In this document: positions 1 to 64,000 of the stretch, one piece after another
Layout: each line of letters begins with the position of its first letter
How positions within the stretch are numbered: the stretch's first letter is position 1
Source of the DNA: Heterodontus francisci
Taxonomy: Eukaryota
NCBI RefSeq assembly: GCF_036365525.1
Contig: NC_090385.1
Coordinates: forward strand, 63,434,170-63,498,169
Length of the DNA stretch: 64,000 nt
Direction of reading: 5' to 3'
Position numbers and translations under genes: made by a program
Notes under the pieces: generated by a model
Seen by the model: the letters and a program-made list of their open reading frames with translations, nothing else
Databases searched by the model: none
Told to the model about the DNA's origin: nothing

Positions 1-1025
1 TCCGCCACTTCCACCACATCCAGCATGATGCCACTACCAAACGCATCTTTCCCCTCCCTTCCCCTGTCAGCATTCCGAAGGGATCATTCCCTCCGCGACA
101 CCCTGGTCCACTCCTCCATTACCCCCACCACCTAGTCCCCTTCCCACGGTACCTTCCCCTGCAATCACAGGAGGTGTAATACCTGCCCATTTACCTCCTC
201 TCTCCTCACTATCCAGAGCCCCAAACACTCCTTTCAGGTGAAGCAGCGATTTACTTCTTTCAATTTAGCATACTGTATTCGCTGCTCACAATGTGGTCTC
301 TTCGACATTGGGGAGACCAAACACAGATTGGGTGACTGCTTTGCAGAACACCTCCACTCAGTCCGAAAGCATGACCCCGAGCTGCCGGTTACCGGCCATT
401 TCAACACTCCCCGCACCCGCCCCCCCACTGCCCCCAGCTGCTCTCATGCTCACATCTCTGTCCTGGGATTGCTGCAGTGTTCCAGTGAACATCAACGCAA
501 GCTCGAGGAACAGCATCTCATGTACCAATTAGGCACACTACAGCCTACCGGACTGGACATTGTGTTCAATAATTTCAAAGCATGACTGGCCTCGCATTTT
601 ATGTTTAGCTATTTTTTCTTTTTTACTTTTTATTTGTTTTTTTTTTAGCTTGCTTAGTTTGTTTCTGCTGTGCCTACCCACTGTTTCTGTTTTTTTTTGA
701 TGTTTGTGCTTGGAGTGCTTTGTGCTTCACAGTCTATTTACACCCTCTCTGTACTAACGCTTTGTCTTTCAGCACACCATTAACATACCGTTTGCATTTG
801 TTCCATGATCATCTGGTCAGTTATTCTCTGTGACCCTGTATCCTATCAACACCTCTTTTGTTATCTCTTGCCACACCCCCTGCTTTACTTGCTTAAAACC
901 TTTTACATTTCTAATATCTGCCAGTTCTGATGAAGGGTCACTGACCTGAAACATTAACTCTGCTTCTCTCTCCGCAGATGCTGCCAAATCTGCTGAGTAT
1001 TTCCATCATTTCTTGTTTTTATTTA
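1..1025 (+). mobile_element. Penelope-like retroelement, 3' part (degenerate GIY-YIG endonuclease plus terminal repeat)
   Basis: ORF 238..585 AYCIRCSQCGLFDIGETKHRL...EH...HFN is a PLE-type GIY-YIG domain; terminal sequence shared with copies at 41.7 kb and 55.2 kb. Confidence 0.88.
923..959 (+). ncRNA. Minimal type I hammerhead ribozyme motif in Penelope terminal repeat (probably decayed)
   Basis: AGTT-CTGATGA-A-GGGTCACTGACCT-GAAAC-ATT-AACT: catalytic core CUGAUGA/GAAA, stem II hairpin, stem I AGTT/AACT; expected GAAACGTH reads GAAACATT. Confidence 0.7.
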
Positions 1026-1029
1026 TTTT

Positions 1030-1356
1030 CAAACTGTTTGTTCAATTCAGAAAAAAAACAGGTTGCCAAGCAGGCTAGTCACGTGACCAGCTGGTCTGAC
1101 CATGTCTCTTTGTGGATTTGGCTATGCGAGTCATCCTGAAATTTGAGCTCCCTCACCTTCAATGTCTGGTGCTCCAAAGTCCATTGTGGGTTAAATTGAA
1201 TAAGGGAAGTAACCCCCTCTTGTCCCTATTGGTATGCACATGTCTGGCAGCCCTTGTAACAGGCCTTCTCTTCTTCCCAGCAACAATTTGAAATTTAATG
1301 TCCATATGGTGAAATTAATATGCCTCATTCTTGGCAGGTGGAAGCCCAGCATGACA
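1030..1356 (-). mobile_element. Partial LTR, same family as 32118..32958
   Basis: Shares gtgaccagctggtct and tgcctcattcttggcaggtg...gcatgaca terminus with the solo LTR at 32 kb. Confidence 0.65.
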
Positions 1357-1379
1357 CGATGATTTAAGGGGCTTTTGAG

Positions 1380-1795
1380 ATTTAGAATCACAGAATTGTT
1401 ACAGTGCAGAAGGAAGCCATTCGGCCCATTGTGTCCACATTGGCTCTCTGAAAGAGCAATTCCTTCAGTTCCATTCCCCTGTCTTCTCCCCATAACCCTG
1501 CACATTCTTCCTTTTCATATAACTGTCCAATTCCCCTTTGAATGCTTCAATTGAACCTGCCTCCACCACCTACTTAGGCAGTGCATTCCAGAACTTAACC
1601 ACTCACAGTGTGAAAAAGTTTTTCCTGCTGTCACTTTTACTTCTCTTACCAAATACTTTAAATATATGCCCTCTCATTCTCAATCCTTTCACGAGTGGGA
1701 ACAATTTTTCTCGGTCTACTTTGTCCAGAACCCTCATGATTTTGCATACCTCTATCAAATCTCCTCTCAGCTTTCTCTTCAAGGAAAACCGTTTC
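1380..1795 (-). mobile_element. CR1 LINE 3' fragment
   Basis: LRGDLIEVCKIMR..DKVDREKLFPL..RGH C-terminal ORF2 motif plus GGGCCGAATGGC 3' hairpin. Confidence 0.88.
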
Positions 1796-2282
1796 AAGGA
1801 AAACGAGCAAGTTTCTAGCAACGTGTATTTGGCTCAGTTTGGAAACAGACTTACAGGAACATGCTGCAAAGTGTGCGAATAGCAATTGTGTAATAGTTTT
1901 AGATTTTTGAATTTAATGCAGATTCGGCTTTCTCTTACATCTTCTCCACTCTTCTGTGTACCCTGTATTCAAGTTTTACTCTCATTTCTGCTATGGCTTG
2001 ACATTGTTAAAATCATCCATGTTAATCTGGTAAAATATTGATTAATTTTGAAGGTGCAAGACTTGTTATTGGAAGTTTTCCTGCTGAGATATGATGCCAC
2101 TTTACTGGTTGCTTTTAGCGTACTGATTTATGTGCTTTCAAATACTTGGGGAGTGGAAAAAGGAGTAAATCTACTTATTACAAGACAATCTTATTTGAAC
2201 TAATCAAAGGTACATGTAAAACTTGGTCTCCTTAATCAACTTGTGACAGTAACTGACTGCTAAACAATATATTCTGCCACAA

Positions 2283-2710
2283 TAGAATCATAGAAATTTT
2301 AAAACACAGAGAGGCCACTTCGTCCATTGTGTCTGCGCTGGCCGAAACAAAAAGAACCACCCGGCCTAATCCCACTTTCCAGCATTTGGTCCATAGCCCT
2401 GCAGGTTACAGCTCTTCAGGTGCACATCCTGCACCTTTTAAATGTGATGAGGTTTTCTGCCTCTATTACCTTTTAAGGCAGCGAGTTTCAGACCCTACCA
2501 CCTGCCAGGTGAAAACAATTTTTTCTCATCTCCCCTCTAATCTTTCTACCAATCACTTTAAATCTATGCCCCCAATTCACTGACCTCTCTGCCAAGGTAA
2601 ATAGGCCCTTCCCATTCATTGTATCCAGGCGCCTCACAATTTTGTACATTTCAATCAAATCTCCCCTCAGCCTGTCCAATTTTTCCTCATAGCTGCAATT
2701 ATAGAATTGT
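2283..2710 (-). mobile_element. CR1 LINE 3' fragment
   Basis: RLRGDLIEMYKIV...GHRFKV motif; ttctatgattct tail. Confidence 0.85.
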
Positions 2711-2799
2711 TAGCAATAGAATTGCTATTGTGGAGATTCTCTTAGTATATTATTCTCCTGTAACATAACACCCAATAAATATCCCATCAGTTCAAATAT

Positions 2800-3146
2800 G
2801 GGCGGCACAGTGGCGCAGTGGTTAGCACCGCAGCCTCACAGCTCCAGCGACCCGGGTTCAATTCTGGGTACTGCCTGTGTGGAGTTTGCAAGTTCTCCCT
2901 GTGTCTGCGTGGGTTTTCTCCGGGTGCTCCGGTTTCCTCCCACAAGCCAAAAGACTTGCAGGTTGGTAGGTAAATTGGCCATTATAAATTGCCCCTAGTA
3001 TAGGTAGGTGGTAGGGAAATATAGGGACAGGTGGGGATGTGGTAGGAATATGGGATTAGTGTAGGATTAGTATAAATGGGTGGTTGATGGTCGGCACTGA
3101 CTCGGTGGGCCGAAGGGCCTGTTTCAGTGCTGTATCTCTAAACTAA
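2800..3146 (+). mobile_element. HE1-like V-SINE, full length
   Basis: tRNA-like A box (TGGCGCAGTGG) and B box (GGTTCAATT), V-domain core GTGGAGTTTGCA..TTCTCCCTGTGTCTGCGTGGGTT..CTCCGGGTGCTCCGGTTTCCTCCCAC, CR1-derived tail GGGCCGAAGGGCC. Confidence 0.9.
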
Positions 3147-3374
3147 TGTGATAAGGTATCACTGCACCTCAGTTTGCATCATTTGATCATAAGAAGCAGC
3201 TGTCTGCTACAGCTTTTCCATGCTGTAAATGCTATGTAATTCAATGTAATTCACTGCTGGCAAAAGAGAAAACTTTCTATGAATTGAAGAACCTCATTGT
3301 CATAAAAGTCTACCTGTACTTTAACTATACAAGCAGAGACCTGCAGACCATTTGCAGTCAAATTACTATCGTTA

Positions 3375-3836
3375 TTACAGCAGTATTTCTTTAAATACAG
3401 GATTTCTAGTTATTCTTTTACCAAAAACTTTAACAGAACCAAAACTTCTCACTCCTGGAAAAGCTACACAAAGCTGCCCATGTGTACAAACAGGCCTAGG
3501 AATATAAGTACAAATTTGTCAAGCATCTGGCCTTGTGACCTGTTTATCGTCATACAATATGAAAGCCTAATTGGGAACTGTTTTCTCCTGAGTTGAAAAG
3601 GTAGGTTTACATCTGATGGGCTCAATATTATTCGAGGAAATAGTGTTTATTCCTTGAAATCTACCTGTTATAATTTCACCTATCATTGAAGAAAACAGCT
3701 TCCGAACTACCAATCTTGTTCCGTGACAAAGTCCTTGTTTAAGATTCAAGTTTTGTAGCAACATTATAACTGCTCCTTCCTTGAGTCTAAGTTTGTATTG
3801 TTGCATGCCCACTGGAGTTGGAAACAATGGAGTGTA
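3375..3836 (-). mobile_element. Helitron RepHel (PIF1-type helicase) C-terminal fragment, frameshifted
   Basis: KLRLKEGAVIMLLQNLNLKQGLCHGTRLVV; [18 protein letters not shown]; [12 protein letters not shown]; ends ITRNPVFKEILL*. Confidence 0.85.
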
Positions 3837-3841
3837 TAGAC

Positions 3842-4438
3842 CAGGGTTGTCCAACATATGGTCTGTGGGCCAGAATCTGGTCCTCCAAAGGTTTCCAGCC
3901 AGCCCATGGATGTATTTCAGAGATGAGAAATTTTCCATTGCTGCCTTCTTTCAGACCGGTTTTTAAAAACATTGCACTGTCAGTTTCACAGCTGACAGGT
4001 GCTGACATCGGCAACTGCGGTTTCCCAACTTCAGACAGATTTAGGTTTTTTTTTAAAAGTTGGAACCCGCTGGAAAACCCCACAGAGTAATTTCAACAGG
4101 AGAAAAGTTGGGTTCTGCAATTTGTTGTGGGGGCTGGGGAGCAGTCAGGGGAATGGAGAATCCTGTGCACTGAGCCCTGTTGAAATATGCAAGTGTGTGG
4201 ATGTTTGATGAAACCTCTCATGGCCAAATAACCTGCCACCAGCCACAGTCTAGCCTAACACATGAAGAATGGTCATTGGGTGAGGTATTCAAGTGCTGCA
4301 ATCACTATGGAGCCCTGATCAAACAAAAATTGGCACCTACAGGCAAGGAAGGGAGAATAAAGAAGCATGTAGGAAGAAACGAAAATATAAATTAGCCCTA
4401 TCGACCTGATCCCTTCCTAGTGTGGTTGGATGTCCCCA
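3842..4438. mobile_element. Possible hAT/Charlie-like non-autonomous element
   Basis: Starts CAGGGTTGTCCAAC...GTGGGCCAGAATCTGGTCC (Charlie-like end); degenerate inverted match GTTGGATGTCCCCA near 4425-4438; TSD not convincing. Confidence 0.4.
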
Positions 4439-4671
4439 CTATAAAATTGAAACTTCAAGGAGGTTACTGTCTCAGTAATCTTTAATTTTACTTTAAGACA
4501 ATTATTTTGTTAAATTAAGATTTGTAAAGTTGCTTAAAAAATCCTGATGCTGAAAATTGCTATAAGCAATCACTGTACATCACCATAACGCATTTAAAGG
4601 AAGCTGGATAAGTACATGATGGAGAAAGAAATAAAAGATATGCTGATAGGTTTAGATGAAGTTGGGTGGGA

Positions 4672-5047
4672 GGTGGCACAGTGGTAATGTGGTAATTTCA
4701 CTGGACTAGTAATCCAGAGCCCAGGCGAATGCCCAGGGACATGGGTTTGAATCCCACTATGGCAGATCGTGAAATTTGAATTCAATTAATAAATCTTGAA
4801 TTAAAGTAGTTTATTGATGACCATGAAACCATTGTCGATTGTTGTAAAAACCCATCTGGTACACTAATGGGCTTTAGGGAGGGAAATCTGTTATCTACAT
4901 GTGATCCCATACTGAGAGCAATGTAGTTGACTCTTAAAATGCCCTCTGAAAAGGCTTAGCAAGCTGCTTAGTTCAAGGGTTTTTAGGGATGGGCAATAAA
5001 TGCTGGCCTAGCCAGCAATGCCCACATCCCACAAATTAATTAAAAAA
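4672..5047 (+). mobile_element. tRNA-headed SINE sharing its 3' tail with the second LINE family; inserted in an old CR1 tail (about 4590-5125)
   Basis: A box GGTGGCACAGTGG, anticodon-like stem CTGGA-CTAGTAA-TCCAG, B box GGTTTGAATCCC, tail AGGGATGGGCAATAAATGCTGGCC...CCCACATCCC as at 20220-20270 and 36900-36960. Confidence 0.85.
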
Positions 5048-6536
5048 TGGCTTGTGTGGAGCATAAGCATTGGCCTAGATCAGTTGGACCCAATATTCTG
5101 TTTCTCTGCTGTACATCCTGTGTAATAGAATGGATTTTGTATCGTTTTTTAAAAGTAATTTTCAGTTATTTAAAATTGGGTTACTCGCAGATAGAGGACT
5201 AAGCACTGAATAAAAATCCTTATCTTTTGTGAGAAACCCTTTTTTTTAAGCTGTATTCATAAAACTACACCAAGTTACCACTCTTAAATATATCAAGGAA
5301 TAGTTTTAAAGCAAAACTTTTAAAAAAAACTTCTAAAACGTAGCTCAACTGCACTAGTTCAAAGCAAATTACACGTTCGCCAATATGCAAATAAGTTTGA
5401 CGGAAACTTGAGGAAATGTAAACCTTTTCAAACTAGCATAATTTTGAGCACAATTTGCTCGTTGATCACTGATTGCACCCAAAGTGAAAATTCCAGGCCC
5501 AGATATCAGCTCTAGCAGTGTGGAGGGAGGATTGTACTTGGGCTCACAGTCACTGGATGAAGGAGTGAAAAAAAGTGAACCAGTGTTCCTGTTCCTGATC
5601 AGTAGCCAGCAATTTCAGCTGTAAATTGCATAGGTGGATAATGGGTTATTGGTGCTGTACCCTCCCTACAAAAGTCAGATAGTCTTTCCGCATTATCTGC
5701 AAGGTAAGCAGGCTGGTTAGCTTGGACAGGCAATATTCAAGGAATTGGGTATTTCAAAATGAGAATGCATATGTAGTGCGAATTAGTCTCTATGTAGGTG
5801 GAAAAATAGTCAACTCTGGTTTATACATATCTTTAAAAAGCTATTAGATCAATAACCGTCAAGAAAGGGAATGGATTTGTTTGACTCATAGGACTTATGA
5901 AGTGTACAGACAGGGCTGGTGATGAGAGAAGAGCCCGTGTGTGAGAATCGTGGCGATAATAGGTTTTTATTTTGAAGCAAATGGCCTTTCCTATTGCCAG
6001 GCTTTCCTATTCCTGAGTTTAGGATTACATATAAAAAGTGACCACTGGTGAGTTACTAGAGGTCAGCTGGAACGAGCCATGTAATGACTGGATCTTTTAA
6101 CTGATATTTACCCCTTACTTTCAGCACTTTGAGTAGCAGAAAGTGACTCAATTGTATGTAAGCGCCTTGGACATTTTATTATATTAAAGGCACTAATTAC
6201 ATATAAGCTCCTGTTTGCAATTGAGATTTGCTGATGCTTTCTGTATTGCAACCTTGTGCACTTTTGTAAATCATCTGGTTATTTATGTTTCAGTGCATTA
6301 TATGTTTATGCAATTTGTGTCAAGGCAGCAGTTTGTATGGTTGGCAGATATTGCCATATATTAAATATAGTACTGTGCAATTGGTGTTTATGGCAGTGTA
6401 TAAACATCTGCAATATTTAACTTTTTAAGTAGAGAGCGACACTATGCTGCAGTGAGTTGCAGTACTCTTAAACTTACATGAAATTATTTCAATGTTGGTG
6501 AAAGTCAATCCGTAAGCAATTCCTCTATTTTTGTAG

Positions 6537-6695
6537 AATACTGTAACTGGATTACTGCCTGCTAGCCCTGAACAGCAGGATTCTTGGGTCCGTGATAATG
6601 TGTATAGCATTCTGGCAGTCTGGGGCCTGGGAATGGCCTATCGCAAAAATGCTGATCGAGATGAGGATAAAGCAAAAGCTTATGAACTTGAGCAG
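6537..6695 (+). CDS. PHKA1: Phosphorylase kinase alpha subunit, coding exon 2 equivalent
   Basis: ttgtag|AAT...CAG|gtgagt; 159 nt; [53 protein letters not shown] matches the PHKA N-terminal sequence as I recall it. Paralog choice (A1 vs A2) is less certain than the family call. Confidence 0.93.
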
Positions 6696-7479
6696 GTGAG
6701 TAGCTGCACATAATTGGTAGTTCTTGTTACAAAGTCTGTTGGGGGCAGGGTGGGGGAACAACAATGGTCTTATTGGCACCCATAAACTACTAATTTTAAA
6801 AAAAATTTGCCACAACTAGCAGTAGTCAAAAGAACACAAGAAACGAGAATTTATCAGTCAGCAAACCTATCTTCCATGTGCGAGGCTCACCTGGATTACT
6901 TTCATCAACCTCCTGTCTTGGTATTAAACCATATTTTTTTAACCTGCTAAATTGGAATCTGTTCACTATTATTTTATTGCCTCTACCAAACCCTTGTTCA
7001 ATGAAGTGAGTTGTTGTCTCTTTGATTAGTTAACCATTCTTAAGTGTGAACTAATTACTCCTGAAGTTCTGTTCAAATGGAAGTTTCCTTATCTTAATCC
7101 TGTTACTCCAGTTCACTTTTAAATCAAAATCTCAGCCTTCATGTCTTTCAGCCTTTGTTACCTTTATTGGGTAAGTTGTTTTCACTAATGCTCTGCCAGG
7201 CTGCCCCATGGACTATTGTGGAGAACAGGAGCTTTCTGGCAGTGATGGGGTTTTGAGGAAGAGGCAGAGTCGCACAGGCAGAATCAGAGTATAGAAAAGG
7301 TGACCTAAACGTGGTTGTTGAATGGCTTGTGGAATGCCATTAATGGTGTTAGTATGAAACTGCATCTCAGACTGACGCACCCTGCTCAGTAAGGAAATCA
7401 AGAACAAGATTTCCCATCATGAAGTGATTTGTTTGACTCAATACACAAATGTATTGCATTTCGTGAAATTAAATCCAGT

Positions 7480-7790
7480 CAATTAACGAGGTCCCGAGTT
7501 CAGTGCATGGTCTGTGCTGAATTAACTGATCTTGGCTATGGTGATAATGAGGGCAATACAATTGGCCTTGACATCTCTGGGATAATGATAGGGAAAAATC
7601 AACCACGGTTCCTCTGGATGACTATCCAGTGATGCCTGCTGGAAAGTGCACAGACAAAATGAAGGCCAGGTCTGTCTCAACTGTGATGCCTGTGTCTAAA
7701 CAGTCTGCTCACTCAAGGTTCATGTGAAGAATGGCTATATGTAGAAAATTTCTAGAAACCATTAGTGCATCCTGAACAGTACCCTGGCAT
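7480..7790 (+). repeat. Old SINE-like repeat (other copies near 5500-5720 +, 10200-10470 -, 26180-26250 +, 40390-40715 -)
   Basis: Recurring degenerate blocks GGTCTGTGCTGAGTTAGC.. and GAAAA.TCA.CCAGGGTTCCT..TCCTGATCA.TATCCA.TGA seen by eye in several copies. Confidence 0.55.
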
Positions 7791-7811
7791 TGGAAGAAGG
7801 AGATATATATG

Positions 7812-9330
7812 CAGTCTTCTTTGGCCTCCTTGTCTCAAGGTGGTCAGTGGTTTGTGGAGCAGTGCCTGGAGTGGCTATAAAGGCCAATTCTAGAGTGACA
7901 GACTCTTCCACAGGCGCTGCAGATAAAATTGGTTGTTGGGGCTGTTACACAGTTGGCTCTCTTCTTCCACTTCTGTCTCTTTTCCTGCCAACTGCTGAGT
8001 CTCTTCGACTCGCCTCTCTTCAGACCCGCCTTTATAGCTGTCTGCCAGCTCTGGCGATCGCTAGCAACTGACTCACACGACTTGTGGTCAATGTCGCACA
8101 ACTTCATGTCGCATTTGCAGACGTCTTTAAAGCGGAGACATGGATGGCCAGTGGGTCTGATACCAGTGACGAGCTTGCTGTACAATGCATCCTTGGGGAT
8201 CCTGCCATCTTCCATGCGGCTCACATGGCCAAGCCATCTCGAGCGCCACTGGTTCAGTAGGGTGTATATGCTGGGGATGTTGGCCACCTTGAGGACTTCT
8301 GTGTTGGAGATACGGTCCTGCCACCTGATGCCAAGGATTCTCCGGAGGCAACGAAGATGGAATGCGTTGAGACATCACTCTTGGCTGACATACGTTGTCC
8401 AGGCCTCGCTGCCGTAGAGCAAGGTATTGAGGACACAGGCTTGAAACACTCGGACTTTTGTGTTCCGTGTCGGTACGCCATTTTCCCACAGTCTCTTGGC
8501 CAGTCTGGACATAGCAGCAGACGCCTTTCCCATGCGCTTGTTGATTTCTGCATCGAGAGACAGGTTATTGGTGATAGTTGAACCTAGGTAGGTGAACTCT
8601 TGAACCACTTCCAGACCCTGGTCGCCGATATTGATGGATGGAGCATTTCTGATGTCCTGTCCCATGATGTTTGTTTTCTTGAGCCTGATGGTTAGGCCAA
8701 ATTCGTTGCAGGCAGCCGCAATCCTAGGAGTCTCTGCAGACACTCTTTCGTGTGGGATGTGCAGCATAGTCAGCAAAGAGGAGTTCCCTGATGAGGACTT
8801 TCCGTACTTTGGTCTTCGCTCTAAGACGGGCAAGGTTGAACAACCTGCCATCTGATCTTGTTTGAAGGAAAATTCCTTCTTCTGAAGACTTGAACGCATG
8901 TGAGAGCAGCAGTGAGAAGAAGATCCCAAACAGTGTAGGTGCGAGAACACAGCCCTGTTCCACGCCACTCAGGATAGGAAATGGGTCTGATGAGGCGCTG
9001 CTATGCTGAATTGTGCCTTTCATATTATCATGGGTTGAGCTGATGATACTTAGTAGCTTTGGTGGACGTACTATCTTTGCTAGTAGTCTGAAGATACCAC
9101 GTCTGCTGACGAGGTCAGAGGCTGTGGTGAGATCTATGAAGGCAACGTCGAGGGGCATCTGTTGTTCGCGGCATTTCTCCAGTAGCTGGCCAAGGGAGAA
9201 CAGCATGTCAATGGTGGATCTCTCTGCTTGAAAGCCGCACTGTGTCTCAGTTTAGCATGCTCAGCCAGCTTCTGGAGTCTGTTTAAAACGATTCGAACGA
9301 AGACTTTCCCCACAATGCTGAGCAGTAATG
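7812..9330 (-). mobile_element. RTE-clade LINE, 5'-truncated, frameshifted RT
   Basis: SGVEQGCVLAPTLFGIFFS; RELLFAD; FTYLGS; LLYGSEAWT; RWLGHVSRMEDGRIPKDALY; C-terminal CSACGRVCHSRIGLYSH. Confidence 0.92.
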
Positions 9331-9766
9331 TATGACTTTCCCCCAGTTTTTCCAGTGGGGAGTGGCTTATGAAAAAGAATCTCAAAACTTAATGCTTAGA
9401 AATTGAGTGGGAATACATTGTATTTAAAATAGAGAAAAATACATTTTAAAATGGTGCAGCACAAGTTTTGGTATGCTAGAATTTTCTGTGTAGTTAAATT
9501 ATTTTGAAGTGAATCTGTGTACTTTTGAATTTCTATTTCAGTTTATCATCCTCATATGCTGTCAGTGCTAAAGTTCCTCTATATTGGATCTGCCAAAGTG
9601 GTTGTAACTTAATCTGTGAACAGTGTCATCTCTGAACAGTTTGAAAATGTCATGTGAAAGCCGAGGTGGATATAACAGTGCCAAAAAAGGGCTGCTGGAG
9701 GGTTATGGCCTGGTAGGAATTGCTGACTCCATGTAAACATGTACTGGTTTTTATTTCATCTTGCAG

Positions 9767-9814
9767 AGCGTGGTGAAGCTGATGCGGGGGTTGCTGCACT
9801 GTATGATGAGACAG
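9767..9814 (+). CDS. PHKA1: PHKA exon 3 equivalent
   Basis: ttgcag|AGC...CAG|gtacac; 48 nt; SVVKLMRGLLHCMMRQ, in phase with neighbours. Confidence 0.93.
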
Positions 9815-10698
9815 GTACACAACCATTCCAGATTTCACATCAGATCCTTTGGTTGCGGAGTAATTAGTCACGTTTATCACTTCAAATTATTTTGAGTCTT
9901 ACATTGGTCCTTGCAGCATAACGGGACTGAATACCTAAATAACAATTGTAATGTTTCACTAACTTAAGATATATTACTGAATGTTCAAATATTATTTACA
10001 TCTTTAAAAAAAAAAATCACCAGATTATGAAATCTGCTGAGTTTTTATGTGTTCTGTTTAAAATGCATTGTGTAAAATGACTTAACTGGTAGAATTTTAA
10101 CACTGAATCTTGATTTGAAATTTATGAGCCCTTTAGTTTGAATTTGGAGGCGAACTTGTGGAGTGGCTTGACGTAAGAAATTTTAGCATAGTGTCATGGC
10201 CTGGAGAGGTGATTAGCTAGGTTGACTAGTAGGGCATCAGTTTTCTCGCATCTCCTGAAGACATGGTTCTGTGTACACATTAGCTTACACAAGTAGTTAT
10301 TCTTCATGTCTGAGGCTACATAGAGGGTTCGACAGACCTTTTGACAATGGGGAACTTGACATTTGGTTCTCACCTGGTATTCGCGCACACATTTTCTATG
10401 AGTCATTGGATACTGATCAGGAGAAGGAACCCAGTCTGAATTTTCTCCCCCTCCCCAAACCTGATTGGATATGAAGCTCATTCTAGTAGCACAGCTGCTA
10501 TCTGTTGCAGTCTGCTTCTGAGGCAGAGTTTCCTCCTGAATTTTTAGGTCCAACACAAAACATGCGCAGTTGATTCGTCTCAGTAGGTATGCAGAGAGGA
10601 AATCTTCCCTATGATGTTTTTGGGGTGAGTGTAGTATATCAAGATTGGCCAATCTATAGTTTATTGCTGATGACAGTACAATTCTTTTACATACATAG

Positions 10699-10867
10699 AT
10701 GGATAAAGTTGAAAAATTCAAGCACACCCAGAGTACAAATGATGCCCTTCATGCAAAGTATAACAATGGAACCTGTGCTACAGTGGTTGAAGATGATCAG
10801 TGGGGTCACCTGCAGATTGATGCTACCTCTCTCTTTCTGCTTTTTCTTGCACAGATGACTGCTTCAG
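10699..10867 (+). CDS. PHKA1: PHKA exon 4 equivalent
   Basis: acatag|ATG...TCAG|gtaagg; 169 nt; [56 protein letters not shown](G); ends in phase 1. Confidence 0.94.
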
Positions 10868-11049
10868 GTAAGGAGAACTAAGCAGGATTGCTCCAAAACA
10901 CGGGCAGACTGTTAGCCAATTTCAAATTATTGGTGATGATTCTAGTTTGCCATTAAGTCTATCTGACAATTACATTTCTCAGTAATGTATATAATTAATG
11001 GTTTGGATCACAGTTGCTTAAAAGTTGTGTGAACTCACTTCCTTCATAT

Positions 11050-14000
11050 TATAGAATGGTAGGAGACCATTTGGCCCACCGTGTCCATGCTGGCTCTCTG
11101 CAAGAGCAGCTCACCTAGTTCCACTCCTCCCACATTTTTTCCGTAGTCCTGCAGATTTTTTCTCTCCACATAGTTATCCAATTCCCTTATGAAAGCCACC
11201 ATCACACTCTCAGACAGTGCACTGCAGATCCTAACTGCTCCCTACATAAAGTTCTTCCTCCTGTTGCAGTTGCTTCTTTTGCCTATCAGCTTAAATCGGT
11301 GTCCTCTGGTTCTTGATCCTTCTGCCAATGGGAACAGTTTCTCCCTATCTAACCTGTCCAGACCCTCATGATTTTTGAACACCATTATCAAATCTCCTCT
11401 TTTCCAAGGAAACAGCCTCAACTTCTCCAATCTATCCACGTAAATGAAGTTCCTCATCCCTGGATCCATTCTCATGAATATTTTCGGCACCCTCCCCATT
11501 GCCTTCCTAAGGTGTGGTGCCCAGAACTGGACGCAGCACTCCAACTGAGGCTCAACAAGAGTTTTATTATAACTTCCTTGCTTTTGTGCTCAGTGCCTCG
11601 ATTAATAAGGCCCAGGACCCCGTATGCTTTATTAATCGCTTTGGTAACCTGCCCTGCCACCTTCAGTGATTTGTGCACATATATCCGTAGGCCCCTCTGC
11701 TTCTGCACCACCTTTAGAATTCTACCCTTTATTTTATATTGCCTTTCCACATTCTTCCTACCAAAATGGATCACTTCACACTTTTCTGCATGAAATTTCA
11801 TCTGCCATTTGTCCGCCCATTCCACTAGCCTGTCCATGTCCTCTTGAAGTCCATCATTATCTTCCTCACAGTTCCCAATACTTCCAAGTTTTGTGCCATA
11901 TACTAATTATGAAAATGTGCCCTGTACATCCAAGTCTAGGTCACTAATATATATCAAGAAAAGCAGAGATCCTAACACTGACCACTGGGAAACCCCACTA
12001 TATACACTTTCCTCCAGTCCGGGAAACAACCGTACATCACTATTATCTGTTTCCTGTCACTCAGCCAATTTCGTATGCATGCTGCTAGTCTCTTTTATTC
12101 CATGGACTCTAACTTTGCTGACAAGCCTGTTCTATGGCACTTTATCAAATGCCTTTTGGAAGTCCATGTACACCACATCAAGCAACAGGAAAGTGGAGTT
12201 GAGACCACAGTCAGATGATCATAATCTTATCAAATGGCGGAACAGGCTTGAGGGGCCGTATGGCCTATTCCTGCTCCTAATTTGTATGTTCATATCAACC
12301 CTCTCTGTTACCTCATCAAAAAAACTCAAGCAAGTTAGTTAAGCACAATTAGCTCTTAACAAATCTGTGTTGGTTTTCCTTAACTAATCCACATTTGTCC
12401 AAGCGACTGTTAATTTTGTCACGAATTATCATTTCCAAAAGCTTTCCCACCACCGAAGTTAATCTGACTGGTGTGTAGTTACTGGGCTTATCCTTAAACC
12501 CTTTTTGAACAAGGGTGTAATATTTGCAATTCTCAGTCCTCTGGGCATCTTCCCTGTATCTAAAGAGGATTGGACGATTATGACCAGTGTCTCTGCAATT
12601 GCTACCTTTACTTCCCTCAGCATCCTTGGATGCATCTCATCCAGTCCTGGTGACTTATCAACTTTAGCCAGTCTATCTAGTACCTCCTCTTTATCAATTT
12701 TTAGCCCATCCAGTGTCTCGACTACCTCCTCTTTCACTGTGACTTCGGCAGCATCTTCTTCCTTGGTAAAGACAAATGCAAAGTACTCATTTAGTACATC
12801 AGCCATGTCTCCTGCCTCCATGCTTAAATCCCCTTTTAGGTCCCTAATCAGCCCCATTCCTCCTTTTACCACCCTTTCACTATTTATATACTTATAGAAG
12901 ATTTTTGGATTCCCTTTTATGTTAGCTGCCAGTCTCCCCTCATACTGTTTTCTCATTTCTTTTTTCGCTTCCCCTCTGAACCTTCTATATTCAGCCTGGT
13001 TCTCAATTGTATTATCCACCTGACATCTGTCATATGCACCCTTTTTTGTCTCATCTTACTCTCTATCTCTTTCGTCATCTAGGGACTTCTGCATTTGTTT
13101 GCTGTACCTTTCTCCCTCCTGGAAATGTACCTTGACTGTACCTGAACACTCTCTTTAACACAGTTCAGTTACAGTTTTGCCTGCCAGTCTTTAATTCCAG
13201 TTTACCTGGGCCAGATCTGTTCTCAACCCATTGAAGTTGGCATTACCCAATTAATTATCTTTACTCTGGATTGCTTCTTGTCCTTTTCCATAGCAAACCT
13301 AAATCTTATGATACTTTGATCACTGTCCTCTAAATGTTCCTCTACTGACACTTGATCCTCTTGACCTAACTCATTACCCAGAACCAGATCCAGCAATGCC
13401 TCATTCCTCTTTGGACTGGAAACATACTGATGTAGAAAATTCTCCTGAACACACTCTAGAAACTCTTGCCTCTCTCTGCTCTTTATGCTATTACTATTCC
13501 AGTCTAATTAAGATAATTAAAGTCCCCCATTATAACTACTCTACAATTCTTGTATCTCTCTGTAATTTCCTTGTAAATTTGTCGTCTCTATCTTTCCTAC
13601 AAGTTGGTGATTTATAGAATAGCCCCAGCAATGTAATGGTACCTCTGTTGTTTCATAGCTCTAACCAAATAAGTTCATTTCTTGACCCCTCAAGGGAATG
13701 CTCTCTCTCCAGCTCTGTATTGTTCTCCTTAACCAATATTGCTACCTCTCCTTCTTACTTTTTTATTTTTCCTGAACACTTTGTATCCGGAATATTTGAA
13801 TATCCGGCCCTTTTTTGAGTCAAGTCTCCATTATCGCCATAACATGACATTTCCACTTGGCTATCTGTGCCTGCAGCTCACAAACCTTATTTCCCACAAT
13901 CCATGCCTTCACATACATACACAGTAACTTAATTTAGACATTACATTCCCTGTTACTCTGACCCCACCGAATATTTTACTATTTCCTACTCTAGTGCTAT

Positions 14001-14660
14001 CTGTCTCACCCAATTCTCTGTGCACATTGGTGTTTCTCTCTAATATTACCTGCTGGCTCCCACACCCCTGCCAAGTTAATTTAAAACCTCCTCAGTAGCA
14101 CTAAAAAATTGCCCTGCAAGGACCTTGGTCCTGGCTCTGCCGTGACTCTGTTCAGGTGGAACTCGTCTGGCCTGTACAGAGCCCATCTCCCCCAGACCTG
14201 GTACCAATGTCCCAGGAATCTAAAGCCCTCCCTCCTGGATCATCTCTCCAGCCACACGTTTATCTGCTCTATCCTTCTATTTCTGTACTCATTTGCATGT
14301 GGTACTAGAAATAAAGTGGAGATTTCTCTGAGGTCCTGTTTGCTAGATACATTTTTAGCTCCCTATACTCTGCCTGCAGGACCTCATCCCTCTTTCAGTC
14401 TATGTCGTTGGTACCAATTTGGAGCACGACCACTGGCTGTTCACCCTTCCCCTTAAGACCACTCTGCAGCTGATCAGTGACATGCTTGATCCTGGCAACA
14501 GGGAGGCAACATACCATCCTGAATTCATGTCTGTGACTGCAGAAACACCCGTCTGTTTCCCTATCTATTGAATCCCCTATCGCTATTGCTCTTCCAATCT
14601 TCCTCATGCCTTCCTGTACAGCTGAGCCTGCCATGGACTAGGCTCTGGTTGCACACTCCA
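11050..14660 (-). mobile_element. Degraded near full-length CR1 (host of nested LINEs; ORF1 resumes at about 20290-20400)
   Basis: ORF2 pieces (DKSPGLDEMHPRML, EWADKWQMKF) and ORF1 esterase pieces (AIGDSI, IGTNDI); 20290-20400 minus strand reads EQQVAAPRRICEIESFMDSTFIDVVNPQL, homologous to CR1 ORF1. Confidence 0.88.
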
Positions 14661-15730
14661 GAGGAAGGTGTCGTCAATAGTGCAATCAAGCGGCATTTAC
14701 ACAGCAATAACCTGTTCATCAATGCTCAGTGAGGATTCTGCCAAGGCCACTTGGCTCCTGACCACATTGCATTTTTGGTCCAAACATGGACAAAAGAGCT
14801 GAATTCAGGAGGTGAGGTGAAAGTGACTGCCCTTGACATCAAGGCAGAATTTGACCGAGTGTGGCATCAAGGAGCCCTATCAAAATTGAAGTCAATGGGA
14901 ATCTGAGGGAAAACTCTTCACTGGTTGGAGTCATGCATCATACAAAGGAAGGTGGTTGTGGTTGTTGGAGGCCAATCATCTCAGCCCCAAGACATCGCTG
15001 CAGGAGTTCCTCAGGGTAGTGTCCTAGGCCCAGCCATCTTCAGCTGCTTCATCAATGACCTTCCCTCCATCATAAGGTCAAAAGGGGGGATGTTTGCTGA
15101 TGATTGCACAGTATTCAGTACCATTTGTGACTCCTCAGATACTGAAGCAGTTTGTGTCCACATGCAGCAAGACCTGGACAACACTCAGGCTTGGGCTGAT
15201 AAGTGGCAAGTAACATTTGCGCCACACAAGCGTCAGGCAATGACCATCTCTAACAAGAGAGAATCTAATCACTTCCCTTGACGTTTAATGGCAGTCCCCC
15301 ACTACCAACATCCTAGGGGTTACCGTTGACCAGAAACTGAACTGGACCAACCATATAAATACTGTGGCTACAAGAGCAGGTTAGAGACTGGGAATTCTGC
15401 AGCAAGTAACTCATCTCCTGACTCCCTGTTCGCCATCTACAAGTAACAAGTCAGGAGTATGATGGAATACTCTCCACTTGGCTGGATGGGTGCAGCTCCA
15501 ACAACACTCAAAAAGCTTGACACCATCCAGGACAAAGCAACCCGCTTGATTGGCTTCCCATCCACCACCTTAAACATTCACTCCCTCTGCCACCAATGCA
15601 CAGGGGCAGCAGCATGTACCATCTAGAAGATGCACTGCAGCAATTCGCCAAGCCACAAAGAACAAAGAAAATTACAGCACAGGAACAGGCCCTTCGGCCC
15701 TCCAAGCCTACGCCGATCCAAATCCTCTAT

Positions 15731-18685
15731 CTAAACCTGTCGCCTATTTTCTAAGGGTCTGTATCTCTTTACTTCCTGCCCATTCATGTATCTGTCTAGA
15801 TACATCTTAAAAGATGCTATCGTGCCCGCGTCTACCACCTCCGCTGGCAATGCGTTCCATGCACCCACCACCCTCTGCGTAAAGAAATTTCCACGCATAT
15901 CCCCCCTAAACTTTTCCCCTTTCACTTTGAACTCGTGTCCCCTTGTAATTGAATCCCCCACTCTGGGAAAAAGCTTCTTGCTATCCACTCTGTCTATACC
16001 TCTCATGATTGTGTACACCTCAATCAGGTCCCCCCTTAACCTCCGTCTTTCTAATGAAAATAATCCTAATCTACTCAACCTCTCTTCATAGCTAGCGCCC
16101 TCCATACCAGGCAACATCCTGGTGAATCTCCTCTGCACCCTCTCCAAAGCATCCACATCCTTTTGGTAATGTGGCGACCAGAACTGCACGCAGTATTCCA
16201 AATGTGGCCGAACCAAAGTCCTATACAACTGTAACATGACCTGCCAACTCTTGTACTCAATACCCCGTCCGATGAAGGAAAGCATGCCGTATGCCTTCTT
16301 GACCACTCTATTGACCTGCGTTTCCACCTTCAGGGAACAATGGACCTGAACACCCAAATCTCTCTGTACATCAATTTTCCCCAGGACTTTTCCATTTACT
16401 GTATAGTTCACTCTTGAATTGGATCATCCAAAATGCATCACCTCGCATTTGCCCTGATTGAACTCCATCTGCCATTTCTCTGCCCAACTCTCCAGTCTAT
16501 CTATATTCTGCTGTATTCTCTGACAGTCCCCTTCAGTATCTGCTACTCCACCAATCTTAGTGTCGTCTGCAAACTTGCTAATCAGACCACCTATACTTTC
16601 CTCCAAATCATTTATGTATATCACAAACAACAGTGGTCCCAGCACGGATCCCTGTGGAACACCACTGGTCACACCTCTCCATTTTGAGAAACTCCCTTCC
16701 ACTGCTACTCTCTGTCTCCTGTTGCCCAGCCAGTTCTTTATCCATCTAGCTAGTACACCTTGGACCCCATGCGCCTTCACTTTCTCCATCAGCCTACCAT
16801 GGGGAACCTTATCAAACGCCTTACTGAAGTCCATGTATATGACATCTACAGCCCTTCCCTCATCAATCAACTTTGTCACTTCCTCAAAGAATTCTATTAA
16901 GTTGGTAAGACATGACCTTCCCTGCACAAAACCATGTTGCCTATCACTGATAAGCCCATTTTCTTCCAGATGGGAATAGATCCTATCCCTCAGTATCTTC
17001 TCCAGCAGCTTCCCTACCACTGACGTCAGGCTCACCAGTCTATAATTACCTGGATTATCCCTGCTACCCTTCTTAAACAAGGGGACAACATTAGCAATTT
17101 TCCAGTCCTCCGGGACCTCACCCGTGTTTAAGGATGTTGCAAAGATATCTGTTAAGGCCCCAACTAATTCCTCTCTCGCTTCCCACAGTAACCTGGGATA
17201 GATTCCATCCGGACCTGGGGACTTGTCCACCTTAATGCCTTTTAGAATACCCAACACTTCCTCCCTCCTTATGCCGACTTGACCTAGAGTAATCAAACAT
17301 CTGTCCCTAACCTCAACATCCGTCATGTCCCTCTCCTCGGTGAATACCGATGCAAAGTACTCATTTAGAATCTCACCCATTTTCTCTGACTCCACGCATA
17401 ACTTTCCTCCTTTGTCCTTGAGTGGGCCAATCCTTTCTCTCGTTACCCTCTTGCTCCTTATATATGAATAAAAGGCTTTGGGAGTTTCCTTAACCCTTTT
17501 TGCTAAAGATATTTCATGACCCCTTTTAGCCCTCTTAATTCCTCGTTTCAGATTGTGCCTACAATCCCGATATTCTTTCAAAGCTTCGTCTTTCTTCAGC
17601 CGCCTAGACCTTATGTATGCTTCCTTTTTCCTCTTAGCTAGTCTCACAATTTCACCTGTCATCCATGGTTCCCTAATCTTGCCATTTCTATCCCTCATTT
17701 TCACAGGAACATGTCTCTCCTGCACGCTAATCAACCTCTCTTTAAAAGACTCCCACATATCAAATGTGGATTTACCTTCAAACAGCTGCTCCCAATCTAC
17801 ATTTCCCAGCTCCTGCCGAATTTTGGTATAGTTGGCCTTCCCCCAATTTAGCACTCTTCCTTTAGGACCACTCTCGTCTTTGTCCATGAGTATTCTAAAA
17901 CTTACGGAATTGTGATCGCTATTCCCAAAGTAGTCCCCTACTGAAACTTCAACCACCTGGCCGGGCTCATTCCCCAACACCAGGTCCAGTATGGCCCCTT
18001 CCCAAGTTGGACTATTTACATACTGCTCTAGAAAACCCTCCTGGATGCTCCTTACAAATTCTGCTCCATCTAGACCTCTAACATTAAGTGAATCCCAGTC
18101 AATGTTGGGAAAATTAAAATCTCCTATCACCACCACCCTGTTGCTCCTACAGCTTTCCATAATTTGTTTACATATTTGTACCTCTATCTCACGCTCGCTG
18201 TTGGGAGGCCTGTAGTACAGCCCCAACATTGTTACCGCACCCTTCCTATTTCTGAGTTCTGCCCATATTGCCTCACAGCTCGAGTCCTCCATAGTGCCTT
18301 CCTTCAGCACAGCTGTGATATCCTGTTTGACCAGTAATGCAACTCCTCCACCCCTTTTACCTCCCTCTCTATCCCGCCTGAAGCATCGGTATCCTGGGAT
18401 ATTTAGTTGCCAATCATGCCCTTCCCTTAACCAAGTCTCAGTCATAGCAATAACATCATACTCCCAGGTACTAATCCAAGCCCTAAGTTCATCTGCCTTA
18501 CCTACTACACTTCTTGCATTAAAACAAATACACCTCAGACCACCAGTCCCTTTGCTTTCATCATCTGCTCCCTGCCTACTCTTTCCCTTAGTCACGCTGA
18601 CTTCATTATCTAGTTCCTTACAGGCTTTAGTTACTACATCCTTACTCTCCACTGACCTCATTTGGTTCCCATCCCCCTGCCACAT
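15731..18685 (-). pseudogene. CR1 ORF2p (APE endonuclease plus reverse transcriptase), 984 codons with one in-frame TGA at 16424-16426
   Basis: CFNARS, TETW, YYRPP, GDFN, SDH; QHGF, GVPQGSVLGP, FADD; ORFs 16424..18685 and 15731..16411 are the same frame. Confidence 0.94.
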
Positions 18686-19632
18686 TAGTTTAAACCCTCC
18701 CCAACAGCGTTAGCAAAAGCACCCCCAAGGACATTGGTTCCAGTCTGGCCCAGGTGTAGACCGTCCAATTTGTAATAGTCCCACCTCCCCCAGAACCGGT
18801 CCCAATGTCCCAAAAATCTGAACCCCTCCCTCTTGCACCATCTCTCAAGCCACGCATTCATCCTGACTATTCTTTCATTTCTACTCTGACTATCATGTGG
18901 CACTGGTAGCAATCCAGAGATTACTACCTCTGAGGTCCTACTTTTTAACTTGGCTCCTAACTCCCTAAATTCTGCTTGTAGGACCTCACCCCGTTTTTTA
19001 CCTATATCATTGGTGCCTATGTGCACAACGACAACTGGCTGTTCACCCTCCCCCTTCAGAATGTTCTGCAGCCGATCTGAGACATCCCTGACCCGTGCAC
19101 CTGGGAGGCAACATACCATTCGGGAGTCTCGTTTTCGACCACAGAACCGCCTATCTACTCCCCTTACAATCGAATCCCCTATGACTATAGCCCTTCCACT
19201 CTTTTTCCCGCCCTTCCGAACAGCAGAGCCAGCCACGGTGCCATGAACCTGGCTACTGCTGCCTTCCCCTGGTGAGCCATCTCCCTCAACAGTATCCAAA
19301 ACGGTATACCTGTTGTGGAGGGAGATGACCGCAGGGGACACCTGCGCTGCCTTCCTGCTCTTTCTCTGCCTTTTGGTCACCCATTCCCTTTCTCCCTCAG
19401 CAATCCTAATCTGCGGTGTGACCAATTCGCTAAACGTGCTATCCACGACCTCCTCAGCATCGCGGATGCTCCAAAGTGAGTCCATCCGCAGCTCCAGAGC
19501 CGTCATGCGGTCTAACAAGAGCTGCAGCTGGACACACTTCCAGCACGTGAAGGAGTCAGGGACATCAGCCATGTCCCTGAGCTCCCACATTGAGCAAGAG
19601 GAGCATGTCACGGGTCTGAGATCTCCTGCCAT
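18685..19632 (-). CDS. CR1 ORF1p: CxxC/CxxC zinc finger, leucine zipper, SGNH/GDSL esterase (315 aa, intact)
   Basis: CSSC..CWKC; IVIGDSIVR; HIGTNDI; DGLHL. Confidence 0.92.
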   Translation of the reverse strand: MAGDLRPVTCSSCSMWELRDMADVPDSFTCWKCVQLQLLLDRMTALELRMDSLWSIRDAEEVVDSTFSELVTPQIRIAEGEREWVTKRQRKSRKAAQVSPAVISLHNRYTVLDTVEGDGSPGEGSSSQVHGTVAGSAVRKGGKKSGRAIVIGDSIVRGVDRRFCGRKRDSRMVCCLPGARVRDVSDRLQNILKGEGEQPVVVVHIGTNDIGKKRGEVLQAEFRELGAKLKSRTSEVVISGLLPVPHDSQSRNERIVRMNAWLERWCKREGFRFLGHWDRFWGRWDYYKLDGLHLGQTGTNVLGGAFANAVGEGLN

Positions 19633-21369
19633 TTTTAATCTTAAGCTTAAACTTAGTTAAATGAAAAAGGAACGAAAAGTTTTTTACCAATCACACGATA
19701 AAAAAAAGAGAAATAGAAAAAGCCTTACCTTATCTACACACCGCCGAGTTCTTTTTTTTTGGTTAGAGGAGGAGGGCGGGTGGGAGACACTACAGGTGTA
19801 GTGTCTCGGGTTCAGAAACGGCCCAAATATATAGGGTTTTACTTACCCAGCAGCCCCCTGGTCTCCGCCGAAAACAAAAGGAAATTAAGTTTACTTTAAA
19901 CTGACCTTCCCAGCTGCTCACTCGCTCGCACTCTTTGCTCCCGAAAAAGCTGCTGTAGTGAAAGCCTCCTTCAACAGCACCTTCCAAACCCACAACCTCT
20001 ACCACCTATAGGGACAAGGCCAGCAGACGCATGGGAACGCCACCACCTGCAAGCTTCCCTCCAAGCCACACACCATCTTTACTTGGACCTATATTGCCAT
20101 TCTTTCAGTATTACTGAGTCAAAATACTGGAACTCCCTCCCTAGCAGCACTGTGGGTGTACCTGCACCAGATGGACTTCAGCGGTTCAAGAAGGCTCACC
20201 AGCACCTTTGCAAGGGCAGTTAGGGATGGGCAACAACTACTGGCCTTGCCAGTGACACCGACATCCCATGAAAGAATATAAAAAAAATTACTTCTTTGAC
20301 CTCACACCCTTAAGTTGCGGGTTGACCACGTCTATAAATGTGCTATCCATGAAGCTCTCGATCTCGCAGATGCGCCGCGGTGCTGCCACCTGCTGCTCAA
20401 ATTCCACTTTGGGTTTTGATTAGTGTTGCGTTCTAATTCTAATTAATTCTAATTCCTCCCCCCATTGCATTATTCTTTGGTGATTATTTTTGTTCACAAT
20501 TGTGAGCTCCTGGCAATGATGTAATATCACAGCATCCTTTCCTGCTGCTGTATCTGCTTCATTATATTAAAGGGGTGATATTGCCTAGCTGAACAAGCCT
20601 AACATGATTGCAGTCTGTAGTTATTTTCAGTAACACTGGCCTAGAAATTGGTCCATGCAGTGCTCGGTTTTCAGGCGCTACTCTGACTTCTAGGGCCCCA
20701 CTATAGGGGTCAGGAGGCGTGCGTCTAATTCCAGACAGAAGTGTGCAGCCTGCTATACTGAGTAAGGACAAACAAAAGGCATCCTTTACCTACACCCCTC
20801 CCCTTACTGAGGGCACATCTAATAGACATTAGACTCTTTATTTGTATATGCAAAGAGGCCAGTGTCTGCTTTTGAGGGCCCCTCGGTAAGATTGCTTTGT
20901 CCTAAGCTGTAACCATGAAAGCAAGTAACATACATGAATATGGAGCCGGGAGGAGCAGGGGTGCGCCGCCTGACCTCACATTAAAGGAACCAATCGCCAT
21001 TGCTCCTAATCTCCATGTTCCTCGTCTCTGTGAAACCCAGACCCACTTATATTGAACCCCCCCCACTCCCTGGATCTCCGGCCCAGTTATTTCTGGCCCC
21101 CCGCCACCCAAATCCCCTGGACCCACTTATCTTGCACTTATGCTAGCAATGGCTAGATTTTCCACTGTGTACACCTGAGTTTCTTCACTATGTTTGATAT
21201 TTCCAGTTTGCTCCCCTGAGCTTTTGCATTGCATTGCAGTGTTGCCTCTTTTCTTTTTTCTTTTGCTCTGGCCTGATGCAGACATGGAGTGGTCGGTCAA
21301 CAGTTAATATTTTCGCACAGTTTGAACCTCCAATCTATAGCTTCCTTGCTAGAAAGATACAAAGACTAG

Positions 21370-24120
21370 GAATTTCTTATCTGGATGTTGATAGAAAATC
21401 AAAGTCATGTGGGAATATAATGTAGTGGCAATAACGGAAACATGGCTGAAAAGATAGGGAAGGAAAAAAGGGAGGTGGGGTGGATTAGGGGATTAGGGAA
21501 GACATGGTAGTGTTGGAAAGGGTGGCTGTCCTTGAGGGGTCAAAGGCAGAATCCATTTGGTTAGAGTTCAGAAGCAAAAAGGGTATTTTCATGCTACTGG
21601 GGCGATTCTATAGACCTCCAAATAATGAGAGAGAGAGGAGCAAATCTGCAGGGAAATCAGAGATGTGCAAGAACAATAGTGGTGATATTGGGGGACTTTA
21701 ATTACCCAAGTATTGATTCGGATAATATTAGAGTAAACGGTAAGAATGGAGAGGTATTTCTGAAATGTGTTCAGGAGCACTTCCTTGACCAGTATATCCT
21801 TGGTCCAACTAGGAAGGAGGCATTGCTGGATCTGGTGCTGGGGAATGAGGTGAGCCAGATGGACCAAGTGTCTGTGGGGGAAACACTTGGGTAAGAGTGA
21901 TCATTTTATTATAAGGTTTAGATTAGCAATGGAGAAGAGCAAGGAATAATCTAAAATGGTATTTCTAAATTGGAAGAGGGCTAACTTCAATGGGATGGGA
22001 AGAGATCTCGCCAGGATAAAATGGAATCTAATTTTCCCAGGAAAAACTATAACGCAACAATGGATGATCTTTAAGTAGGATATGTTTCCGGTACAGGCTA
22101 GGTACATTCCAACAAGGATGAAAGGTAAGATAACCAAAGCCAGGGCTCCTTGGATGACAAGGGCGATAGAGAATATGATGAAACAAAAAACGAGGGTGTA
22201 TGATGAATGTCAGGTGAATTCTTCAAGTGAGAACAAGGCCAAGGACAATAAGTTGAGAGGGGAAGTGAAAAGGAAAATAAGGCTGGCAAAGAGAATATGA
22301 GAATAGAATGGCAGTTTACATAAAAGGGAACCCAAAAATCTTCCACCGGCATGTTAATAGTAAGTGGGTAGTAAGAGGTGGGGTGGGTCATTTTAAGGAC
22401 AAAGAGGGTGATATATGCTTAGAGGCGCAGGGCAAGGTTAGAATACTTAATTAGTACTTTGTATCAGTGTTCATGAAGGAAGAGGATGCTGACAAAATAT
22501 TGTTAGAAGTGTAGTTGGTAGCTGTAAAGGATCGAATGAAAATTGATGGGAAGGATGTACTGGAAACATTGGCTATGCTGAGAGTGGATAAGTTATCTAG
22601 TCCGGATGGCTTGCATCCCAGGCTCCTAAAGGAAGCGGGAAAGAAAATATTAGAAGGGCTTACTGTAATCTTCCAATATTTCCTAGATATGGGGTAGGTA
22701 CCAGAGGATTGGAGAGTGGCAAATGTGACACTTCTTTCCAGGAAAGGGTGTAAGGATATTACCAGTAACTACAGGCCAGTCAGTTTAACATCTGTGGTGG
22801 GTAAGGTTTTAGAAACAATAATCAGGGAAAAAAATCAAGAGGCACTTGGAGCGGTTTGAGTTAATTAAGGAGAGCCAGCATAGATTTGTAAAAGGCAGAT
22901 CGAGCTTGACTAATTTAATTGAATTTTTTGCTGAAGTAACAGAGAAAGTTGATGAAGGGAAAGCAATGTATGTTGTCTATATGGATTTAAGAAAGGGTTT
23001 GACAAAGTGCCACATACAAGACTGGTTAACAAAATTGAGGCTCATGGAATAGGAGGGTCAGCGTCAGTTTGGATAAAAAATTGGCTTAAAGATAGAAAAC
23101 AGTGAGTCATGGTAAATGGTTGTTTTTCAGACTGGAGGATGGTAGACAGTGGTGATCCCCAAGGGTCAGTGCTAGGACCACTGCTTTTTTGATATATAGA
23201 AATGACTTGGATATTGGAACACAGAGTAAAATTTCAAAATTTGTGGATGATACCAAACTAGGAGATGTGGCATACAGTAAGGATGATACCAATCGACTGC
23301 AATAGGACATAGATAGGCTAGCAGAATGGGAGACAAGTGGCAGATGTAATTTAATAGAGAGGAGTGTGAAGTGATGCATTTTGGCAGAAGGGATAGGGTT
23401 AGGCAAGAAAGACTAAATGACACAGTTCTAAAGAGTATAAGGGGACAGAGGGCTTGGGGTTCATGTGCATAGATCTTTGAAGTTAGCAAGACATATTGAG
23501 AGTCATTAACAAAGCATATGGAATCTTGGGCTTCATAAATAGAAGTGAGTACAAAAGCAGGGAAGTTATTAGTTAGGCCCCAACTAGACTATTGTGTCCT
23601 GTCTGGTTCCCACACTTTAGGAAGAATGTGAGGGTCCTTGAGAGGGTGCAGACAAGCTTTACTAATATGGTTCCAAGGATGAGGGACTTGAGCTACAAGA
23701 TTAGGTTGGAGAAGCTGGGATTGTTCTCACTGGAGCAAAGGAGATTGAGGAGAGATTTAATAGAGGTGCAAGATTATGACAGGTTTAGATAAGCTAGACA
23801 AAGAAAAACTGTTCCCATTAGCTGATAGTACAAGAACTAGGAGGCAAAGACTTATGGTTTTGGGCAAAAGATACAGGGGGCTGTGAGGAGGAACTTTTTA
23901 ATGCAGTGAGTGGTAATAATATAGAACTTGCTGCTGATGAGGTTGGTGGAAGTGGAGGTGGTCAGTGATTTCAAAAGGAAATTGAATGGGCACTTGAGGG
24001 AAATAAACTTTGAGTTACAAGGATAGAATAGGGGAAGGGAACTGTTTGGATTCCTTTGCAGAGAGCTAGCATGGACTCGATGGCCGAATGGCCTCATGTG
24101 CCATAATGACTTTCTGAATC
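21370..24120 (+). mobile_element. Degraded CR1 ORF2 and 3' tail
   Basis: ILGDFNYPSID, LLDLVLGNE, LTNLIEFF, LRRDLIEV with many frameshifts and stops. Confidence 0.9.
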
Positions 24121-25433
24121 ACTTGCTCCCAATTGTCTGGTCACATTGAAACAGTCATTTGCTGGGTACCTTTGATAGAAACTTGGGAATTTTTGTTATT
24201 TTTACAATGATTGAGAGAATGGTGCACGCGGGTAGCAGAACTATTGTTCTTTGAGTTTTACTTATTCTGCCTCATCTCCCACTGATGATGTCAATGATTG
24301 TGATTTCCCATCTCTGTAGAGTCCTCAAGTCTAGGAAGGAACACACAAAGGGATCATGTTAAATTTGGGAATTTCTGTATTTCCCGATGGTGTTTGTGCT
24401 CTTTAAAATTTATTCTGAACCTTGATTTTTTTTTTAAATTGACCATCTTTCCAATTGAAAATATCGTAATGTGAGAGTGTAATATTGAAAATTCTCATGC
24501 CACAATTCAGTTTTTCAGCTTTTTGTGTAACTGTGCCCATTTCTCATTCTTCATTACATATTTTATTAGTCAATAGATTTACTTGAATTTACAGCTGACA
24601 ATCTGCAAACTTGCACACTAAAGTTTTCAAGAACTTTATATTTGCTTTGACACAATAACAAAAATGAAGAAAGCACAATGTGGCTGATGTGGATCTGCAC
24701 TGTTTTGAAATTCTTGGTGACTATTGATACCTAAGACACACAAGTCATATTGCTACTTTTGGTTTAATGAGGATATGAAAGTTTTTCTTTGTCTCCTCCT
24801 TTCTTTTTGCAAATATATAGATTTTCTTTTGAGACATTTTCCTCCTGTGGCTGAGTAAGCACAGCATTCACACCTCGGCTTTTATTCGTGCTGTTAGGAA
24901 GCCAACTATTTCAAGGTGTAAAACAGCAGCTCGGTGGTGATGTCTGTTTTAATCCCTTCCTGTGGCTGAGACAGGGAATTCAGTGACATGGGAAATAGAA
25001 TCTGAGTAACGTATTTTCAATGGCTTACCCTATTGCAGTACCACAGATCTAGCATTACAGAACCTGCAGAAGCTCTGTTTGCTTCGTTCTAACTATCTGT
25101 GGCTACATTTTGTTTCAATGTGTAGTTTTTAAATGCTTTTGATTGATTCAAATCCTTCAATATATTTGAATGTCGTCTATTGATGTGTAATGTCTTGACG
25201 TCACCGATATCTAATTGTAGAATTAGATATCCTGGTCAATTTCTTCTCAAAAAGGTCATTGATTTTTGGTTTTCTAGAAAAATTGATGGAATTATGGAAT
25301 TTGATCTCAAATACTGGGAAAAATTCTGTTTATAATTAAAGTTGAATGTGACATCTTAAGTCATCATAAATTGGTGTGCCTGATTCTCTAATGTTTACAT
25401 TTAAAGCATTAATAATGTTTGTTTTCCCCCCAG

Positions 25434-25516
25434 GGCTTCATATAATTTTTACTCTGGATGAAGTGAATTTTATACAGAATCTTGTGTTTTATATTGAAGT
25501 AGCCTACAAAGTTGCA
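25434..25516 (+). CDS. PHKA1: PHKA exon 5 equivalent
   Basis: ccccag|GG...GCA|gtgagt; 83 nt; completes the phase-1 codon; [28 protein letters not shown]. Confidence 0.94.
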
Positions 25517-26898
25517 GTGAGTATCCAGATATCTTGAGCCTTCTGTTTTTACTTTACAACTGATAGAAAGAGATCATTGTGGTTCTCCTAAATCTTACAG
25601 TAGAGGTTTAGAGAGGACATTGAGTAGCTTTTTGCTGCCATTTTTATATGCCTGCTTTTATAGAATTTTGCTGCAAATTATGTAGGTTCACTGCAGTTAT
25701 GCATCATATAATGTGATGATGTATAGATTCAGATCCACAATTCCACATGTTTTTTGCTGTTTGCATCAGAAATCAAATGGAGGCAGGGTGTTTCTCTAGC
25801 TTTGAAAACACTGAAAAAGAAAAGTTAACATCGGGTGTAAAATGAGCCACTGCTAAATTGTTGGGGATTTTTCTGTTGATCTGTGGGCATCCCATTTCGA
25901 TCGTGTCGTGGAAGCGTGCCATCTGTGATGCACCCAAAGATGAGCCATAATGAATTTTGCCCCCAGTATATTTGTGGTGGCTCTGATGGTAAAGCCAGCA
26001 ACTGCACAAGAAAAATTTAAAACTTCTGTATTTTTCCTTTATATGATATGGGTGGAGTGGTTATTTAAAAAATTGCTTAATGAACTACCTGGAGTATTCC
26101 TTTAACAATCAATTAAGCAAACTGTAGCATTATGGTTCCATTATTTGGGTCAGTTAGTAAGTGCATTGTTTTGTGCTTGAGCCATTAAGGCTAGAATGTT
26201 CCAGGTTTAGTCTCTGGTCTGTGTTGAGTTAGCTATTCTCAGCCAGGATGGTCCTGGAAAACAAAATTATCTAAATTATTTTTATTTTCAGTACATCCAT
26301 TGCATTATGAGACATGCTCACAGTTCTGTGCTTCTTGATATTTGATTTTCTTTTATTATGTTGTAGTGTTTTCTCTGCCTTTCATTTCCTTAAGACAGAG
26401 ATAATATATATATATTTTTTTCTTGCTATGTTTATCTGGAGAGAGCCTTTGGCTTAGTGGGAGGATTGCTGCCTTTGAGTCAGAAGGTTCAGGGTTGGAA
26501 GCCCACTCCAGACAGACAATTTTGGGTTGACAGCCAGCAGGATATTTGCATCTGGTGATTGTGGGTGGACCACCTCACGCTGTATAGGACTAATCACCCT
26601 GTCTGTTAGTATAAAGAAGGTTATGGCCATGGAAGAAGCATCAATGTCATATTGCCTGCCAGACTGTTAGTCAGCTTGCAAATATTTTCACTAATTCACA
26701 CTATTATCAAAGGAAGGAATGTGACAATATAAAAGCAACTACGTTTGTATCTCTTCCCAGTTGTCCCTGTCTGCTTCTGATATGTATGCGTGTCCCCTTC
26801 CCTTAGCCATATCTTTTCTAGGATATGAGTGCATTACTTGGTGCATCTGGTGACTTTTAAATTTACTGCATACATTTGTTGCTTTCTTTTTGTGGCAG

Positions 26899-26979
26899 GA
26901 TTATGGTATGTGGGAACGTGGTGACAAGACAAACGTGGGAATTCCAGAGCTCAATGCCAGTTCTGTGGGTATGGCCAAA
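26899..26979 (+). CDS. PHKA1: PHKA exon 6 equivalent
   Basis: tggcag|GAT...AAA|gtaagt; 81 nt; [27 protein letters not shown]. Confidence 0.94.
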
Positions 26980-27039
26980 GTAAGTGTTAAATTATGTTTT
27001 AAAACTCTTGTTGGGGTGGAGGGATGAAGCAATGGAATT

Positions 27040-27245
27040 GGACAATGCAGTGTGTTAGCTTACTTGTTTTTGACTTTTGGAACCTGGACTTGAATCTAAC
27101 CTAGGTTTGTGGGATGAAAGTCACCTTGCTGTGTCAGCTACAAGGATCTTATGTGACATGGGTTTCAGCAACCCCAATGAAATTCCTTGTATGTACAGAT
27201 TCACAGCATTACGTTTACGCTAGCAGTCTTGTTCAGAAAAGCCAG
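27040..27245 (+). repeat. Possible LF-SINE-like remnant
   Basis: Collinear degenerate similarity to the LF-SINE consensus as recalled (GAATC.A.CC.AGGT..GAAAGTCA..TATGTGA.ATG.GTT..TTCCT.GT..GCAGTCT). Confidence 0.4.
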
Positions 27246-27264
27246 TTAATTGGAAAAAAAAAGT

Positions 27265-30200
27265 AGTTAGAGTCATAGAGTCATTTTCGGCACAGAAGGG
27301 GAGGCTATTTGGCCCATCAAGTCCATGACAGCTCTCCACGGAGCTATCCAGTCAGTCCCACTCCTCCACTCAATCCCCATAGCCCTGCAAGCTTATTGCC
27401 TTCAAGTGGCCATCCAATTTCCTTTCCAAGTCATTGATTGTCTCTGCTTCCACCACCCTTGTGGACAGCGAGTTCCAGGTCATTACCACCCGCTGTGTTA
27501 AAAAGTTCTTCCTCATATTCCCCTTGCATCTTTTGCTGAACTCTGTGTTCCCTAGTCCTTCTACCATTAGTTAATGGGAAGAGTTTTTTCTTGTCTAACT
27601 TACCTAAGCCTGTCATAATCTTGTACACCTCTGTTAAATCTTCCCTCAATCTCCTTTGTTCTAAGGAGAACAACCCCAGCTTTTCCAACCTAACCTTATA
27701 ACTTAAATCCCCCATCCCTGGGAACCATTCTGGTAAATCTTCTCTCAAGGACTCTCACATCCTTCCTATAGTGTTGTGACCAGAATGTATCGCAGTACTG
27801 TAGTTGAGGCCTAACCAGAACTTCATAAAGATTCAGCATAACTTCCCTGTTTTTGTACTCAGTGACTCAATTTGTGAAGCCCACGATCTCATATGCTTTG
27901 CTGACCACTCTCTCAATATGTCTTGCCACTTTCAAAGATTTATGCACATGCACCCCTAGGTCCCTCTGTTTCTGCACACTCTTTAGAACTGTGCCATGAA
28001 GTATATATTGCCTCTCCCTATTCCCTTTGCCAAAATGCATCACATCACACTTGTCAGTATTAAATTCCATCTGCTACCTCTCTGCCCATTCTGCTAGCCT
28101 ATCTATATCCTGTTGTGGGCAGTTCATATCGTCTTCACTGTTGGCCACATTTCCAAGTTTGGTATCATCAAGTTTTGAGATTCTACTCGGTATTCCAAGA
28201 TCCAAGTCGTGTATATATATATATATATATGATCCTTGGGGAATACCACTGTCTACCATCCTCCAGTCTGAAAAACAACCATTTACTATAGCTTGCTGTT
28301 TTCTGTTCTTAAGCCAATTTTTTTTATCCAATTTGACACTGACCCTCCTATTCCATGAGCCTCAATTTTGTTAACCAGCCTTTTATGTGGTATCTTATCA
28401 AATGCTTTCTTAAAATATGTACAAATAACATCCACCACATTCCCTGCATCAACCTTCTCAGTTATTTCATCAAAAAATTCAATTAGATTAGTCAAGCATA
28501 ATCTGCCTTTGACAGATCCATGCTGGCTATCCTTAATTAACTTGAACCTCTCCCAGTGTCTGTTGATTTCTTCCATCATTATTGTTTCTAAAACCTTGCC
28601 CACAACTGTTAAACTAACTGGCCTGTAGTTGCTAGGACAGTCCTTACACCCTTTCTTGAATAAGGGTGTCGCATTTGCCATTCTCCAATCCCCTGGCAAC
28701 TCCCCCGTATCCAGGGAAGATTGGAAGATTATGGCAAGCCCTTCCGCTATCTCCATCCCCACTTCCTTTAGCAAGCTAGGATGCAAGCCATCCAGACCAG
28801 GTGACTTATCTACCCTAAGCATAGCCAGCCTTCTTAGTACTCCCAGCCCCACCTCTCAATTTTTACCTTATCCATTGCATCTACCCTCTCTGTTTCTCGT
28901 GATATTTTGTCAGATTCCACTTCCTTAGTGAATACTGATACAAAGTACTCACTAAGTATATTAGCATTGCCCTGCAACTCTAAGCATTTATTACCCTCTT
29001 TGTCCCTAATCGGCCTCACTCAGCTTCTTACTACCTGCTTACTATTTATATGCCGGTGGAAGAATTTTGGGTTCCCTTTTGTGTTGACTGCCATTCTAAA
29101 GGCCCGCTACCTGACCTGAAACCGACAGGACCCGATGACATGTGTCGGGTTCGGGTTGGGTCACGCTTTCGGGTCCGGCATTCGGGCTCGGGTCGGACCA
29201 GATCGGACACGCTCTGTCACCACCTCAGCTAAGTGATTTTAATGTTAATTTACATTCTGGACTTTAAAGGTGGTTTTGCTACAGATATTTTAAGCTTGTG
29301 CAGGTAAGGAACAAAGTGAAAAAGGAAGGTAAGTTAACTGATGGTCGGGCGTGGGGAAAAAAAATGAAAGGACTCGGGCCGGTTCGGGCTTGGGGTCGGT
29401 TGGGGTTCTCATTTGCAGGCCCGAGCAGGCCTTTTTGCCATTCTATTCTCATACACTCTCTTTGCCAGACTTATTTTCCTCTTCTCCTCCCCCCTCAACT
29501 TATTGTAAATGGCCTTGTTCTCACTTGAAGAATTCACCTGACATTCATCATAACTTTTTTTTTGTTTCATCATAATCCCTATCTCCCTTGTCAACCAAAA
29601 AGCCATGTTTTTGGTTCCTTTACCTTTCACCCTTGTTGGAATGTACCTGAAGCATCTCTTCCTTCAAGATAACTCATTGTTCTGATACAGCTCTTCCTGT
29701 CAGTCTTTGGTTCCATTTTACCCTGGCTAGATCCCTTCTCATCACGTCAAAATTAGCCCTCTTCCAATCTACCTTATTTCGTTCCTTGCTTTTCTGCATT
29801 ACTAATCTAAACCTTATACAATATCACTCTTAACCCAAGTGCTCCCTGACATATACGTGGTCCACTTGACCCACCACATTTCCCAGCACCAGATCCAACA
29901 ATGCCTCGTTTCCAGTTGGGCTGAGAACATACTGATCAAGGAAGTGCTCCTGAACGAATTTTAGAAATTCCTCCACCTCCTTATCCTTGACTCTAGAATT
30001 ATCCCAATTGATACTTGGATAATTGAAGTCCCCCAATATCACCACTCTATTCTTGCACATTTCTGTGATTTCCCTGCTGATTTGCTCCTCTAACTCTCAC
30101 TACTTGGAAGCCTATAGAATACCCCTTGTAATGTGATCACGCCATTTTTCCTTCTCAACTCTAACCAAATGGATTCTGTCCTTGCCCCCTCAAGGACATC

Positions 30201-31540
30201 CTTCCTTTACAACACTACAATATCTTCCCTAATCAGTACTGCCACCCTATGTTCCTTTTTTCCTTCTCTATCTTTTCTGAACACTTGTGTGTCCTTGTGT
30301 ATTAGGAGCCTAGTCCTTACCATTTTTAAGCCACGTTTCACTTATTGCCACTACATCATATTCCTAGGCTGCTATTTGTGCTTGTAGCTCACCAACCTTA
30401 TTCATCACACTTTGTACGTTTACAAACATGCATTGTAATCCTGTCTTTGCATTCCTCATAGTCCTTCTCAGTCTGCTCCTTTCTAATATAGAACTTCTCC
30501 CTTCTCTAGTACTTTCTAACACTCTAGCATTATGCACTTTATTTGTCTTTTCTACTTCTATATGCTGTTGCCCACCCCCCTGCTAATTTAGTTTAAACCC
30601 TTCCCAACCGCACTAGTCAATCTCCTCGCGAGGATATTGGTCCAAGTCCTGTTGAGGTGCAACCTGTCTCTTTTGATTAGGTGCCTTCTGCCCCAGAACT
30701 GGTTCCAATGCTGTAAGAATCTGAAGCCCTCCCTCCTGCACCATGCTTCAAGCTAAGCATTCATCCTTCCTATCTTCCTATTTCTACTCTCGCTAGCACG
30801 TGGCACTAGGAATAATCCAGAGATTACTATCTTTGAGGTCTTACTCTTTAACTTCCTCCCTAGCTCCTGAAAATCTGACTGTAGGACCTCAGTAGCTGTC
30901 CCGGCTATGTTGTTGGTACCAACATGTACCACAACTTCTTGCTCACTCCCTTCCCCCTGCAGAATATCCTGCACCCTCTCCATGATGTCCTTTACCCTGG
31001 CACCAGGGAGGCAACACGCCCTGTGGGACTCATGATGACAGTTACAGAAATGCCTGTCTGTTCCCCCTGATTATGGAGTCACCTATAACAACTGCATTTC
31101 TGACTTTTCTGTTCCCTCCTGTATAGTCACATGCCCATTGGTGCCATGGTTTTGGCTGTATAACTTCAGGGTATCGTCACTCCCAGCAGCCTCCAATGCT
31201 GAGTATCGGTTTGAGCGTGGCACACACCCGAAGTCTTCTGGGGTTCCTGCTTCTTCCGGATGGCCACCCACTTACTAACCTGAACTCCTACTGCTTATGA
31301 GGTAACCACCTCCTGGAACGTACAATCCAGGAAACTCTCCTGCTCCCTGATGTTCTACAGTGATTCCAGCTGCCCTTCAAGCTTGAGCTGAAGCAGCTGG
31401 AGACACTTCCTACACACATAGTCAGCCAAGACACATGAAGTGTCCTTAAGTTCCCACATGGCACAGGAATTGCAAGCAACAGGTTGTAGCTGCCCATTCA
31501 TGATCTAAAACAAAACCCTCTTTAAAAAGAAACCCTCTTT
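27265..31540 (-). mobile_element. Degraded full-length CR1 (ORF1 and ORF2 remnants)
   Basis: ORF1 start MNGQLQPVACNSCAMWE near 31501, HVGTNNI; ORF2 GDFNYP, SQHG, REDLTEVYK; tail tctatgactct. Confidence 0.9.
29097..29435. mobile_element. hAT-type MITE (339 bp) inserted in CR1
   Basis: TIRs TAAAGGCCCGCT / AGCAGGCCTTTT; perfect 8-bp TSD TGCCATTC at 29089-29096 and 29436-29443; repeated TCGGG/CCCGA subterminal motifs. Confidence 0.88.
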
Positions 31541-31731
31541 GATGCTATTCTTGAGTTTGGGACAAGCAGAAGTATCTTTGATCTGCAATTGATAGTAATA
31601 TATATGTGCTGGGGGCTAAAAATGGAAGATGAAATTTCATTTGAGCAGAGAAGCATAATACCTCCCGAGAATATATATTTTTAATTGTATTTTAAGCGAA
31701 GTCTGAAACTAAGATTTTTTTTTAACCACAG

Positions 31732-31830
31732 GCAGCTCTTGAGGCACTTGATGAATTGGACCTCTTTGGTGCTAAAGGAGGCCCCAAATCAGTTATTCAT
31801 GTCCTGGCTGATGAAGTACAGCTCTGTCAA
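31732..31830 (+). CDS. PHKA1: PHKA exon 7 equivalent
   Basis: ccacag|GCA...CAA|gtaaga; 99 nt; [33 protein letters not shown]. Confidence 0.94.
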
Positions 31831-32117
31831 GTAAGATCTAAAGAAAGATGGTGCCATTAAACTTGTGTTGTGGTTGCACTATATTCTAGTAAAATTTGGT
31901 ATATTCTGTAGAATTGTAATTATAGCAAGATATACTGATTTATACATGTAATTCAAAGTTTTGCACCTGGCATGTTTGACGTGCACAAGGTTTACATTAG
32001 TTTAAATTTTATAGCCATCAGTCTAAAATTTGCTTTATTTAAAAATATTCCCATTTCCAATAAAAATTGGCAGATACAACTGCCTGAAAGTTATGTGGTT
32101 TCCCCACACTATATCAT

Positions 32118-32958
32118 TGTTATGACCAGGTGAGAAAGGTGTGTAGGGGTCCCTCTCAGCCTTCACCTGGTCTTAATGTAACAGGGTTTAATTTTTAAAA
32201 CACTGTTTTTAGATCCCCCTTGGTGAATCCTTGTTCACCGCTTTCCAATTATAAGGCAAAGAAGTCAGCACAAACAGGTTTTCTTGGATTTAAAGAAGAA
32301 AAGTTCAAATTTATTAAACTTGAACTTAAACTCTAATTCGGTTGACACCTACAGATACACGAAGCGCCCACGCTAGCATGCATACGCAATACACACATGC
32401 AAATAGAGACAGAAAAGAGCAGAAGAAATAAAGTAGGAAAGTTTGAGGCAATCTGAAGAGTTTTTGTTATGGTTCCTCGAGCTCACTGTAGAGTCCTTGC
32501 TTGCAGGTAGATCTTGCTTTTCGTTGGGACCCAGTATTCTTCTTAAACCTTGTTCGCCGTAGGAGACTTTTCTCTCTTGGGGTTCATGTGTCTTCAGCGG
32601 ATTCAGAGGCTTGTGAGAAAGAGATGGGAGCAGCATGGAGAGATCTTCTCAGTCCAGGAGCAAACAGACACTCTCAGTTCAAACTCTGTGTGGCTAGTTC
32701 AAAAAAACCCACTGGAACAGCTAGTTAGCCATGTGACCAGCTGGTCTAACCAGTCCTGGCCCTTGTGGATTGCATCCTGCTTAGCAGGCCCTGGAATGCG
32801 CTTCCTCACTCTGGATATCTGTTTGTATGTAAATGTTTTGTTCCAGCCGTGGCTGATCTGTTTAATAAGTAATTTCCTCACTCCAGCAACAGTTAAAATT
32901 CAATGTTCATGACAAAATTCATGTGCCTCATTCTTGGCAGGTGAGGTCCTGCATGACA
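32118..32958 (-). mobile_element. Solo LTR (841 bp)
   Basis: TGTTATG...CATGACA termini; AATAAA on minus strand near 32310; related partial copy at 1030-1356; no clean TSD. Confidence 0.7.
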
Positions 32959-34130
32959 ATATGTCCTTAAAAATTGTTTTTCCTGTTACAATACATTTTG
33001 TTATGTGGTATATAACTCCAACAGCAATACATAAACAGCATATCCTTCGACTCATTGTGAGCTATGCTACAGGAAATATCATTAAAATATTGGAAAAACA
33101 AATACATTTGTTTACTCTGCATGCATAAATATACTTCCTTTAATATATTAAATTCAGCATGTGGGCCATGCATTTCATAATTACAAATATGAATGTTGCT
33201 TTTATGAGTCAACCCATTATAGCACCTATAGTGCTAATTATGCCACCTGGATAGCACTGTTAGGGGTTTTCAATGTTAAAAGTTATTGCCCTTTTCCCAT
33301 CAGATTTACTCACACTTGCTGTCACACGCAGCAGTTACAGTGTCTGCCGTTTTTAAAAAAAAACTTGATTTTCTAAAAAAATTTCAGTAACTACTTGTAC
33401 GTGATTTGTAAAATCCTTTTTAATTTTTTTGTAGTTTTTCCCACTTCCAGACTTCCTTTTTTTGTAACCTACCCATAATTCTCCCTGCCTTTGGCCACGC
33501 AAAGTATATAGAAGTTAATTGTTAAGTTTGCTTCAGCTAACCCATTAGCTCTCATGCTCCCTCTCTTCATGACTGCTACATTCTCAGTTTAATTTTTAAA
33601 ACCACTTTTTCTGACCTTTGAGCATCTGCCCTGCCTCCTATGTCCTGTGTTCTTTCCATGCCAGCAAACAGCATTAGCATACTCCCCAACATGCTCATTT
33701 TTCTGACCAAGTTGTTACTGCAAAACATTAAAATGGGGACCACTGCATACAAGCAGTGTACTTAATAATGAATTTGATCAATAGTCCTACAAGTCCCATT
33801 CACTCATTCCCTGTACCTGAGAACCTACATTGGCTCCTGGTCTGGCAACACCTTAGCTTTAAAATTTTCATTTTTATTTTCAAATCTCACCATGGCCCCA
33901 CCCCTCTCTATCTCAATAACCTTCTCCAGCCCTTCAATCCTCTGAGATGTCTTTATTCCTCCATTGCTAGAATTGGAGGGCGCAGAGATCTCGGATGGTT
34001 GTAGGGCTAGAGGAGGTTACAGAGATATGGAGGAATTAAAAACAAGCATGAGAATTTTACAATTGAAGTGTTGCCGGAGAGTAGCCAATGTAGATTAGAG
34101 AGCACAGGGAGGATGGTTGAACAGAGCTTG

Positions 34131-37100
34131 GGGCAGAATTTTATGTGGACTTCGGGGACAAATGAAGGCTGGGGGGGGGGGGGGGGGGGCATTAAATTGG
34201 GACTGGAGACATCGGACCAGAAGTCTGATATCGTGATGTCCCATCCTGATATTATGAATGGTGGCAAACATGGAGGCGGAGAGCAGACGTCAACGTGGCG
34301 GGCAGGCAGTTAAGGTAGTTAAGAGGCCTTGGACAGCGATTTTATACTTCGTTTCAAATTTTATTAACGGCGCTCAGGATTCGTGGGGCTTCAAAGCCTC
34401 AGCTGGTAAAGGGAGGTGACGTGGAGGTGATGGCTCATTGCTGGCTGCAAAGGAAGGCCATCTGGAGAGGCAGCATCAACTGCCAGGAAGGGTGGAGAAG
34501 GGAAGGCATATCTGAGGAGGGTGGGGGTGCCATATCGTTCTGCATTTCCTTTGATCCTTACTGCCAGCTGTAGGTTGAGCAATAAAAGCTTACCTTTATG
34601 CAGCCCTGTTGTCGCCTTCCTTCCAATGCCAGGTGCGCAGAGCTCAGCTGGCAAGGCTCCAGAGTTGATCCCTCGCCTTGAGCCCCTTGACAGAGGCAGG
34701 GTTGAAATGAAGCACCAAAGTCCATAAATAAGAGTAAAGTGATCTTGTGCAATAGAAACGATCGTTATTATCCCTGATGCCAAATGCTATCCTTTCTATT
34801 TACATTACACATTCACCATGAGTCTCCCATGCTTTGCGGTGCTCTTCTTTATTCTTTTGCGTGTACTCCTACACTGTGCTCCCCCTGCGCTGTCAGCTGA
34901 AACGAAGGCAGGCTGCTGACCTTGCTGTTCCTTGGCTAGGCATGACTTTGGCAGTCATCCTCTGGATGCCTTAGGTCTGAAGGGTCCTGGCATTGTGAGG
35001 GCCTCCTGCACAAAATCAGTGTTACCCTCTATTGTCAGGGATGAAGGAGGATTTGATGTCACTGGCAGAAGGGCAGAGGAACTGCACCAGGACCACCCTG
35101 AGAGGAGGCCCAGCTGTGGGGGGAGGGTGGGGGTGCAGCCGCTCCTCCACCCTTGCAAGGCAGACTTCTGCCTCCCTGCTGACCTGAGAGGTCAGAGGAC
35201 TTGGTGGTGAGTTCAGGTCTCCCGTACCCCTCTCGCCTTGCCACTGCTGCCTTGAGCTCTTGGTCAAGATGAGGGTATGCAGTCTACATGAATATGCTGC
35301 AGACACTGAGTGCTGTGCTGAATGTGGCTCTCCAGAAGTGTCGCCAATCTCTCATTGCAGGACACCATTTGTGCACCAGTCAGAGTCAGTGCAGCACTCG
35401 ACGCCTGGATGGACTCCTCCATTGTCCCTACCTGAGCACACATTGCCTCTGGCATCTCTGCCAGATGTTGCCTGACCCCTCTCTGCAGCTGCAGCATTTC
35501 CTGTGATGCTGGCGACACCAGAGGCTCATCATGAGCCTTGGGTTCAGCATGGGTCTGGCCTCCCACAGTCCTCCAACTCTGAGACCTTGGCTGTCACAGC
35601 CTCCGTCAGCTGCTTGGGCGCATCTGTGATGTGCTGACCAGGTTGTGTGTATACCCACTGATATCCGTGTATTTGCGCTGGCGGAGGGTGCAGGGGTATG
35701 GATCATCTGAGGCTCTGTCCTCCCCCTTGTGCGGTAGGCTCTCCCACAATCTTGGAGGCTCATTGTGGATGTTCTATGTGACCTGCATGAGAGAACAGAG
35801 ACGTTGAATGTTCATGGTCTCTCCCCGACATAGCAAACACCCCTATGTTGGAGGTGACTGTAGGCATTGGATGCCTGATAAACAGCATGGCTCCATCACT
35901 CCCAATGCACCCTTGTGCCCCCATGGTATCCTTATTTAATCTCTTGGGACGATGCCCCTGTCTCTCTGTCCGCAACACATCGTCCATCCTGCGGCCATGG
36001 CAGCTCCATGGTTTCCTCCTCCATTTGGCTCAGGATATGGCGATTTGGCAGTCCACTGCTGATCTTAGCCCGCACTCTGCAATTGTGTGCTATCTTCTCC
36101 TGCAGATGCAAAGATGAATGCTGTTGGTCTCCCATCAGGGACAAGTCCAAGACAGATGCTGGTGGTAGTCAAACTGTTACTGATGGGGGCACACAGATGC
36201 CTCTTGCATGTGGTCCCTTTCCAGGGACTTAGTGAGGGTCTCTATTGACAAAAGGCCACCTTTCAGTGCCATTGAACCATGCCTTAGCCATTTATTTGAA
36301 TGCCCTGAATCTCTGCCCACATCTGGGTGGGTATTCGTTCTCCACCTGACACCTCTTCCTCCTCGGACAAATGCAAGGCCCATGAGCTGAAAGCTTTAAG
36401 ACGCACTCACTTTCGCTGCCCGGATGAGGTCATTGAGCCGCCTACAGCACTGAATCCAGGTCCTTGGTGTGTCCCCGGGTCTGCTGACCTTCTCTGCTAT
36501 CTGCAGCCAAGCTTGCTTGGTCAGACTCCCAACACTCCTCCTCCCCTTTCTAGGGAAGAATATCTCTTTCATTTTCTTTGCAGCCTGTAAGAGAACAGTG
36601 TGGCAGCAGTGTGTACCATCTACAAGATGCACTGTAGCAACATACCAAGGCTCCTTCGACAGCACCTTCCAAACCCACGACTTCTACCACCTAGAAGGAC
36701 AAGGGCAGCAGTTGCATGGGAACGCCACCACCTGCAAGTTCCCCTCCAAGCCACACACCATCCTGACTTGGAACTATATCGCCGTTCCTTCACTGCCGCT
36801 GGGTCAAAATCCTGGAACTCCCTTCCTGACAGCACTGTGGGTGTACCTACCCCACATGGACTGCAGTGGTTCAAGAAGGCAGCTCACCACCACCACCTCA
36901 AGGGCAATTAGGGATGGGAAAAAAATGCTGACCTTGTTAGCGATGCCCACATCCCATGAACGAATATAAAGAGAAAAGAACCTGGAGGCAGGCATCATTA
37001 AGGCGTGGGTCCACCCGGGGTCGTCTTTCTGCCATTGTTCTGCAACTTCTCTCCTCTGAAGAAATCCTTATACCTGGCAGGGAAACATTGATTCTAGGGC

Positions 37101-37319
37101 TGGCAGCTCTTTATATATGGTGACAGAATCTGTCATGGCGTCAGCTGATGCTGGTCTCTCCACCTTCGCCCTACCACCAGCATTGGCTGGCCCCTGCACC
37201 TCATTCAATTTAATTGGCTGGCTGCTGCTTGATCGCGTGCTGCTCGTGGCCCTGATGAAAGCCGTATGTGCTTCTGGTCCCGACATCGGAACCTGTGGCA
37301 TCCAGTTAAAATCTGGCCC
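34131..37319 (-). mobile_element. PIF/Harbinger element carrying a decayed spliced Myb/SANT-like gene
   Basis: TIRs GGGCAGAATTTTA / TAAAATCTGGCCC, 3-bp flanks TTG/CTG, host L2 rejoins across it; PRLNDACLQVL-LQAAKKMKEIFFP..AWLQIAEKV..RTWIQCCRRLNDLIRAAK|intron 36410-36100|EKIAHNCRVRAKISSG. Confidence 0.8.
36597..36968 (+). mobile_element. 3' fragment of the second LINE family inserted in the Myb/SANT exon
   Basis: Matches 15600-15654 plus 19962-20280; AAGAGAA-like duplication at the flanks. Confidence 0.85.
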
Positions 37320-37924
37320 CTGGTGCGAGTTAGGATATGTGCAGCAGAGTGTTGGATGAGTTCAAGTTTATGAAGGGTGGAAGATGGGGGACTGGCCAGG
37401 CGAGCATTGGAATTACTGAGTCTAGAGATAACAAAGAGTTGAGATTTCAGCAGCAGTTGAGCGGCGACCTGGGTGGAGATGGGCAATGCTGTGGAGGTGA
37501 AAGCAGATGATCTTCATGATTGAACGAATATGATGTGAGAGCTCATCTTAGAGTCAAATAGGAAAAGTTGCGAACAGTTTGGTTCAGTCTCAGTGACCAC
37601 AGAGAGGGATGGAGCCAGTGGTTGGGAAATGGAGTACATGGAGGAGACTGAAGACAATGACTTCAGTTCTTCCCAATATTTAGTTGGAGGAAATTCCTGC
37701 TGATCCAGGACTGAATGTGTGACATGCGGTGTGACATATTAGAGACAGTGGGTGGGTGTGGAAGGGAGGGTGGGGAAAGAGCTGGGTGTTGTCAATGTAC
37801 ATGTTTTCGGATGATGTCACTGAGGGGGCAGTATGTAGACACAAATGGGAGCATGCCAAGGATAGACCTTTGATGGACACCAGAGATAAAGGTGTGGGAT
37901 TGGGAAGAGAAGCCATTTCTGGAG

Positions 37925-38185
37925 TGTATGGGTCTGGAGTCACATGTAGGCCAGACCAGGTAAGGACGGCAGATTTCCTTCCCTGAAGAATATTGGTGAA
38001 CAAGATGGGTTTTTACGACAATCAATGATAGTTTCATGGCACCATTGCTGAGACTAGCTTTCAATTCCAGATTTTTATTGATTTAATTGAATTTAAATTC
38101 CACCAGCTGCAGTGATGGGATTTGAACACATGTCCCCAGGGCATTAGGCTGGGCCTCTGGATTACTAGTTCAGTGACATTAACAC
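37925..38185 (-). mobile_element. 5' half of tRNA-headed element (same family as 4672..5047)
   Basis: Reverse complement of the head and body of 4672..5047, no tail. Confidence 0.82.
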
Positions 38186-38754
38186 TAGTGAGGAACTAGG
38201 CAAGGGCTGTTCCACTCAGCTGAATGATGGAAAAGAGGCATTGGAGGGAGGATGGTGTGGTCAATGGTGTCAGAGGCTGCAGACAAATTGAGAAGGATGA
38301 GGTGGGATAGTTTACCGTGTTCATAGTCACAGAGGATGTCAGTTGTGGCTTTGATGAGGGCTATTTCGGTGCTGTGACAAGGACAGAAACCTGAGGAGTT
38401 GTAGGAAAGAAAGGCACAGATTTGAGAGGCAGCACACATTCAAGAGCTCTGGCTCTTGAATGGGAGGTTGGTGATTGGATAGTAGATAGAGGGGTCAAGG
38501 GTATGTATTTAGTGGGTGGGTGGACAGATGACTGCAGCTTTAAAGGCGAAATGGACATGCCTGAGGAGAGGGAACTGTTAACAATACTGGCTAATGTAGG
38601 AGCCAGGAAGGGAAGTTGGGTGGTCGGCAGATTGGTGGGAATAGCAATGAGGGAGTAGGAGGTGGGTTTCATGGACAAGATTAAAACACTATATTTAATA
38701 GTAAGTTTGAGCTTGCTGAGTTTAGATTTTTTTATGTTGACTTTTTTGTTGTTG

Positions 38755-39475
38755 GCTCATTGTTGGGTCCCTTGCTGTTTGTGGTATATATTAATGATTT
38801 GAACTTAAATGTGGGAGGCATGATTGGGAAATTTGCAGATGACACAAAAATTGGCCGTGTTGTTGATAGTGAAGAGGATAGCTGTAGACTCCAGAATATC
38901 AATGGTTTGGTTAAGTGGGCAGAAAAGTGGCAAATGGAATTCAATCTGGACAAATGTAAGGTAATGCATTTGGAGAGGGCAAACAAAGCAAGGGAATAAA
39001 TGGGAGGATATTGAGAGGGGTAAAGGAAGTGAGAGACTTGGAGTGCATGTCCACAGGTCCCAGAAGGTGGCAGGACAGGTCGATCAAGTGGTGAAGAAGG
39101 CATATGGAATGCTTTCCTTTATTGGCCGAGGTATAGAATACAAAAGCAGGGATGTAATGCTGGAACTGTATAAAACGCTAGTTAGGCCGCAACTGGAGTA
39201 TTGTGTACAGTTCTGGTCACTACATTGCAGGAAGGACATAATTGCTCTGGAGAGAGTACAGAGGAGATTTACAAGAATGTTGCCAGGGCTGGAAAATTGC
39301 AGCTATGAGGAAAGATTGGATAGGCTAGGGTTTTTTTTCCCCCTAGAACAGAGGAGGTTGAACTACCTGTCCTGTCCCCTTCTGGGACCTGTGGACATAC
39401 ACTCCAAAATTATGAGGGACCTGGATAGAGTAGACAGGAAGGACCTGGTTTCCCCTAGCGGAGGGGTCAGTTACC
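38755..39475 (+). mobile_element. CR1 RT fragment
   Basis: LGPLLFVVYINDL, KFADD, LVRPQLEYCVQFWS. Confidence 0.9.
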
Positions 39476-39489
39476 GGGGGATGTCCCAA

Positions 39490-39862
39490 TGTTTTACAAC
39501 CAGTTAAGTACTTTTGTAGTGTAGGAAGCCAATTTGTACACAGCAAAGTCGCACAATGATCAGTTAGAAAATGAGCAGATAATCTGTTTATTAAAGATGT
39601 TGGTTAAGGGATAAATAGCAGCTAGGTCCTAGGCAAAACTCCACTGCTGCTCTTCAAATAGCGCTAGATGTTTTACATCCACATGGTGGCCAGAGGGGTC
39701 CTCAGTTTAATGTCTCATCCAAAAGACAGGACCTTCAACATTGCAGAACTCCCTGAACACTGCATTTAGGTGTCAACCTAGCTTATGCACTTGTTTCAAG
39801 AGGGGGACTTGAACCCACAACCTTCTGACTCTGAGGCGATAGTGCCTTCACAGAGCCAAGGT
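39490..39862 (-). mobile_element. SacSINE1-like DeuSINE
   Basis: Minus strand: tRNA head (GAGTCAGAAGGTTGTGGGTTCAAGTCCC) then Deu-domain-like CTGTCTTTTGGATGAGACATTAAACTGAGG..GGATGTAAAA. Confidence 0.75.
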
Positions 39863-40156
39863 GCATTGTATTACAAATATGTCTTGAGGTCTATATGTTA
39901 GTATCATTAAGGCGTGTAATATTTTTACCTTGACTCAATTATGTCCTATATTACTTCAGTATGTTTGCTTTACTTATAGCAATGAGTGAATAGCTATTTG
40001 GTTCAGACTGCAGTGGAACCCATGTCACAATCGCAATTTGTGTTCCTGGCCCCAGACTATGAGCACTGACACAGTTGGTATCTATTTCCATGCATAAACA
40101 TAATTGTTTTCTTTTAGTATTTTTGCTGATGAAAATATGTGTGCATTTTATTTCAG

Positions 40157-40303
40157 TCTATTCTACATTCAATGTTGCCTAGGGCATCAACATCCAAAGA
40201 GATTGATGCTGGTCTCCTCTCAGTCATCTCCTACCCAGCTTTTGCTGTGGAGGATCTTGAGCTTATAGAGTTAACTAAACAAGAGATTATTACAAAGCTA
40301 CAG
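40157..40303 (+). CDS. PHKA1: PHKA exon 8 equivalent
   Basis: tttcag|TCT...CAG|gtaagt; 147 nt; [49 protein letters not shown]. Confidence 0.94.
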
Positions 40304-41689
40304 GTAAGTCTTTTTCCCAATTTGCTCCCCTCTTCTGTTAAGATCAACTTGTGCTGACTTACAATTCCATACATGCTAGCAGCTTTCTGATATCATCCCA
40401 TTTGACCATTTTTCCATAGCCTCGATAGTCAGTATCAGTGTATTGTTTGACAAGGAGGCAAATTTCAGCTCAGCCCAATATTTTCACATGCACTCTCATG
40501 GTGGTGTCAGTGATTAACAATCAGGTGTGAGAACCCTGGCTAATTGGTTTTTTTTCTCCTCCTGACCTGGGAGATACTTGGGCAAGTTGTAGTGGCACTA
40601 TCACTACCCTGGTTCAGATTGGCTAACTCAGTATAGACTAGGACTTGATTCTGGGAGCTTCCTGAACTGTGGTGATCAGCATCCTAAAAGGAGATACATT
40701 TACCCACTGAATAAGTGGTGAACTTGAGCGAACCTGAAATGCCGCTTGAAAGAGGTTCTTCAGTATGAGATGTTTTAGTAATTTAAGCATCTGTCTACAA
40801 TCTTCTGCCTGTCTGCTGGAAAGCTTTGTTGAAATTGGGAGTAGTGGTGTTATTCTAGTTGCTATGTCTAGTGTGGCTAGCCATAGAGAACATCTGGCAG
40901 CTATAAAATAAAAGAGTTCATGAAATCCCCGTATAGTGTTTTCCCAAAATACTCCAATTTGTAAAAACCAAATGTGTTGTCACTTAGTCACAACTTATTG
41001 CTTTATATACAATTCGTTTTATTCTGTTTAATCTTGCACTGCAGTCCTTCACTTGTCAATTTTTTTTTAAAGTTTGCATTGATGATTTTGGTGAAAGGCA
41101 TCTCCTGAAGTGACTGAATTAAAGTTTTATCGTCACCAAAAGGCCTTCAGGTGATTATTCTACCTTCCAATCCTGACATCAGAACTTCTCCCTGATGGCA
41201 CAGCTCAGATTGGGAACTTGGTTGTGGAATTTTGGCAACAAAATCACATTTTCCCATTCAGTGAAACTATAGTCTGAGCACAAGAATGCCGTTCAAGTCA
41301 AGCTTGTTTGACTTCTTCCATTTATAACTTACTTCAGGGCTCATGAACCTTATCAAACTGACAGAGTTTGATTTGGCTTAATTTCTGCCCTGAAAGTAAA
41401 CTTGTGGTTTGAGAGGAAATTGAATACTCAATCAGTTACCTTAGTGCCTATGAAAATCTAACCTGGCAAGAAGTACCAAAACATTGTAAAAAGCTTCTAA
41501 CTTAACTAAAATGCTCATTTCTATGTATTTTCCATGTAAAAAAAAAATCCTATGTTATGCACTTCAGTTTAGTCCTCCACTTGGTCCCACTTGCACAATC
41601 AGACCTCGATACACCCTTTTCACTTATTGCCCATGACATTCTGGAATGAGCCAGAAAAACAAAAGTGTTCATCTCTCATTACTGACTCT

Positions 41690-42560
41690 GTTTTGAAGAA
41701 GTAACACATTGCTTCCCCTCTCATCCCCTTTTCGCATTCAGAAGGGACCATTCCCTTCGTGACACTCTTCATCACCCAAACCCCTTTCTCCCAGCACTTT
41801 TCCATGCAAGCTCAGGGGATTCAACACTTTCCCTTTCACCTCTTCCCTTCCCACCATCCAGGGCCCCACATGCTCCTTCCAGGTGAAACAGTAATATACT
41901 GTACTTCTTTCAAAGCAGTATTCATGTATTTGCTGCTCATGATGTGGTCTCCTCAAATTTGGGAAATTAAAATGAGATTGGCTGAACGCTTTGTGGAACA
42001 CTTCCATTCAGTCTGTAAACGTGACAATGAACTTCCAATTGCTTGACACTTTAATCCTCCATCCCGCTCTGACCCCTCTATCCTTGGCCTCCTACACTGT
42101 TCCAGTGAAACTCAACAGAAGGTCGAGGGCCAGTCTCTCATTTTTTAATTAGGCACTTTCAACCTTCTGGAGTCAACATTGAGTTCAACAACTTGAGATC
42201 AAATCCAATGCCTCTATTTTTTTGGGCGGTAGGTATTGGTAATTGTTCTGCTGCTAGCATTCACACCTCCTCTAGACCCATCTTTTGTTTCTCTACTTGC
42301 CCTATGACTGCCCGCTTTTGCCTTCTACCATCATCTCTTTTGTCACTTAAACACTCCAGTTCTCCACTCTATCGCAAATTTTCCCCATTGTTCTTCCTGC
42401 CCCTTGCCTTTTCTTTGGCTCTGTACTTGCTTATAATCTGTTAAATCTCTACTTACTTCCAGTTGTGGTGAAAGGTCATCAACCTGGAATGTTAACTTTG
42501 TTTCTGTCTCCACAGATGGTGCCTGACCTGCTGAGTATTACCAGCATTTTCTGTTTTTTC
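41690..42560 (+). mobile_element. Degraded Penelope-like element 3' part
   Basis: Homologous to 1..1025 (RLAERFVEHFHSVCKRD; terminal repeat). Confidence 0.82.
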
Positions 42561-42577
42561 ATATTCCTTCTGTTATG

Positions 42578-43043
42578 GGCCAGAATTTTAGGCCCCCCCT
42601 CCCCACCTATGCTGGGAGCAGGCTGGGAGGCAGGGGGCATAAAATTGGTGGGATGGCGGAGGGTGCCGTGCCCGTCGCTTACCTGCCTCTGCTGATATTT
42701 TACCAGTGGTATTTTACCCCCCCCCCCTCACCGAGCCCTGGCTGATTGGCCCTGGCGAGCCCCAACCCCACTTACCATCTTCTCCAGCCTCCATCGCTGG
42801 CTGGATCCAGAGACTGCTGCAGTCCCAGCAGTGGCCACCGCTCCCAGTGGTGCTGCTGGGACTGAAGAGCTGCCAGCCCGCTGATTGGCTGGCAGCTCTT
42901 GAAGGCAGGACATCCTGCCTCAAATGGGCAGAAGCCATGACCTCAGGCAATTATAACATAGGCTTCTGGGGCTGGCGGAGGTGGGCTTGCCCCTGACATT
43001 CCAGCCAGTAGGAGGGACCACCGCCCATCGTTAAATCCTGGCC
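42578..43043. mobile_element. Harbinger-type MITE
   Basis: TIRs GGCCAGAATTTTA / TAAATCCTGGCC resembling those of 34131..37319; flanks ATG/ATC; GC-rich interior. Confidence 0.7.
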
Positions 43044-43689
43044 ATCTTTACCAATTTTTTTCCACGTTCTCATTCCTCATGTCCTAAAAGTGCTAACGTC
43101 TGTTGAGTGTATTGTTCCATGCCAAATAGTTACTCTTTGGTGGCTTACTTAAGTGGCTACTGTTCTAAAAGAGCCAAAGACTCTATGGTAAAATAGCCTA
43201 ACAGCTAAGCACATTTCTATTTGTGTGTAGAACCACACGAATATAGGTTCCTGTAACAGTTGAGCTTGAGCCTATAATGTTGATCTGTTATTCCCTCTTT
43301 GTCACTGGTGGACCACTGTATTTCACTGTGCTTTTTGTCTCAATTTCAGATCTGCTGCATTTGCAGCTAATGTTAATTTTTCACTTTCTTCCCAATTTTC
43401 ACATGTTTATTTCTGTGGAGCTCATGTCATTTTGCCGTTCACCATTTGCGTTTTTTTTTGTCCTTTTTATATTTCTGCATCTCAGTGATTATCTTTTAGA
43501 TTATGTACTGGTCTTCGATTAAGCAGTTTTTGGGTCATGTAATTTAACCAGGATAATTCCTGTTTCTCGTATATCTGTTAATTCTTTCCCCCTCTGCATC
43601 TTTTTCCCCCAATCATGCTAAAATACAATTTTTTAAGTCTTTAGTTAAAGGGGTGCATACCAAAAATGTTTTTCTTTTTTATGTATAAA

Positions 43690-44645
43690 AATAAATGACT
43701 TAGATATTGGAGTACAGTAAAATTTCAAAATTTGCCAATGATAATAAACTTGGAGGTGTGGCAAACAATGAGTTTTATACCAATCGTCTGCAACAGGACA
43801 TAGGCTAGCAGAATGGGTAGACGAGTGGCGGATGGAATTTAATACAGAGAAGTGTGAAGTCCTGCATTTTAGCATAAGAGATAGGGAAAGGCAATATACA
43901 CTTAACGGTGCAGTTCTAAAGAGTGTGCAGTGGCAGAGGGACCTGGGGTTCTTAGACCTTTGGAGATGGCAGGACATATTGAGAGAGTTGTTAGCAAAGC
44001 TTGAGCTTCATAAATAGAGGTATTGAGTACAAATTCAGGGAAGTTATGCTGAACATGTATAAAGCTCTGGTCAGGCCACAACTGAAGTATTGCATCCAGT
44101 TCTGGCCACCAGACTTTAGGAAGGATGCAAAGGTCCTTGAGAGGGTCCAGAGGACATTTATTAAAATGGTTCCATGATGAGAAAATTTAGCTACAAGAAT
44201 AGATTGGAGAAGCTGAAGTTGTTCTCCTTGGAGGAAAGAAGATTGAGGGGAGATTTGATAGAGGTGTACAGGATTATGACAGGTTTAGATAAGGTAGACA
44301 AAGAAAAGTTGTTCCCATTAGCTGATGGTACAAGGACTAAGGGACACAGATTTTAGGTTTTGGGCAAGAGATACGGTGGGGGGCGGGGGGGCTGTGGGCG
44401 GGGATATGAGGAGGAACTTCTTTACGCAGCGCGTGGTGATGACCTGGAAGACTCTGCCTATGAGGGTGGTGGAAGTGGAAACGATGCATGATTTCAAAAG
44501 GTAATTGGATGTGGATTTGAGGGGAATAAACTTGCAGGGCTACGTGGATTGAGCGGGGGAATGGGAATGATTGGAGTGCTCTAAAGAGAGCCAGCATGGA
44601 CGCAATAGGCTGAATGGCCTCTTCTGCACCATAAATGATTTTATG
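43690..44645 (+). mobile_element. CR1 3' fragment; followed by minus-strand CR1 pieces (about 44648-45380) containing a second-family LINE tail at about 44905-45050
   Basis: MEFNTEKCEVLHF; ERRLRGDLIEVY; minus strand RTSKVVISGLL. Confidence 0.85.
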
Positions 44646-45777
44646 ACAGTACTCAAGTTGAGGCCGAACCAGTATTTTATAAAGGTTCTTCATAACTTAT
44701 TGTAAACCTCTATTTATAAAGCCCAGGATTCTTTATGCCTTTTTAACCACTTTCTCAACTTGCCCTGCCACCTTCAATGCTTTGTGTAGATAAACCCCCA
44801 GTTCTCTCTGTTCCTGCACCCACTTTAGAATTGTACCCTTTATTTCCTCTCCTCATTCTTCCTACCAAACTGTCACTTCATAGTTCTGTGCCTTAAATTT
44901 CATCTTTTTTTTATTCATTCAGGGATGTGGGCGTCACTGGCTAGGCCAGCATTTATTGCCCATCCCGAATTGTCCTTGAGAAGGTGGTGGTGAGCTGCCT
45001 TCTTGAACCGCTGCAGTCCATTTGGGGTAGGTATACCCACAGTGCTGCCACATGTCTTCCCATTCCACCAGCCTATACTCTATGATTCTATACTCACTAA
45101 GGCATGACACTAGGAGTAATCCGGAGATTACTACCTTTGAGGTCCTGCTTGTCAATCTCCTTCCTAGTTCCTTAAACTCTGCTTCAGGATCTCATCCCTC
45201 TTTCTACCTATGTCATTGGTGCGGATATGGATCAGAACCTCTGCTGTTCATACACCCCCTCAGAGTGCTCTGCAGTAACATCCTTGACCCTGGCACCTGG
45301 GAGACAACATACCATCCCAGAATCATGTCTGCAGCCGCAGAAACCCTGATCTATAGAAGACCCTATTACTATTGCTTTCCCAGGCTCTCAATGTGCGCTC
45401 TCTCTCTGGCTTCCAGAACACACTTTCTGTCTGGGCTCTGACACCTAGGTTGAGATCCACAAAGTCAACGCTGAATGCAAATGGAACTCTAATCTTCTGG
45501 TCTTTATGACTTAATATGCACCTGCTGGTTCTGTTATCTCGAGGTTATGTGGGCAATTCATTGCTTTCTGTTCACACTTATAAATGAATTGCTGTGTACT
45601 GTTATTGAATTTTGCAGGAAATCAATTGCATTAAGTAAGTAGTGAAAATAGTTCTGTGAAAATTGTTCATGATGTTCAAAGGGCGGTTGAGTGATGCAGT
45701 TAATTATAGGGAGAATTTGAATGTGAGCATTGACCACTTGCACCTAACTGTAGTTGTACTCTTGTACATTACAACAG

Positions 45778-45831
45778 GGTCGTTATGGTTGCTGTCGGTT
45801 TCTTCGAGATGGATTCAAAACTCCAAAAGAG
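45778..45831 (+). CDS. PHKA1: PHKA exon 9 equivalent
   Basis: caacag|GGT...GAG|gtacag; 54 nt; [18 protein letters not shown]. Confidence 0.94.
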
Positions 45832-46759
45832 GTACAGTGGTTGTCTTTGAAGTTTGTGTTTTTACAAGATTTATTTTTCTAACATTTATGCAAGCTACCT
45901 GTAAAATTATTGTAATTCATATTCATAAATGTACAAAAGATAAGTGTATTGGCCAGATTTTGCAGTCAGTGGGGAAGTGACGGCACTTGCCACTGACCTG
46001 AAAAAAAGCTGCCCACAAAGATCTAGCGATCTCTGTGTTGTGGATTTCCCCTTTTCTGGAGTTAATTTGAATCTGATGTCAAGGGGATCTCCAGGTGTCT
46101 AGCAACACTGATGTCATCAAGCAGGGTGAGCAGCTAATCACATTGAAGAATTCTCACAGACAGCAAACCAGGAAATAAAATACACTGATTATCCTTCACT
46201 TTTTATGAATTTTACAAACAAAATAAAAACATTAGAAGTTGAAGTATCATAAGCAAACTTAAAACAAATTGCATTTACATAGTGTGGAGTATTTTTTTAT
46301 CATAATGGAAACATTTGGCTTTACACAAATATAAAGTAGATTTTCCAGGTCAGAGAGACTGTTCAGCAGTAGATATGACTTGGAACACTGTTAAAAACCT
46401 AATTACATCTCATTAACAAGGTGTAACTTTTTCAGGGGTTTTAATGGCGTGAAGGGGGATGTTCTCATTAGTCCAGTGATTTATTATGGGTTTATCTGTG
46501 TGAAATCTGGCCACTGGTTGTGTTTTTATGTGAGACAGTGTTCTGATCTAACACCTGTTGTATTTGTATTCTATAAATTTGTATATACATTTAACAAAGA
46601 TAGAGAGAGGGACAAAAGGAGAGAGAAAGTGAGAGTGACTTTCTTCAAGCTAAAAGATCTTTTTTTTTAAGCCACCTATCTCATTGAGCACACATAATAG
46701 AGAGAGAGGCAATCATTTCATTCTACTTTTATTTAAAAAAATCAATTAAATTCATTTGT

Positions 46760-47490
46760 GGAAAGCAAGGAAGTTCTGATAAACTTGTATAGAACCTTAA
46801 TACAAAAGCAAAATGCTGTAGATGTTGGAAATCTGAAACAAAAACAGAAAATGCCAGGTCAGGCAGCATCTGTGGAGAGAAAACAGAGTTAATGTTTCAG
46901 GTCAATGACCTGCTGAGTATTTCCAGCATTTTCTATTTTTGTATAGTTAGGCTACACTTGGAACGATGTACAGTTCTGGTCTCCATATTATAAAAAAGGA
47001 TGTAGAGACAGTGGAAAATTTGGAAAAGAGATTTACAAGGATGATACCTGTATTGAGAGATTATAACCATCAAGAATGGGCTAGTGCTCTTTTCTGTAAC
47101 AAAGTGAAGGCTTGGGGTCTGATAAAGGTCTTTAAAATTAGGAAGGAGGTTGATAGGCGAGCCTTAGATAAAATATTTCCATTTGTAAGTAATTCAAAAC
47201 TAGGGCTCATAAGTATAAGGGAGTCACTAATAAATCCAATAAAGGAATATAGGAGAAGCTTCTTTACCCAGAGAGTGATTAGAATATGGAACTTGCTCCC
47301 ACATGAAGTTGTTGAGGCAAATAACATAGGTGCATTAAGAGGAAGCTAGTAAGTATATGAGGGTCAAAGGAATAGAAGGTTTTGTTAATTGGATCAGATG
47401 AGGTAGGGTATGAGAAGGCTTGTGTGAAGCATAAATATTGGCATGGATTTATTTGATTAACTGGCCTGTTTCTGTGCTGTAAATTCTGTT
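46760..47490 (+). mobile_element. Old CR1 3' fragment containing a short fold-back Penelope-end insertion at about 46800-46945
   Basis: KRFTRMIP..FFTQRVIRIWNLLP; the insert matches the Penelope terminus in both orientations. Confidence 0.75.
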
Positions 47491-49009
47491 AGTTGATTTT
47501 TGCAACCTGAGAAGGTTTCTTTGATGCAAACCAATATGAAAGGAGGGAAGGATGTTGAAGGCATCTCTGCCCTTTTCATGCCTGCCCTTCGGGAGGAGCA
47601 AGTGGTCTGGGGGAAAGTGGATGGAAAGCTAAGCAAGCGGTCAATCAAAGTGAACAAGGAGAGGGAAGATACATGGATTGATCGGGTACTTCAGAGCAGA
47701 GGTAATACTGGGAGGTCGAGCTTTTAAGAAGAACAGGCAATAGTGGGACAGTAAATGGGATGCAGTGGTAGCAAAGGGACGGAAAGGAAGCATCAGTGAT
47801 TAGAAAGGGAGCACTGGGACTATATTTTCCCTCCAACTGCTATCCCAAATGCAACAGCAGCCATTATTGGCTCTTTGCCATGCAAAACTACACTAGGACA
47901 CCAAAACTTCCCACTGGCAAGAAAAGAAGAAAAAGACAGAGAAAGAATCCAAATGAAGATTTAAGAATGGAGGAAGGAAACTTGAGAAACAAAATATTTC
48001 AGATGTTGGAAACTTGAGACAAAAACAGTGACTGCTGGCAACACTGAGCAAGTCAGACATAGCAAGTGGGGAGAGAAGTAACACATTAATATTTCAGGCA
48101 TTGCCCTTCATCCAAAGATATTCTTTGACTTAGCATGCACAATACCATAGGAGAGCCACTAGTATGTAATGTATTGTTTGTATATCAGTTGATCTCCCAT
48201 GTCCAATGCATGTGGGGAGCCAAAACTCTTAGTTTTCAAATGAAGCCATAGAGGGCATCGGCCTAATTAGAGCAGGATGGGCAGCTGTTATTCAGTCACC
48301 ATTTTAAAGATGTACATTTTGTCCTTATTTTTATGATACTTCAATGTTTATATTACTTGTAGGTTAAATTATAAAATATACAGTGATCAAAGTTGTTTGG
48401 AGCATGAGTTTCTCTGCTGTCTCGGCTGAGAAGTTGGGAGATGCAAAACTGAGGCATAAAAGCACCACCACTGGTGGGCGGTGGAATTATAATTTGGCAA
48501 GTTTACATGGGCAGTTTCCATTATAAATCTAAAAGTAGGATGTGCATACAGACAGAAGATATTTAATATGAATAGATTGATATATTCTACACCAAAAAAG
48601 AGATTCTTGCATGACATGGGCTGTTTCCCAGGTGAGCCAGTTAACTGTTCTAAATCCATTGACAATACTCCTTTTAGGCCATTAGGAGATGTGCACAAAT
48701 GGCCAAAGATTAATTTGACCTCTGGTAGGAGGAGGGAATAACTAACTGCTGTCCATTACCTTCCCTCGATAGTTCAACTGAAATCATGAGATCCTCATTC
48801 ATGGAGGTGCTGATGTGAACCTTCACGTTACCAAGCTGTTTTATTACATGGGTTGCTTTACCCATGGGTTCTGAGGAAGAAGCAACTGGCTTCTACTTTG
48901 TGATGCAGCACCTTGGTTCATTCATCGGGTATATCGCATCATTTATTTGTGCGGAATTCTTTTGTTTCCATTATCTTAATTAAAAGTATTCACCTTGATT
49001 TGTTTTTAG

Positions 49010-49132
49010 GATCCTACCAGGCTTTATTATGAACCTGCAGAACTGAAGTTGTTTGAGAACCTAGAATGTGAATGGCCATTGTTCTGGACATATATGATAC
49101 TTGACGGCTTGTTCAATAAGAATACACAGCAG
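49010..49132 (+). CDS. PHKA1: PHKA exon 10 equivalent
   Basis: ttttag|GAT...CAG|gtaaaa; 123 nt; [41 protein letters not shown]. Confidence 0.94.
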
Positions 49133-49242
49133 GTAAAAGAAAATGTGAAGTAAATTAACTCAAAATACAAAAATCAAAATATGATGTACTCTTAAATGTT
49201 AAATGTTCGGGTAGTAACTAAGCTGTGCTTACATGTTTATTT

Positions 49243-50530
49243 CATAAGAACTAGGAGCAGGAGTATGCCGTCCGGCCCCTCAAGCCTGCTCCGCCATTCA
49301 ATAAGATCATGGCTGATCTTTTCGTGGACTCAGATACTCAGATCCACTTACCCGCGCTCTCACCGTATCCCTTATTTCCTTTATTGTTCAAAAAGATATC
49401 TACCTTAGCTTTAAAGACGTTTACTGAAGAAGCGTCAACTACTTCACTGGGCAAGGAATTCCATAGATTAACAACCCTCTGGGTGAAGAAGTTCCTTCTT
49501 AATTCAGTCCTAAATCTGCTCCCTCTAATCTTGAGGCTATGCCCTCTTGTCCTAGCTTCACCTGCCAGTGGAAACATCCTCTCTACTTGTATCTTATCTA
49601 TTCCCTTCATGATTTTATATGTTTCTATAAGATCCCCCCTCATTCTTCTGAACTCCAATGAATATAATCCCAATCTACTCAGTCTCTCCTCATAAGCCAA
49701 CCCCCTCAACTCCGGAATCAACCTAGTGAACCTCCTCTGCACCCTCTCCAGTGCCAGTATATCCTTTCTCAAGTAAGGAGACCAAAACTGCACACACTAC
49801 TCCAGTACCTTATGCAGCTGCAACATAACCTCTCTGCTTTTAAACTCAATCCCTTTAGCAATGAAGGACAAAATTCCATTTGCCTTCCTAATTACTTGCT
49901 GTACCTGCAGACCAACCTTCTGCGATTCATGCACAAGGACACCCAGGTTCCTCTACATAGCAGCATGCTGCAACTTTTTACCATTCAAGTAATAATCCTT
50001 TTTACTGTTACTTCTACCGAAATGAATGACTTCACATTTATTAACATTGTATTCCATCTGCCAGACCTTTGCCCACTCACTCAATGTATCTATGTTCCTC
50101 TGCAAAGTTTCACAGTCATCTGCACACTTTGCTCTGCCACTCATCTTAGTGTCATCTGCAAACTTTGACACCCTACACGTGGTCCCGAACTCCAAATCAT
50201 CTATATAAATTGTAAATAATTGCGGTCCCAACACTGATCTCTGAGGCACACCACTAGTGACTGCCAACCAGAATAGCACTCATTTATCCCCACTCTCTGC
50301 TTCCTGTTAGTCAACCAATCCTCTATCCATGCTAATACTTTACCCCTAACGCCATGCATCCTTATCTTATGCAGCAGCCTCTTGTGTGGCACCTTGTCGA
50401 AGGCCTTTTGGAAATCTAGGTACACCACATCCACTGGGTCCCCATTGTCCACCTTGCTCGTAATGTCATCATAGAATTCCAAAAGATTTGTCAAGCATGA
50501 CCTGCCCTTCATGAACCCATGAACCCATTT
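49243..50530 (-). mobile_element. CR1 3' part (RT to tail)
   Basis: GRSCLTNLLEF, KFADD, RMRGDLIETYK. Confidence 0.92.
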
Positions 50531-50609
50531 CCACTAAAACTTGATGTTTGTTAGTTCATGTGATGCAGCAAGTATTTTATATTGGGACGTCTTGTTGCCC
50601 TGCAGATGT

Positions 50610-51030
50610 CTGCCTTAGTTCAATGGTGGCACTCTCACCTCTGAGTCAAAGATTGTGGGTTCAAGTTGAACTCCAGAGATTTGAGCTCATAATCTAGCCT
50701 GATAGTTTATTACTGAAGTGAGGTTGTATTGTGCTGTTGAAGGTGCTTGTCTTTCAAGCGAGATGTTAAACTAAAGTCCCATCTACCCTCACTGGTGGAT
50801 GTAAAGTATCCTATGGCACTGCATGTTTAAGTCTCCTGGTATCCTCGTCATAACTTATCCCTCGAACATCTCTTATTCTCTTATTGCTGCTTGTTGACGT
50901 TGTATGTAAATTGGCTGCTGCATCCCACTTCATTGCAACATTAATTGTACTTAGAAGTACTTCATTGACTGTGAATTGCTTTCGGGCATCCTGGAGCCAT
51001 GAATCGTGCTAAATAAATGCAGGTGCTTTA
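50610..51030 (+). mobile_element. SacSINE1-like DeuSINE (degraded)
   Basis: tRNA head CTGAGTCAAAGATTGTGGGTTCAAG; Deu-like GAGATGTTAAACT..GGTGGATGTAAAG..CCTATGGCACT. Confidence 0.72.
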
Positions 51031-51667
51031 TTTCCTTCTCAATATGCCTTACAAATCTTTAGGAAGTATCCCATGTCAGCAGTAGTGGCAAAATTGCCAA
51101 TGTTGCAGGCTTGCCCGCAATATCTGGAGTTGGGCCCAAAGATATTAGATTTGTCCTGGATAGATTAGAAAATTTAAAGTATTATCATAAGGTTTTGGTT
51201 GAAGTGATTGCTTGCAGTAAATTTTCACATAAAATTAATAAACTGTTCAAATATGTCTGTCAGCACATGCATTGTATATTTAGCATACCTGTAACTTTGA
51301 GTGTCGTATGCTTGCAATGCATGAACCGAAATTGAACATGTGCTACTGGGTTGGCAGTAGTGTATTTGAACGTGTAATTAATTTCCTGTTCGTAATTTTG
51401 TTTTACGAGCCAATAGTTTATCTCACATGGTAGTTCTCATGCGAAATGAGGATATGCTCTTTGATGAGGAAGTGGATCATTGCAGTATTACAGTAGGGGA
51501 TGGTGGTGGTGTGTTAACTCAGAAGCCCAGGCTAATGCTCGTAGGACACGAGTTCAAATCCCACCATGGCAGCTGGTGGAATTTAAATTCAAGCAATTAA
51601 TAAATCTGAAATTAAAACCCGGTCTCTTTAATGGTGACCGTGAAACTGTCAGATTGTCATAAAACCT

Positions 51668-53760
51668 ATAGAGTCATTTACAACTGCTACGAAAGTGCTT
51701 CCATTTAAAAAATATTTTATTTTTTTGAGGATTTGTGTCAAAACTGAAAAGTTTCCATGGATGTGTATTTAACCAAGTTCACTGAAAGGACACTTGAGAT
51801 GTTGTTTGAAACCAACCTGTGCTGGAAATCATGTGCTTTAAGCTCAACAAACAAGAGAACCTTGGTGACTTGGGGAAGATATTTACAGAGAAACCACGTC
51901 AAGGTTTATGGAGGTCAGGAGGTTGACTTTCTTGTTGGGGTGTGAACAGTTTTGAAGACGGTTGGTGTTTTGCCTGGCAACGAAAAAGAAACCACCCAGC
52001 TCACCTCTTTCTCTACCTCTTTGAAGAAACCCGACAAAGATCCAGTGTGGGAGAGCTAAAATCCCTGGTGCTGCATTTCTTCTGAGAAGCTGGAAAAACC
52101 TGCCAGATTAATTCTCAACGCCGTCTGAAAAGAACTGCTTTAGAAAAGATCTCAGTGACTCGTCTCCGTATACCCGGACACCAGACCAAAAGGAACAACT
52201 GACTTCCTTCCATATGTTATCTTTTTTTCTTCAAGAATTAGCAAATATTTGGCCAGTTTTTTTTTTGTCTTTTTTTGTGACATACCTCTACAGAGAGGTG
52301 TGTGTGTGTAATTTATAAAAGGGAACTTCCATATTTCAATCTGTATGTTAATGATTTGCTTCATTACTGGATAAATCTTGTTTGATAAACTGATAGTTTT
52401 GTTGTTTATTAAAGAAACCGGGTTGGTGTATTTTATTCTGAGATAGAGCATATAATTGACTGAATTGGTAACTGAGTAACCATTTTTAAAATATATGAAA
52501 TGACCTGTGGAGAAGTGGGACCAGAAAAGATAGTGCACTCCTCCCACCTCGGTCGTAACACAGCATAGAAGGAGGCCATTCGGCCCATTGAGTCCATGCA
52601 GGCTCTCTGCGGAGCAGTCCAGTCAGTCCCACTCCGCACCCGATCCCCGTAGCCCTGCAAGTTTACTTCCTTCAAGTGCCCATCCAATTTCCTTCTGAAA
52701 TTATTGATTGTTTCCGCTTCCACCACCCTCATGGGCAGCAAGTTCCAGGTCATTACCACTTCTGCGTTAAAAAGTTCTTCCTCATATTCCCCCCTGCATC
52801 TCTTGCCTAAAACCTTCAATCTGTGTCTCCGAGTCCTTGTACCATTAGTTAATTGGAACAGTTTTTCCCTGTCTAACTTAGCTAAGTCTGTCATAATCTT
52901 GTACACTGCTATCAAATCTTCCGTCAATCTTCTTTGCTCCAAGCTTTTCTAATCTAATCTTGTAACTAAATTCACCCATCCCTGGAACCATCTGATAAAT
53001 CTCCTCTGCACCCTCTCAAGGACCTTTTAAAATCCTTCCTAAAATGGGGCGATCAGAACTGGGCTCAATACTGTAGCTGGGGCCTAACCAGAGCTTTATA
53101 AAGTCTCTGAATAACTTCTCTGCTTTTGTACTCAATGTCTCTATTTATCAAGCCAAAGATCCCATATGCTTTGCTAGCGACTCTCAATTTGTCCTGCCAC
53201 CTTCAAAGATTGATGCACGTGTATCCCCTGGTCCTGACCACTCTTCAGAACTACACCATTAAGTCTATATTGCCTCACCCAATGTATTAAATTCCATCTT
53301 CCACTTGTTTGCCCATTCTGCTAGCCTATCTATGTCTTGTTGCAGGTGGTTCACATCACCCTCACCGTTTGCCACTCCTCCAAGTTTGGTATCAACATTA
53401 AATTTTGAAATTCTACTCTGTATTCCCAGATCCAAGTCACTTATAAATTGCAAATAGGAGCAGTGGTCCTAGCACTGACCCTTGGGGAACAGCACTGTCT
53501 ACCATCCTCCAGTCTGAAAAATCAACAGTTACCACGACTCGCTGTTTTCTGTCCTTAAGACAAATTTTAAATCTAAGCTGACACTGACCCTCCTATTCAA
53601 TGAGGCTCAATTTTGTTCACCAGCCTTTTACGTGGTACTTTATCAAACACTTTCTTAAAATCCATATCGACAGCATCCACTGTATTCCCTTCATCAATCT
53701 TCTATGTTACCTCATCAAAAAATTCAGTTAGACTAATCAAGCATTCAATTAAATTAGTCA
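51668..53760 (-). mobile_element. CR1 3' part, tail interrupted by a solo LTR
   Basis: QRRLTEDLIAVYK; EWANKWKMEFN. Confidence 0.88.
51685..52560 (+). mobile_element. Solo LTR (876 bp)
   Basis: TGCTACGA...TCGTAACA termini; 4-bp flanks CAAC/CAGC; host CR1 tail rejoins across it; ATTAAA at about 52408. Confidence 0.78.
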
Positions 53761-55194
53761 AGCTCTGATTCACTAATGTCATTTAGAGAAGGAAATCTTC
53801 CGTCTTTACCTGGTCTGGGCTCCATGTGACTCCAGACCCATAGCAGTTCACCCTTACATCATCATTGTCAGCTGTCCCCTGATTTGGGGACGTCATATAC
53901 TCAGAGTCTTCATGTGACTGAGCAAGTCGATTTTCGACCTGCAGATCTTTGGGCACAAGGGGGAGGGTGTCCCACGAGGTAGTGGGATCCAGAGTGCAGG
54001 ATTTGCTTCCTTTTCTTTTCTCCTCTGCCGTCAAACTGCCTCATCATTAAGGCGTTGGAACTTGAAGTGCAATGCAGCTTGGTGGACAAGTTGTAACATT
54101 CTGAGCGGGTGGTAGCAAGTTCCTCCCAGCTGTTAAGGTCAATGCAACCATGCTTCAAGGAGAGCTTCAGAGTGTCTTTTAAGTGTTCTCTTTGTCCTTC
54201 CCTGGAATGTTGGTATTTTGAAAGTTGAGAGAACAGGACCTGGCAGGGGAGACGAATTTCAGTCATGCGGACACAGTGGCCAGTCATCGGAGTTGCTTTT
54301 TCAGGAGTTTTGCCTGAATGCTTGTGGATCTGGTTTCAAGAAGCACACTAGCATTTGTTCGATGGTCCTCCCATTGCATTCGGAGGACGCAGAGGTATTG
54401 CTGATGGAACTTCTCTCGTGCTCTTATGTGTCATTGATATACTGTCCAGGTCTTGCTGCAGTATAGGAGCATGGCGATGACAAATGTTTTGTACGCTAAG
54501 ACTTCTGTTGATTTGCGGAGGTCTTTGTCAAACATGTGCTGCCATATTTTGTAGAAGGCTGAATAAGCGCAGCTGATCCAGTATTGGATCTCCTCATCGA
54601 TGGTGGCCTTTTGAGGCTCAACATATTCCAGAGTGTCTCCTTCAACATATATGGGAGATGGAGTATTTGGCTGGCCAGGTGTGGGTTGATAGGAGTTTTC
54701 TTTTGGCAACATTCAAGGACAGGCTGAGTTTCTTGTATGCAGAAGTGAAGAGATCGAGAGTGGCTTGCAAGTCTGATGCAGAGTGGGCAACAACACTGCA
54801 GTCATCTGCAAGCTATAGCTCATGTATATGTGTGGTGGTCAGTTTAGTTTTGGCACAAAGACGACTGAGATCAAAGAGCTTTCCATCTAATGTCCTTTAA
54901 TACTGACACCAAAAGGCAGTTGATTTTTGATGAGGTGAATAGCCACCGTTCGGTAGATTATGAATAGTATGAGGGTTATCACACAGTCTTGCCTGACCCC
55001 AGCGCGGCTATTGAAGCCGTGTGTTTCAGAACTCCCACTAAAGACAGTTGCAGTCATGTCGCCATGAAGCAATTCAGGATTGAGATGAAGTTTCTTGGAC
55101 ATCCAAATCATTGGAGCACAACCCACAAAGCCTCGCGATTTACTGAGTTAGATGTTTCAGTCAGGTCAATGAATGCAATGAAGAGTTCCTGATA

Positions 55195-56702
55195 CAGAAG
55201 CAGGAAATGCTGGATATACTCGGCAGATCGGGCAGCATCTGTGGAGAGAGAAACAGAGTTTACGTTTCAGGTCGTTAACTTGCATCAGAATTTGCAAAAG
55301 TTAGAAATGTATAGCTTTTGAGCAAGGGGAAGGGGGTGGAGAAAAACAAAAGGTCTTTAATAGGGTGGAAGGCAGGAGAGATTAAATGACAAAAGGTTCA
55401 ATGGTACAAAGCCAAGGATTCAACGGATCATTCTCCACCATTTCCACCACCAACAAATACATCTTCCCTGCCCCTCCCCTTTCAGCATTCCGAAGCGAAC
55501 ATTCCCTCCACTACGTCCTGGTCCACTCCTCAGTCACCTCTAATACCTCCCCCTTTTCCTGTGGAACCTTTCCATGCAAGCGAAGGAGACGCAATACTTG
55601 GCCTTTAATCTCCTCCCTTCTCCCTGTCCAGGGCTCCAAACTCTCCTTGCAGGTGAAACACCCATTTATTGTACTTCTTTCAGTTTAGTATACTGTATTC
55701 ACTACTCACAACGTGGTCTCCTCTACATTAGATTAGAGATACAGCACTGAAACAGGTCCTTCGGCCCACCGAGTCTGTGCCGAACATCAACCACCCATTT
55801 ATACTAATCCTACACTAATTCCATATTCCTACCAAACATCCCCACCTGTCCCTATATTTCCCTACCACCTACCTATACTAGTGACAATTTATAATGGCCA
55901 ATTTACCTATCAACCTGCAAGTCTTTTTGGCTTGTGGGAGGAAACCGGAGCACCCGGAGAAAACCCACGCAGACACAGGGAGAACTTGCAAACTCCACAC
56001 AGGCAGTACCCGGAATCGAACCCGGGTCCACATTGGGGAGACTAAACGCATACTGGGTGACTGCTTTGCGGAACACCTCCGTTCAGTCCGCAAGTGCAAC
56101 CCCAAGCTTCCTGTCACTTGTCATTTCAATTATCCATCTTGCTCCCACTCTGACCATTCTATCCTTGACCTGTTAGAATGTTCCAATGAAGCTCAACGTA
56201 AGCTCGAGGAACAGTACCTCATCTTTTGACTGGTCACTTTACAGCCTTCTGGACTCAACATTGAGTTCAATAATTTTTTAGATCCTAACCTCTGCCCCCA
56301 TATATTTCCTTTCCTCATGTTTTCTTTGCTGGTTTGTTCCCCAACCCCCCACCCTTTTCTTTCTTAATCCCATTACTTTGGCTGCTATTCTGCCATTTAC
56401 ACCTCATCCAGATACATCTTTTGTTTATTTACTTGGCTTTGTACCGTGAAACCTTTTGTCATTTAATCTCTCCCGCCCTCCACCCTATTACATACCTTCC
56501 CTTTTGTTGTGCTTCACCAGCTCCCCACTTTCACTTGCTCAAAACCTATTTCATTTCTAACTTTTGCCAGTTCTGATGGAAGGTCTCAGATGTGAAAAGT
56601 TAACTCTGTTTCTCTTTTCATAGATGCTGCCTAACCTGCTGAATATTTTCAGTATTTTCGTTTTTGTTTCAGATTTCTGGCAACCACAGTATTTTGCTTC
56701 TG
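55195..56702 (+). mobile_element. Penelope-like element with inverted terminal copy and 16-bp TSD
   Basis: TGAAGAGTTCCTGATA at 55179-55194 and 56703-56718; ends CAGAAGCA / TGCTTCTG; GLLYI-GETKRILGDCFAEH GIY-YIG remnant. Confidence 0.9.
55730..56029 (-). mobile_element. HE1-like V-SINE, 5'-truncated, inserted in the YIG motif
   Basis: Near-identical reverse complement of 2850-3140; ACATT duplication at 55725-55729 and 56030-56034. Confidence 0.92.
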
Positions 56703-57362
56703 TGAAGAGTTCCTGATATTGTTCTCAACATTTTTCTTGGATTTGTCTGGCAACATGGTTGACTCTTAACTGCTCTCTGAGATGGCTTAGCAAGCCACTC
56801 AGTTGTACCAAACTGCTACAGAAAAATTGAAAAGGAGTGAAACTGGATGGACCACATGGCATTGTCCTAGGCAGCAGAAATGACGATGGCACACACTGCC
56901 CAGTTGACCCTGCAAAGTCCTCCTTACTATCATCTTGGGGCTTGTACTAAAATTAGGAGAGCTGTCCCACAGACTAGTCAATCAACATACTGACATAGTC
57001 ATACTCACCAAATCAATAAAAACAGATAGCAAGAGTTTCTACAGGTATTTAAAAAGAAAAAGAATAAGTAAAGTGAGTGTTGGTCCTCTGGAGAGTTAGA
57101 ATGGGGAGTTAATAGTAGATAATAAGGAAATGGCGGATGAAATAAACAAATATTTTGCTTCTGTTCTCACTATTGAGGATACAAAAAACATCCCAGTAAT
57201 AGCTGTGAATCAGGAGGTGGAAGGAAGAGAGGAACTTGGTGAAATTACACCAGAAAAAGTGGTACTGACCAAACTGATGGAGCTGTGGGCTGACAAGTGC
57301 CTGGGTCCTGATGGGCTTCATTCCAGGGTTTTAAAAGAGGTGGCTAATGAGGTAGTAGATGA

Positions 57363-60300
57363 CTCTAGCACTAGGGGCCTTTTTTTTTTTAGATTAGAGA
57401 TACAGCACTGAAACAGGCCCTTCGGCCCACCGAGTCTGTGCCGAACATCAACCACCCATTTATACTAATCCTACATTAATCCCATATTCCTACCAAACAT
57501 CCCCACCTGTCCCTATATTTCCCTACCACCTACCTATACTAGTGACAATTTATAATGGCCAATTTTACCCATCAACCTGCAAGTCTTTTGGCTTGTGGGA
57601 GGAAACCGGAGCACCCGGAGAAAACCCACGCAGACACAGGGAGAACTTGCAAACTCCACACAGGCAGTACCTGGAATCGAACCTGGGTCCCTGGAGCTGT
57701 GAGGCTGCAGTGCTAACCACTGCGCCACTCACTGGGCCATATCGTTAATTATAACAATTTAGTAAGGATTTAATAAGTATTTATTTTTATTTATTAAATA
57801 GTGCTAGAAATGTCAGAGGGGTGAAGTACTTCACCTGCGAGATGTGGGAGGTCTGTGACGCTTCCAGCGTTCTGGACAACTACATCTGCAGGAAATGTAC
57901 CCAGTTGCAGCTCCTCACAGACCGCATGGATCGGTTGGAGCAGCAACTGGATTCACTTAGGAGCATGCAGGTGGCAGAAAGTGTCATAGACAGGAGTTTT
58001 AGAGAAGTGGTTACACCCAAGGTGCAGGCAGATAGATGGATGACTGCTAGAAGGGGCAGGCAGTCAGTGCAGGAATCCCCTGTTGGCTATCCCCCTCTCT
58101 AACAAGTATACCATTTTGGATACAGTTGGGGGGGGATGGCCTATCAGGGGAAAACAGCAGCAGCCAGAGCAGTGGCACCACGGCTGGCACTGTTGTTCAG
58201 CAGGGAGGGACAAAGCGCAGAAGAGCAATAGTTATAGGGGACTCTATAGTCAGGGGCACAGATAGGCGCTTCTGTGGACGTGAAAGAGACTTCAGGATGG
58301 TATGTTGCCTCCCTGGTGCCAGGGTCAAGGATGTCTCTGAACTGACAGGGGGCATTCTGAAGGGGGAGGGTGAACAGCCAGAGGTTGTGGTATACATCGG
58401 TACCAATGACATAGGCAGGAAGAGTGATGAGGTCCTGCAGGGGTAGTTCAGGGAGTTAGGTAGAAAGTTAAAAGACAGGACCTCTAGGGTTCTAATCTCG
58501 GGATTACTCCCTGTGCCACGTGCCAGTGAGGCTAGAAATAGGAAGATAGTGCAGCTAAACACGTGGCTGAACAGCTGGTGTAGAAGGGAGGGTTTCAGAT
58601 ATCTGGACCATTGGGATCTCTTCAGGGACAGATGGGACCTGTACAAGAAGGACGGGTTGCATCTAAACTGGAGGGGCACAAATATCCTGGCTGTGAGGTT
58701 TGCTAGCGTCACTTGGGAGGGTTTAAACTTGTGTGGCAGGGGGGTGGGGACCAGAGCAGTAGGACAGCAAGTGAAATAAATGAGGGGGAACTAGTAAATA
58801 AGGCCAGTAAGACTGAGAGGAAGAGCAGGTAGGGAGATGTTGCGGAGCACAGCGGGACTGGTGGTCTGAAGTGCATTTGTTTCAATGTGAGAAGTATAAC
58901 AGGTAAGGCAGATGAACTTAGAGCTTGGATTAGTACTTGAAACTATGATGTTGGTATTACAGAGACTTGGTTGAGGGAAGGACAGGATTGGCAGCTAAAT
59001 GTTCCAGGATTTAGAAGCTTCAGGCGGGAAAGAGGGGGATGGAAAAGGGGTGGGGGAGTTGCATTACTGGCTAAGGATAATATCACAACTGTACTGCGGG
59101 AGGACACCTCGGAGGGGTCATGCAGCGAGGCAATGTGGGTGGAGCTCAGGAATAGGAAAGGTGCAGTCACGATGTTGGGTATTTACTACAGGCCTCCCAA
59201 CAGCCAGCGGGAGGTGGAGGAGCAGATATGTAGACAGATTTTGGAAAGATGTAAAGGTAACAGGGTTGTAGTGGTGGGTGATTTTAACTTCCCCTATATT
59301 GACTGGGACTCACTTAGTGCAAGGGGCTTCGATGGGGCAGAATTTGTAAGGAACATCCAGGAGGGCTTCTTGAAACAATACGTAGATAGTCCAACTAGGG
59401 ATGGGGCTGTACTGGACCTGGTATTGGGGAATGAGCCCGGCCAGGTGGTCGAAGTTTCAGTAGGGGAGCATTTCGGGAACAGTGACCATAATTCCATAAG
59501 TTTTAAGGTACTTGTGGATAAGGATAAGAGTAGTCCTCGGGTGAAGGTGCTAAATTGGGGGAAGGCTAATTATAACAATATTAGGCAGGAACTGAAGAAT
59601 TTAGATTGGGGGCTGCTATTTGAGGGTAAATCAACATCTGACATGTGGGAGTCTTTCAAACATCAGTTGATTAGAATCCAGGACCAGCATGTTCCTGTGA
59701 GGAAGAAGGATAAGTTTGGCGAATTTCGGGAACCTTGGATAACGCGGGATATTGTGAGCCTTGTCAAAAAGAAAAAGGAAGCATTCGTAAGGGCTGGAAG
59801 GCTAGGAACAGACGAATCCCTTGAGGAATATAAAGACAGTAGGAAGGAACTTAAGCAAGGAGTCAGGAGGGATAAAAGGGGTTATGAGAACTCATTGGCA
59901 AACAGGATTAAGGAAAATCCCAAGGCTATTTATACGTATATAAAGAGCAAGAGGGTAACCAGGGAAAGGGTTGGCCCACTCAAGGACAGAGGAGGGAATC
60001 TATGTGTGGAGCCAGAGGAAATGGGCAAGGTACTAAATGAGTACTTTGCATCAGAATTCACCAAGGAGAAGGACTTGGTGGATGATGAGCCTAGGGAAGG
60101 GAGTGTAGTTAGTCTCAGTCATCTCATTATCAAAAAGGAGGAGGTGTTGGGTGTCTTGCAAAGCATTAAGGTAGATTATGCCCCAGGGCCTGATGGGATC
60201 GACCCCAGAATACTGAGGGAGGCAAGGGAAGAAATTGCTGCGGCCTTGACAGAAATCTTTGCATCCTCGTTGGCTACAGGTGAGGTTCCAGAGGACTGGG

Positions 60301-61751
60301 GAATAGCCAATGTTGTGCCTTTGTTTAAGAAGGGTAGCAAGGATAATCCAGGAAATTATAGGCCGGTGAGCCTTACGTCAGTGGTAGGGAAATTATTAGA
60401 GAGGATTCTTCGGGACAGGATTTACTCCCATTTGGAAACAAATGGACTTATTAGCAAGAGGCAGCATGGTTTTATGAAGGGGAGGGCGTGTCTCAGTAAT
60501 TTGATTGCGTTTTTTGAGGAAGTGACGAAGATGATTGATGAAGGAAGGGCAGTGGATGTTATCTATATGGACTTCAGTAAAGCCTTTGACACGGTCCCTC
60601 ATGGCAGACTGGTTAAAAAAAGTTGAAGTCACACGGGATCAGAGGTGAGCTGGCAAGATGGATACCGAACTAGCTCGGTCATCGAAGACAGAGGGTATCA
60701 GTGGAAGGGTGCTTTTCTGAATGGAGGGATGTGACTAGTGGTGTTCCGCAGGGATCAGTGCTGGGACCTTTGCTGTTTGTAGTATATATAAATGATTTGG
60801 AGGAAAATGTAGCTGGTCTGATTAGTAAGTTTGCGGACGACACAAAGGTTGGTGGAGTTGCGGATAGTGATGAGGATTGTCAGAGGATACAGCAGGATAT
60901 AGATCGGTTGGAGACTTGGGCGGAGAAATGGCAGATGGAGTTTAATCCGGTCAAATGTGAGGTAATGCATTTTGGAAGGTCTAATGCAGGTGGGAAATAT
61001 ACAGTAAATGGCAGAACCCTTAGGAGTATTGACAGGATGAGAGATCTGGGCGTACAGGTCCACAGGTCACTGAAAGTGGCAACGCAGGTGGATAAGGTAG
61101 TCAAGAAGGCATACGACATGCTTGCCTTCATCGGTCGGGGCATAGAGTTTAAAAATAGGCAAGTCATGCTGCAGCTGTACAGAACTTTAGTTAGGCAACA
61201 CTTAGAATATTGCGTGCAATTCTGATCGCCACACTACCAGAAGGACGTGGAGGCTTTGGAGAGGGTACAGAAGAGGTTTACCAGGATGTTGCCTGGTCTG
61301 GAGGGCATTAGCTTTGAGGAAAGGTTGGATAAACTCAGATTGTTTTCACTGGAATGACGGAGGTGGAGGGGCGACATGATAGAGGTTTACAAAGTTATAA
61401 GCAGCATGGACAGTGTGGATAGTCAGAAGCTTTTTCCCAGGGTGGAAGAGTCAGTTACTAGGGGACATCGGTTTAAGGTGAGAGGGGCAAAGTTTAGAGG
61501 GGATGTGCGAGGCAAGTTCTTTACACAGAGGGTGGTGAGTGCCTGGAACATGTTGCCGGGGGAGGTGGTGGAAGCAGGTACCATAGCGACGTTTAAGCGA
61601 CATCTTGACAAATACATGAATAGGATGGGAATAGAGGAATATGGACCCCGGAAGTGCAGAAGGTTTTAGTTTCGGCAGGCATCAAGATCGGCGCAGGCTT
61701 GGAGGGCCGAATGGCCTGTTCCTGTGCTTTACTGTTCTTTGTTCTTTGTTC
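57363..61751 (+). mobile_element. Near full-length CR1 related to 15655..19961, several stops and frameshifts
   Basis: ORF1 pieces (CEMWE..CRKC, IGDSIV, IGTNDI, DGLHL), ORF2 58971..60626 and following pieces, (TTCTTTG)n tail; TSD TAGATGA at 57356-57362 and 61752-61758. Confidence 0.94.
57391..57729 (-). mobile_element. HE1-like V-SINE in the CR1 5' UTR
   Basis: Near-identical reverse complement of 2810-3140. Confidence 0.92.
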
Positions 61752-64000
61752 TAGATGAGTTGGTTTTAATTTTTCAAAATTCGCTGGATTCTGGAAAGGT
61801 TCCATCAGACTGGAAAATAGCAAATATAACCCCTCTATTCAAGAAGTGGGGGAGGTAGAAAACAGGTAACTATAGGCCAGTTAGCTTGATTTCTGTCGTG
61901 GGGAAGGTGTTAGAATCGTTCGTAAAGAAGGTTATAGCTGGGCACTTAGAAAAATTCGACGAAATAAGGAATAGTCAGCATGGCTTTGTGAAAGGGAAAT
62001 TGTGTTTAACCAATTTATTGGAGTTCTTTGAAGGAGTGACATGTGCCGTGGATAAAGGGGAGCCTATTGACGTTCTGTACTTGGATTTCCAGAAGTCATT
62101 TGACAAGGTGCCACATAAAAAGTTATTGCATAAAGTAGGAGCTCATGGTGTTGTGGGTAACCTATTAGCATGCATTGAAGATTGGATGGCTAGCTGGCAG
62201 AAAACAGAGAGTATGCATAAATGGATCCTTCTCTGATTGGCAAGATGTGACGAGTGGAGTCCCGCAGGGGTCTGGGCCGGGGCCTCAACTTTTTGCAATT
62301 TATATCAATGACTTAGATGAGGGGAGCGATGGCATGGTAGCTAAATTTGCAAATGATACAAAGATAGGTAGGAAGGTATGTTATGAAGAGGACATAAGGT
62401 TGCAGACTGATGTAGATCGGTTGAGTGAGTGGGCAAAAATCTGGCAGATGGAGTATAATGTGGGAAAATGTGAAGTTGTTCACTTTGGCAGGAAGAATAA
62501 AAAAGAGTATTGCGAAAATGGAGAACAACTGCAGAACTCAGGTGCAGAGGGATCTAGGTATTCTAGTGCATGAGTCACAAAAGGTTAGTGTGCAGGTACA
62601 GCAAATAATAAAGAAGGCTAATGGAATGCTATCCTTTATTACGAGAGGAATTAAAAATAAAAGTAAGAATGTTATGCTTCAGTTGTGCAAGCATTGGTGA
62701 GACCACATCTCGAAAACTATGCAGTTTTGGTCTCCTTATTTAAGAAAGGATGTGAATGCGTTGAAGGCAGTTCAGAGGAGGTTTACTGGATTGATACTTG
62801 GAATGAGCAGGTTGTCTTGTGAGGAAAGGCTGGACAGACTATTTGTTTTCACTGGAGTTTAGAAGAGTGAGGGGAGACTTGATTGAAGTATATAAGATCC
62901 TGAATGGGTCTTGAAAAGTGGATGTGGAAACGATGTTTCCTCTTGTGGGGGAGTCCAGAACTAGGGGGCACTGTTTTAAAATTAGGAGTTGCCATTTTAG
63001 GACAGAGATGAGGAGAAATTTTTTCTCTTGGTATTGTGCAACTTTGGAACACTCTGCCTCAGAAGGTGGTGGAGGCGAGGTCATTGAATAATTTTAGGGT
63101 GTGGGTAGATAGATTCTTGTTAGACAAGGGAATTAAAGGTTATCGGGGGTAGATAGGATTGTGGAATTCGAGACACAAAAGATCAGCCATGATCTTATTG
63201 AATGGCAGAGCAGGCTAGAGGGGCCAAATGGACTACTTCTGCTCCTAATCCTTATGTCCGTGTGTATGTTCGAATGTATACTGACAGCTAATGTCCCAGA
63301 TTTCTCCATCACCATCCCTGGGTACGTCCTGTTCCACCGGCAATACAGACCCACCAGAGATGGCGGCACCATGGTATACAGTTGGGAGGGAGTTTCCCTA
63401 GGAGTTCTCAAAATTCACTCCGGATGCTATGAAGTCTCATGGCAGCAGGTCAAATATGGGCAAGGAAATCTCCTGCTGATTGCCACCTATCGCCCTGCCT
63501 CAACTGATGAATTAGTACCCCTCCATGTTGAATACCAAGTAGAAGAAGCACTGAGGGTAACAAGGGCACAGAATGTACTCTGGGTGAGGGATTTCAATGC
63601 CCATCACCTAGATTGGTGCAGTAGCATCACTACTGACTGAGTTCTGAAGGACATATCTGTCAGACGGGACCTGCTGCAGGTTGCGAGAGAAGCAACAAGA
63701 GGGGAAAAATGTATTTGACGTCACCCTTACGAATCTACCTGTCGCTGATGCATCTGTCCATGACAGTATTGGTAGGAGTGACCACCACACAATCTTAGTG
63801 GGGACCAAGTCCTGTGTTCGCACAGAGGATACCATCCATCTTGCTGTGTGGCACTACCACCGTGCTAAATGGGATAGAACAGATCTAGCAGCTCAAAACA
63901 GGACATCCGCGAGGCGTTGTGGGCCATCAGCATCAGCAGAATTGTATTCAACCACAATCTAACCTCATGGCTGGCATATCCCCCACTCTACCATTACCTT

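Follow-up and report, generated by a model that had tools for sequence, protein, structure and literature searches.

CR1 LINEs of Heterodontus francisci probably make an esterase-endonuclease-reverse transcriptase (RT) fusion of about 1300 aa by programmed -1 frameshifting at a U_UUA_AAC heptamer at the end of ORF1. ORF2 is likely reached by a one-base slip of the ribosome because the heptamer, the stop codon and a downstream G tract are fixed and a start codon is often absent. Such a fusion had been proposed in an earlier note on this DNA; codon invariance, the G tract, apparent heptamer swaps and the absence of a usable AUG from 7 of 12 families speak strongly for it, while the part of the proposal that invoked overlapping heptamers was not supported. 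The window, that is, the whole 64,000-nucleotide stretch analysed, contains four junctions of this type, and the element carrying the first of them is laid out as follows:

18688..19632, minus strand: CR1 ORF1, 315 aa from Met, with C-terminal G-L-N
about 18739-19185, minus strand: SGNH/GDSL esterase domain (PF13472, E 3.8e-14) of ORF1, whose N-terminus is zinc-finger-like
18688..18694, minus strand: slippery heptamer U_UUA_AAC, phased with the ORF1 frame, the predicted shift site
18691..18697, minus strand: overlapping G_GGU_UUA, kept only in 10/12 own-genome families
18685..18687, minus strand: ORF1 stop TAA, abutting the 3' end of the heptamer
18683-18685, minus strand: ATG overlapping the stop (UAAUG), among own families in F1 only
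18668..18680, minus strand: G-rich tract, at a constant +8 to +20 from the heptamer, candidate stimulator
18710..18712, minus strand: -1-frame stop, 5 codons 5' of the heptamer, with no AUG between this stop and the heptamer
15734..18688, minus strand: ORF2, in the -1 frame relative to ORF1
within ORF2, minus strand: linker of ~55 aa, endonuclease (about 17912-18523) and RT (about 16436-17068)

An in-frame TGA at 16424-16426 interrupts the ORF2 of this copy; the 315 aa of ORF1, counted from Met, and the 985 aa of an intact relative's ORF2 add up to 1300 aa. In profile searches, the PF13472 match in ORF1 exceeded the curated cut-off, which places the element among those with an esterase ORF1, and ORF2 matched an APE endonuclease (PF03372) followed by an RT (PF00078). 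Named ORF1 matches came from sharks, rays and a chimaera. All four window junctions are those of esterase-ORF1 CR1 LINEs. The CR1 label is a presumptive one, drawn from the domain layout and from ORF1 relatives found among birds and reptiles. CR1 LINEs with the heptamer junction are abundant in the H. francisci genome.

Re-reading of the minus strand from 18700 to 18660 gave ...GAG GGT TTA AAC TAA at the end of ORF1 and GGG TTT AAA CTA ATG TGG CAG in the -1 frame of ORF2, just as first described. As claimed, U_UUA_AAC is found again at 58722-58728 and 30591-30597. CTA is indeed followed by ATG, GTG, AAT and ACT, respectively, in the four copies. The other three junctions are:

58722..58748, plus strand: copy 2, family F2; heptamer, decayed stop TTG, GTG, G tract
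30571..30597, minus strand: copy 3, family F3; heptamer, TAA, AAT, G tract
14059..14085, minus strand: copy 4, family F4; decayed TTTAAAT, with family majority TTTAAAC TAA ACT

The signal had been called retained in all four copies; three have the heptamer, and the U_UUA_AAU of copy 4 (14079-14085) is a single-copy decay, the F4 majority being GGG TTTAAAC TAA. The F2 family carries TAG where copy 2 has TTG, and copy 3 (30591) has TAG at the expected W codon. As to the common spacing to W-Q-G and the G tract, the latter proved invariant and W-Q-G varies. The pattern TTAAACTARNNNNGNRGGNG, with ≤1 mismatch, gave exactly 4 window matches, namely, the junctions, versus 0.10 expected from 100 shuffles, a result that speaks to specificity rather than serving as an independent test, as the pattern was built partly from the four copies. 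Eight further TTTAAAC sites occur in the window, and the six examined were not junctions.

We compared the junction across 20 lineages, comprising 12 own-genome families (F1 to F12), 7 bird-type lineages and 1 echinoderm-type lineage from a sea-cucumber-like host, which are related, so that counts of lineages are not counts of independent events. TTAAAC-TA was invariant in 20/20, each lineage had an X_XXY_YYZ heptamer in phase with ORF1, and the ORF1 stop was always TAA or TAG. The full U_UUA_AAC was present in 19 lineages; the sole exception has G_UUA_AAC, which is given as an arterivirus-type site in excerpts of two sources (PMC3542737, PMC5009743). Codons TTA and AAC were each fixed in 18/18 lineages tested. 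A single codon was retained in none of the 10 conserved degenerate columns upstream (all 18 lineages) and in none of the 8 conserved Leu columns upstream (10 own families). TTA accounted for 27 of 188 Leu codons in the upstream region compared, Leu pairs shared a codon in 166/425 own-family and 53/146 bird-type comparisons, and ORF1 C-terminal identity among the lineages fell to as low as 19%. A refutation test had been named beforehand, i.e., whether synonymous codons that break the heptamer are common; run on TTA and AAC, it did not refute the heptamer idea. Within families, heptamer retention among genomic copies was similar to flank retention, as expected of neutral decay. The two overlapping heptamers of the earlier note are both present at 18688-18697, but only U_UUA_AAC is conserved; G_GGU_UUA was lost in 10/20 lineages and varied in RNA reads, and we rejected it as a second functional site.

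Protein data extend the comparison to distant relatives. L-N forms the terminus of 144 of 192 ORF1 matches; the residue before it varies (G, A, S, T, C, Y, D, N, V) and is incompatible with a U-ending codon in only 1 of the 144 proteins, and E, Q, K, M or W preceded L-N in 1/41 after de-duplication. Asn is the last residue in 70 of the 113 representatives at 50% identity that reach the C-terminus. The residue before it is L in 54, G in 10 and K in 2, all residues of XXA codons; the other 43 representatives have no terminal Asn. Q stands before G-N in 9/10 such termini, which on protein sequence fits G_GGA_AAC; most of the G-N group, known from protein sequence, belongs to a single clade. L-N, G-N and K-N termini alternate inside one clade. 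These protein ends suggest swaps between canonical heptamers. S-N ends, found in 7 of 17 echinoderm-type ORF1s, cannot give a perfect heptamer. Searches for DNA of Q-G-N and S-N elements returned only bacterial SGNH genes, chance matches and own L-N families, and no ORF1 relatives were found in viral contigs. Fish ZfL2-1-like ORF1 matches end differently (e.g., ...RTI); thus, the signal is not common to all esterase LINEs.

The statement that the heptamer is conserved and the AUG is not was borne out, as only 1 of 12 own families has AUG at the ORF2 start codon. Codons at this position are ATG, GTG, AAT, ACT, AAT, GTT, ATT, GTT, AAA, ATT, GTC and GAA. In 7/12 own families, no AUG lies ahead of the endonuclease's first motif and the -1 frame is open from the heptamer: F2, F6, F7, F8, F10 and F11 have their first Met only past the endonuclease's first Asn motif, as do single copies of F9. 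None of the 20 lineages has a -1-frame AUG upstream of the heptamer. Between heptamer and endonuclease, the -1 frame is open in the majority sequences of 11 of the 12 families and in individual copies of the remaining one. The linker stays in frame although its sequence and length vary, with the Asn motif anywhere from codon 37 to codon 88. Copies of F2 and F11 are 96-98% alike; thus, AUG-less families spread recently.

Alternatively, as has been suggested for SART1 and L1, ribosomes could terminate at the UAR stop and restart in the -1 frame there or close by, using an AUG where one exists and doing without it elsewhere, giving a separate ORF2p, with the heptamer merely easing back-sliding after termination. 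The stop is held directly at the heptamer in 20/20 lineages, as this mechanism would have it, and UAAUG occurs in 30/30 copies of F1, the window's own family. However, a start codon that overlaps or adjoins the stop is confined to F1 and 4/7 bird-type copies, which have AUG two bases past the stop; the other 11 own families have no AUG there and mostly non-initiator codons (AAA, GAA, AAT, ACT, GTT, GTC). Met does precede or coincide with the endonuclease start in F3, F4, F5, F12 and lineage L196. UGGGA, which in reinitiation of the SART1 or calicivirus TURBS type is expected 40-90 nt ahead of the stop, lies within 100 nt upstream in 11/12 own families, mostly at -89 inside W-D codons; it is found in only 1/7 bird-type copies and not in L196. 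According to excerpts of reviews, L1 accepts any sense codon for the ORF2 AUG and SART1 uses UAAUG; yet SART1 requires a downstream structure, and none was found at CR1 junctions. Reinitiation predicts neither an in-phase X_XXY_YYZ nor swaps among L-N, G-N and K-N. The family tree has too low a resolution to date the AUG of F1. Altogether, we consider reinitiation unlikely and prefer programmed frameshifting.

G was found at +11, +12 and +14 from the heptamer in 20/20 lineages, and the G-tract positions +8, +11 and +14 are third codon positions whose encoded amino acids change. The tract sits 5-9 nt from the heptamer, where stimulators typically lie 3' of a shift site, as stated in a portion of one source (PMC3542737). 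No stable hairpin or pseudoknot was found 3' of the heptamer in the 20 lineages (folding z -3.0 to +1.3, 1/20 below -2), in agreement with the earlier remark that no strong downstream hairpin is obvious. An Rfam scan of 18450-18850 gave one match at chance level. No long-range partner of the G tract was conserved, with the best partners differing among 14 elements; a C-rich stretch ~650 nt upstream pairs in F1, F2, F6 and F7 but is changed in F3, F5, F8, F9 and F10, and was rejected. With no hairpin, pseudoknot or long-range partner, the canonical second frameshift element is thus missing. A two-tier G-quadruplex was predicted in only 10/20 lineages.

A G tract devoid of structure resembles a protein-binding site, and the motif might have another RNA or DNA function, for example as an internal promoter, a splice signal or a site where ORF1p or a host protein binds in particle assembly, with ORF2 expressed by another route. 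On inspection, TTTAAA is TATA-like and CAG/G in W-Q-G families is splice-acceptor-like, but F5 and the bird-type copies have no CAG, a shorter transcript would still need the AUG that 7/12 families lack, and the motif keeps a fixed register with the reading frames and the stop. In reads and contigs of four other runs, the codon after CTA, TAA/TAG and G_GGU vary and TTTAAAC-TA does not; no splice joints or indels were seen at the junction in 31-53 RNA reads or contigs of thin coverage, mostly from other families, and the 31 that bear on a splice signal argue against it. Such a function is very improbable. Even less credible is protein-level conservation of C-terminal L-N and the overlapping F-K-L-x-W-Q-G, combined with shared ancestry and no recoding, for although L-N is common and ORF1 C-termini of the related own families are up to 86% identical, synonymous sites elsewhere vary, distant relatives can have G or K in place of L, the F-K would stay untranslated for want of an upstream start in the -1 frame, and the codon comparison largely refutes it.

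In the frameshift that we favor, a minority of ribosomes would slip back one base at U_UUA_AAC and continue into ORF2, with Leu-tRNA and Asn-tRNA re-pairing from UUA AAC to UUU AAA and a predicted junction peptide of ...L-N followed by L-x-W-Q-G. The pause would likely come from the adjacent UAR stop plus the G tract, protein-bound or folded as a G-quadruplex. Most ribosomes would terminate, giving a high ORF1p:ORF2 ratio comparable to that of gag and gag-pol. More tentatively, and at somewhat less than an even chance, CR1 across animals (cartilaginous fish, birds, reptiles, echinoderms and invertebrate-like lineages) may make a gag-pol-like fusion via interchangeable U_UUA_AAC, G_GGA_AAC and A_AAA_AAC, stimulated by the adjacent stop and short G tract with no pseudoknot; a protein-bound or G-quadruplex stimulator would be of a kind undescribed for cellular RNAs.

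How LINE ORF2 is translated is a standing question, and reviews, as excerpted, present reinitiation as the rule (PMC5009743 among them). If true, a conserved CR1 frameshift would alter the picture of how a large part of vertebrate retrotransposons express ORF2, because CR1 is the dominant LINE of birds and very abundant in H. francisci. As in gag-pol, the enzyme would be joined to the esterase protein of ORF1, ORF2 annotations beginning at a downstream Met would be wrong, and a structure-free G-rich stimulator, within a junction cassette ~30 nt long, would be new to frameshift biology; a 2016 review calls natural G-quadruplex stimulators "not currently known" (PMC5009743). No earlier report of a CR1 frameshift signal was found in the literature searched, whose scope did not take in the original CR1 papers. 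The CR1/ZfL2-1 esterase-ORF1 elements (PMC3905857) have the same SGNH esterase ORF1 and EN-RT ORF2, and the word "frameshift" is absent from the text of that paper.

Among known systems, SART1 and L1 resemble CR1 in their bicistronic LINE RNA, F1 having UAAUG as SART1 does and the AUG being dispensable in L1; however, by the review excerpts, L1 contains a spacer of 63 nt and SART1 relies on a structure downstream, whereas CR1 has a fixed heptamer and, in 11/12 own families, no AUG at the ORF2 start codon. The CR1 junction has its heptamer class in common with coronavirus IBV (U_UUA_AAC) and equine arteritis virus (G_UUA_AAC-type), and U_UUA_AAC is ranked among the most shift-prone heptamers, together with A_AAA_AAC and G_GGA_AAC, in part of a review (PMC5009743). 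Viral sites have a pseudoknot or stem-loop 5-9 nt downstream, whereas CR1 has a short G tract there and a stop adjoining the heptamer; in pea enation mosaic virus, a stop close to the site promotes shifting, according to the same excerpt (PMC5009743). In Dictyostelium TRE5-A and TRE3-A, ORF2 translation requires a -1 frameshift, as stated in a review's figure legend (PMC5911963). Like CR1, these are APE-type non-LTR retrotransposons whose ORF2 is read in -1 relative to ORF1, but they belong to another clade and kingdom, and CR1 has a defined heptamer, stop and G tract conserved across animals. As in retroviral gag-pol, the CR1 arrangement places the structural protein in frame 0 and the polymerase in frame -1.

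The genome carrying the window (6.0 Gb) holds at least 40 copies of the family of copy 1 that are 99% alike across the ORF1/ORF2 junction (2292 candidates, 40 scored), and named relatives of the window ORF1 occur in sharks, rays, and a chimaera. Re-reading confirmed the copy 1 junction sequence given in an earlier note, and the note's four junctions were the sole ORF1 C-terminal matches within the window:

15.7-19.6 kb, minus strand: LINE (copy 1; heptamer at 18688-18694) whose ORF1 matches an SGNH esterase and whose ORF2 matches an endonuclease and RT
58722-58728, plus strand: copy 2 junction, stop decayed
30591-30597: copy 3 junction, W codon lost
14079-14085: copy 4 junction, full heptamer lacking

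Copy 4 itself lacks a full heptamer through decay; its family has one. The copy 1 ORF2 is interrupted by an in-frame TGA. Reverse transcriptase fragments of a different LINE, which we take to be RTE-like, lie in several frames at 7847-9251 on the minus strand.

Twelve CR1 families of this genome (F1 to F12) were collected, four via the window copies (F1 to F4) and the others via 80 random 10-kb stretches and a distant-protein search; each was enlarged by a DNA search and then read as a majority sequence. One query against the random stretches gave 16 ORF1 C-terminal matches, with TTTAAACTA exact in 11, decayed in 3, and cut before the junction in 2. Among 20 loci chosen via the distant protein, it was exact in 14 and showed one- or two-base decay in 6 (mostly one family). 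A metagenome scan yielded 30 loci, taken as single copies and not family majorities; the junction was reached in 10, of which nine carried the heptamer plus TAG and one (L216) had a decayed stop. All had bird-type ORF1s except L196, for which the named relatives come from sea cucumbers. The resulting 20 lineages comprise the 12 families, 7 bird-type loci, and L196, with L201 excluded because its contig ends.

Across these lineages, TTAAAC-TA is present without change or indel, the first U of the heptamer is kept in 19/20, and TAA or TAG serves as the stop; the three bases 3' of it vary freely. The yeast L-A frameshift site is G_GGU_UUA; this second, overlapping heptamer of the earlier note did not generalize, being present in only 10/20 lineages. 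The synonymous constraint that the note had proposed to look for on the L-N codons was found: in the 18 lineages whose ORF1 end could be read (frame breaks led us to drop F10, F12, and L198), the last Leu is TTA in 18/18 and the last Asn AAC in 18/18, versus 0/10 upstream conserved degenerate columns monomorphic. Within 10 own families alone, 6/40 upstream columns were monomorphic (0/15 among six-fold ones), and within the 7 bird-type lineages, 4/39. L-N or I-N terminates 144 of 192 ORF1 protein matches; in that set the preceding residue takes ten values, and only once is its codon unable to end in U. Reads and contigs of four runs from four organisms vary at 18681-18683, 18685, and 18695, with no variation listed at 18686-18694 or 18674-18680. 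The claimed constant spacing of the G-rich tract also held, since G, counted from the heptamer, is fixed at +11, +12, and +14 (20/20) and nearly so at +8, +13, +18, and +19 (19/20). Positions +8, +11, and +14 are −1-frame third positions. Because their G is fixed although the encoded residues change (W/M/Q/L/A/V/S; Q/K/E/G/R), versus G in only 138/419 third positions farther along the linker, the tract is, judging by its sequence, an RNA-level signal. On this conservation, the junction is a real, deeply conserved recoding-like signal.

A ribosome would arrive at UUA-AAC with UAR next and, by a low-frequency −1 shift, would read onward from CUA. In F1 this would give an esterase-endonuclease-RT fusion of 315 + 985 = 1300 aa, in agreement with the length first estimated. 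From the observed conservation we infer, as most likely, a −1 shift at UUA-AAC and with it a rate and a stimulator. The chief alternative is termination-reinitiation. In 20/20 lineages, the −1 frame contains no AUG from its upstream stop to the heptamer. Downstream, the first Asn motif of the endonuclease precedes the first Met in F2, F6, F7, F8, F10, and F11 (per open copy 13/15, 13/16, 5/6, 4/4, 7/7, and 8/8, respectively). The same holds in single copies of F9, for which the majority sequence carries an indel artefact. As previously noted, the ORF2-start AUG is not conserved. Linker sequences are unrelated among families, yet the reading frame is maintained. Against this pattern stand UAAUG in F1, an AUG two bases past the stop in 4/7 bird-type copies, and a Met inside the linker or first strand in F3, F4, F5, F12, and L196; in AUG-bearing families, reinitiation may occur alongside frameshifting.

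Several other features of the junction were observed. A −1-frame stop lies five codons ahead of the heptamer (window 18710-18712; kept in 11/12 own families), which limits the ORF1/ORF2 overlap to 22 nt. L183 (G000:C18:10000001-10010000), a 5'-truncated, more divergent copy, starts just ahead of TTTAAAC TAG plus the G tract, and its −1 frame runs on toward an endonuclease; L351 represents a further family with ATT as the start-position codon. Three F7 copies in a satellite-like array (L251 at G000:C817, L252, and L253) carry a G run ahead of the heptamer that is longer by one base, placing ORF1 and ORF2 in one frame (1281 open codons spanning both in L251). The extra G is probably either a homopolymer error or a change that followed insertion and was duplicated with the array.

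As for a stimulator, the earlier note saw no strong downstream hairpin; likewise, we found no conserved hairpin at the junction, no Rfam match there, and no conserved long-range pairing partner for the G tract. ViennaRNA predicted a G-quadruplex in 10/20 lineages, and bird-type tracts mostly have too few G runs for one. In some retro- and luteoviruses, a stop lies immediately 3' of the heptamer. Since shifting in pea enation mosaic virus needs a nearby stop (PMC5009743), the stop itself may, by analogy, supply the pause.

We searched 50%-identity representatives with a profile and followed the best 150 of 8235, of which 142 were examined and 113 reach the C-terminus. Within this best-scoring set, Asn is the last residue in 70/113, following L in 54, G in 10, K in 2, S in 2, F in 1, and E in 1; the other 43/113 end otherwise. 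UUA, GGA, and AAA, which encode L, G, and K, are the XXA codons in heptamers of the form X_XXA_AAC. Once the same set was de-duplicated, Q stands ahead of G-N in 9/10, and E/Q/K/M/W ahead of L-N in 1/41. L-N, G-N, K-N, and F-F ends are intermixed in one clade of 23 rows; the G-N rows come mostly from one clade, and a snake and a turtle are among the named L-N members. U_UUA_AAC, G_GGA_AAC, and A_AAA_AAC are among the most shift-prone sites in a review (PMC5009743), and at the protein level the terminal residues fit swaps among these three. A search for the DNA of the Q-G-N and S-N elements found none. S-N ends, seen in 7/17 echinoderm-type ORF1s, would leave just A_AAC plus the stop.

Echinoderm-type ORF1s (L196, P0242-P0258) end in L-N or S-N, and L196 itself has G_UUA_AAC, TAG, a G tract, and an intact ORF2 frame of 976 codons. 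Seven further, distant ORF1 proteins (P0306, P0330, P0366, P0323, P0333, P0357, and P0384) end in F-F-x or have W-x-K-N a few codons ahead of the stop; these could be candidate U_UUU_UUY or A_AAA_AAC sites at which the stop is not adjacent. P0007, a shark-type CR1 ORF1 under a bacterial name in NCBI, is likely host contamination.

The site is not described in the covered portions of the CR1/LINE frameshift literature (PMC5009743, PMC3905857, PMC5911963, PMC1965478, PMC2881922, PMC5972666, PMC3542737, and PMC11835228 among it), and "CR1" is absent from the first 300,000 characters of PMC5009743; the original chicken/turtle CR1 descriptions and Repbase notes lay outside the search and may remark on the overlap. 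Frameshifting in LINEs has precedent, because TRE5-A and TRE3-A are stated to require a −1 frameshift (PMC5911963).

Follow-up and report, generated by a model that had tools for sequence, protein, structure and literature searches.

An elasmobranch Zenon LINE with a tRNA-Ser-like head and probable Pol III transcription, and its likely internally deleted SINE

An interrupted Zenon copy and its relatives in the window

Four plus-strand pieces at the end of the window, the 64,000-nt stretch of Heterodontus francisci DNA that was analysed, form one dead copy of a Zenon LINE, a family of about 3.3 kb. The copy was interrupted three times. Its pieces are collinear with a natural full-length copy, L053, to which their element coordinates refer. 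The 5′ piece (51495..51667) contains the decayed tRNA-derived head and the start of the body (element 39-162 at 51515-51646, 76.5%), with a B box at about 51551-51561 and an eroded A box. It is followed by a body piece (53761..53845; element 187-268 at 53764-53845, 87.8%), then by a piece comprising the end of the body, a basic N-terminal extension and the start of the APE domain (56749..57015; element 266-531 at 56750-57015, 83.5%). The last piece (63272..64000) holds the remaining APE domain and a linker; in the extended window, it matches element 535-2916 from 63281 to 65624 and thus runs past the window end into RT. Its Pfam match to Exo_endo_phos_2 has an E-value of 0.003, below the cut-off.

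The first nested insertion (51668..53760) includes a minus-strand CR1 3′ end and a putative LTR part. The second (53846..56748) consists of an RTE-like piece and a GIY-YIG-like piece that contains another SINE, and the third (57016..63271, plus strand) of CR1 elements, one of which has an ORF1 of the esterase type. These frames were read by eye, and the CR1, RTE-like and GIY-YIG-like labels are provisional. The sequence-only reading, which had removed nested CR1 and RTE insertions to recover the head and body of one LINE, agrees with this map.

A short SINE lies at 4672..5047 (plus strand), made of element 8-320 and the last ~80 nt of the LINE (3221-3295); the element match starts at 4679, and a tRNA-like fold spans 4674-4765. 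A head and body fragment is found at 37927..38187 (minus strand, element 16-265). Three further copies are 5′-truncated. The RT part at 14663..15652 (plus, element 1968-2972) resumes beyond a CR1 insertion with its 3′ end and tail at 19962..20287 (plus, element 2970-3298). The other two are a 3′ end with tail at 36595..36975 (plus, element 2918-3298) and a tail at 44905..45047 (minus, element 3153-3296).

Architecture and selection in the family

Counts of exact 20-mers, with reversed controls at 0, gave at least 12,014 head-to-endonuclease junctions and 53,901 LINE 3′ ends in the genome. A 267-nt junction query was covered nearly fully in all 40 scored matches. Among 29 other junction loci, 28 run on into the APE piece and 21 still have the head. 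The join first noticed in this window is thus family-wide and not specific to the locus, which rules out a chance insertion of a LINE into a SINE. The connection of the APE piece to the RT and tail pieces, previously a supposition, was established by the extended loci, 16 of 20 of which reach the tail shared with the SINE, and by the window copy, which reaches RT.

The element consists of a tRNA-Ser-like head with A and B boxes, a body of ~220 nt, a single APE and RT frame, and a stem-loop/poly(A) tail. In one natural copy, a frame of 993 codons without a stop encodes APE and RT only, providing the single intact ORF that was looked for; as had been proposed, full-length copies carry no ORF1. 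Since the junction is family-wide and full-length copies are devoid of ORF1, the sequence-only reading of a Pol III-headed single-ORF LINE with a SINE derivative is supported.

Non-CpG variants common to at least 4 of 50 copies have a dN/dS of 0.21, and private variants one of 0.98. The APE and RT frame evolved under purifying selection. Variants of the leader and of the ORF co-segregate in 33 copies (Mantel r 0.58, none of 2000 permutations as high); head and ORF are linked family-wide and have been inherited together. Of 30 young copies, 21 have their 5′ end at one of the first 10 element positions. Flanking repeats of at least 7 nt were found in 2 of 30, one being a GA repeat, and repeats of at least 4 nt in 4 of 15, indicating that target-site duplications are absent or very short. 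The RT is 25-31% identical to the CR1 frames of the window and 31-39% to its best relatives.

Matched by sequence, the family is elasmobranch Zenon, a CR1-Zenon LINE already known from the Stuart 2026 supplement: a 13-mer matches at five places in the PMC13343379 supplement, and the first ~400 nt were compared by eye. In the same comparison, the head opens seven published consensuses from five elasmobranch species, whereas the Zenon starts of hagfish and coelacanth are unlike it. The headed LINE is present in sharks, dogfish and rays. CarCar_, RhiTyp_, ScyCan_, HypSab_ and SquAca_Zenon (PMC13343379) resemble the present element in length (~3.3 kb), a near-identical first 400 nt, the absence of ORF1 and a poly(A) tail. 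According to the Zenon passages of PMC13343379, lack of ORF1 is universal in Zenon; its absence here is therefore not new. Those passages do not mention the head, T-avoidance, the missing AUG or a partner SINE, and the main text has no match for tRNA, Pol III or polymerase III. Judged by title and abstract start, none of the papers listed by literature searches describes a Pol III-headed Zenon; an earlier mention, for instance in Repbase or Dfam entry notes, may exist.

A tRNA-like head and a dearth of T-runs

By definition, a SINE is a non-coding Pol III unit and a LINE a coding Pol II unit. The Zenon family combines a promoter and a T-run profile of the SINE type with a selected ORF of the LINE type. 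ARAGORN and alignment to host tRNA-Ser both identify the SINE head as tRNA-like with A and B boxes, as noticed in the initial reading; the Rfam tRNA model scores it at 25.8 bits, under the gathering threshold of 29.

Internal TTTT terminators, for which a check had been suggested, are missing from the sense strand of the column majorities (0 versus 15 antisense), and 30 copies of ~2.95 kb each contain a single run. Zero TTTT has a P of 0.081 under synonymous shuffle, 0.013 under a third-base null and 0.009 under base shuffle, and is alone a weak signal under the first. Sense TTT occurs 4 times versus 12.8 expected from synonymous shuffles (31%), with none of 5000 as low. Five CR1 stretches of the window contain 2.9-6.0 TTTT per kb and an RTE control stretch 0.77 per kb over 1.3 kb; copies gain T-runs with age and these controls are older, and older Zenon copies have 0.22 per kb. 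Of 80 metagenome relatives, 57 have a frame of at least 450 codons; each of these contains TTTT (2-49) and none has an upstream A/B-box pair. These relatives are distant and mostly richer in T (21-37% versus 20%). Four have TTT below their own shuffles (p<0.01), yet at 75-84% of expectation versus 31% here. Relaxed ARAGORN matches in these relatives, mostly inside frames or antisense, are likely noise.

Together, the tRNA-type promoter, the lack of TTTT and the lack of a normal start codon point to a protein-coding RNA likely made by Pol III. Alternatively, Pol II could make the LINE RNA from the body or by host read-through, the head being a relic or having another job, such as an RNA fold or processing site, and T-poverty reflecting composition or RT preference. 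This would suit the general view of LINEs as Pol II transcripts (PMC5786205), the P of 0.08 above, a head that differs more between subfamilies than the body block does (8-10 versus 4.3 informative sites per 100 nt) and the AATAAA found in 43 of 50 LINE tails. It is nevertheless unlikely given intact A and B boxes at a fixed 5′ end in five species, a TTT deficit restricted to the sense strand, and the lack of an AUG for a capped scanning ribosome. X-to-T changes creating TTTT (0 of 64 shared versus 3 of 529 private variants) go in the same direction, in numbers too small for significance. Judged by sequence features, transcription of the LINE by Pol III is probable. Zenon-family sequence was also found in assembled contigs of four sequencing runs from four organisms, with the SINE joint in one; such contigs cannot show strand, start, cap or expression.

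A putative non-AUG start signal

If Pol III transcription is real, translation has to be independent of cap and AUG. In the element sequence examined, no in-frame AUG precedes the APE domain, and the first in-frame Met beyond the leader TAG is codon 222. A hairpin with a 7-nt loop at 56777..56817 (plus strand) contains ATG-GCN-TAG (ATG at 56782, TAG at 56788). The GCT at 56815-56817 is in frame and complementary to the loop. The hairpin and GCT form a putative start signal, and a tRNA-mimicking non-AUG start may be envisaged speculatively. Pseudoknot I of the dicistrovirus IGR IRES (PMC3517527, bioRxiv 2024.04.17.590008) is possibly alike, with an anticodon-like 7-nt loop that pairs a downstream in-frame codon of a non-AUG frame. 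The conserved block of ~140 nt in Zenon is similar in length to that IRES; the linker is 12 nt versus 6-10. An IGR-like IRES in LINEs was raised earlier (PMC3894237). In 14 copies, no compensatory change was found for the loop-GCU pseudoknot, 95% of cells being able to pair. The folding energy of the leader is unremarkable (z 0.59). No Rfam IRES family matched at E≤10, which a divergent fold may escape, and no PKII/PKIII or L1.1 loop motif of the IGR IRES was identified upstream.

The ATG could also serve in a division of labour, where the head and T-avoidance belong to the Pol III RNA that is copied, and capped Pol II read-through RNA supplies the protein by read-through of AUG-GCC-UAG or by reinitiation. 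In this genome the AUG shares the reading frame of the ORF and is flanked by a purine at -3 and G at +4, the TAG-to-GCT spacing is 27 nt in 55 of 55 scored LINE rows, and CAG or GAG replaces the stop in 10 of 30 young copies. However, CTAG is mutation-prone element-wide (T rate 0.073 versus 0.015) and the CAG/GAG copies were picked with a query having no stop there; hypermutability and query bias are also more likely than an AUG-start subfamily arising from TAG to CAG. By eye, and with consensus errors possible, the spacer of the whale-shark consensus (PMC13343379 supplement) is 26 nt long and keeps the GCT, but not the AUG, in frame, and a second in-frame TAA occurs in the dogfish consensus. 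That the ORF was under purifying selection implies, moreover, that the copied RNA was mostly the translated RNA. We regard this division as distinctly improbable. As a candidate subfamily mark, a second in-frame stop (TAA) was counted, giving 598 TAA versus 122 TAG; the 20 copies viewed are spread over several subfamilies.

The preferred reading is a ~3.3 kb single-ORF LINE with an integral tRNA-Ser-derived head, for which end-to-end Pol III transcription and non-AUG translation are both likely. TFIIIC would bind the A and B boxes of the LINE head, and Pol III would transcribe all 3.3 kb, encountering no terminator before it stops in the tail or the flank. Ribosomes may be recruited to this presumably uncapped RNA via the conserved ~140-nt block ahead of the ORF, with translation beginning near the GCU codon. 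The LINE protein would then bind the 3′ stem-loop, and the RNA would be inserted by target-primed reverse transcription, which is established for CR1-group LINEs. Few precedents are known for an uncapped coding Pol III RNA of 3.3 kb. A more specific version, a Pol III mRNA of 3.3 kb translated without cap or AUG by its own tRNA-mimicking pseudoknot, so that deletion of the ORF leaves a ready-made SINE, is tentative and on balance doubtful. Were it true, a LINE could give rise to a SINE directly, and the conserved SINE body would have a function.

If Pol III transcription holds, a natural long Pol III mRNA has been maintained across sharks, dogfish and rays. This bears on whether Pol III mRNAs can be translated efficiently, whether LINEs use IGR-like IRESs and whether LINE 5′ UTRs are the source of SINE bodies. 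Tool builders may also take an interest in a compact RT unit that carries its own promoter.

Origin of the SINE

In the SINE, element 1-320 is fused directly to 3221-3298, a junction counted 5,052 times by exact 20-mers (reversed controls 0); of 30 loci selected by this junction, 29 have 1-320 immediately followed by 3221. The skip from the body to a tail found on RT-bearing LINE pieces was thus correctly recognized from the window alone. The corresponding deletion point is 56804, within the hairpin region. The SINE contains nothing besides 5′ and 3′ parts of the LINE, and its tail begins within the last ORF codons. Its head shares states with an older LINE copy (L039) and has additional specific ones. 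As initially suggested, the SINE is likely an internally deleted form of the LINE, which would keep promoter and tail and be moved in trans by the same LINE protein.

The reverse order, with the SINE first and its head and body captured by the LINE through template switch, is rather improbable. In its favour, the head must ultimately come from a tRNA or an older SINE, and younger LINE copies fall inside the SINE cluster of a midpoint-rooted, poorly resolved leader tree. Opposed to this are the purely LINE-derived composition and shared head states just described, other deletion junctions, different from that of the SINE, in copies L054, L086, L100, L106 and L199, the spread of the headed LINE over sharks, dogfish and rays, and the repeated spawning of deletion derivatives by Zenon (PMC6740152).

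With a tRNA-derived A/B-box head, short length, multiple copies and a 3′ end common to the partner LINE, the SINE is structurally of the SINE2 type. MetaSINE was set aside: the 66-bp Meta consensus (PMC7245038 supplement) is by eye unlike the body after the head, and a motif search of the searchable files of that supplement gave no match. By their published description, CmiSINE and SacSINE1 are L2-tailed CORE/Deu SINEs. In the T+ SINEs B2, Dip and Ves (PMC8466645), AATAAA precedes a T-run of variable length and then an A-tail, an arrangement that some tails here may share. Runs of T4 or longer occur in 10 of 50 LINE tails and 5 of 30 SINE tails, most having a single T, and T-runs of T+ SINEs are reported to grow after insertion (PMC8466645); this likeness is therefore weak evidence.

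Kojima 2018 (PMC5786205) mentions in one sentence a tRNA-like sequence within the autonomous LINE RTE-1_DAn and relatives, as here, but that sentence gives neither its position nor a Pol III claim. The same source proposes that LINE 5′ UTRs gave rise to SINE bodies, Bov-tA being an example of a bipartite LINE-derived SINE. Its model has the head join after the deletion and holds that 'SINEs cannot encode a protein', whereas in Zenon the coding parent itself bears the head. In Lepidoptera, the Persaeus SIDE similarly consists of Zenon 5′ and 3′ ends joined by internal deletion, with several origins (PMC6740152). As described there, Persaeus has no tRNA homology or Pol III promoter, whereas the present SINE is a structurally typical tRNA SINE because its parent LINE carries the head.

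The head-APE junction in the genome

The 267-nt junction piece was compared with the 6.0 Gb assembly G000, in which the window belongs to C15. All 40 scored matches span almost the whole query, at 83–88%. A junction created by accident at a single locus is ruled out, as in 28 of 29 other loci the junction is followed by the APE piece, and the head persists in 21 of the 29. Exact 20-mers, which give lower bounds, numbered at least 12,014 for the head-ORF junction (variants, 598 and 122), at least 53,901 for the LINE 3′ end and at least 5,052 for the SINE junction, with zero for each reversed control. The head-APE element is real, family-wide and unusual. The sequence-only reading gave the SINE and the LINE the same tail, which was reached in 16 of the 20 loci extended to 8 kb.

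By its sequence, the headed LINE family corresponds to the already known elasmobranch Zenon. The supplementary data of Stuart et al. 2026 (PMC13343379) include consensuses of 2.9–3.3 kb from five species that start with the same head. That paper gives absence of ORF1 and a poly(A) tail as general Zenon traits; its main text makes no mention of tRNA or Pol III. A whale-shark preprint merely names CR1-Zenon-like LINEs. The literature searched, outside Repbase, Dfam and most subscription papers, describes no Zenon with a Pol III head. On this known LINE family the SINE-type promoter appears to be undescribed; it comes together with strand-specific terminator avoidance and the lack of an AUG start.

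Anatomy of the element and of the window copy

Positions refer to L053, a natural full-length copy of 3,302 nt. The tRNA-like head (1 to about 90) contains an A box (11–21) and a B box (near 76–86), assigned against the general box consensus. ARAGORN calls it tRNA-Thr with an AGT anticodon, although its alignment to a host tRNA-Ser(AGA) gene scores above all 1000 shuffles, in line with the proposed tRNA-Ser resemblance. A tandem array in this genome (G000:C34:12636758-12762175), with at least 50 tRNA-Ser(AGA)-motif matches spaced by about 2.15 kb, is likely a tRNA gene cluster repeat. The body extends to about 320 and is followed by the ORF, in which a basic N-terminal extension precedes the APE and RT domains, then by a stem-loop tail of about 70 nt and poly(A). 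Domain searches of the full-length element gave no match for RNase H or ORF1, the latter as predicted. A stop-free frame of 993 codons was found in one copy; the other 45 best protein matches have one to six stops each.

Self-comparison and pairwise alignments bear out the collinearity of window segments 51495–51667, 53761–53845 and 56749–56804 with the SINE at 4672–4973; from 56805 on, the copy passes into an endonuclease frame, which is picked up again at 63272. The window copy covers element positions 39–162, 187–268, 266–531 and 535–2916. Its fourth piece extends past the end of the window into RT, so that the APE-RT join, previously inferred, is demonstrated in this copy itself. In the adjoining stretch (L031:1625-1660), the copy skips from 2916 to what is apparently a degraded remnant of the tail, after which comes a (CATAGAA)n repeat end. 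About 16 kb beyond the end of the window (L032:6507-10000), there is another full-length copy that has its head. Three young minus-strand copies of another SINE, presumably of V-SINE/HE1 type and 95–97% alike, are nested in inserts (55725–56029, 57389–57729, also 2809–3149). In the CR1 at 57755–60626, an esterase-type ORF1 can be recognised, and ORF2 has an open stretch of 561 codons.

Origin of the SINE

In 29 of 30 junction-selected loci, the SINE consists of element 1–320 joined directly to 3221–3298, with no sequence of its own beyond LINE parts. The deletion removes the ORF and the GCT described below, and retains promoter and tail. Other deletion junctions were seen as single examples. 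Head states are common to the SINE and an older LINE copy; the SINE further has derived states that are peculiar to it. The leader tree is poorly resolved and too weak to prove the direction, but the proposed internal deletion of the LINE is the simpler reading and likely the correct one. Persaeus, a deletion derivative of lepidopteran Zenon, is described as headless (PMC6740152), unlike the elasmobranch SINE.

T-runs and polymerase III

The check for internal terminators found no TTTT on the sense strand of the column majorities, versus 15 on the antisense, and a single run among 30 copies together. Under three different nulls, the zero on its own has P = 0.081, 0.013 and 0.009. In the ORF, TTT occurs four times versus 12.8 in synonymous shuffles, none of 5000 being as low. 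Window controls have 2.9–6.0 TTTT runs per kb (CR1 stretches) and 0.77 (RTE stretch). Among 80 metagenome relatives, each of the 57 with frames of at least 450 codons (23 were dropped) contains 2–49 TTTT, and an upstream A/B-box pair is absent from them all. In one distant relative, a relaxed ARAGORN tRNA-Gln call (L115:959-1047), which may be noise, ends precisely where the frame starts. Family-typical T4+ runs are confined to the sequence immediately preceding the A-tail, in 10 of 50 tails, and lie 3′ of AATAAA, a motif present in 43 of 50, which is the layout of T+ SINEs; T-runs of this tail type can also lengthen after insertion (PMC8466645). Terminator avoidance is strand-specific, and elasmobranch Zenon is probably transcribed by Pol III.

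A candidate translation start

The ORF apparently lacks an AUG start. ATG-GCC-TAG stands at 298–306, and after it no in-frame Met occurs until codon 222, beyond most of the APE domain. The TAG sits inside a 7-nt hairpin loop, whose central AGC is complementary to an in-frame GCT 27 nt downstream; this candidate pairing resembles pseudoknot I of the dicistrovirus IGR IRES. The GCT belongs to a GCTA retained while its flanks differ among subfamilies and species, and the frame is preserved in five of six length changes downstream of it. By eye, the whale-shark consensus has the AUG shifted out of frame with GCT still in frame, and the dogfish consensus a TAA between AUG and GCT. Since the dogfish consensuses also lose the frame after GCT, errors in these consensuses are likely. 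An IRES-like start is not established, because a 3–4 nt complement may arise by chance, no compensatory changes were seen for the pairing and an Rfam search gave no IRES match. Pol III transcription combined with tRNA-mimic initiation is, jointly, a doubtful proposition.

Age and selection

The 30 best copies diverge by about 2.5% from the column majorities, and the family has therefore been active fairly recently. As dN/dS is 0.21 for variants common to at least 4 of 50 copies versus 0.98 for private variants, the protein was selected for in source elements, and inserted copies undergo neutral decay. Variants of the leader segregate together with those of the ORF (Mantel r 0.58), so head and ORF are inherited together. 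At the 14 CTAG sites of the family alignment, T and A mutate about 4–5 times faster than other T/A in the same copies.
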